From: an uncultured Tissierella sp.
GTDB lineage: Bacteria > Bacillota > Clostridia > Tissierellales > Tissierellaceae
Direction of reading: 5' to 3'
NCBI GenBank assembly: GCA_964482775.1
Contig: CAYZZR010000001.1
Coordinates: 1-36,397, forward strand
Length of the DNA stretch: 36,397 nucleotides
In this document: piece after piece, positions 1 through 36,397 of the stretch
Layout of the letters: each line of letters begins with the position of its first letter
Numbering within the stretch: the first letter of the stretch is position 1
Program-made: the position numbers and the translations under genes
Notes under the pieces: generated by a model
Database searches by the model: none
Told to the model about the DNA's origin: nothing
What the model saw: the letters and a program-made list of their open reading frames with translations, nothing else

Positions 1-1
1 A

Positions 2-1237
2 GTTATTGAGTTTGTTAATGAAAAAGAAAAATCAATAGTAGACAAATTTAATGCTATTGATGAAATAAGAGAATTAAACCAATATAAGGTTATTAATGCA
101 ATGCAGAAAAATAGGTTAAGCTCTACTGATTTTTATTGGACTACTGGTTATGGATATGGAGATATAGGAAGAGATAAAGTTGAGAGTATCTATGCATCTG
201 TGTTTAACACAGAGGATGCACTTGTAAGACCTACAATAGCTTCTGGTACACATGCTATAACTCTAACTCTATCTGGCTTGTTAAGACCAAATGATGAGCT
301 TGTAGCTATTTCTGGTGCTCCATATGATACTTTACAAAAGGTTATTGGAGTAAAAGGTGATATATCTGGAACATTAATAGATTATGGAATTATTTATAAA
401 GAAGTACCTCTAAAGAACAACAAAATAAATATTGAGGCAGTCAAAGATACTATTTCAAACAAAACAAAGATGGTTATGATTCAAAGATCAACTGGTTATA
501 GTGACAGAAGAGCTCTTACTATTGATGAAATAGGGGAAGCTATTAAGCAAATTAGAGAGTTTAATGATACCGTCATTATAATGGTAGATAACTGTTATGG
601 AGAATTTGTTGAAACTAAAGAGCCGACAGAGGTTGGCGCAGATATTATTGCTGGTTCTTTAATCAAGAACCCTGGTGGTGGACTAGCATTATCAGGGGGA
701 TATGTGGTTGGAAAGAGAGAATTAGTAGAACAGGTTGCAAATAGATTAACTGCGCCTGGTTTGGGTAAGGATTGCGGTCTTACATTTGGAACATCTAGAA
801 CAACAATGCAAGGTTTATTTTTGGCGCCTCATATAGTGGCTGAAGCTGTTAAGGGCGCACTCTTAGTAGCAAAGACCTATAATGATCTTGGATTTAAAGT
901 AGTTCCAGGCCTTGATGATAAAAGAAGTGATATAATTCAAGGAGTAGAGTTGTTGATTCCTGAAAGAGTAAGTGAATTTTGTAAGGGAATTCAAGCTGCT
1001 GCTGCTGTTGATTCTTATGTAATACCTGAAGCTTGGGACATGCCTGGTTATGAAGATAAGGTGATTATGGCAGCTGGCGGATTCATAGAAGGATCTTCAA
1101 TTGAATTGAGTGCAGATGGTCCAATGAGAGAACCATACTATGCTTACTATCAAGGTGGGTTAACCTATGAGCACTGTAAGCTTGGGGTTTTAAAGTCTCT
1201 TAACAATCTCTATACTAAAAATTTGATTAGTATATAA
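2..1237 (+). CDS. ynbB: YnbB-like PLP-dependent protein (aluminium-resistance / methionine gamma-lyase family), 5' end outside the window
   Basis: Frame is open from base 2 (VIEFVNEKEK...) through the Met at 101; motifs TTGYGYGDIGRD, SGTHAI, DNCYGEF, GSLIKNPGGG (PLP Lys), SSIELSADGP; usual neighbour of lexA. Confidence 0.85.
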   Translation, partial: VIEFVNEKEKSIVDKFNAIDEIRELNQYKVINAMQKNRLSSTDFYWTTGYGYGDIGRDKVESIYASVFNTEDALVRPTIASGTHAITLTLSGLLRPNDELVAISGAPYDTLQKVIGVKGDISGTLIDYGIIYKEVPLKNNKINIEAVKDTISNKTKMVMIQRSTGYSDRRALTIDEIGEAIKQIREFNDTVIIMVDNCYGEFVETKEPTEVGADIIAGSLIKNPGGGLALSGGYVVGKRELVEQVANRLTAPGLGKDCGLTFGTSRTTMQGLFLAPHIVAEAVKGALLVAKTYNDLGFKVVPGLDDKRSDIIQGVELLIPERVSEFCKGIQAAAAVDSYVIPEAWDMPGYEDKVIMAAGGFIEGSSIELSADGPMREPYYAYYQGGLTYEHCKLGVLKSLNNLYTKNLISI

Positions 1238-1270
1238 AGACATGATAAATGAGCGGAGGTAGTCTCTGTC

Positions 1271-1319
1271 ATAGAAATAGAAAAAACATCATATTATATG
1301 ATGTTTTTTCTATTTCTAT
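1271..1319. terminator. Long AT-rich inverted repeat, probable bidirectional terminator between convergent ynbB and lexA
   Basis: ATAGAAATAGAAAAAACATCATA-tta-TATGATGTTTTTTCTATTTCTAT: perfect 23-bp arms with internal A/T tracts. Confidence 0.75.
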
Positions 1320-1333
1320 ATATAATTCTAATA

Positions 1334-1951
1334 TTATATCTTTCTGTAAAGTCCAATGACCTTACCTAGAACAGTTACATCTTTTGAGTAGATTGGTTCC
1401 ATAAATTGATTTTCTGGTTGTAATCTTATGGTATCTTTTTCTTTATAGAATCGCTTTATTGTAGCTTCCTCGCCTAATAATGCGACTATTATTTCTCCGT
1501 TATGTGCTTGATTTTGCTCTTTTACAAGAACTAAATCACCATCTAAAATTCCGGCTTCTATCATGCTTTCGCCTTGAACCTGAAGCATAAATACATCATA
1601 TCCTTCTACCAAATCTAAAGGAACTGGATAGGTCTCTTCAATATTCTCTATAGCTAAAATAGGAGCACCTGCTGTGACTCTACCGATAATAGGTACATCT
1701 AGAGTTTTTTTATGAGCAAAAAGGAAATCATTATCCTTGTCCAAAATTTCTATAGCTCTAGGTTTAGTAGGATCTTTTCTTATGTATCCTTTTGCTTCAA
1801 GTTTTTCAAGATGACCATGAACAGTGGAAGTGGATTTAAGGTTTACACCTTTACAAATCTCTCTTACAGCTGGAGGATATCCCTGTCTTGATAATTCGTT
1901 TTTAATATATAGAAGTATTTCTATCTGTTTTTGTGATAAATCTTCATACAT
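1334..1951 (-). CDS. lexA: SOS repressor LexA
   Basis: w[22 protein letters not shown], Ala-Gly cleavage site (VTAGAP), catalytic Ser (GESM) and Lys (ATIKRF); start moved to ATG 1951 behind SD AGGAGG. Confidence 0.97.
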
Positions 1952-1989
1952 AACACACACCTCCTTGATCTTTCCTGATTCTTTACTTG

Positions 1990-2018
1990 ATTATACCATA
2001 ACATATAAAATAAATCAA
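1990..2018 (-). promoter_or_regulatory. SigA-type promoter of lexA
   Basis: Minus strand TTGATT-17 nt-TATAAT with extended -10 TG. Confidence 0.75.
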
Positions 2019-2111
2019 ACAAAGGTTCTGATTTTTTTCTAAAAACTATTGACTTGGAACGAATGTTTGTGTAGAATAGATTTATAGAACGATTGTTCAG
2101 AACAAATGAGC
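2017..2111. promoter_or_regulatory. Cluster of LexA (Cheo) boxes GAAC-N4-GTTC between lexA and yneA
   Basis: AAACAAAGGTTC 2017-2028 (overlaps lexA -35), GAACGAATGTTT 2057-2068 (inside yneA promoter spacer), perfect GAACGATTGTTC 2087-2098, weak GAACAAATGAGC 2100-2111. Confidence 0.9.
2049..2077 (+). promoter_or_regulatory. SigA-type promoter of yneA-like gene
   Basis: TTGACT-17 nt-TAGAAT. Confidence 0.75.
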
Positions 2112-2121
2112 GAGGTGCCAT

Positions 2122-2430
2122 ATGAAAAATAGAAGGTATGTAATAGTAAATAGTACTAGATTCTTTGTATTTATAACATTTATGCTAGTTTTTATAGCGT
2201 TACTTTTATCCTTGATATTCAATTTGTCTAAAGTTCATAGCTCTGCATATATGCAAAATTATAGGATCTATGATGTTGTAGAAGGGGATAGCTTATGGGA
2301 AATTTCTCTTAAAACTATGCCTGATGGATTTGATGTTAGAAGAATGGTGTATGAAATAAAAGAACTTAATGATATGGAAACTAGCTATATTTATGAAGGA
2401 GAATCGATTAAAATTCCAATTGTTAAATGA
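2122..2430 (+). CDS. yneA: YneA-like SOS cell-division inhibitor (one TM helix + LysM)
   Basis: N-terminal hydrophobic helix, LysM YDVVEGDSLWEIS...IYEGESIKIP, divergent from lexA, SD GAGGTG. Confidence 0.85.
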   Translation: MKNRRYVIVNSTRFFVFITFMLVFIALLLSLIFNLSKVHSSAYMQNYRIYDVVEGDSLWEISLKTMPDGFDVRRMVYEIKELNDMETSYIYEGESIKIPIVK

Positions 2431-2438
2431 ATATAAAT

Positions 2439-2468
2439 AAAAAACTGAAGATTATTCTTCAGTTTTTT
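2439..2468. terminator. Bidirectional terminator between yneA and the recombinase
   Basis: AAAAAACTGAAGA-ttat-TCTTCAGTTTTTT, overlapping the recombinase stop codon. Confidence 0.8.
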
Positions 2469-3432
2469 CTGCTTTTCTATGGGCTAAAGGATTGCTTTTT
2501 ACAGCACTTCTAAGTCTATCATCATCTATATGAGTGTATATTTGAGTAGTTCCAACTGATTCGTGGCCTAAAATCTCTTGAAGTGCTCTAATATCTACAT
2601 TCCCATACTTGTACATCAATGTAGCTGCAGTATGCCTTAATTTATGAGTAGAGTAGATACTAGAATCCAAACCAGCTTTGTCTAAATATCTGTCTATCAT
2701 ATGCTGAATGGCGCGGTTACTCATTCTATGTTTTCTTTTGCTTATAAACAATGCCTTTTTATCATGAACTTCAATAGGCCTTACTGTTAAGTAATCATTG
2801 ATTGCTTCTATACAAGAATCGTTTAAGAATATAGTTCTTTCTTTGTTGCCTTTGCCGATTACCGATAGGGTGTCGTTATTTCTTATTTTATCAATATCTA
2901 TACTAGCAAGTTCGGATAGTCTTAATCCGCAATTTAGAAATAATATGACAATAGCATAATCTCTTTTTCTGTATTCATCGTTTTTATTTTCAAGAATAGT
3001 ATTGAGCAAATGTTGAGCTTCATCTAAAGTTAAATATACTGGGTGACGATCTTCGGTTTTAGGGAACTCTAAGGCTTTAGCGGGATTTTCATCGATTAAA
3101 TTTACCCTTAAACTTAGGTATTCGAAGAAGGATCTGATAGATGATACTTTTCTAGATTTTGTAAAGTTCCCATTATCACGATTTTTATCTACATAGGATA
3201 TGTATGCATGGAGATCCTGGATTTTTATCTTTTTTATAAAATCAAGATCTATATCAGATATATCAATTTGATCAAATTGAAGATCTATATCAACTAACTT
3301 GAATCTTTGTTTCATGAATCTAAAAAATGTTCTCAAATCAAAAGCGTATTCTTTAACAGTATTTGGAGATGTTCCTTTGATAGTTTCCATATAATTTAAG
3401 TAATCTTCCATAATTAGTGGTATTCCATTCAT
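2452..3432 (-). CDS. XerC/XerS-like tyrosine recombinase
   Basis: Catalytic set intact: GLRLSE (R), GKGNKER (K), HKLRH, LGH, TTQIY; N-terminal SAM-like domain (SPNTVKEY); start moved to ATG 3432 behind SD GAGGG. Confidence 0.92.
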   Translation of the reverse strand: MNGIPLIMEDYLNYMETIKGTSPNTVKEYAFDLRTFFRFMKQRFKLVDIDLQFDQIDISDIDLDFIKKIKIQDLHAYISYVDKNRDNGNFTKSRKVSSIRSFFEYLSLRVNLIDENPAKALEFPKTEDRHPVYLTLDEAQHLLNTILENKNDEYRKRDYAIVILFLNCGLRLSELASIDIDKIRNNDTLSVIGKGNKERTIFLNDSCIEAINDYLTVRPIEVHDKKALFISKRKHRMSNRAIQHMIDRYLDKAGLDSSIYSTHKLRHTAATLMYKYGNVDIRALQEILGHESVGTTQIYTHIDDDRLRSAVKSNPLAHRKAEKTEE

Positions 3433-3452
3433 ATTATCCCTCATTTCTGTAT

Positions 3453-3488
3453 ACATTAGTCACAAAATAACTATTTTGTGACTAATGT
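3453..3488. repeat. 36-bp palindrome containing an 11-6-11 dif-like core (candidate recombinase site)
   Basis: ACATTAGTCACAAAATA-ac-TATTTTGTGACTAATGT; core TAGTCACAAAA-TAACTA-TTTTGTGACTA at 3457-3484. The repeat is certain; its function is inferred. Confidence 0.7.
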
Positions 3489-3891
3489 TATATCTTTTAA
3501 AAATCTTTTATTCATATATTACTATCTTGCATCCTATATTTTTAATATGAACTTGTATTTAATAAATAATTTACAAAGTTATTACAAACATAAGTAACAC
3601 ACTAAGTCTTTCTTAGAGCATCTTGTCCAAATAATAAAAATGGATCAAAACTCAGTTAATCATACTAAAAATTCTTTTATCTTCAATTCAAGATTTCAAC
3701 TTTCACAATAATAGTCAGGGCGACCTCTAGAAACGCTACTGGATAAATAGCGACCACTTCCATCAATCAAGGCTGTAAAATGTCTTAAAAACGATTTTGA
3801 GAGGTCATTATATTCAATAAAACTAAGATTTATACAATATCCTGATTATTTAATATAAATTATTATAAAAATAAATATTCAATACAATTTG

Positions 3892-3930
3892 CCCTATGGT
3901 TGACATAATTCAATTATGTCAACCATAGGG
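3892..3930. repeat. 39-bp perfect palindrome with XerD-arm-like halves; alternatively the aminotransferase terminator
   Basis: CCCTATGGTTGACATAATT-c-AATTATGTCAACCATAGGG; no flanking U tract on either strand. Confidence 0.7.
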
Positions 3931-3953
3931 ATTATAATTAAAAATTACTTTAA

Positions 3954-5141
3954 TTATATAGTTTCTTTTATTCTATTTAAACCTTCTTCTATATTCTCTA
4001 TTGAAGTTGCATATGAAAGTCTAATATAATTATCATCACCAAATGCTATTCCAGGCACTACAGCAACTCTCCCCTTCTCCAATAATAAATTTGCTACATC
4101 TAATGATGAATCAATTTTTATACCTTGAATTGTTCTACCTTTGAGATTTGATATATTGACCATAATATAGAAAGCTCCTTTTGGTGTTCTACAACTTAAC
4201 CCTTCTATTGAATTGATTTTATCAACCATGTATAGACGTCTTTTGTTAAATTGCAATTTCATTTCCTCTAAACTTGACTGATCCCCTTCTAATCCTGCTA
4301 CGCTAGCATATTGAGCAATAGATGATGGATTTGAAGTTGTATGACTTTGGACATTCCCCATAATTTTTATAATATCCTCATGAGCTGCCGCATAACCAAT
4401 TCTCCATCCCGTCATTGCATACGCTTTAGACATACCATTTATTGTTATTGTTAAGTCATGAATTTCCTTATTTAAAGATGCAATACTGATATGCTTTTCA
4501 TCACCATATATTAGTTTTTCATACAATTCGTCTGACAATACGAATACATTATTGTTTACCGCCCACTTCGCTATATCTTTAATCTCTTTTTCATCATATA
4601 TTGATCCTGTAGGATTACTAGGAGAATTTAGTATAAGAACCTTAGTTCTATCTGTTTGTGCAGCCTCTAAATCCTTAACAGTGTATTTAAAATCATTACT
4701 TTCTTCTGTTTCTATAAATACAGGTACTCCACCAGCAATTTTAACTAACTCAGGATAACTTACCCAATAAGGTACCCCTATTAATACTTCATCACCAGGG
4801 TTTAATACTGCCATAAGTGCATTATAGATAGAATGCTTGCCCCCATTGGAAATAATTATATTATTAGGAGAGTAGTCTAAGTTATTGTCATCTCTTAATT
4901 TCTTACAAATAGCTTTTTTTAATTCAGTTATGCCTGATGTTGGAGTATATTTAGTTAAACCTTCAGTTATAGCTCTGATGCCTTCATCTTGAATATTTTT
5001 TGGTGTATTGAAATCTGGTTCACCAACACTAAAACTAATCACATTTATTCCATTTTCTTTCATTGCCTTGGCTTTTGCTGTAATTTCTAATGTTACAGAT
5101 GGTTCAATTGCCATTCCTTTCTTAGATAAGTCCATATTCAT
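3954..5141 (-). CDS. aspC: Class I PLP-dependent (aspartate) aminotransferase
   Basis: GEPDF, YWVSY, NSPSNPTG, SDELY, NGMSKAYAMTGWRIGY (PLP Lys), IRLSYA; start ATG 5141 behind SD GGAGG. Confidence 0.9.
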   Translation of the reverse strand: MNMDLSKKGMAIEPSVTLEITAKAKAMKENGINVISFSVGEPDFNTPKNIQDEGIRAITEGLTKYTPTSGITELKKAICKKLRDDNNLDYSPNNIIISNGGKHSIYNALMAVLNPGDEVLIGVPYWVSYPELVKIAGGVPVFIETEESNDFKYTVKDLEAAQTDRTKVLILNSPSNPTGSIYDEKEIKDIAKWAVNNNVFVLSDELYEKLIYGDEKHISIASLNKEIHDLTITINGMSKAYAMTGWRIGYAAAHEDIIKIMGNVQSHTTSNPSSIAQYASVAGLEGDQSSLEEMKLQFNKRRLYMVDKINSIEGLSCRTPKGAFYIMVNISNLKGRTIQGIKIDSSLDVANLLLEKGRVAVVPGIAFGDDNYIRLSYATSIENIEEGLNRIKETI

Positions 5142-5164
5142 ATCCAACCTCCAATATATTTGAA

Positions 5165-5542
5165 TTAATTACCGACTTTATATATATCTCTTAACACATT
5201 CTTGATTATAAGTAAAGAATCATCAAGTGATTCCTTATTTTGTAGTTTTATTACTTTATAATGTTCTAAACCTTTATCTGTAATTTTATATCTTCTAATA
5301 GATCTTTTAAGAGGTTCATCCCATTTACCTTCAATATATCCTTCTTCTTCTAAATCACGTAGCATAGGATAAATCATTCCATAAGATGGGCTCCATTTTC
5401 CATGTAATCTTCTGTTTATCTCATCTTTAATTCGATTACCATAGTAACTCTTCTCTGTTAAGAGATGTAATATGTACATTTTTACAAAGGAAGTAGTACT
5501 TATGGTAGTAGGAAATTGCCGTTGCCTTTCACCTTTACTCAT
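5165..5542 (-). CDS. PadR-family transcriptional regulator
   Basis: YGNRI..PSYGMIYPMLRDLEEEGYI..RRYKITDKG wHTH pattern. Confidence 0.9.
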   Translation of the reverse strand: MSKGERQRQFPTTISTTSFVKMYILHLLTEKSYYGNRIKDEINRRLHGKWSPSYGMIYPMLRDLEEEGYIEGKWDEPLKRSIRRYKITDKGLEHYKVIKLQNKESLDDSLLIIKNVLRDIYKVGN

Positions 5543-6347
5543 TATTAATCCTCTCTTTCATTCTAGGTATATTATCTAAATTAACACTAATATCTCCAAG
5601 CACACCTCTATCACCATGAAAATCAGATCCACCTGTTATGATTAAATTAGCTTCTTTAGCTAACTGTCTAAAATATTTTTCATCTTCATTTGTATGATTT
5701 GAATGATAACATTCAATGCCATCTATACCATTATCAATGCAATAATCAACAATTGTTTTGTCCTTCAATAATCCTGGATGGGCAAGCACTGAAATACCAT
5801 TAGATTTATGAATAAGTTCGATAGTATTTTTAATTGTTAAATGATATCTATCAACATAAGCGGGCTTTCCTCTATCTAAGTATCTATCAAAAGCTTCCTT
5901 AATGTCTTTTACATATCCTTTTTCAATCATAGTTCTAGCAATATGTGGTCTTCCAATATTGTTATTACTAGCCAGTTTTTTTACATCATCATAATCAATA
6001 ATAATATCAAGTTCTTTAAGACGGTTAATAATAGATTTAGCTCTATCAGTCCTAGAGGATTGTAATTTATTGGTGATATATACTAAATCAATGTTATCTA
6101 AATCCATAAAATAACCTAATATATGAACTTCCTCATTATTACAAACACATCCAAATTCTATACCAGGTATTATATAGAAATTATTATATTCTTTACTTTT
6201 ATTAATAGCTATTTCAACTCCACGAATAGTATCATGATCAGTAATAGCTATACCATCTAAACCCTTAGTTACTGCTAAGTCGACTACTTCCATAGGGTTA
6301 AATATACCATCAGAGTATGTAGTATGAACATGTAAATCAAATTTCAT
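5535..6347 (-). CDS. PHP-domain metal-dependent phosphoesterase (TrpH/YciV-like)
   Basis: DLHVHTTYSDG, ITDHD, GIE, HILGY, GRPHIA, LAHP, GGSDFHG. Confidence 0.9.
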   Translation of the reverse strand: MKFDLHVHTTYSDGIFNPMEVVDLAVTKGLDGIAITDHDTIRGVEIAINKSKEYNNFYIIPGIEFGCVCNNEEVHILGYFMDLDNIDLVYITNKLQSSRTDRAKSIINRLKELDIIIDYDDVKKLASNNNIGRPHIARTMIEKGYVKDIKEAFDRYLDRGKPAYVDRYHLTIKNTIELIHKSNGISVLAHPGLLKDKTIVDYCIDNGIDGIECYHSNHTNEDEKYFRQLAKEANLIITGGSDFHGDRGVLGDISVNLDNIPRMKERINNE

Positions 6348-6387
6348 CTAGAACCTCCTTAATGAGAAGAATATTATCATTATTTTT

Positions 6388-6414
6388 AAAAAAACCTGCC
6401 AAAAGGCAGGTTTT
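6388..6414 (-). terminator. Intrinsic terminator after spoVS
   Basis: Minus strand AAAACCTGCC-tttt-GGCAGG followed by T7. Confidence 0.85.
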
Positions 6415-6673
6415 ATCTTGGTTCAATTATTAACTTAATTGCAGTTCTTTCTTCACCTTCTATTACAATATCTGTAAAAGCAGGTATACAAATTAGGTCA
6501 AGACCAGTGGGTGCAACAAATCCTCTTGCTATAGCAATCGCCTTAATCGCTTGATTAATAGCACCTGCTCCTATTGCTTGGATTTCAGCCGATCCATTGT
6601 CTCTTAAAACTCCTGCTAGTGCACCGGCAACAGAGTTTGGTATTGATTTTGATGATACTTTTAATACATTCAT
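6413..6673 (-). CDS. spoVS: Stage V sporulation protein S
   Basis: LKVSSKSxPNSVAGALAGV...AIGAGAINQAIKAIAIARGFVAP, 86 aa. Confidence 0.97.
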   Translation of the reverse strand: MNVLKVSSKSIPNSVAGALAGVLRDNGSAEIQAIGAGAINQAIKAIAIARGFVAPTGLDLICIPAFTDIVIEGEERTAIKLIIEPR

Positions 6674-6730
6674 TATTATAGTCCCCCCTACTCAATTAAT
6701 AATATATTAATATATCAAATATCAATTATA

Positions 6731-8263
6731 TTATTTAGCATACTCAATAGCTCTAGTCTCCCGGATAACATTAACTTTTATTTGACCTGGATAGTCTAGT
6801 TCGGATTCAATTTTCTTTACAATTTCTCTTGCTGTATGAACAATCTGACTTTCATTTACTTCATCAGGTTTTACTAATATTCTTATTTCACGACCTGCTT
6901 GAATAGCATATGATCTTTCAACTCCATCAAAAGAGTTGGCTATTTCTTCAAGTTTTTCCAATCTTCTTATATAGTTTTCAAGACTTTCACGTCTTGCTCC
7001 TGGTCTTGCAGCTGAAATTGCATCAGCAGCTTGTACAAGCACTGCTTCTATAGTTTGTGGTTCAATATCTCCATGATGAGCAGCTATACCATGTATAACT
7101 TCTTTTGATTCTTTATATCTACGTGCTAAGTCAGCTCCAATATCTACATGAGGACCTTCTACTTCATGATCAACAGCTTTACCTAAATCATGCAATAAAC
7201 CTGCTCTTTTAGCAATTTTCACATCGGCTCCAAGTTCAGCAGCCATTATTCCAGCAAGATGAGATACTTCGATAGAGTGTTTTAGAACGTTTTGACCGTA
7301 ACTTGTTCTATATTTTAATCTACCTAATAACTTTATAATTTCTGGATGTAATCCATGAACACCTGTATCAAATGCTGCTTGTTCGCCTTCTTCACGAATT
7401 ATATTTTCAACTTCTTTCTTAGCCTTTTCAACCATTTCTTCAATTCTTGCAGGATGTATTCTACCATCTACAATCAGTTTCTCAAGTGCTATTCTAGCCA
7501 CTTCTCTTCTAATTGGATCAAATCCTGACAAAACAACAGCTTCTGGGGTATCGTCAATAATTAGATCAATACCAGTCAAAGTCTCAAGTGTCCTAATATT
7601 TCTTCCTTCACGACCTATGATTCGACCCTTCATCTCATCATTTGGTAATGAAACTACTGTTACTGTAGTTTCGGCTACATGATCTGCCGCACATCTCTGA
7701 ATTGCTGTTGTAATAATTTCTCTTGCTTTTTTATCCGCTTCTTCCTTTGCTTTTGCTTCCATATCTTTAATCATAATTGCGGATTCATGAATTATTTCTT
7801 TCTTAATATCACTTAATAATTCTTCCTTTGCTTCTTCGGACGTTAATCCAGAAAGTCGTTCTAGTTCTAAGGTTTGTTTTTCATATAATTCATTAATTGA
7901 TTCTTCTTTTTCTTCAAGATATTTGTTCTTCTTTGCTATTTGTTCTTCTTTTTTCTCTATTGACTCTGATTTTCTATCAAGAGTTTCTTCTTTATGAAGC
8001 ACTCTTCTTTCAAGCTTTTGCACTTCATTTCTACGTTCTCTTGTTTCTTTTTCAGCTTCTGTTCTTGATTTGTGAATCTCTTCTTTTGCTTCTAATAAAA
8101 GCTCCTTTTTACGAGCTTCGCCGTCTTTTTCGGCTTCTTCAGTAATCTTTTTCGCTAACTCTTCAGCGTTCTTTATTTTCCCTTCGCCTATATATCTTCT
8201 TATAAAATAACCAGCGATAATTCCAATAACTAAGCTTAGAATTAAATAAATTAATCTGTCAAT
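6731..8263 (-). CDS. rny: Ribonuclease Y (start probably ATT at 8263; ORF track starts at ATG 8302)
   Basis: N-terminal TM helix, coiled coil, KH domain ([13 protein letters not shown]), HD domain ([26 protein letters not shown]). Confidence 0.96.
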
Positions 8264-8395
8264 AACTAAACACCTCCATTGTATTAAATTTTCAAGTTCC
8301 ATAGTGCATTTACATTCTAATAAAAGTATAAGCAGAGAAAAAATCAGCTCTCAGCTTATTGGATTAATATTACATTGTATGGTTACACACATACT

Positions 8396-8424
8396 ATTTT
8401 ATTACTTTTAGTAACTTATGTCAA
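8396..8424 (-). promoter_or_regulatory. SigA-type promoter of rny
   Basis: Minus strand TTGACA-17 nt-TAAAAT. Confidence 0.8.
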
Positions 8425-8455
8425 GATATTAAGTTGTTACTATAGTATGTATTTA

Positions 8456-9109
8456 TTAGCTTTCTATAGGGATACAATTACTACATGATCCATTTATTTC
8501 TACCCTATATGCTTTATCACTTATAGCAGCTAAATGTTGATTATGGGTTACCATTATAATTTGTCTATTGAACATTATAGAAGTGTGCTTTAAAAAATCG
8601 CCAACATTATAAATATAATCTTCACTAACATGTTTTGCTGGCTCATCCAATATTAGTGGTCCCTCAATTTCTGGTTTATGAATTTGCATAAATGCTATTC
8701 TTAGAGCAAGTGAAACTATATCAACGACACCGCCACCACGAGATAATTCAGGTTTAGTTTTAATTGTTAGTCCATCTATTTCATTAACCACATAAAATTC
8801 TGCATTTGCTTTGCCTCTTAATTCTTCTAAATCAATAATAAAACTAATGTTAGATTCAAAAATATACTGAAGACACTTAGTAACCAAAGTTTCGATTTGT
8901 CTTTTTGCCTGATTTCGCGCAAATTCGGATGTTTTTTGAAATATTATAGATACTTTTTCTAACAACTCAATTTCAATTGTTGCTTTTTCAAAATTCGCTA
9001 CATGAACTTCCAATTGTTCAACAAGCTTATCTCTTTTACCCTCTTCGCGAGCAATATATTCTTGTAATTTACTAATTTCTGCTTCTAAATGATCAATATC
9101 AAGATTCAT
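8456..9109 (-). CDS. C-terminal half of a split SbcC/Rad50-like ABC ATPase
   Basis: About 80 aa of coiled coil, then signature-like LSRGGG, Walker B LILDEP and H-loop MVTH; no Walker A. Confidence 0.85.
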   Translation of the reverse strand: MNLDIDHLEAEISKLQEYIAREEGKRDKLVEQLEVHVANFEKATIEIELLEKVSIIFQKTSEFARNQAKRQIETLVTKCLQYIFESNISFIIDLEELRGKANAEFYVVNEIDGLTIKTKPELSRGGGVVDIVSLALRIAFMQIHKPEIEGPLILDEPAKHVSEDYIYNVGDFLKHTSIMFNRQIIMVTHNQHLAAISDKAYRVEINGSCSNCIPIES

Positions 9110-9113
9110 ACTA

Positions 9114-9362
9114 TCACTTCTTTTCTAATAAATCTTTTGGTAATAGTTCATTAGCTTCTATGAATAATCTATTTATTTCAGATGATAATTTGTTAATTTC
9201 AGACTCTAGATCCTGTGGATTAACGTTTAAATCATTTAATTCTTTAATAATTTCATCTTCCTGTCTTTTCAATTGCTCAAGTCTAGCTTCAGCTCTATAT
9301 TTAATAGACTTAGCTTTTTCAAGATTTTCTTTTAATTGACTTAATTCTTTTTCGTAATCCAT
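9114..9362 (-). CDS. Small acidic coiled-coil protein within the split SbcCD-like operon
   Basis: 82 aa with heptad Leu pattern and two helices broken at NVNP; ATG 1 nt after the upstream stop, with a GGGGG SD. Confidence 0.8.
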   Translation of the reverse strand: MDYEKELSQLKENLEKAKSIKYRAEARLEQLKRQEDEIIKELNDLNVNPQDLESEINKLSSEINRLFIEANELLPKDLLEKK

Positions 9363-9363
9363 T

Positions 9364-10812
9364 TTAACCCCCTATATAATGTGTTATTATGTGATTTAAC
9401 TTATCTTCATCTATATCACTTAAGCAAAAAGGACAAACTTCTATCTCTTTTAACAAATTTTGATAATCTTTTAATTGCTTATTTATTGATAAATTTGTCA
9501 TAGATAAAATTCTGCTTTCCTTATCATAAATCTCTTTAATTGTTAACAGATTTTTATAAAGATTACACAGTTTTGTTAACTTGTTAATAAGCTCTTCTAT
9601 TCTCTTACTCTCAATATTAATCTTATCTAGCTCATCGAACTTTCTTATATACTGTTCGCCAATAGTAACACTTTTAATAATTGAATTGTATCTAGATTTT
9701 AAATTATTAAAGCTATTGTAATTGTTAATATTTTTTGCTATATCTTCGCTAATAACAATAGCATCTTTTAATTTTGATAACTTTTCCAGTTTATAATTGA
9801 TTTGAATTTGTTCCGTTTTCCTTGATCTATCTTTAGTATGTAAAATATGAAATCTATTAAACTTTATGTTCATTCTTTCAATCGTAAGTGATAAATCACT
9901 TACTTTATCTAGGTTATTCATCTTAGACTTTATATCCATGTTCCTATTTATGTCCAATCTTACTCTATTAAGATTCATATATGCATTGTATAATATCTTG
10001 TATCTATTATAATTCTTACTTATAGAATTTATTGATTCTTGAAGACTATCAATCATGTCAAATTTCTCTAATATAAGACTTGACCTATGGATTTCTAGTC
10101 TTAAGGCAGATAATTTTAGGGAATTACTTTTTAGAATTTCTAACATTTTTGAATAATCGTTTATTTTGTTTTTTATTGAAGTTAAGCTTAATTGGCGATC
10201 TTTCAATTCATCTAAGTACTCATAATTAACAAGTTCTTCTTTTATATTTGAAATCAATTCTTCCAAACTTTTTCTTGATGAATTTAAGGCTCTGTTGTCC
10301 TTAAGGGCTTCTCTTAATGCATCATCTATTACATTAACTCCTACTAATCTTCCTATAGCACTAGCTCTTGTGCTTGTCTTTTCTGATAACAGAAATGCTC
10401 CTTCAAGCTGTTCACCCAAGTTAATAGCTGCATTTTCATTTGTATCTAAATGAATTTTCCTTATACCTAAAGTTTCAGTTATCTCTTCTGGAATAGTTGA
10501 GCCAAATCCCTCAAAAATCTTTTCTTCTCCCTTATTATTTATGAATATATACGAGTTTTTGGATTTACTTCTATATCTCTTAAGTATAGAAGAATCATTA
10601 AATTCAAGTGTAACACTACACTCCTTTTCCCCTTCACGGATAAAATAATCACCAGAGGGTTCATTATATAAGGCCCATTTAATAGCTCTAATAATAGCAG
10701 ATTTTCCAGAATCAGATGGTCCAACAATTACATTTAGCCTTTCATCTAGATCTATTATGGAATGTTCATGTGATTGAAAGTTTCCTAATATAATTCGCTT
10801 TATATATTTCAT
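9364..10812 (-). CDS. N-terminal half of a split SbcC/Rad50-like ABC ATPase ending in a zinc hook
   Basis: NFQSH, Walker A GPSDSGKS, Q-loop LGEQ, long coiled coil, CPFC 19 aa from the C-terminus; no signature or Walker B; start ATG 10812 behind SD AGGTGA. Confidence 0.88.
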   Translation of the reverse strand: MKYIKRIILGNFQSHEHSIIDLDERLNVIVGPSDSGKSAIIRAIKWALYNEPSGDYFIREGEKECSVTLEFNDSSILKRYRSKSKNSYIFINNKGEEKIFEGFGSTIPEEITETLGIRKIHLDTNENAAINLGEQLEGAFLLSEKTSTRASAIGRLVGVNVIDDALREALKDNRALNSSRKSLEELISNIKEELVNYEYLDELKDRQLSLTSIKNKINDYSKMLEILKSNSLKLSALRLEIHRSSLILEKFDMIDSLQESINSISKNYNRYKILYNAYMNLNRVRLDINRNMDIKSKMNNLDKVSDLSLTIERMNIKFNRFHILHTKDRSRKTEQIQINYKLEKLSKLKDAIVISEDIAKNINNYNSFNNLKSRYNSIIKSVTIGEQYIRKFDELDKINIESKRIEELINKLTKLCNLYKNLLTIKEIYDKESRILSMTNLSINKQLKDYQNLLKEIEVCPFCLSDIDEDKLNHIITHYIGG

Positions 10813-10813
10813 A

Positions 10814-11797
10814 TTAATCACCTGATGAACCTCTCATTTGTATTTCAGCAATTCTTCTCAAAGCCTCTATCTTAACTTCATCTGATACACCTTCTGATAT
10901 AGATACCTCGATTAAAATATCATTTATATCCATTTTATCATAATCTAGTGAAGAGTCTATTGTTTGCTTAAATTCATATAATCTTTCGCTCTTAAATACA
11001 AATTTTTCAACTTCACTTCGATCCAGTATTAATTCACCTTTTAAAGCAGATTTTAGTTGAACATATTCGATATTTATCTCTTTATTTAAATCTATAATCA
11101 CTACCTGAGGCATTCTATCAATCTCTCTTAAACTATTTGTAATTCTTACTATACTTCCAGGATTAATGAAATATTTGTTGTCAATTTTGATTGTTTTAAA
11201 TCCTGAGTGATAATGCCCTGATAAAGTAATATCAGCTAAAGTATCTTTAATATCTTCAACTAAAGTATAAGGAATCCCTTTTACAAAAGGCTTATCTAAA
11301 AGCATACCATGTACCACATGTATTGAATAATCTATGTCATCTGCTACATTATCTAATATATAATTACTCCTATTTAGGGAAGTATCTATGTCATATATAT
11401 AGGGTTGTCCTGTAAGTTGTATCTTTATTCCATCCTTCTCTAATAATATTTTTGTATCCTTATTAATAACACTAATAAAATCTAAATCATCCAATAATCC
11501 TAATATTGTTCTATTAAGTGTATCTGGATTATGACCAAAAATATCGTGATTTCCACTAACGATATAGAAGGGGATTTTAATATTTTTTAGAAGTTTTGCA
11601 AATTTACTTACAGTAGATATAGATATGTCAGGTCTGTCAAAAAGATCTCCGCCATGAATAAGAAAATCCACATTTTGTTCTTCAATTATTTTTATAATTT
11701 CAGTTATTTTATTTTCTAAAGTCTGAACAAAATCATCTTTTCGATTTTTGGGAGAAGTTCCTCTTATATGTGTATCTGTTAAGTATAGTATTTTCAA
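10814..11797 (-). CDS. Mre11/SbcD-like metallophosphoesterase nuclease
   Basis: Motifs TDTH, GGDLFD, GNHD, VHG, GHYH, NPGS; TTG start 7 nt after SD AGGAGTG. Confidence 0.9.
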   Translation of the reverse strand: MKILYLTDTHIRGTSPKNRKDDFVQTLENKITEIIKIIEEQNVDFLIHGGDLFDRPDISISTVSKFAKLLKNIKIPFYIVSGNHDIFGHNPDTLNRTILGLLDDLDFISVINKDTKILLEKDGIKIQLTGQPYIYDIDTSLNRSNYILDNVADDIDYSIHVVHGMLLDKPFVKGIPYTLVEDIKDTLADITLSGHYHSGFKTIKIDNKYFINPGSIVRITNSLREIDRMPQVVIIDLNKEINIEYVQLKSALKGELILDRSEVEKFVFKSERLYEFKQTIDSSLDYDKMDINDILIEVSISEGVSDEVKIEALRRIAEIQMRGSSGD

Positions 11798-11811
11798 TCC
11801 TAAACACTCCT

Positions 11812-11840
11812 AAATTAAAACCTCCTATAAAGGAGGTTTT
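11812..11840 (-). terminator. Terminator-like hairpin between recA and the nuclease gene
   Basis: AAAACCTCCT-ttat-AGGAGGTTTT-AATTT; short, interrupted U tract. Confidence 0.55.
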
Positions 11841-11852
11841 GTATAGTAAATA

Positions 11853-12887
11853 TTACTCCTTGGAATTTATCTTTTCAAGGGAGTCAGAATCTTTTAATAA
11901 TCCATATTTATTTCTTATTTTTAGTTCTATTTCTTCTGCTATTTCAGGATTAGCACTTAAAAACTCCTTAGAATTTTCTCTACCTTGTCCAAGTTTTTGA
12001 TCATTGTAACTGAACCAAGCACCAGCTTTATTTACTATTTCAGCAGTTACTCCCGCGTCTAAAATACTACCTATTTTAGAAATACCCTCACCATACATTA
12101 TGTCAAACTCTGCTTGCTTGAAGGGTGGAGCTACCTTATTTTTGACAACTTTCACTCTTGTTCTATTTCCTATTATTTGATCACCTTGTTTTATAGAATC
12201 AACCCTACGTATATCTAATCTAACACTTGCATAGAATTTTAATGCTCTCCCGCCTGTAGTTGTTTCTGGATTACCAAACATAACCCCTATTTTTTCTCTT
12301 AATTGGTTTATAAATACAATGGTTGTATTAGATTTATTCACTGCACCAGTTAGTTTTCTTAGTGCTTGGGACATAAGTCTTGCTTGTAAACCCATATGAC
12401 TATCTCCCATTTCTCCTTCAATTTCAGCTTTTGGAACTAATGCTGCTACTGAGTCAACTATAATTACATCAACAGCACCACTTCGAACTAAAGCTTCAGT
12501 TATTTCTAGCGCTTGTTCTCCAGTGTCAGGTTGCGATATTACTAATTCCTCAATTTTTACCCCTAACTTTTCTGCATATCCAGGATCTAGAGCATGTTCA
12601 GCATCAACAAATGCTGCATTTCCACCAAGCTTTTGCGCTTCTGCGATAATATGAAGGGCAATTGTTGTTTTACCGGAAGATTCTGGTCCATAAATCTCTA
12701 TTATTCTGCCTCTTGGTACTCCACCAATTCCTAAAGCAAGATCTAAATCTAAAGATCCAGTTGGAATATAGTCTAAATCAAGTTTAGCACCCTCGCCTAG
12801 ACGCATAATAGATCCCTTACCAAATTGTTTTTCTATCTGACTTAATGCTAAGTCCAATGCTTTTTTCTTTTCGCTCATATCTGCCAT
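11853..12887 (-). CDS. recA: Recombinase RecA
   Basis: [59 protein letters not shown]. Confidence 0.99.
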
Positions 12888-12926
12888 AGTATTCCAGTTA
12901 AACTGGACTCACCCCTTTCATATTTC

Positions 12927-12976
12927 GAACGCTAGTTCCATAAGTATATATTACCTTAGTCAAATAAATAAGTCAA
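12927..12976 (-). promoter_or_regulatory. recA promoter with LexA box
   Basis: Perfect GAACGCTAGTTC at 12927-12938; TTGACT-17 nt-TAATAT at 12976-12948 on the minus strand. Confidence 0.8.
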
Positions 12977-13035
12977 TTAATATTTTTGCTTTTATGACAA
13001 CTCTTTATAGATTATTAAAGAGAACTATAAATAAT

Positions 13036-14262
13036 TTATTTTTTTAGAAATTTATTTATTTCTGCTAAGGCACTAAGAGATGCTTTTTCTTGGATTGATA
13101 CTCTATTTCCAAAGAATATATTTTTGATTATCTCATATTTATTTTTAGTCATTATGCACATATAGACTAAACCTACGGGTTTTTCTTCAGAACCGCCATC
13201 TGGTCCCGCAATTCCTGTAGTTGAAATAGCTATATCAGAATTGGTTTTTTCTAATAGACCCTTAGCCATCTCAAAAGCAGTTTCTTTACTTACTGCTCCA
13301 AAGTTTTTTATGGTTTCTGGATTAACTCTTAATTCATCAATTTTAGATTGATTACTATATGTTACTATCCCTCGATCAAATACTTTAGATGCACCTGCAA
13401 CTGAAGTTATTTTACTTGTTATTAAACCGCCAGTACAGGATTCACACACAGATAAAGTTAAATTTTGTCTATTTAAATTATTTATTAAAGATTCTGGGAC
13501 GGAAATATTATCAAAACTAAATATATAATCTCCTAATTTATCACTAATTCTCGTGACTATATTATGCATCTCTATCTCTAAATCTTCAGAACTCTTCCCT
13601 TTACCAATAATTTTTATTTCTACAAAACCATCCTTAGCAAATGTAGCTATATCAAAATTTTCTACATAAATGTCTAAACTTTTAAGTTCAACTTCCAGAG
13701 CTGATTCTCCTAGGCCAATAGTATTAATGGATTTGATTAATATGTTAGTGTCCCCTTTTAGTAAATTAGATACATATTTTTCAAACATAGGTATCAATTC
13801 TTTTGGTGGGCCAGGAAGCATAATAACTATCTTCTTGTCAGCTTTTAGATATATTCCTGGAGCTGTTCCATTGTCATTGATAATAAACTCTGAACCAAGT
13901 GGTTTGTATGCTTGTTTTCGATTATTATCTGTCATAAGACGGTTGCTTCTTTGAAATCTTTTTTCTAACTCAGATTCGACATTTAAATCCTTAATTAAAT
14001 CTAATCCAAGGGCTTTAGCAACCATCTCCTTGGTAATATCATCATCTGTAGGTCCTAAACCACCTGTTGTTATAATGATATCTGCTCTATTTAAGGCTAT
14101 ATTTATAATATTTATAAGCCTCACTTCATTATCATCTACAGAGGTGTGATAATGTGGTTCAATTCCTAACTCAATCAACCTAGATGATAAATATTTTACA
14201 TTTGTATTCAAAATACTACCTATCGTTATTTCTGTTCCAACGGTAATTATTTCTGCTATCAT
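13036..14262 (-). CDS. cinA: Competence/damage-inducible protein CinA (MocF-like domain + NMN deamidase domain)
   Basis: VGTE, TGGLGPTDDDIT, GTAPG, LPGPPKEL, ESCTGG, GIAGPDGG; directly upstream of recA. Confidence 0.95.
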   Translation of the reverse strand: MIAEIITVGTEITIGSILNTNVKYLSSRLIELGIEPHYHTSVDDNEVRLINIINIALNRADIIITTGGLGPTDDDITKEMVAKALGLDLIKDLNVESELEKRFQRSNRLMTDNNRKQAYKPLGSEFIINDNGTAPGIYLKADKKIVIMLPGPPKELIPMFEKYVSNLLKGDTNILIKSINTIGLGESALEVELKSLDIYVENFDIATFAKDGFVEIKIIGKGKSSEDLEIEMHNIVTRISDKLGDYIFSFDNISVPESLINNLNRQNLTLSVCESCTGGLITSKITSVAGASKVFDRGIVTYSNQSKIDELRVNPETIKNFGAVSKETAFEMAKGLLEKTNSDIAISTTGIAGPDGGSEEKPVGLVYMCIMTKNKYEIIKNIFFGNRVSIQEKASLSALAEINKFLKK

Positions 14263-14276
14263 AAAGTCATCTCCTA

Positions 14277-14822
14277 TTAAATATCATCTAATTTTAATGT
14301 GTTTTTATTTCGCAGTAGATAATCAATACCGGATAAAACAGTAAAGAATAATGATATATATAGCATAATCATATCCATAGGAATATTTAGAGCATTAAAA
14401 GGAAAATTATTTAATAAAAGTAATGTTATAGATACTAACTGGGTTATTGTTTTTATTTTTCCAAGAGGACTAGCTGCTATTGTAACTCCTTCTGATGCTG
14501 CAAGCACTCTAAAACCTGTTATAGTAAATTCTCTTGCGATGATGACTACTACCACCCATGCAGGTACTTTGTTTAGACCTACTAGTGAAATAAGTGCAGC
14601 TGATACTAAAATTTTATCCGCTAAAGGGTCTACAAATTTTCCAAAGTTAGTAACTAAATTTCTACTTCTAGCTATATAACCATCTAGGGCATCTGTAAGT
14701 GACGCAAGTATAAAGATAAAGGCAGCAATATAAGTGCTATTACTTAAATCAGAGTAAAGAACAAACATAAATAATGGTACTAGTAAAACTCTAAACACAG
14801 TAATCTTATTTGCTAGGTTCAT
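14277..14822 (-). CDS. pgsA: CDP-diacylglycerol--glycerol-3-phosphate 3-phosphatidyltransferase
   Basis: CDP-alcohol motif DALDGYIAR..GKFVDPLADK. Confidence 0.96.
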   Translation of the reverse strand: MNLANKITVFRVLLVPLFMFVLYSDLSNSTYIAAFIFILASLTDALDGYIARSRNLVTNFGKFVDPLADKILVSAALISLVGLNKVPAWVVVVIIAREFTITGFRVLAASEGVTIAASPLGKIKTITQLVSITLLLLNNFPFNALNIPMDMIMLYISLFFTVLSGIDYLLRNKNTLKLDDI

Positions 14823-16161
14823 AATACAACTCTCCTAATAAATCATATTCTAGATACTCATTAATTTTCACTTTTACAAAATTATTTAAATCAAGCTCTT
14901 CTGTAGAATTTATATAGACTACACCATCTATTTCAGGACTATCCATATAGGTTCTACCAACATAGGTGTCTTCACCTGCATATTCTTCAATTAATACTTC
15001 ATAAATATTTCCTACTTTACTCATCATTATACTTTCAGAAATATTTCTTTGTAATTCCATCAATTTATCATTTCTATTTTGCTTAACACTTTCATCAATG
15101 TGATTTCGTAATGAATATGCTGGAGTATCTTCTTCCATTGAGTATGAAAACACGCCCAATCTATCAAATTTGGTATCTTCAACAAATGAGTAAAGCTCGT
15201 TAAATTCTTCATCTGTTTCTCCGGGGAATCCAACTATAAATGTAGTTCTAATTACTATTTCTGGAATTTCATTTCTTAATTTAATGATCAGATTTTCCAC
15301 ATCAGATTTTGAAGTTCTACGATTCATTCTTTTAAGTACTGAATCGTTTATGTGCTGTAATGGAATATCAACATATTTTACTACTTTATTATTTTCTTTA
15401 ATAGATTTGATTAACTTATCATTGAAATTATCTGGATATAGATATAAAACTCTAATCCATGTAATATCTTTTATTTTATTCAACTCATTTAATACCTTAT
15501 ATAGTGAATATTCTCCATATAAATCAATTCCATAATCTGAAGTATTTTGCGCAATTAATATTATCTCTTTTACTCCATTATTAGCTAAATAGTTGACCTC
15601 TGTTATTATATCTTCTAACTTTCTACTTCTATGTTTCCCTCTAAGTTTCGGAATAATACAATAAGTACAATGATTATCACAACCTTCTGATATTCTAACA
15701 TAAGCTGTTTGAGAGAAGTTTATTCTATCTACATTTTCTAAATATGAATCATCGATGTTATCAACTTTTACTATTTTATTATCTGAATCATTATTACCTT
15801 CAATTTTCTCAAGGATATTATTTAGATCCTTTATATTACCAGTACCAATTATGCCATCAATATCTTCTATTTCTTCTATCAACTCTTTGGAATACCTCTG
15901 AGCTAAGCATCCAGCTAGTAAAAGAAGTTCACAGTTGCCTTCTTCTTTATCTTTATATTTAGTCATTTCCCATATTGTTTCTATAGACTCTTCTTTAGCA
16001 GACTCAATAAAACCACAAGTATTAACTATTATTATATTTGCATTCTCAATTTCGTCTGCAATCTCATATTTTCCTTTATTAAGTATACTCAACATCAATT
16101 CAGAGTCTACTTCATTTTTTGAACAACCAAGTGTTACTACATATACAGCTTTTTTAGTCAT
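14806..16161 (-). CDS. rimO: Ribosomal protein S12 methylthiotransferase
   Basis: LGCSKN, NTCGFI, GCL, radical SAM CDNHCTYC, C-terminal TRAM with PEIDG. Confidence 0.95.
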   Translation of the reverse strand: MTKKAVYVVTLGCSKNEVDSELMLSILNKGKYEIADEIENANIIIVNTCGFIESAKEESIETIWEMTKYKDKEEGNCELLLLAGCLAQRYSKELIEEIEDIDGIIGTGNIKDLNNILEKIEGNNDSDNKIVKVDNIDDSYLENVDRINFSQTAYVRISEGCDNHCTYCIIPKLRGKHRSRKLEDIITEVNYLANNGVKEIILIAQNTSDYGIDLYGEYSLYKVLNELNKIKDITWIRVLYLYPDNFNDKLIKSIKENNKVVKYVDIPLQHINDSVLKRMNRRTSKSDVENLIIKLRNEIPEIVIRTTFIVGFPGETDEEFNELYSFVEDTKFDRLGVFSYSMEEDTPAYSLRNHIDESVKQNRNDKLMELQRNISESIMMSKVGNIYEVLIEEYAGEDTYVGRTYMDSPEIDGVVYINSTEELDLNNFVKVKINEYLEYDLLGELYYEPSK

Positions 16162-18424
16162 CAGATCTCTCCTTATAATTATCTTCTTCTAAGTCTTCCT
16201 TAGTCAACAGCACTTTTCTGGGTTTACTACCTTCATATCCTCCTATAACGCCTCTTTCTTCCATCTCATCAACGATTCTAGCAGCTCGAGCATAGCCAAC
16301 TTTTAGCCTTCTTTGTAACATAGAAATTGAGGCTTGACCTTCATCAACTACCAATTTTATAGCATCTGGAAGCAGCTCATCACTATCTATAAAGTCAATT
16401 TCAGCTGTATTTTGTACAACTTCAATAATATCTTCATCATAATTAGTAATATTTTGATCCTTTAAAAAACTCACTACATTTTCTACTTCTTCTTCACTAA
16501 TAAATGCTCCCTGCAATCTAACAGGTTTTGAATAGAAAGAAGGGTAGAATAGCATATCGCCTTTTCCTAATAATTTTTCCGCACCAGACATATCTAGAAT
16601 AGTTCTCGAGTCAATTTGTGAAGAAACTGAGAAGGATATTCTACTTGGAATATTAGCTTTTATTGTACCAGTTATTACATCTACTGATGGTCTTTGAGTA
16701 GCAACTATTAGGTACATTCCAGCAGCTCTTGCCATTTGTGCTAATCTACATATATAATCTTCTATCTCTTGAGCAGCAACCATCATTAAATCAGCTAATT
16801 CATCTATTATAATGACTATTTTCGATAATCTTTCTTCTTGAGAATCTGCTTTTTTAGCATTATATGAGGTTATATCTCTAACACTGCTTTGAGCAAATAA
16901 TTTATATCTTTTTTCCATTTCAGTAACTGCCCAGTTTAAGGCAAATGAAGCTTTCTTTGCATCAGTTACAACTGGGATTAGCAAATGAGGAATGCCATTA
17001 TATACACTTAATTCTACTACCTTTGGATCAATTAATAGTAATTTTACATCCTCTGGGGAAGATTTGTATAAGATGCTCATTATAATAGTATTTATACAAA
17101 CACTTTTACCGGAACCTGTAGCACCAGCTATTAAGAGATGAGGCATTTTATCAATTGTAGATACAATAGGCTTTCCAGATACATCCTTACCTAATGCAAG
17201 GGGTATATCTGAACCTATATTTATATATTCCTTAGATGATAAAATATCATTCAATAATACATTCTCTTTTGATTTGTTTGGAACTTCTATTCCAACAGCT
17301 GATTTCCCTGGAATTGGTGCTTCAATTCTTATATCAGATGAGGCTAAGCTTAATGCAATATTATCAGATAGAGAAACAATTCGACTTAGTTTTATTCCAG
17401 GAGCTGGTGACAGTTCATAACATGTAATTGTAGGTCCTTTATTAATATTTGATATAGTTGCATCTATTCCAAAATTTTTCATTGTATCTTCAATAATTTT
17501 TGCGTTGTTTAATATTTCTTTTTTATCACTTCTATCTGAGCCATTAGTTTGTGCTTTTAGTAAATTTGTTGGTGGTATTTTGTATAGAACATTCTGCATG
17601 TTTTTTTTGTCCTTTATTTCTGATTCAATAGTTAAAGCAGCATCTTTTATTTGATTATCAGTTAATTTTTCTTTAGGAAGTTCTTTTGTATTTAAACCTA
17701 AATTATTCTTGGAGTAATCATGAATTTGTATTTCTTCTTTGTTTTTGATTTGATTTGATGCTAATTTGATATCATTTTTATTTTCTTCAACCTTAAATTC
17801 TAATAGCTCATCTGGATTATGAATTTTTCTTATATTTTGTTTTTTTGTGGATGTACTTTGTTTTTTTTCAGTTTTAATCTCAGTAGCCTTACTTATTAAA
17901 TCTTTAACTTTGGCATTTGTTAGTATTAGTAAACATATTGATATTAGTGCAGATAGAACTATATACGTACCAATAGAGCCAAATAATTTATAGAAAAAAT
18001 ATCCGAAAAAGCTGCCAACTACTCCACCACCCTTGTTCATAGTAGATAGTAACATACCATTTTGAATTCTAGCGATTAGTCCACTAGTACTAGAGTTTAT
18101 TCCATCTAATACAACTAATAAGCTAAGGAAAATCACTATTGTTGCAATAAAGGGTTTAAGACCAGATTTATCAAATCTATCTAGAATAAAAATGCAGCCT
18201 GTCCCAATGATAAACAGAGGAAAAAAATATCCTCCGAATCCTAAAAGTGAGAAAGTTGTACCATTTATAATTTGGCCTACTAAGCCCATTTTTGTACTAA
18301 ACAAACTTAAAAGTGTTATTAATCCTAAGGATATAATAATCACTCCAATAATATCTTTATTATATTCCTTTTTTACTGTTTTATTATTAATAGTTTTTTT
18401 TGTCTTTTTCTTGCTTTTATTCAT
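16154..18424 (-). CDS. ftsK: DNA translocase FtsK/SpoIIIE
   Basis: N-terminal TM helices, RIEAPIPGK, Walker A GATGSGKS, IIDELADLM, ATQRPSVDV, gamma domain QRRLKVGYARAAR; start ATG 18424 behind SD GGGGTG. Confidence 0.96.
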   Translation of the reverse strand: MNKSKKKTKKTINNKTVKKEYNKDIIGVIIISLGLITLLSLFSTKMGLVGQIINGTTFSLLGFGGYFFPLFIIGTGCIFILDRFDKSGLKPFIATIVIFLSLLVVLDGINSSTSGLIARIQNGMLLSTMNKGGGVVGSFFGYFFYKLFGSIGTYIVLSALISICLLILTNAKVKDLISKATEIKTEKKQSTSTKKQNIRKIHNPDELLEFKVEENKNDIKLASNQIKNKEEIQIHDYSKNNLGLNTKELPKEKLTDNQIKDAALTIESEIKDKKNMQNVLYKIPPTNLLKAQTNGSDRSDKKEILNNAKIIEDTMKNFGIDATISNINKGPTITCYELSPAPGIKLSRIVSLSDNIALSLASSDIRIEAPIPGKSAVGIEVPNKSKENVLLNDILSSKEYINIGSDIPLALGKDVSGKPIVSTIDKMPHLLIAGATGSGKSVCINTIIMSILYKSSPEDVKLLLIDPKVVELSVYNGIPHLLIPVVTDAKKASFALNWAVTEMEKRYKLFAQSSVRDITSYNAKKADSQEERLSKIVIIIDELADLMMVAAQEIEDYICRLAQMARAAGMYLIVATQRPSVDVITGTIKANIPSRISFSVSSQIDSRTILDMSGAEKLLGKGDMLFYPSFYSKPVRLQGAFISEEEVENVVSFLKDQNITNYDEDIIEVVQNTAEIDFIDSDELLPDAIKLVVDEGQASISMLQRRLKVGYARAARIVDEMEERGVIGGYEGSKPRKVLLTKEDLEEDNYKERSDD

Positions 18425-18470
18425 GTACAGCACCCCATATATTTTTTAAAATATCGCCCATATCTGTATT

Positions 18471-18499
18471 ATTATAGCATATTCAGGGTTCATTTTCAT
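18471..18499 (-). promoter_or_regulatory. SigA-type promoter of ftsK
   Basis: ATGAAA-17 nt-TATAAT with extended -10 TG. Confidence 0.6.
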
Positions 18500-19197
18500 T
18501 ACTTCTTTTCTATCATATTGTTTAGCTTAGATAGTGCAAAAGAAAAGTCTCCTATTTCGTCGATTAGTCCATACTCCTTTGCTTCATTTCCTACTAAAAT
18601 TGTTCCGATATCATTGGCTAATTGATCTGTTGCATACATTAAACTAAGCAACCGTTCTTCACTGATATTTGATGTTCTCAGTATAAAATCATTTATTCTT
18701 TGCTGCATTTTTTGAAAATATCTAAATGTCTGTGGAACCCCTATGACTAATCCTGTAGTTCTTATTGGATGTATAGTCATTGTTGCAGATGGTACAATCA
18801 CTGAAAAGTCAGTAGAAGTTGCTAATGGTACCCCAATACTATGTCCGCCTCCTAATACTAAAGAGACCTTAGGCTTTTTTATTCCATGTATCATTTCTGA
18901 TAATGCAAGTCCAGCCTCTACATCACCTCCGATAGTATTGAGAATAATAAAAATACCTTCTATACCTGGATCTTCTTGACAATTAATAAGAATAGGAATA
19001 ATATGTTCATATTTTGTAGTTTTTTTATCGGATGGTGCAATAAAATGTCCTTCTATTTCACCAATTAATGAGATAAATTGTATGTTTTTTTTATATCCAA
19101 CATGGCCAGGAATTCCAAAATCCTTGATATTCTGGTTTATATCTTGATTATCATTCTCGTCAGTTGACTCATTATCTTTTTCTATATCTTCATTCAT
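18499..19197 (-). CDS. tepA: ClpP-like protease TepA/YmfB
   Basis: KTTKYEHIIP, LNTIGGDVEAGLA, GGGHSIGVP, TIHPIR; upstream of ftsK/spoIIIE as in Bacillus. Confidence 0.9.
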   Translation of the reverse strand: MNEDIEKDNESTDENDNQDINQNIKDFGIPGHVGYKKNIQFISLIGEIEGHFIAPSDKKTTKYEHIIPILINCQEDPGIEGIFIILNTIGGDVEAGLALSEMIHGIKKPKVSLVLGGGHSIGVPLATSTDFSVIVPSATMTIHPIRTTGLVIGVPQTFRYFQKMQQRINDFILRTSNISEERLLSLMYATDQLANDIGTILVGNEAKEYGLIDEIGDFSFALSKLNNMIEKK

Positions 19198-19256
19198 TAC
19201 TAAGCCTCCTAATCTTTTATCCTTATTAGCATTCGCTCTATTTAATAAATTATGCT

Positions 19257-19289
19257 AAAAAAACATAATCAATGTAATGATTATGTTTT
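19257..19289 (-). terminator. Terminator after the PRC-barrel gene
   Basis: 12-bp arms AAAACATAATCA / TGATTATGTTTT with T tract on the minus strand. Confidence 0.65.
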
Positions 19290-19316
19290 AAGGAAGCTCA
19301 TATTTAATATATCTTA

Positions 19317-19559
19317 TTAATAATCTAACTCTACAATTATCATATCGTAACCTATTTTTCGTATGGAATCCCAAGGGATATCCATGGAATTTTTTTCAAC
19401 TCCAAAAAGTTTTAAGGTAAATCTTCTATCTGGGACTAGTAGACTAATTATTTTACCAGAGTCTTCATCTATAACTAAGTCAGAATCTGATAAGATTCCT
19501 AATCTTCCTCCACTATTCAAATTTACTAGTTCTTTTTCTCCTAGCTCACTTAGTCTCAT
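19317..19559 (-). CDS. YlmC/YmxH family PRC-barrel sporulation protein
   Basis: MRLSELGEKELVNL..GRLG..DLVIDE..G.I..IPWDSIRKIGYDMIIV. Confidence 0.92.
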   Translation of the reverse strand: MRLSELGEKELVNLNSGGRLGILSDSDLVIDEDSGKIISLLVPDRRFTLKLFGVEKNSMDIPWDSIRKIGYDMIIVELDY

Positions 19560-19625
19560 AATATCACCTCATATATTATTAGCTATTCAATCAAAAAAAT
19601 CAACTTAATCATATATCATTATTTA

Positions 19626-19653
19626 AATATATGTTTTTAAAAATATATTATGA
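19626..19653 (-). promoter_or_regulatory. Candidate SigE-type promoter
   Basis: TCATAAT-13 nt-CATATATT upstream of the ylmC/ymxH-like gene; very AT-rich context, so a chance match is possible. Confidence 0.4.
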
Positions 19654-19682
19654 TATCATTTATGATAATATTTTATTAGATA

Positions 19683-20114
19683 CTAAACTCCAGTATGACC
19701 AAATCCGCCTGAACCCCTATTAGTATCATCTAAATTTTCAACAAGTTCAAACTCAATTTGCTCATATCGAGCCAAAACTAACTGAGCGATTCTATCCCCA
19801 TTATTTATAATAAATTCTTCATGACCTAAATTTATTAAAATGACCTTTACTTCACCCCGGTAATCACTGTCGATAGTTCCAATTCCATTTGCCAAAGTAA
19901 TACCATTATTTATAGCTAGTCCACTTCTTCCTCGGATTTGCCCTTCATATCCCCTTGGAATTGAAAGAAATAAACCAGTTGGTATTAATGATCTTTCCAT
20001 TGGTTTTAAGACTACTGAAGACTCAAGAGAAGCCTTTAAATCAATTCCTGCTGAACCATTTGTCTTGTATTCGGGTAAAGGCATCTTACTTGCATTAATT
20101 ACTTGTATTTTCAT
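19683..20114 (-). CDS. dut: Trimeric dUTP diphosphatase
   Basis: AGIDL, RSGLA, GTIDSDYRGE, GDRIAQL, RGSGGFGHTG. Confidence 0.97.
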   Translation of the reverse strand: MKIQVINASKMPLPEYKTNGSAGIDLKASLESSVVLKPMERSLIPTGLFLSIPRGYEGQIRGRSGLAINNGITLANGIGTIDSDYRGEVKVILINLGHEEFIINNGDRIAQLVLARYEQIEFELVENLDDTNRGSGGFGHTGV

Positions 20115-21399
20115 CATTACACCTCATCTTAAATATTTGTTTTATTTCTATTTCCTTTTTAGTTGAATCTTTTAAATCTCCTACATAAGCAATATTTAAT
20201 TTGTCTTTATTTAATATTAAATTAATTACTCTTTCAATATCATCCATAGTGACGCTATCTATTTTTTCTAGTGTTTCTTGAGGGGTTTCTATTCTATTTA
20301 ACAATGACATGGATTTTCCCATTTCAAACATTCTACTAAAGGTACCTTCCATACCTAAAATGAAATTGCCTTTCAATTGCTCTTTTGATTTCCTTAACTC
20401 TTCTTTAGTAATTAGGTTTTTTTTCATAATATCTATTTCTTCATCTATTAGTTTCATAACCTTAATTAAACCATCCGAGTTTAAACCTGCATAAATTGAA
20501 AAGACTCCAGTATTATCATAGGTAGAAAGGTGTGAATCGATAGCATAAACTAAGCCTCTGTCCTCTCTAATTTTCTGAAATAGTCTAGAACTCATGCTTC
20601 CACCAAATATGTTATTGAAAACAAGTATTGGCTGAATATCCTCTGATATATTTTTAACTCCTTCAAGGCCTAAACAAACATTCAGTTGCTCAATATTTTT
20701 CTTAATACCTTTTATTTTATTCTTAAAAACATGATTTTCAATTGTTTTTTCAGTTACGAGATTTGAATTTTTATTGAAATTTCCAAAGTAAAACTCTAAT
20801 TGTTTAATTACTTCATTGGTATCAAACTTTCCTGCTATTGAGATTACCATATCTTTAGGATTATAATTGTTATAGAAATAATCTAAAATATTCTCCCTAT
20901 CTAAATTTGCTATACTATTTTCTGTACCTAATATAGGCAATTGTAAACTTGTATCTTCAAACATTAAATCATTCAAGAGCTCAAATACTAAATCATCAGG
21001 TGTATCTTGATACATATTAATCTCTTCTATTATTACTCCCTTTTCTTTCTCTATTTCCTCACTAAGATATTGAGAATTATTTAACATATCACTTAGAACA
21101 TCCATTGCTATTGGTAAATGCTGATCTAATACTTTTGCAAAATAACAAGTTTGCTCTTTCCCTGTAAATGCGTTAAGTTGTCCACCTATATCATCAATTG
21201 ATTCAGCTATTTGCTTTGGAGATCTATTATGGGTTCCTTTGAAAAGCATATGTTCAATAAAATGTGAAACACCATTATTAAATTTATTTTCTCTAACAGA
21301 GCCATTATTTACTATTAATCCTATAGTTACTGAATTGACATAATCAATTTTCTCCATTACTACTTTAATTCCGTTATCTAGTTTTTCAATAATGTACAT
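20095..21399 (-). CDS. M16 family zinc peptidase (MlpA-like)
   Basis: Inverted zinc motif HFIEH, NAFT, EEI, GGSMSSRLFQKIRE.RGLVY. Confidence 0.93.
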   Translation of the reverse strand: MYIIEKLDNGIKVVMEKIDYVNSVTIGLIVNNGSVRENKFNNGVSHFIEHMLFKGTHNRSPKQIAESIDDIGGQLNAFTGKEQTCYFAKVLDQHLPIAMDVLSDMLNNSQYLSEEIEKEKGVIIEEINMYQDTPDDLVFELLNDLMFEDTSLQLPILGTENSIANLDRENILDYFYNNYNPKDMVISIAGKFDTNEVIKQLEFYFGNFNKNSNLVTEKTIENHVFKNKIKGIKKNIEQLNVCLGLEGVKNISEDIQPILVFNNIFGGSMSSRLFQKIREDRGLVYAIDSHLSTYDNTGVFSIYAGLNSDGLIKVMKLIDEEIDIMKKNLITKEELRKSKEQLKGNFILGMEGTFSRMFEMGKSMSLLNRIETPQETLEKIDSVTMDDIERVINLILNKDKLNIAYVGDLKDSTKKEIEIKQIFKMRCNDENTSN

Positions 21400-21415
21400 C
21401 ATTACCTCCGAAATG

Positions 21416-22123
21416 TTATTCTATCACATCACTTATTGTACCAATTATATATCCTTTTTGGAATAGGCTATTTATTATTTCTGGTAGTGCTTTTACAGTA
21501 TTTGCTGTAGGATGCATTAACACTATTGCTGATTCATCAGCTTTAGTAATTACTCTATTAATGATAAGTTCCTTTGTACTATCCTCTCTCCAATCTATGG
21601 TATCTATACTCCAGAGAATAAACTTTTGCTTTAAATCCTTAGCTGCTTGTAATGTGTATTTATTAAATGCTCCAGATGGTGGTCCAAAAAGATTGGTATC
21701 AAATCCTGTAATATCTTTTAGTATATTATTTGCTTTGCTAATTTCTTCAATATTTGAATTATAGTCCAATTTACTATAATCTAAATGCTTATAACCATGA
21801 TTGCCGATTTCATGGTTATAACTTTGAATTAATCTTACAAGTTCTGGATTTTTTTCAGCCCATTGACCTGTTATAAAAAATGAAATTCTGATATCATTTT
21901 CACTAAATATATCAAGCATCTCTTGTATATATTCATTTCCCCAATCAACATTGCACACAAAGGCAATTACTTTTTCTTTCTTACTTCCTTTATAATAAAT
22001 ATCTTCATTGAAGACTTCTTTACTACTTTTGATCATAGTAAAAAGGAATAAACTTAATATTAATACTAAGATAAATATAAAAATTACAATTAGCATTTTT
22101 TTATTTATTATCAATAACTTCAT
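21416..22123 (-). CDS. Polysaccharide deacetylase family protein (YlxY-like, membrane anchored)
   Basis: N-terminal TM, NVDWG, GNHGYKH, FGPPSG, WSIDTIDW, LMHP; directly after pnp. Confidence 0.9.
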   Translation of the reverse strand: MKLLIINKKMLIVIFIFILVLILSLFLFTMIKSSKEVFNEDIYYKGSKKEKVIAFVCNVDWGNEYIQEMLDIFSENDIRISFFITGQWAEKNPELVRLIQSYNHEIGNHGYKHLDYSKLDYNSNIEEISKANNILKDITGFDTNLFGPPSGAFNKYTLQAAKDLKQKFILWSIDTIDWREDSTKELIINRVITKADESAIVLMHPTANTVKALPEIINSLFQKGYIIGTISDVIE

Positions 22124-22182
22124 ATATAATCCCTCCTATTATTCTTTCTTAATATATATATTCATAGGAAGTTTTTATATAC

Positions 22183-22213
22183 AAAAAATAAAACATGAAC
22201 CAATTGGTTCATG
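22183..22213 (-). terminator. Terminator after pnp
   Basis: Palindrome CATGAACCAATTGGTTCATG followed on the minus strand by TTTTATTTTTT. Confidence 0.8.
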
Positions 22214-22224
22214 CATTAGAAAAT

Positions 22225-24321
22225 TTATTCTTCAATTTTGGGTTCATCATTTAAAAGGGCTTTTCTTGAAAGATTTATTCTACCTTGATTATCTATTTCT
22301 AAAACCTTTACAAGAATTTCATCTCCAATTGATACTACATCTTCTACCTTTGCTACTCTATCTTTAGCTAATTGAGATATGTGAACAAGGCCTTCTTTGC
22401 CATTTAATACATCTACAAAGGCACCAAAAGTAGTAACTCTTGTGACTTTGCCTAAATAAATGTCTCCAGCTTCCACTTCTTTCACAATATTTGTTATTAA
22501 TTCAATTGCTTTTGCACCACCTACTGAATCTACTGCTGCTATAGATACTTTACCTTTATCATCAATATCAATTTTAACTCCAGTTTCATCAATTATCTTA
22601 TTGATAACTTTTCCACCTGGTCCTATAATATCTCTGATTTTATCCGGATTTACTTGCATCGTATAAATTCTTGGAGCATAAGGTGATAAATCTTCTCTAG
22701 GTGTAGTCATTGTTTCTGCCATCTTATCTAGTATAAATAATCTACCTATTCTAGCTCTTTCTAATGCTTCTACTAATATAGGTTCATCTATACCTGCAAT
22801 CTTTATATCCATTTGGATAGCTGTAATACCATCTTTAGTACCTGCCACTTTAAAGTCCATATCTCCTAAATGATCTTCCATACCTTGTATGTCAGAAAGA
22901 ATAGCTACTTTATCATCAGTTTTAATTAATCCCATTGCTATACCAGCTACAGGAGCTTTAATTGGGACTCCAGCATCTAATAAAGCTAAGGTACTACCAC
23001 AAACACTTGCTTGTGAAGATGAACCATTAGAGCTTAATACTTCTGAAACCAATCTTATAGTATAAGGAAAATCATCTACTGACGGTATAACAGGCTCCAA
23101 TGCTCGTTCAGCTAAAGCACCATGACCAATTTCTCTTCTACCAGGTCCTCTTACTGGTCTTGTTTCTCCAACAGAATAAGGTGGAAAATTATAGTGATGC
23201 ATATATCTTTTAGATTCATCATCACCTAAACCATCAATAATTTGAACATCACTAGATGCTCCTAAGGTTGCGATAGTTAATACTTGAGTCTGACCTCTAG
23301 TAAACAAACCAGATCCATGTGTTCTTGGTAAAATACCTACATCAGTAGTAATCTTACGAATTTCATCAGGTTTTCTATTGTCAGGTCTAAGGCTTTCTTC
23401 TAGAATCAATCTTCTTACTTCATCTTTTATTATATTTTCAATAGTTTCATTTATATCCTTGTTCATTTCTGGATACTTTTCTAAGAAGACTTCATTTATT
23501 TCTGAAGATACAAGAGTTATTTTTTCTTCTCTTTCTTGTTTTTCTACAGTATTTATAGCATTAACCAATTTTCCTGTTCCATAGGCCCTTACTTCAGCTT
23601 CTAATGTTTCATCAGGCTTGAATACAACAAATTCAGTCTTTTCTTTACCACATTCTACTTTTATACTTTCAATAAAATCACATATTTTCTTTATTTCTTC
23701 ATGTGCAGCTAGTATTGCATTTAACATTACCTTTTCAGATACTATATTTGCAGCTGCCTCAACCATCATAATTGCATCTTTAGTTCCAGATACTGTTAGA
23801 TTTATATCTGACTTATCTCTATCTTCAACATTAGGATTGACTATTAATTTACCATCTATCAAACCCATTTGTACTGAACCAGTAGGTCCATTAAATGGAA
23901 CATTTGATATCGATAATGCAATTGATGAACCTATCATTGCAGTTATTTCAGGGCTATTGTCTTGATCAACTGACATAACTGTAGTAATAACTTGCACATC
24001 ATTTCTGTATCCATCAGGGAATAAAGGTCTAATTGGTCTATCTATTAGCCTAGATGTCAAAATTGCCTTTTCACTTGGTCTACCTTCTCTTTTAATAAAT
24101 CCCCCTGGTATTTTCCCTACTGAGTATAGTTTTTCTTCATAATCCACACTTAAAGGAAAAAAATCTATACCATCTCTAGGTTTTTTTGAAGCTGTAGCTG
24201 TAGCTAAAACTACGGTATCCCCATATTGAACTAAACAGGATCCTCCTGCTTGTTCAGCTACTTTACCTATAGTCACAACCAAATCTCTTCCAGCTAAGCT
24301 ATATGTGAATTTCTTTTCCAT
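22225..24321 (-). CDS. pnp: Polyribonucleotide nucleotidyltransferase
   Basis: [47 protein letters not shown] and S1 domains. Confidence 0.99.
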
Positions 24322-24405
24322 AGAATACCTCCTTTTGTAATAATATTTATTATATCCTAATCTCTTAAATACAATGTTTATTTATGTTATCTATTCTGTA
24401 TCGTC

Positions 24406-24439
24406 AAAAATAAACTAATAGAGCGGGTAAACCCGCTCT
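24406..24439 (-). terminator. Hairpin after rpsO (terminator or processing stem)
   Basis: AGAGCGGG-ttta-CCCGCTCT followed by T-rich ATTAGTTTATTTTT. Confidence 0.7.
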
Positions 24440-24441
24440 TA

Positions 24442-24708
24442 TTAACCCCTAATGCCTAATTTTTCAATTAAAGAACGATATCTTTCAATATCATTATTTT
24501 TTAAATACGTCATAAGGCCTCTTCTTTGTCCTACCATTTTTAATAATCCTCTTCTAGAATGATGATCCTTCTTGTGGGATTTTAAATGTTCATTTAGAGA
24601 ATTAATTCTGTAAGTCAAAAGTGCTATTTGCACTTCTGGAGAACCAGTATCCCCTTCATGTAATTTGTAATCACTGATAATTTGATCTTTTATTTCTTTT
24701 TCTAGCAT
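24442..24708 (-). CDS. rpsO: 30S ribosomal protein S15
   Basis: [32 protein letters not shown]; start ATG 24708 behind SD GGAGGTG. Confidence 0.98.
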
Positions 24709-24719
24709 ATTAAAATGCA

Positions 24720-24829
24720 CCTCCATATTTTTTGTACACCTAAAGCAAAGTAATCGCTGAGGAACGTAAAACTTAGCTTAAGGTAATCTTTAACATTATT
24801 ATTTTATCATACTAAAAAGAGTTTGTAAA
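24720..24829 (-). promoter_or_regulatory. rpsO promoter and structured leader (probable S15 autoregulatory RNA)
   Basis: TTTACA-17 nt-TAAAAT (extended TG) at 24829-24801; leader stem ACCTTAAGCTAAG...CTTTGCTTTAGGT at 24784-24738 ahead of the SD. Confidence 0.65.
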
Positions 24830-24832
24830 TAT

Positions 24833-25744
24833 TTATCTGTTTTTTACTCTAATAATGTCAGTATTAATCTGTTTTTTTAGTAACTCAATAGTATCAAATT
24901 TAATTTCTGGTCTTAAATATTCAATAAATTTCAATTCAACAATTTTTTCATATATATCAGCCTCAAAATCTATTATGTGGCTTTCAATCTTTATAGATTT
25001 TTCCTTGAAAGTTGGATTAAATCCTACACTTGTAGCACTTAGATATTTGATACCATCTACTAATGTCAAGGTACTATAAACACCATTTTTAGGTAATACA
25101 TAGTTAACATTAGGTTGTATATTTGCAGTTGGAAATCCTAATTTGTTTCCTATTTTCTTGCCTGGTACTACTTTTCCATAAATTGAATAATCCCTTGATA
25201 ACATAACTTTAGCATCTTCTAAATCACTATTAATCAAGGAATTTCTGATTCGAGTGCTACTTACTATTTCATTATTGTAATAAATAGGCTCAAATATTTT
25301 AACTTTTATTCCATATTCTTTGCCAATTTCTTGTAAAAGCTTAGAATCACCTGATGCCTTATGACCAAATCTATAATCGGTGCCTACAACAATTACTTTC
25401 ACCCTTAGTTTATTTACCAATATATCAGATACAAATCTTTTCGGAGATAGTTTCATGATATCTTCATTAAATTGCATGGAATAAACTGTATCAACACCTA
25501 AATCCATAATTAAATCCTTTTTTTGTTCTGGTGAGGTCAATAATCTAGGACCTACTCCGTCTAAAAAGGATTTAGTATGGTTTTCAAAGAGTAATATTGA
25601 TTTTCTTAACTTATTTTCATTTGCCATAGCTATCATTTCTAAGACCAATTTTTGATGGCCTATGTGTACTCCGTCGAAATTCCCTAAAGCAATTGCTGTA
25701 TTAAATCTCGTTTCAGTATAGTTTTCAACATTTATTGTTTCCAT
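24833..25744 (-). CDS. ribF: Bifunctional riboflavin kinase / FAD synthetase
   Basis: GNFDGVHIGH, VSSTRIR, GFPTAN, NPTF, IESHI. Confidence 0.97.
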   Translation of the reverse strand: METINVENYTETRFNTAIALGNFDGVHIGHQKLVLEMIAMANENKLRKSILLFENHTKSFLDGVGPRLLTSPEQKKDLIMDLGVDTVYSMQFNEDIMKLSPKRFVSDILVNKLRVKVIVVGTDYRFGHKASGDSKLLQEIGKEYGIKVKIFEPIYYNNEIVSSTRIRNSLINSDLEDAKVMLSRDYSIYGKVVPGKKIGNKLGFPTANIQPNVNYVLPKNGVYSTLTLVDGIKYLSATSVGFNPTFKEKSIKIESHIIDFEADIYEKIVELKFIEYLRPEIKFDTIELLKKQINTDIIRVKNR

Positions 25745-25752
25745 TATCTCAC

Positions 25753-26640
25753 CTATATTAGCACTTTATCCATTTTTAAATAAAGATTATTTTCTTTAGT
25801 TATAATTTTGCCTATTCCTATAAAATGATTCTTTGAATATACTCTGTATAATTTTTCAATGCAATCTATATAATCATTACCAATATCTAGTAAAACACCA
25901 TTTACCAGCTTTTTATATAAAACATCTGGAACAATAATATCATCCAAGTGTCCAATAGCCTTGTCCATTGGTGTAATTAAACTTACTATTTCATCTATAT
26001 TCAAAGAGTTTAGAAGGTCCATAGATAATGAATTATCTATACTGAATTTCCCGACCCCAGTCCTAATTAGATATGACATATACCCATAGGTACCTAAATC
26101 TTTACCAATATCATCACACAAAGTTCTAATATAGGTACCTCTAGAACATCTTGTATAGAAGATTATATCTCTATTTCTATAATTATTCAAAATCCGTAAA
26201 TCTTTAATATATACATCTCTAGATTTTCTATCAATGACTATTCCTTCACGAGCTAATTCATATAACTTTTTTCCATCTACCTTAAGTGCTGAATACATAG
26301 GTGGAATTTGTTTTATTTCACCTTTAAATTTTGTGAAGGAATTAATAATTTCGTCCTCATTTACCTCTTTTTCTGATGTGTTTATTACAATCCCATCAGA
26401 ATCTTGTGTGTCTGTGCCTATACCAAGTGTTAACTGGCCTATATATTCTTTGTCAACACCAAGTAGATACTCAGAAATCCTAGTACCTTTACCTATGCAA
26501 ATTGGTAACACTCCTGTTGCGTTTGGATCCAGTGTTCCAGTATGTCCTATCTTTTTGGTTTTAAGAAGTCTTCGGAAATAATAAACTGCATCATGAGAAG
26601 TCATTCCTTTTGGTTTGAAAAAATTAATTACTCCATCCAC
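25753..26640 (-). CDS. truB: tRNA pseudouridine(55) synthase
   Basis: KIGHTGTLDP, PPMYSALKVDGKKLYELAR, GTYIRTL. Confidence 0.98.
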   Translation of the reverse strand: MDGVINFFKPKGMTSHDAVYYFRRLLKTKKIGHTGTLDPNATGVLPICIGKGTRISEYLLGVDKEYIGQLTLGIGTDTQDSDGIVINTSEKEVNEDEIINSFTKFKGEIKQIPPMYSALKVDGKKLYELAREGIVIDRKSRDVYIKDLRILNNYRNRDIIFYTRCSRGTYIRTLCDDIGKDLGTYGYMSYLIRTGVGKFSIDNSLSMDLLNSLNIDEIVSLITPMDKAIGHLDDIIVPDVLYKKLVNGVLLDIGNDYIDCIEKLYRVYSKNHFIGIGKIITKENNLYLKMDKVLI

Positions 26641-26644
26641 TAGA

Positions 26645-27598
26645 TCACCACATTCTAATTATTTGCTCAACAACAAGTCTCTCAGCTTCATCGATGTCAG
26701 TAGTAATAGTACAACCTGCTGCACGTATATGACCACCACCATTAAATACAGAACTTATCTTTGCAACATCTACAAATGACTTACTTCTAAAACTTACCTT
26801 TATTTTGTTTTTTTCGACTTCCTTAAAAAGACAAGCTACTTCTACACTACTTATCTCTCTAACAAAATCAATAATCCCTTCACTATCCTCTAGGTTTGCA
26901 TTAGTGTTAGAAACCATATCCTGAGTAACTTTAATTGTAGCAATTTTATTATCATTAAAGGTTTTTAAGCTTGATAAAGAGCTTATAAATAAATTAGTTT
27001 TTTCAATACTTCTATTTTGGTATAGCCTTATATTTATATCTCCAACATTTATACCAGTTCTTATTAAATCAGCTATTATTTCGTGTGTCTTATCTGTAAC
27101 ACTATCATACATAAAACTGCCCGTATCAGTGCTTATTGCTGTATATAAACAAGTAGCCAAATCCTTGTCTATCTTAATTCCCATTTTATTTATTAAATCA
27201 TAAACAATCTCACCAGTAGCAGTAGCTCTATGATTTACAATATTGTAATCTCCAAATTTAGTATTACTTATATGATGGTCAATATTTATTACTGATTTTG
27301 CTTTTTCAATAATATATTTTGTTTTACCAAGTCTTTCTATATCACCGCAGTCAAGGACTATTAGCAATTCAATATCTTCCTTGCTTAAGTCCCTGATTTT
27401 ATCTGTGGCAGGTAGAAACATATAGTCCGATGGAGTTTCATCAGTTTTTATAATATGCACTTCTTTATCTAATTTACTTAAAGCTAGATAAAGAGCTGTT
27501 ATGGAACCAATATTATCCCCATCTGGACTTACATGTGAAGCTATAAAGATCTGGCTTGAACTCTTTATCTTATCTATAGCTTCATTAATCTTCAACAT
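26645..27598 (-). CDS. nrnA: DHH/DHHA1 oligoribonuclease / pAp phosphatase (NrnA-like)
   Basis: HVSPDGD, LDC, IDHH, TDTGSF, SFRS, GGGHIRAAG; exact start uncertain (27598 vs 27616). Confidence 0.88.
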   Translation of the reverse strand: MLKINEAIDKIKSSSQIFIASHVSPDGDNIGSITALYLALSKLDKEVHIIKTDETPSDYMFLPATDKIRDLSKEDIELLIVLDCGDIERLGKTKYIIEKAKSVINIDHHISNTKFGDYNIVNHRATATGEIVYDLINKMGIKIDKDLATCLYTAISTDTGSFMYDSVTDKTHEIIADLIRTGINVGDINIRLYQNRSIEKTNLFISSLSSLKTFNDNKIATIKVTQDMVSNTNANLEDSEGIIDFVREISSVEVACLFKEVEKNKIKVSFRSKSFVDVAKISSVFNGGGHIRAAGCTITTDIDEAERLVVEQIIRMW

Positions 27599-27968
27599 TA
27601 TCTTCATCCTTATCATAATGAATATCTTTATTTACTTCACTAATAAGTTTTGATAAATTTATTGCTTGCTCAATAGACTCATCCAAAATAAAAATTGGTG
27701 TTGGTGTATGTCTTAAATCAATTCTATTTCCAATTTCCTTTCTGATAAATCCTTTTGCACTATTTAGTCCATTGATAGTCTCTTCTTTTTCTTTATCGTC
27801 CCCAAGTACAGAAACATAAATTTTAGCAAAGCTTAAGTCTCTTGAAACTTCAACTCTGTTAAGAGTGGTCATTGAACTAACCCTAGGATCTTTTAATCCA
27901 TTGAATAACAAATCTGATACTACCCTTCTTACCTCTTCAGAGATTCTATTTATTCTCTTATTGTTCAT
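27585..27968 (-). CDS. rbfA: Ribosome-binding factor A
   Basis: KDPRV, VSRDLSFAKIYVS, GFIRKEIG..LRHTP; follows infB. Confidence 0.96.
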   Translation of the reverse strand: MNNKRINRISEEVRRVVSDLLFNGLKDPRVSSMTTLNRVEVSRDLSFAKIYVSVLGDDKEKEETINGLNSAKGFIRKEIGNRIDLRHTPTPIFILDESIEQAINLSKLISEVNKDIHYDKDEDNVED

Positions 27969-27982
27969 TATTACACCTCAAT

Positions 27983-30043
27983 TTATCTTTCGACTTCTTT
28001 TAGGATATAAGCCTCAAGAATGTCTCCTTCCTTAAGGTCATTGAAATTATCTAAGCCAATTCCAGCTTCAAAACCTGCAAGAACTTCTCTTGCATCATCT
28101 TTAAATCTTTTTAAAGATGAAACAGAACCATCATATGAAACAACATCGTTTCTAAGAAGTCTTATTTTTGCATTTCTTGTTAATTTACCATTCAATACAT
28201 AAATTCCTGCTATAGAGTTTCCATTAGGTAATCTAAATGTTTGTCTAACTTGTGCTCTTCCTAATACCTCTTCTACAATCTTAGGAGCATGCATTCCCTT
28301 TACAGCTGCTTGAATATCTTCAATTGCTTCATAAATAACTCTATATGTTCTAATATCGACTTCTTCCTTCTTAGATACATCAATAGCATTTAAATTAGGT
28401 CTAACATTGAAACCAATCACAATTGCATTGGATGCGGAAGCTAACATTACATCATTTTCTGTAATTCCACCTACTCCATTATGAATGATGTTTATTCTAA
28501 CTTCATCTGTATCTAATTTGCTTAAAGATTGAGCTAATGCTTCAATAGAGCCTCTTCCATCAGCTTTTATAATAATATTTAAGTCCTTAATTTCACCTTG
28601 CTTTATTCTTTCAAATAAATCATCAAGGGACACTTTCGGAGAAGATATCATTTGTTCTCTTAATACACTTTTCCTATCGTCAGCAATTTGCCTTGCTCTC
28701 TTTTCATCATCAACTACATGAAGTAAATCTCCAGAAATAGGCACCTCTGATAATCCTAAAATCATCACTGGTATTGACGGAGTAGCTTTCTTAACCTTTT
28801 TTCCTTTATCATCAAACATAGCTCTTATTCTACCACTAGCTGTTCCAGATACAACCATATCTCCAACATTTAGAGTACCTTTTTGTACTAAAACTGTTGC
28901 TATAGGACCTCTACCTTTATCTAGTTGAGCTTCAATTATGGTTCCAATAGCATTTCTATTTGGATTTGCTTTTAACTCTTGCATTTCTGCAACTAATAGA
29001 ACCATTTCCAAAATATCATCTATGCCAATTCTTTTCTTAGCAGAAACTGGTACTGCTATAGTATCTCCACCCCAATCCTCAGGTATCAATCCATTTTCAA
29101 CCAATTCTTGCTTAATTCTATCTAAATCTGCACCTTCTTTATCAATTTTGTTTATTGCTACAATAATTGGTACTTTAGCAGCCTTTGCATGAGCTATAGC
29201 TTCAATAGTTTGTGGCATAATACCATCATCAGCAGCAACTACTAATATTGCAATATCAGTAACCTGAGCTCCTCTGGCTCTCATGGCAGTGAATGCCTCA
29301 TGACCAGGAGTATCTAAAAATACTACTTTTTTGCCACTTACATTAACCGCATAGGCACCAATATGTTGCGTTATTCCACCTGCTTCGCCTGTTGTGACAC
29401 TAGTATGTCTAATAGCATCAAGTAAAGATGTTTTACCATGGTCAACGTGTCCCATTACTGTAACAACTGGTGGTCTAAGTTGAAGGTCTTTTTCATCATC
29501 TTCATAATCTAAATTAAATTCATCTTCGTCAACTTGTTTCTCAATTATATTTATCTCTACCCCAAAATCATCAGCTACAATTGCTGCAACTTCCGCATCA
29601 ATAGATTGATTTTGAGTAGCCATAACACCCATACCTATTAATTTTGATATTATCTGTGAAGGGTTTACTCCTAATTTGTCTGCAAGATCTTTTACGATAA
29701 TATTGTTCTCTATATCTATAATAAAACCATCTCCTTTTTTATCAACATTGGAATCTTCGGTATTTCCAACTTTTGATTTTGTTCCTTTATTATGTTTCTT
29801 TTTATTATTTGAAGTGTTTTTTTCTTTCTTATCATCAACATCATCTATAATTTCTTCTTCTACTTCAGTAATTGATTCATTAGATTTTTCAGTAAGTAAA
29901 TCCTTTATTAACTCCGCTTCATCGGCCTCAATAGAACTCATATGACTGTTTACAGCAATATCTAAATCTCCAATTTTTTCAATTAATTCTTTACTACTAA
30001 TATTCAATTCTTTTGCTAATTCATATACTCTGACTTTTGTCAA
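27983..30043 (-). CDS. infB: Translation initiation factor IF-2
   Basis: [29 protein letters not shown]; TTG start behind AGGAGGTG. Confidence 0.99.
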
Positions 30044-30077
30044 GTATTACACCTCCTATTTTTTTAAGGTGATAACA

Positions 30078-30341
30078 TCATTCTTTTATTATCTCTTTCA
30101 GTTTATTATATATTTCATCAGTAATTTCTATTTCTAAATTCTTAGCAAATTTTTTTGTTTTATATGCTCCTTCAAAGCATTCTATTTTAGGACAAATATA
30201 TGCTCCTCGACCATTCACTTTGCCACTTATGTCTACAGATACCTCATTTTGATTGTTTTTTACTACTCTCACAAGTTCTTTTTTAGGCTTACTTTCTCCA
30301 CAAGCAATACATTTTCTTAGAGGTACTTTTTTGCCTTTCAT
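30078..30341 (-). CDS. ylxR: YlxR/RnpM (DUF448) RNA-binding protein
   Basis: PLRKCIAC..K.KKELVRVV..GRGAYIC; true start ATG 30341 behind AGGAGTG-like SD. Confidence 0.93.
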   Translation of the reverse strand: MKGKKVPLRKCIACGESKPKKELVRVVKNNQNEVSVDISGKVNGRGAYICPKIECFEGAYKTKKFAKNLEIEITDEIYNKLKEIIKE

Positions 30342-30357
30342 GCTATCACTCCTACTC

Positions 30358-31395
30358 TTATAGAGCCTCATACTGGCTTTCAGATTTAATATCAATTTTC
30401 CAATTAGTCAATTTTGCTGCAAGCCTTGCATTTTGTCCTTCTTTTCCTATGGCTAATGATAGCTGATAATCTGGAACTACTACTATTGCAGATTTTTCTT
30501 TTTCATTTGCAGTAACCTTAACAACTTTTGAAGGACTCAAACTATTTGCAATAAATTCTTCAGAATTTTTACTCCAAATTACAATATCAATTTTTTCTCC
30601 ATTTAATTCATCAACAATTGCTTTTACCCTACTACCCTTAAAGCCAACACATGCTCCAAGTGGATCAACATCAGGATCTTTGGAGAAAACAGCAATTTTT
30701 GTTCTGGATCCAGCCTCTCTTGATATAGAATATATCTCAACTATCCCATCATTAATCTCAGGAACTTCTAACTCAAATAACCTCTTTACTAATCCAGTAT
30801 TAGCTCTTGATAATACTATCTGAGGCCCCTTAGTAGTCTTTTTTACCTCTGATATTATTAGCTTTAATCTGTCACCTTGATTGTACTCTTCCCCATCTAT
30901 TTGCTCAGTTGGGGGTAATATTCCTTCAGTTTTTCCTAAGTCTATATATATGTTGTTCTTAGAAATTCTTTGAATTTGTCCAGTAATAATTTCATTCTCT
31001 CTGTTTATAAACTCATCGTATATAACATCTCTTTCAGCATCCTTAATTCTTTGGATAACTACCTGTTTAGCTGTTTGAGCAGCTATACGTCCAAAATCCT
31101 TAGGAGTAATTTCTATTTTTACTAAATCACCTATTTGATGTTTCTCATCTATTTCTTTAGCATCTTCAAGAGAAATTTGTAGATACTCATTTTCAACATC
31201 CTCAACTACATCCTTAGTTGCATACACTTTGACTGCGCCTGTTTCTCTATCCATTTCAACAAGAACATTTTGAGCGGAATTAAAATTCTTCTTGTAACTT
31301 GAAATAAGTGCAGATTCTAAAGTATCAAAAATTATTTCTTTAGATATCCCCTTTTCTCTTTCAATTTCGTGTAGGGCATCTATAAAATCTCCCAT
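30358..31395 (-). CDS. nusA: Transcription termination/antitermination factor NusA
   Basis: FGRIAAQTAKQV, FELEVPEI, REAGSRTKIAV, AIGKEGQNARLAAKLT. Confidence 0.99.
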   Translation of the reverse strand: MGDFIDALHEIEREKGISKEIIFDTLESALISSYKKNFNSAQNVLVEMDRETGAVKVYATKDVVEDVENEYLQISLEDAKEIDEKHQIGDLVKIEITPKDFGRIAAQTAKQVVIQRIKDAERDVIYDEFINRENEIITGQIQRISKNNIYIDLGKTEGILPPTEQIDGEEYNQGDRLKLIISEVKKTTKGPQIVLSRANTGLVKRLFELEVPEINDGIVEIYSISREAGSRTKIAVFSKDPDVDPLGACVGFKGSRVKAIVDELNGEKIDIVIWSKNSEEFIANSLSPSKVVKVTANEKEKSAIVVVPDYQLSLAIGKEGQNARLAAKLTNWKIDIKSESQYEAL

Positions 31396-31408
31396 TCAAT
31401 AAACCTCC

Positions 31409-31879
31409 TTAAAATTTCAATGCTAACTTTACAACGGATATTAATTCTCTAGGTATTTCAATTTTATTATCTTGTTCGTTTTCATTACTAAGTATAATGT
31501 TTTGATCATTATAACTATCTAATCTACCTTCATAATTTTTCTTGTTATTATAAATAGAAAACAGGCTTATTTCAACATCCTTGCCAATATTTCTATTTAA
31601 ATCTTTATCTGTTTTTAATGGTCTATCTAGACCAGGAGATGATACTTCTAAAAAATATGCAGTGCTAATTGGATCTTTAGCATCCAACTTTTCACTTAAT
31701 ATTTCGCTCATATTTTGACAGTCATCAAGATTAATTCCGCCCACTTTATCAATATATACCCTTAAATAGTAACTACCATATTCTTTGATATATTCTACAT
31801 CTACTAATTCATAGTTTAAGCTCTCGGCTATTGGCTCACAAATGGCAATTATCTCTTTAATAACTTCTTTTTTATTCAT
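31409..31879 (-). CDS. rimP: Ribosome maturation factor RimP
   Basis: ELVDVEY, LRVYIDK, LEVSSPGLDRPL. Confidence 0.97.
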   Translation of the reverse strand: MNKKEVIKEIIAICEPIAESLNYELVDVEYIKEYGSYYLRVYIDKVGGINLDDCQNMSEILSEKLDAKDPISTAYFLEVSSPGLDRPLKTDKDLNRNIGKDVEISLFSIYNNKKNYEGRLDSYNDQNIILSNENEQDNKIEIPRELISVVKLALKF

Positions 31880-31914
31880 AAAACACCTCCAACATTAATT
31901 TTCTTCCCCATAAT

Positions 31915-31943
31915 AAAAATCAAGAGTGGGTAAACCCACTCTT
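31915..31943 (-). promoter_or_regulatory. rimP leader hairpin (attenuator-like)
   Basis: AAGAGTGGG-ttta-CCCACTCTT-GATTTTT between promoter and SD; matches the known GAGTGGG..CCCACTC leader of rimP-nusA-infB operons. Confidence 0.75.
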
Positions 31944-31973
31944 TGCCAGAAAAACCTTATCATTGTCTAAATT

Positions 31974-32002
31974 ATTATATCACATTCTATTTTAGAAATC
32001 AA
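31974..32002 (-). promoter_or_regulatory. SigA-type promoter of the rimP-nusA-infB operon
   Basis: TTGATT-17 nt-TATAAT with extended -10 TG. Confidence 0.75.
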
Positions 32003-32126
32003 ATATTAAATAGGCTAAATTCATTGTTTTAGGCTCTTCTTTAAAGGTAAGATCTTGATTATTGCTTTACTTATCATAATACTTAATTAAATCATTAGTA
32101 ATAGATGAGATTTGGTAGATTGCTTA

Positions 32127-33176
32127 TTACAATTTCTTTATTTCATTAATAAGCTCTTGTAATAAATCTTCTTCTTTTACCTTTTTTACAATCTGTCCCT
32201 TCATAAATATTAGCCCTTCACCATCCCCACCAGCTATTCCTATATCAGCTTCTTTAGCTTCTCCAGGACCATTAACAGCACATCCCATAATTGCAACTTT
32301 TATATGTTTGTCAATTCCTTCTAGCAATCTTTCTGCTTCTTCAGCAATTTGAATTAGGTTTATATTTGTTCTACCGCAAGTAGGGCATGATATTAATTCT
32401 AATCCTTCATTTAATAATCCTAGTGATTTTAGTATTTCCTTTCCAACCCTTACCTCTTCAATAGGATCTCCAGTCAAGGAAACTCTAATAGTATCACCAA
32501 TTCCCATTGATAATAAAGCACCAATTCCGACTGATGACTTAATTGTTCCACGCCAAGGTGTTCCAGCTTCTGTGACACCTAAATGTAAAGGATAATCTCT
32601 AACCTCAGACATCATTTTATAGGACTCGATTGTCAATGGAACATTGCTAGCTTTTAAAGAGATTTTTATATCACTAAAATTTAGTTCTTCAAGTATATTG
32701 ATTTGTTCCAATGCACTATAGACCATAGATTGAGCATTAACTCCATTATATTTTTCTAAAAATTCCTTTTTAACTGAGCCAGAATTAACACCTACTCTAA
32801 TTGAAAGATTATTAGCTTTACATGCCTCAACTACATTTTTTACATTTTCCTTACTTCCAATGTTTCCAGGATTAATTCTCAATCCATCAATTCCATATTT
32901 TATAGCCTCTAATGCTAGTTTATAGTCAAATTGGATGTCAGCAATCATTGGTATATTAATCTGCTTCTTAATCTCCTTAATTGCTTTAGCATCTTCAATC
33001 GATGAAATAGAGGATCTTATAATATCACAGCCTACTTCTTCTAATCTCTTTATTTGAGCTATAGTGCTTAATACGTCAGAAGTTCTGGTATTTGTCATAG
33101 ATTGAATGCTTATAGGATTGTCTCCTCCTATAAGGACATTTCCTACTTGTATAACTCTAGTTTTCTTTCCTTTCAT
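32127..33176 (-). CDS. ispG: (E)-4-hydroxy-3-methylbut-2-enyl-diphosphate synthase
   Basis: QSMTNT, RINPGNIG, PLHLGVTEAG, GDTIRVSL, Fe-S ligands CPTCGR and MGCAVNGPGE. Confidence 0.98.
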   Translation of the reverse strand: MKGKKTRVIQVGNVLIGGDNPISIQSMTNTRTSDVLSTIAQIKRLEEVGCDIIRSSISSIEDAKAIKEIKKQINIPMIADIQFDYKLALEAIKYGIDGLRINPGNIGSKENVKNVVEACKANNLSIRVGVNSGSVKKEFLEKYNGVNAQSMVYSALEQINILEELNFSDIKISLKASNVPLTIESYKMMSEVRDYPLHLGVTEAGTPWRGTIKSSVGIGALLSMGIGDTIRVSLTGDPIEEVRVGKEILKSLGLLNEGLELISCPTCGRTNINLIQIAEEAERLLEGIDKHIKVAIMGCAVNGPGEAKEADIGIAGGDGEGLIFMKGQIVKKVKEEDLLQELINEIKKL

Positions 33177-33185
33177 TTATGCCTC

Positions 33186-34190
33186 CTAAAACATATTAAT
33201 CTTAATTAAATCTTTATAGGTCACGATTAGCATCAAAGAGATTAAAAGAACAAAACCAACAAAATGAATGAAGCTTTCTTTATCTGGATCGATCGGCTTT
33301 CCTCTGAATAACTCTATAATCAAGAATACTATGCGACTTCCATCTAGTGCAGGAATTGGTAGCAAATTAAAAAAACCTAAATTTACACTAATAAACCCTA
33401 ATAAATACAATAGGTTTAGTATCCCAGTATTTGCTGCCCTACCAATTTCTGATATAACACCAACTGGACCTGATAAATCACCAGTGCTAATATTCCCTTG
33501 AAATACACTCTTTATAAAATCAACCATCAAGCTTAGGAATAAGAGTGTATCATTTACTCCACCCTTTAAAGCAGAAGCAAATGATTTTTCATATTTTGGA
33601 ACTATCCCAATCATAGTTCTTCCATCTTCTTTAATTGGTTTTATATTTATCTTTACCTCTTCATTGCCTCTACTAATTGAAATTGCTAGATCATCTTCAG
33701 CACTTGAATCACTTATAGTTTTAGATAATTTATTCCAACTATCAATTTCTATATTATTTATACTAGTAATTTTATCGTTTACTAATACTCCACTATATTC
33801 TGCTGGTGAATCTTGTATTATTTCACCTATTGTTGTAGTAGGGGTACCTACGCTATAGGCTACAATTGAAAGAACTACTATTGCCAATACAAAGTTCATT
33901 ATTGCACCGGCAGCAACAACAGCAATTCTTGATAGTGGTGAAACTTTAGAAAAACTTCTTGGATCATCGGAATTTTCATCCTCACCCTCCATTTTTACAT
34001 AACCACCTATTGGTAATAACCTTAAAGTATATTGAGTATCTCCTTTAATTTTTTGTATTAATTTTGGCCCCATTCCAATTGCAAATTCATTTACTTTTAT
34101 TCCAACTAATTTTGCTATTGTAAAGTGACCTAGTTCATGCAATAGTACTACTAACAAAAATACAAATATTGCAGCAACTGCTGTTTGCAT
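33186..34190 (-). CDS. rseP: RIP metalloprotease RseP/RasP
   Basis: HELGH, LLPIGGYV, PDZ domain, NLLPIPALDG; start ATG 34190 behind AGGTGGTG. Confidence 0.96.
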   Translation of the reverse strand: MQTAVAAIFVFLLVVLLHELGHFTIAKLVGIKVNEFAIGMGPKLIQKIKGDTQYTLRLLPIGGYVKMEGEDENSDDPRSFSKVSPLSRIAVVAAGAIMNFVLAIVVLSIVAYSVGTPTTTIGEIIQDSPAEYSGVLVNDKITSINNIEIDSWNKLSKTISDSSAEDDLAISISRGNEEVKINIKPIKEDGRTMIGIVPKYEKSFASALKGGVNDTLLFLSLMVDFIKSVFQGNISTGDLSGPVGVISEIGRAANTGILNLLYLLGFISVNLGFFNLLPIPALDGSRIVFLIIELFRGKPIDPDKESFIHFVGFVLLISLMLIVTYKDLIKINMF

Positions 34191-34203
34191 ATTAACACCA
34201 CCT

Positions 34204-34977
34204 TTAAATAAAATATCTGACAAGATAATATATTACTGGAGCAGTAAGGATTATGCTGTCAAATCTATCAATTATACCCCCGTGACCTGGAATAATATTA
34301 CCAAAATCTTTAATGCCAGTTTCCCTTTTTATTCTTGAAGCAACTAGGTCACCTATTTGCGAAATAATTGAAGTAACTATTGAAAGAATTGATAACTTCC
34401 ATAATGGACCTATATTCATAAACATCGAATATATAATAGTCAATATTAAACTACCTAATACTCCACCTATGGAACCTTCAATTGTTTTATTAGGGCTAAT
34501 TTTTGGACATAATTTATTCTTTCCAAAAAGATTCCCTGCAAAATATGCAAAAGTATCCGTTCCAAAAGCAATAATAAAAACTAACCATATGTACTTCGTA
34601 CCATCTAAATAACTTACATGGAAAAGTAAAAATGGAATATAGAATATTCCAAACAATGTAGTCCCAATACTTGCTACATTAGAGTTTTTATTAAATAAAA
34701 AGTAAATGAGTAATATAAGTATAATTGTTGTTACTACAAAATCTATTGTAATATTTGGCATTATGCTATTTAGAAAAATAATAATAGAACTATAAAGTCC
34801 GACTAAGTCATTTGGTTTCTGATTTATTTTTCTCATTGCATTATTGAATTCATAAATTCCTACAATTGATAATATTAAAATAGATACAGATAGAAATAAT
34901 CCACCTTTATTTACTATAAATACAAGTAAAAGTATGCCTAATATCCCTGAAAACGTCCTAGTCCCCAGACCATTCAT
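34204..34977 (-). CDS. cdsA: Phosphatidate cytidylyltransferase
   Basis: Polytopic; DTFAYFAG, ISPNKTIEG, SRIKR..IKDFG.IIPGHGGIIDRFD. Confidence 0.97.
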   Translation of the reverse strand: MNGLGTRTFSGILGILLLVFIVNKGGLFLSVSILILSIVGIYEFNNAMRKINQKPNDLVGLYSSIIIFLNSIMPNITIDFVVTTIILILLIYFLFNKNSNVASIGTTLFGIFYIPFLLFHVSYLDGTKYIWLVFIIAFGTDTFAYFAGNLFGKNKLCPKISPNKTIEGSIGGVLGSLILTIIYSMFMNIGPLWKLSILSIVTSIISQIGDLVASRIKRETGIKDFGNIIPGHGGIIDRFDSIILTAPVIYYLVRYFI

Positions 34978-35718
34978 TTATATTCCCCCAAACCGTCTAT
35001 TTCTATTTTGATAATCAATTATAGCTAAATATAAATCTTTCTTATGAAAATCTGGCCAAAGAACATCTGAAAACCAGAATTCAGCATATGCAATTTGATA
35101 TAAAAGAAAATTACTTAATCTAAGCTCTCCACTAGGTCTAATCAATAAATCAGGATCTGGTTGATTCCTTGTATATAAATAATTTGAAAATGATTCAGTA
35201 TTTAAATCATATAATGATATATTACCCAATTCAAGGTCTTTTAAATATTCTTTTATGCCATTTACTATTTCATCTCTACCACCATAGTTTAAAGCTATAT
35301 TAAGTGTCATCTTAGTATTGTTTTTAGTTTTATCTACTGCTTTCTCAACTTCTTTTCTTGGTTTATCTGGTAGTTTTGATATGTCACCTAATATATTGAG
35401 TTTGATATTGTTCTTATGTAATTTTTCTAGCTCCTGTCTAATATACAGTACTAATATATTCATAAGTCCATTAATTTCTGTAATTGGTCTCTTCCAGTTT
35501 TCGGTAGAAAAAGCATATAAAGTTAAGTGCTTGATCCCAATCTCTGAAGCACTTTCAACTACTTCTATGACCCTTTCCATACCTTCTTGATGCCCAAAAT
35601 TTCTTGGTAATGCTCTTTTTTTAGCCCACCTACCATTACCATCCATTATAATAGCAATATGTTTAGGTAATTTATCCATATCGATTTTTGCTAATAGTTC
35701 CTTATTGTTCAAGCTCAT
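34978..35718 (-). CDS. uppS: Undecaprenyl diphosphate synthase
   Basis: HIAIIMDGNGRWA, FSTENWKRP, NYGGR, RPSGELRLSNFLLYQ; start ATG 35718 behind GGAGG. Confidence 0.98.
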   Translation of the reverse strand: MSLNNKELLAKIDMDKLPKHIAIIMDGNGRWAKKRALPRNFGHQEGMERVIEVVESASEIGIKHLTLYAFSTENWKRPITEINGLMNILVLYIRQELEKLHKNNIKLNILGDISKLPDKPRKEVEKAVDKTKNNTKMTLNIALNYGGRDEIVNGIKEYLKDLELGNISLYDLNTESFSNYLYTRNQPDPDLLIRPSGELRLSNFLLYQIAYAEFWFSDVLWPDFHKKDLYLAIIDYQNRNRRFGGI

Positions 35719-35733
35719 AATTACCTCCATCAT

Positions 35734-35762
35734 AAAAAACCCCTTCTATTGAAGGGGTTTTT
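35734..35762 (-). terminator. Intrinsic terminator between frr and uppS
   Basis: AAAAACCCCTTC-aata-GAAGGGGTTTTTT. Confidence 0.85.
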
Positions 35763-35813
35763 AGTTGCTAAACTAACACGCTCCCTAAGCCTAAAAGCTT
35801 GGGCTCTAGTATA

Positions 35814-36380
35814 TTAAATTTCCATAAGTTCTTCTTCTTTGTTTTTTGTCACTAAATCAACTTGATCAATATATTTGTCAGTTAATTTTTGCAGGTCATC
35901 CTCTGATTTTTTTAATTCATCTTCGGTTATCTCTTTGCTTTTTTCAAGTTTCTTTACTTTATCTATAACATCTCTACGTGTATTTCTAATAGCAACCTTT
36001 GCATTCTCACCGTTTTTTCTAACTGTTTTTATAAGTTCTTTTCTTCTTTCTTCTGTTAATGAAGGTATTATTAGTCTAATTACCTTTCCATCGTTAGAAG
36101 GATTTAATCCAAGGTCAGATTTTAGTATTTCCTTCTCTATTATTGGAATTAACTTAGATTCCCAAGGTTGTATTACCAATAATCTTGGCTCAGGTGAAGA
36201 AACACTTCCAACTTGTTTAAGTGGAGTTACTTGACCATAATAATCAATATTGATCCTATCAAGTAATGTTGGATTAGCCCTACCTGCTCTAATACTTTGT
36301 AAGTCCTCTTTGTATACAGAGACAGTCTTGATCATTTTTGATTCTGCTTCCTTTTGAAGTTCTACGCTGACGTTTTCCAT
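35814..36380 (-). CDS. frr: Ribosome recycling factor
   Basis: IRAGRANP, YYG..TPL, SDLGLNP, LTEERRKEL, AKVAIRN.RR; start uncertain at the window edge. Confidence 0.97.
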   Translation of the reverse strand: MENVSVELQKEAESKMIKTVSVYKEDLQSIRAGRANPTLLDRINIDYYGQVTPLKQVGSVSSPEPRLLVIQPWESKLIPIIEKEILKSDLGLNPSNDGKVIRLIIPSLTEERRKELIKTVRKNGENAKVAIRNTRRDVIDKVKKLEKSKEITEDELKKSEDDLQKLTDKYIDQVDLVTKNKEEELMEI

Positions 36381-36397
36381 AGCATTATACTGTCCAG

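Follow-up and report, generated by a model that had tools for sequence, protein, structure and literature searches.

The 36,397-nucleotide stretch of DNA analyzed here (the window), from an uncultured Tissierella sp., encodes a Mre11/SbcD-type nuclease together with a Rad50-type ATPase that is divided among three separate chains, and this three-way split is almost certainly natural. Rad50, SbcC, and SMC proteins are held to require one continuous, folded-back chain; the widespread family described here dispenses with it. We think it quite likely that the role of the system is DNA-end processing in recombinational repair, and probable that the nuclease and the three-chain ATPase form an end-processing complex that operates with HerA-NurA and RecA and replaces SbcCD. 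The four genes are intact and lie, all on the minus strand, between recA (12887–11853) and rny (8302–6731):

10814..11797, minus strand: (a) calcineurin-like nuclease of the Mre11/SbcD type, 327 aa, starting at TTG
9364..10812, minus strand: (b) Rad50 N-half, 482 aa, ATG at 10812
9114..9362, minus strand: (c) middle subunit, 82 aa
8456..9109, minus strand: (d) Rad50 C-half, 217 aa
11853..12887, minus strand: recA, the conserved upstream neighbor (Pfam RecA)
11815..11838, minus strand: hairpin followed by a U-run, a likely terminator between recA and the nuclease gene (RNA fold)
12927..12938, no strand assigned: GAACGCTAGTTC, upstream of recA, an exact match to the consensus of a LexA-type box

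The gaps of 1 (a/b), 1 (b/c), and 4 nt (c/d) and the recA and rny flanks, as given in the preliminary description of this DNA, agree with the ORF coordinates. That description also gave each piece an ATG of its own, which does not hold for the nuclease, with its TTG start; for b, the ORF caller places the start at GTG 10821, and the ATG at 10812 is adopted here. The clear ribosome-binding sites claimed for b and c are present (-8.2 and -10.5 kcal/mol), that of c being the strongest of the four genes, and to these we add that the site of d is weak (-4.9 kcal/mol).

Chain a had been read as a metallophosphoesterase with the Mre11/SbcD motifs, and the window protein does carry all of them (DTH, GDLFD, GNHD, VHG, GHYH), with a Pfam Metallophos match at 2e-15 and a match to phrog_100. 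Its top PDB sequence match is P. furiosus Mre11 (1ii7, 8e-7); the PDB matches to Mre11 span residues 1–139 only, and the C-terminal tail is short and helical-looking. Among relatives, all four of the regex-tested phosphoesterase motifs are kept in the nuclease of 122 of 164 loci, and natural nuclease+b fusions occur.

Chain b supplies a Walker A motif (GPSDSGKS), a Q-loop (Q135), and a CPFC hook at residues 460–463; it was first thought to end at this hook, which proves incorrect, as a helical tail extends 19 residues past it. The chain matches AAA_23 (1e-17) and phrog_16465 (7e-72), and the top Foldseek matches to its AF2 model are Rad50. In a 106-row alignment, whose rows were selected for carrying CxxC, the columns G31, G36, K37, Q135, C460, P461, and C463 are invariant; CxxC is missing in 6 of 151 loci. 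Chain d consists of a ~60-residue helix, an RGGGV signature variant, a Walker B motif (LILDE, with D155/E156), a PAKHVS D-loop variant, and an H-loop (H189). It matches phrog_15167 (3e-62), its top NCBIfam match is Rad50_Sulf (4e-10), and its top PDB matches are archaeal Rad50. The earlier placement of Walker B and H-loop on d thus stands, while the signature placed there is degenerate (RGGGV, not LSGGE).

That b and d together make one ABC head, assembled in trans as originally proposed, we regard as very likely. An armless b+d fusion occurs naturally in one genome (G439) and a nuclease+b+d fusion in another (G123). The armless fusion is predicted to fold as a single, full Rad50/SMC-type head (AF2, pLDDT 90.5, pTM 0.89); compared with P. 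furiosus Rad50 (3qku), this model of the G439 fusion, rather than of the window's own chains, gives Z 27.8 and rmsd 5.2 over 333 aligned residues, tied with SMC heads. Covariation adds a weak antiparallel b-d peak at i+j of about 221–229, which fits a fused hairpin. For the half-length sequences a 19-row alignment was used, a 145-row one being misaligned and discarded. A search aimed at longer relatives of d came back empty, which is weak evidence because the 700-aa fusion in G123 escaped the same search.

The three ATPase pieces do not sum to one Rad50, since b has an arm that runs ~140 residues beyond the reach of c and d: over the three genes, the arm strands are unequal, with ~290 residues outward and ~160 back. 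The outward strand is helical and made of 47-aa repeats, its autocorrelation in the window protein peaking at lag 47, a peak matched by 4 of 1000 shuffles. Arm lengths in 155 of 163 distinct loci fall within 4 residues of 282+47k, as do 37 of the 45 non-modal loci, the other 8 being off this ladder. Eleven comparisons of sister pairs yielded clean single indels in four cases, of 94, 47, 47, and 46 residues, c (in the pairs where it was found) and the d helix staying essentially constant; in the other seven, the arm alignments show scattered gaps. The length changes map to separate branches of a quick tree, one that omits the window sequence and most Tissierellia rows.

Chain c consists of a helix, an [LF]G[VI]xP turn, and a second helix; it is conserved across the 106-row alignment and matches phrog_18563 (2.5e-8). 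Its first helix is similar to the one at the N terminus of d (hhalign 68.8%). A derivation of c from the tip of b, as a copy without the hook, found no profile support (hhalign 3%), and an ESM Atlas search with c returned unnamed clusters only. We infer that c forms the returning strand of the arm, perhaps as several copies. One chain of each kind would leave ~140 arm residues unpaired, and from this about four copies of c per arm are derived for the window; that c is present in several copies at all we put at slightly short of an even chance.

The same somewhat tentative standing attaches to the broader proposal of a modular SMC-type arm, in which a chain of 47-residue repeats is tiled, in the manner of roof tiles, by a variable number of 82-residue subunits. 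The copy number of c would then be ~1 + (arm - 141)/47, or four in the source genome; the C-half would cap the tiled arm at the head and the hook helix would cap its tip, and the ATPase might be switched on and off through supply of its separate half, all of this inside a HerA-NurA-Mre11-Rad50 resection pathway of archaeal style in Firmicutes and their phages. If tiling is true, nature provides on one head a series of arm lengths (~90 to 330 residues, plus armless), with which the contribution of coiled-coil length and hook to Mre11-Rad50 activation becomes testable, and a single indel would let arm length evolve in steps of 7 nm.

A competing account, to which we give roughly one chance in three, keeps the same repair role with 1:1:1 stoichiometry: one c bridges one segment, and the surplus b repeats pair b-b in parallel up to a shared zinc hook. 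In its favor, the hydrophobic period of the arm is 3.36, as opposed to the 3.5 of a plain heptad; a b-b coil would also allow the repeats to vary freely, and the arm is weakly constrained (pN 0.48 vs pS 0.63). Inter-chain covariation, which is noisy, likewise gave no clear b-c register. On the other hand, 1:1:1 pairing leaves unexplained both the step of 47, approximately the length of the first helix of c, and the 141-residue arm of the sole b+c fusion seen (locus L194, matched weakly at E 0.04 in a small set). It also sits poorly with the ribosome-binding site of c, which is the strongest in 57 of 70 Tissierellia loci. In three groups of loci this site beats that of d (70/70, 27/36, and 27/36); outside Tissierellia, it is ahead of that of b in just 17/36 and 19/36. 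Between c and the other pieces there is no difference in codon bias.

The composite head raises a question of its own. In P. furiosus Rad50, the available text of one study names the signature Ser and the D-loop Asp as the two points of contact in the closed dimer and describes a mutant of the signature that neither dimerizes nor hydrolyzes ATP (PMC7049730). Both residues are substituted throughout the present family: among 174 distinct C-halves, the signature reads RGGGV in 108 and RGGGI in 25, rather than LSGG(E/Q), and the D-loop, which canonically ends in Leu-Asp and in d lacks the Asp, is PAKHVS in 97 of 178, with the other 11 commonest variants likewise ending in Ser. Since these dimer contacts are replaced family-wide, normal ATP cycling cannot be assumed. 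The head might then bind but barely hydrolyze ATP, the complex serving mainly as an end tether or HerA-NurA loader with an ATP-independent nuclease, a role made conceivable by the end tethering that, in the same partial text, the signature mutant retains (PMC7049730). We consider this unlikely. Walker A, the Q-loop, the Asp-Glu pair of Walker B, and the H-loop are invariant or nearly so, and the replacement residues R124, K159, and S162 are conserved in their turn, suggesting that the site is rewired rather than dead.

The case for a repair complex draws on the company that the system keeps. It is found in 61 of 401 genomes across the phylum, in 29 families, and also in many phages. NurA is encoded in 51 of the 61 genomes with the system and in 17 of the 340 without it, as opposed to canonical SbcD in 4 of 61 and 165 of 340, respectively, counts drawn from related genomes, so that Fisher P values overstate them. 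The four SbcD-positive genomes comprise three prophage-order copies and one armless form. Among 39 inspected phylum genomes, nurA-herA lies directly upstream in 16, giving a nurA-herA-nuclease-Rad50-pieces operon, and recA and/or rny flank the system in 13; addB-addA adjoins both of the armless forms. In the source genome, nurA-herA is on another contig (C134), unlinked to the operon, and addB is on C29. The NurA co-occurrence, the rarity of SbcD, and the 16 operons point to archaeal-style break resection, and archaeal NurA-HerA is described, in the accessible part of one report, as cooperating with Mre11-Rad50 during resection (PMC9960219). The source genome carries two further pairs of a nuclease with an SMC-like protein, so the window nuclease is not its sole SbcD-like nuclease.

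In the mechanism that we envisage, d would dock on b via a short antiparallel coil beside the head (~b160–222 with d1–62), two b chains would be linked at their CPxC tips by a zinc ion, and the nuclease would bind the coil root. Copies of c would cover the remainder of the b arm, about one per 47-residue repeat beyond the minimal arm and thus some four here. When ATP drives two heads to close on a DNA end that is blocked or forms a hairpin, the nuclease would be licensed to cut; further resection on behalf of RecA would fall to HerA-NurA, which the genome encodes elsewhere, or to AddAB.

A different function, that of an anti-phage or anti-plasmid DNA-end sensor derived from SbcCD, we judge improbable. 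Lamassu, according to the portion of the report available, arose from SbcCD and senses DNA ends (PMC12663957), b gives weak PADLOC LmuB matches (1.7e-15 over residues 6–103), and the ATPase motifs of the present system are non-canonical. Yet in its own family the system occupies one fixed housekeeping site, as a single copy, in 23 of 24 relatives, no effector gene accompanies it, and for none of the four proteins do LmuA or LmuC models appear among the matches listed. Across the wider set, recA is the neighbor in 70 of 80 named loci. In phages the surrounding genes serve replication and recombination (RecD2-like helicases and phage recA, for instance), and the system excludes canonical SbcD as a substitute would. 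On viral contigs, single-protein scans gave no matches; an alignment-based scan did find loci.

The relatives also bear on the split itself. It recurs in 32 of 41 related genomes, where the C-half is a stand-alone frame of 206–242 aa in all 32 strong matches, and the best 150 of 854 clusters (E ≤ 1e-30) measure 144–288 aa. Contigs from three DNA runs of three studies span both junctions with zero indels in the four genes, and no fused copy was seen in close relatives. Purifying selection acts on c, d, and the head of b (pN 0.16–0.20 vs pS ~0.71 in nine relatives). A decayed or mis-assembled sbcC, or a single protein made via frameshift or read-through, is thus exceedingly improbable, for although the 1- and 4-nt gaps of the window alone resemble frameshifts and a few relatives (L067, L107, L157, L170) carry broken copies, junction spacing among relatives spans every reading frame and in phages whole unrelated genes are inserted between the pieces.

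The region upstream suggests how expression is arranged. The hairpin at 11815–11838 was not among the calls of a terminator scan; the fold of 11795–11860 has -17.6 kcal/mol (z -2.75), and a hairpin with a T-run recurs in 50 of 70 named loci. It likely limits read-through from recA. Wherever enough sequence is available (67 of 67 loci), a relaxed LexA-type box is found upstream of recA, and a second exact box lies between lexA and a divergent LysM gene. The operon is probably insulated by the hairpin from the LexA-controlled recA promoter, and damage induction may therefore not extend to the operon. An RNA-labeled run (X16) gave contigs over recA and scattered short ones over the operon, although contigs cannot show transcription or its level, and a promoter scan performed at chance level (33 vs 37.9).

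These genes likely constitute a break-processing pathway for ~15% of the sampled phylum, in genomes that mostly do without canonical SbcD, and they account for phage genes labeled as unrelated "ATPase," "exonuclease," and "hypothetical protein." Our literature search found no publication on a three-gene Rad50; earlier classifications or supplements could already list the family. The protein gp8 of Bacillus phage 0305phi8-36 and BC1852/BC1857 of prophage phBC6A51 are members. In the available portions of the two reports, gp8 is a Mre11/Rad50 fusion in which one P-loop segment "was not observed" (PMC3175470) and BC1852 and BC1857 are termed SbcC-like and SbcD-like (PMC3519770), and those portions do not tie the missing half to the neighboring gp5/BC1855 or to the small gp7/BC1854.

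Among characterized systems, Lamassu LmuB and other SbcC-derived defense ATPases share an SbcC derivation with altered coil length and motifs, as far as the accessible text goes (PMC12663957). LmuB, however, is a single chain accompanied by an effector and LmuC, whereas here a Mre11-type nuclease is retained at a housekeeping site. Bacterial SbcCD (E. coli, B. subtilis) is alike in combining a calcineurin-like nuclease with a CxxC-bearing SMC-like ATPase, and the near mutual exclusion with SbcD suggests an overlapping role. The nuclease here is nonetheless shorter, reaching 37.2 bits against TIGR00619, under the cut-off of 77.65 (archaeal Mre11 models, at 31–38 against cut-offs of 500–600, are also not reached), the ATPase occupies three genes, and the NCBIfam matches of the window proteins include no SbcC model. 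The initial Mre11-Rad50/SbcCD-like reading is right in its core, with the qualification that the gene partners and the nearest relatives of solved structure are archaeal. The best sequence and fold matches for every catalytic part come from the archaeal Mre11-Rad50 system with HerA-NurA (P. furiosus, M. jannaschii, Sulfolobus; 3qku, 3aux, 1ii7), which also shares the CxxC hook and the same four-function gene set, in one operon in the 16 genomes noted above. What sets the present system apart is a Rad50 of three chains with unequal arm strands, 47-aa repeats, and an altered signature and D-loop, and, in the source genome, an operon that follows recA, with herA-nurA unlinked.

The four genes lie between recA and rny, as the preliminary description had them, in confirmed reading frames separated by 1, 1 and 4 nt:

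10814-11797, minus strand, Mre11/SbcD-type nuclease
9364-10812, minus strand, b, Rad50 N-half with its helical arm
9114-9362, minus strand, c, 82-residue small subunit
8456-9109, minus strand, d, Rad50 C-half

The ATG ascribed to every piece holds for b (most likely ATG 10812) and fails for the nuclease, which begins at TTG 11797; b, said to end at its CPFC zinc hook, continues for 19 residues past it. The host probably belongs to the Tissierellaceae; the nearest named C-halves are from Tissierella (70-73% identity). In PHROGs, each of the three ATPase pieces has a full-length family of its own (phrog_16465, phrog_18563 and phrog_15167).

The three-way split of the ATPase is natural, and the four-gene system is real and widespread. 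A strong C-half match occurs in 32 of 41 genomes, the window's own included, in an open frame of 206-242 aa in 32/32; c precedes d in 30/30 retrieved loci, and a CPxC-ending b precedes c in 28/30, which is every locus extending far enough. At E<=1e-30, a phylum sample yields 61 of 401 genomes (29 families) and a profile search 854 clusters, the best 150 of which span 144-288 aa; strong matches are also found in 63 viral loci. All four genes are present in 72 of 80 named loci, and the remaining eight are without one or two of them in the retrieved stretch; recA is found in 70 of the 80 and rny in 77. Indels, which the preliminary description had named as the mark of an artefact, are absent from the four genes in contigs of three DNA studies, and recoding into one chain is excluded because unrelated genes separate the ATPase pieces in phBC6A51, vB_BboS-125 and 0305phi8-36. 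Purifying selection acts on c, d and the b head, with the arm far less constrained; a few loci (L067, L107, L157, L170) carry broken copies.

That b and d together build one ABC head, as first proposed, is supported by modelling of a natural fusion from a relative. A rare form, for which only two close clusters were found, is “armless” and hookless, its head halves joined directly. In genome G439 the nuclease is accompanied by a 368-aa ATPase whose b head continues through a short hairpin to the d domain, while in G123 nuclease, b head and d form a single 700-aa protein. AlphaFold2 predicts the G439 ATPase as a complete head (pLDDT 90.5, pTM 0.89), with Z of 25-28 across ~330 residues against Rad50 and SMC heads. 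By sequence, the proteins match archaeal Rad50 and Mre11 best. The ATPase keeps its Walker A, Q-loop, Walker B and H-loop; of the three motifs originally assigned to d, Walker B and H-loop stand, and the signature is non-canonical, reading RGGG(V/I) in 133 of 174 C-halves. The D-loop reads PAKHVS or similar. Excerpts of PMC7049730 describe signature and D-loop as the two closing contacts of Pyrococcus furiosus Rad50, and their alteration suggests that ATP cycling is either weak or works in a rewired way.

The arm of b is built on a 47-residue unit. Autocorrelation in 56 proteins peaks at 47 and 94 residues, the hydrophobic period is 3.36 (47/14), and AlphaFold2 renders b as long helices broken at 197, 298-303 and 347. 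Of 163 distinct loci, 155 have an arm whose length differs from 282+47k by no more than 4 residues (1, 3, 3, 19, 118 and 11 loci for k = -4 to +1); of the 45 non-modal loci, 37 lie on this ladder and 8 off it, and a scan of periods from 30 to 70 peaks at 47-49. The aligned part of c stays at 70-85 aa across all arm classes. Between loci L167 and L171, b differs by a single 94-residue block, with c (90% identical) and d (86%) gap-free; a quick tree places arm-length changes on several branches.

How c fills this arm can be estimated from the fused hairpin, which in the G439 model and alignment sets d1-62 opposite ~b160-222. If the tail helix of b covered ~20 residues below the hook, ~218 arm residues would remain for one 82-residue c, a surplus of about three repeats; in the 141-residue arm class the gap would be ~77 residues, one copy of c. 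The sole b+c fusion observed (L194, a weak match) falls in that class: in this viral protein (L194:4645-6960), the nuclease is joined to an N-half whose arm measures 141 residues and whose hook is followed by a c-like segment; no other of the 163 loci has a long tail beyond the hook. The surplus and the one-copy gap together point to a tiled arm with about one extra c per 47-residue repeat, a reading to which we give slightly less than an even chance. The surplus repeats of two b chains may instead pair with each other. Overlapping tiles of c would require its first helix to resemble the N-terminal helix of d; it does (hhalign 68.8%), though likeness arises readily between coiled coils. The ribosome-binding site of c is the strongest of the four in the window and in 57/70 Tissierellia loci, but in only 15/36 and 9/36 loci outside Tissierellia; codon bias and inter-chain covariation add no support for several copies.

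Wider stretches were retrieved for 39 of the 60 other positive phylum genomes. The order nurA-herA-nuclease-b-c-d occurs in 16 of these 39, a position at recA and/or rny in 13, phage order b-c-d-nuclease in five (three adjoining a RecD2-like helicase), partial or second copies in three, and armless forms preceding addB-addA in two. The armless, hookless members (L245:7873-9940 in G439; L246:8652-10754 in G123) lie directly upstream of addB-addA. NurA is present in 51/61 genomes with the system versus 17/340 without, 15 of those 17 bearing canonical SbcD, and canonical SbcD in 4/61 versus 165/340; the genomes being kin, these counts are patterns and not exact odds. In the 41-genome set, SbcD exceeds the cut-off in 7/9 genomes without the system (one borderline) and 0/32 with it. 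The window's own genome (82% complete) has none above the cut-off, and nurA-herA and addB located elsewhere. Two further pairs there (L247:3336-6888, contig C2; L248:2731-6253, contig C22), each a metallophosphoesterase with an ~808-aa SMC-like ATPase (AAA_27), are presumably YhaO/YhaN-like. Large-phage loci (L214, L216, L220-L227) have short arms (90-185) and adjoin a phage recA; L220, L221, L223 and L224 have a longer C-half frame, and no small subunit was detected in them. Ten large non-mobilizable plasmids from Bacillales and Clostridia (H10-H19) also carry C-half relatives (32-40% identity).

Other features of the window are:

1960-1334, minus strand, lexA, divergent from a 102-aa LysM gene (region 1334-2430)
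2452-3456, tyrosine recombinase (Phage_integrase family), adjoining the LysM gene
4637-4648, exact LexA-type box inside an aminotransferase gene (3954-5147)
11815-11838, hairpin after recA, stem CCTCC/GGAGG, same in 12 loci listed

recA bears a LexA-type box, but with the conserved hairpin standing after recA, the four-gene operon may or may not share its SOS control; the hairpin's 5' arm might, in addition, base-pair with the ribosome-binding site of the nuclease gene ~10 nt downstream. GAAC-N4-GTTC boxes at 2017, 2057 and 2087 (one exact, two one-mismatch) between lexA and the LysM gene have the look of an ordinary SOS layout. The box at 4637-4648 is probably a chance match, because one-mismatch boxes occur at chance level.

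Within the papers accessible to it, a literature search found no description of a three-gene Rad50, and keyword searches of PMC7824862, PMC2147016 and PMC12663957 turned up no passage on a three-gene ATPase. In excerpts, PMC3175470 lists a 0305phi8-36 nuclease-ATPase fusion with one P-loop segment not observed, and PMC3519770 gives BC1852 as SbcC-like and BC1857 as SbcD-like. In archaeal end resection, NurA-HerA cooperates with Mre11-Rad50 (PMC9960219, in part); the system likely acts in DNA-end resection as archaeal Mre11-Rad50 does. It resembles that complex yet departs from Rad50/SbcC in three defining features, the single chain, the signature and the D-loop, and is therefore best regarded as a variant of the Mre11-Rad50 kind.
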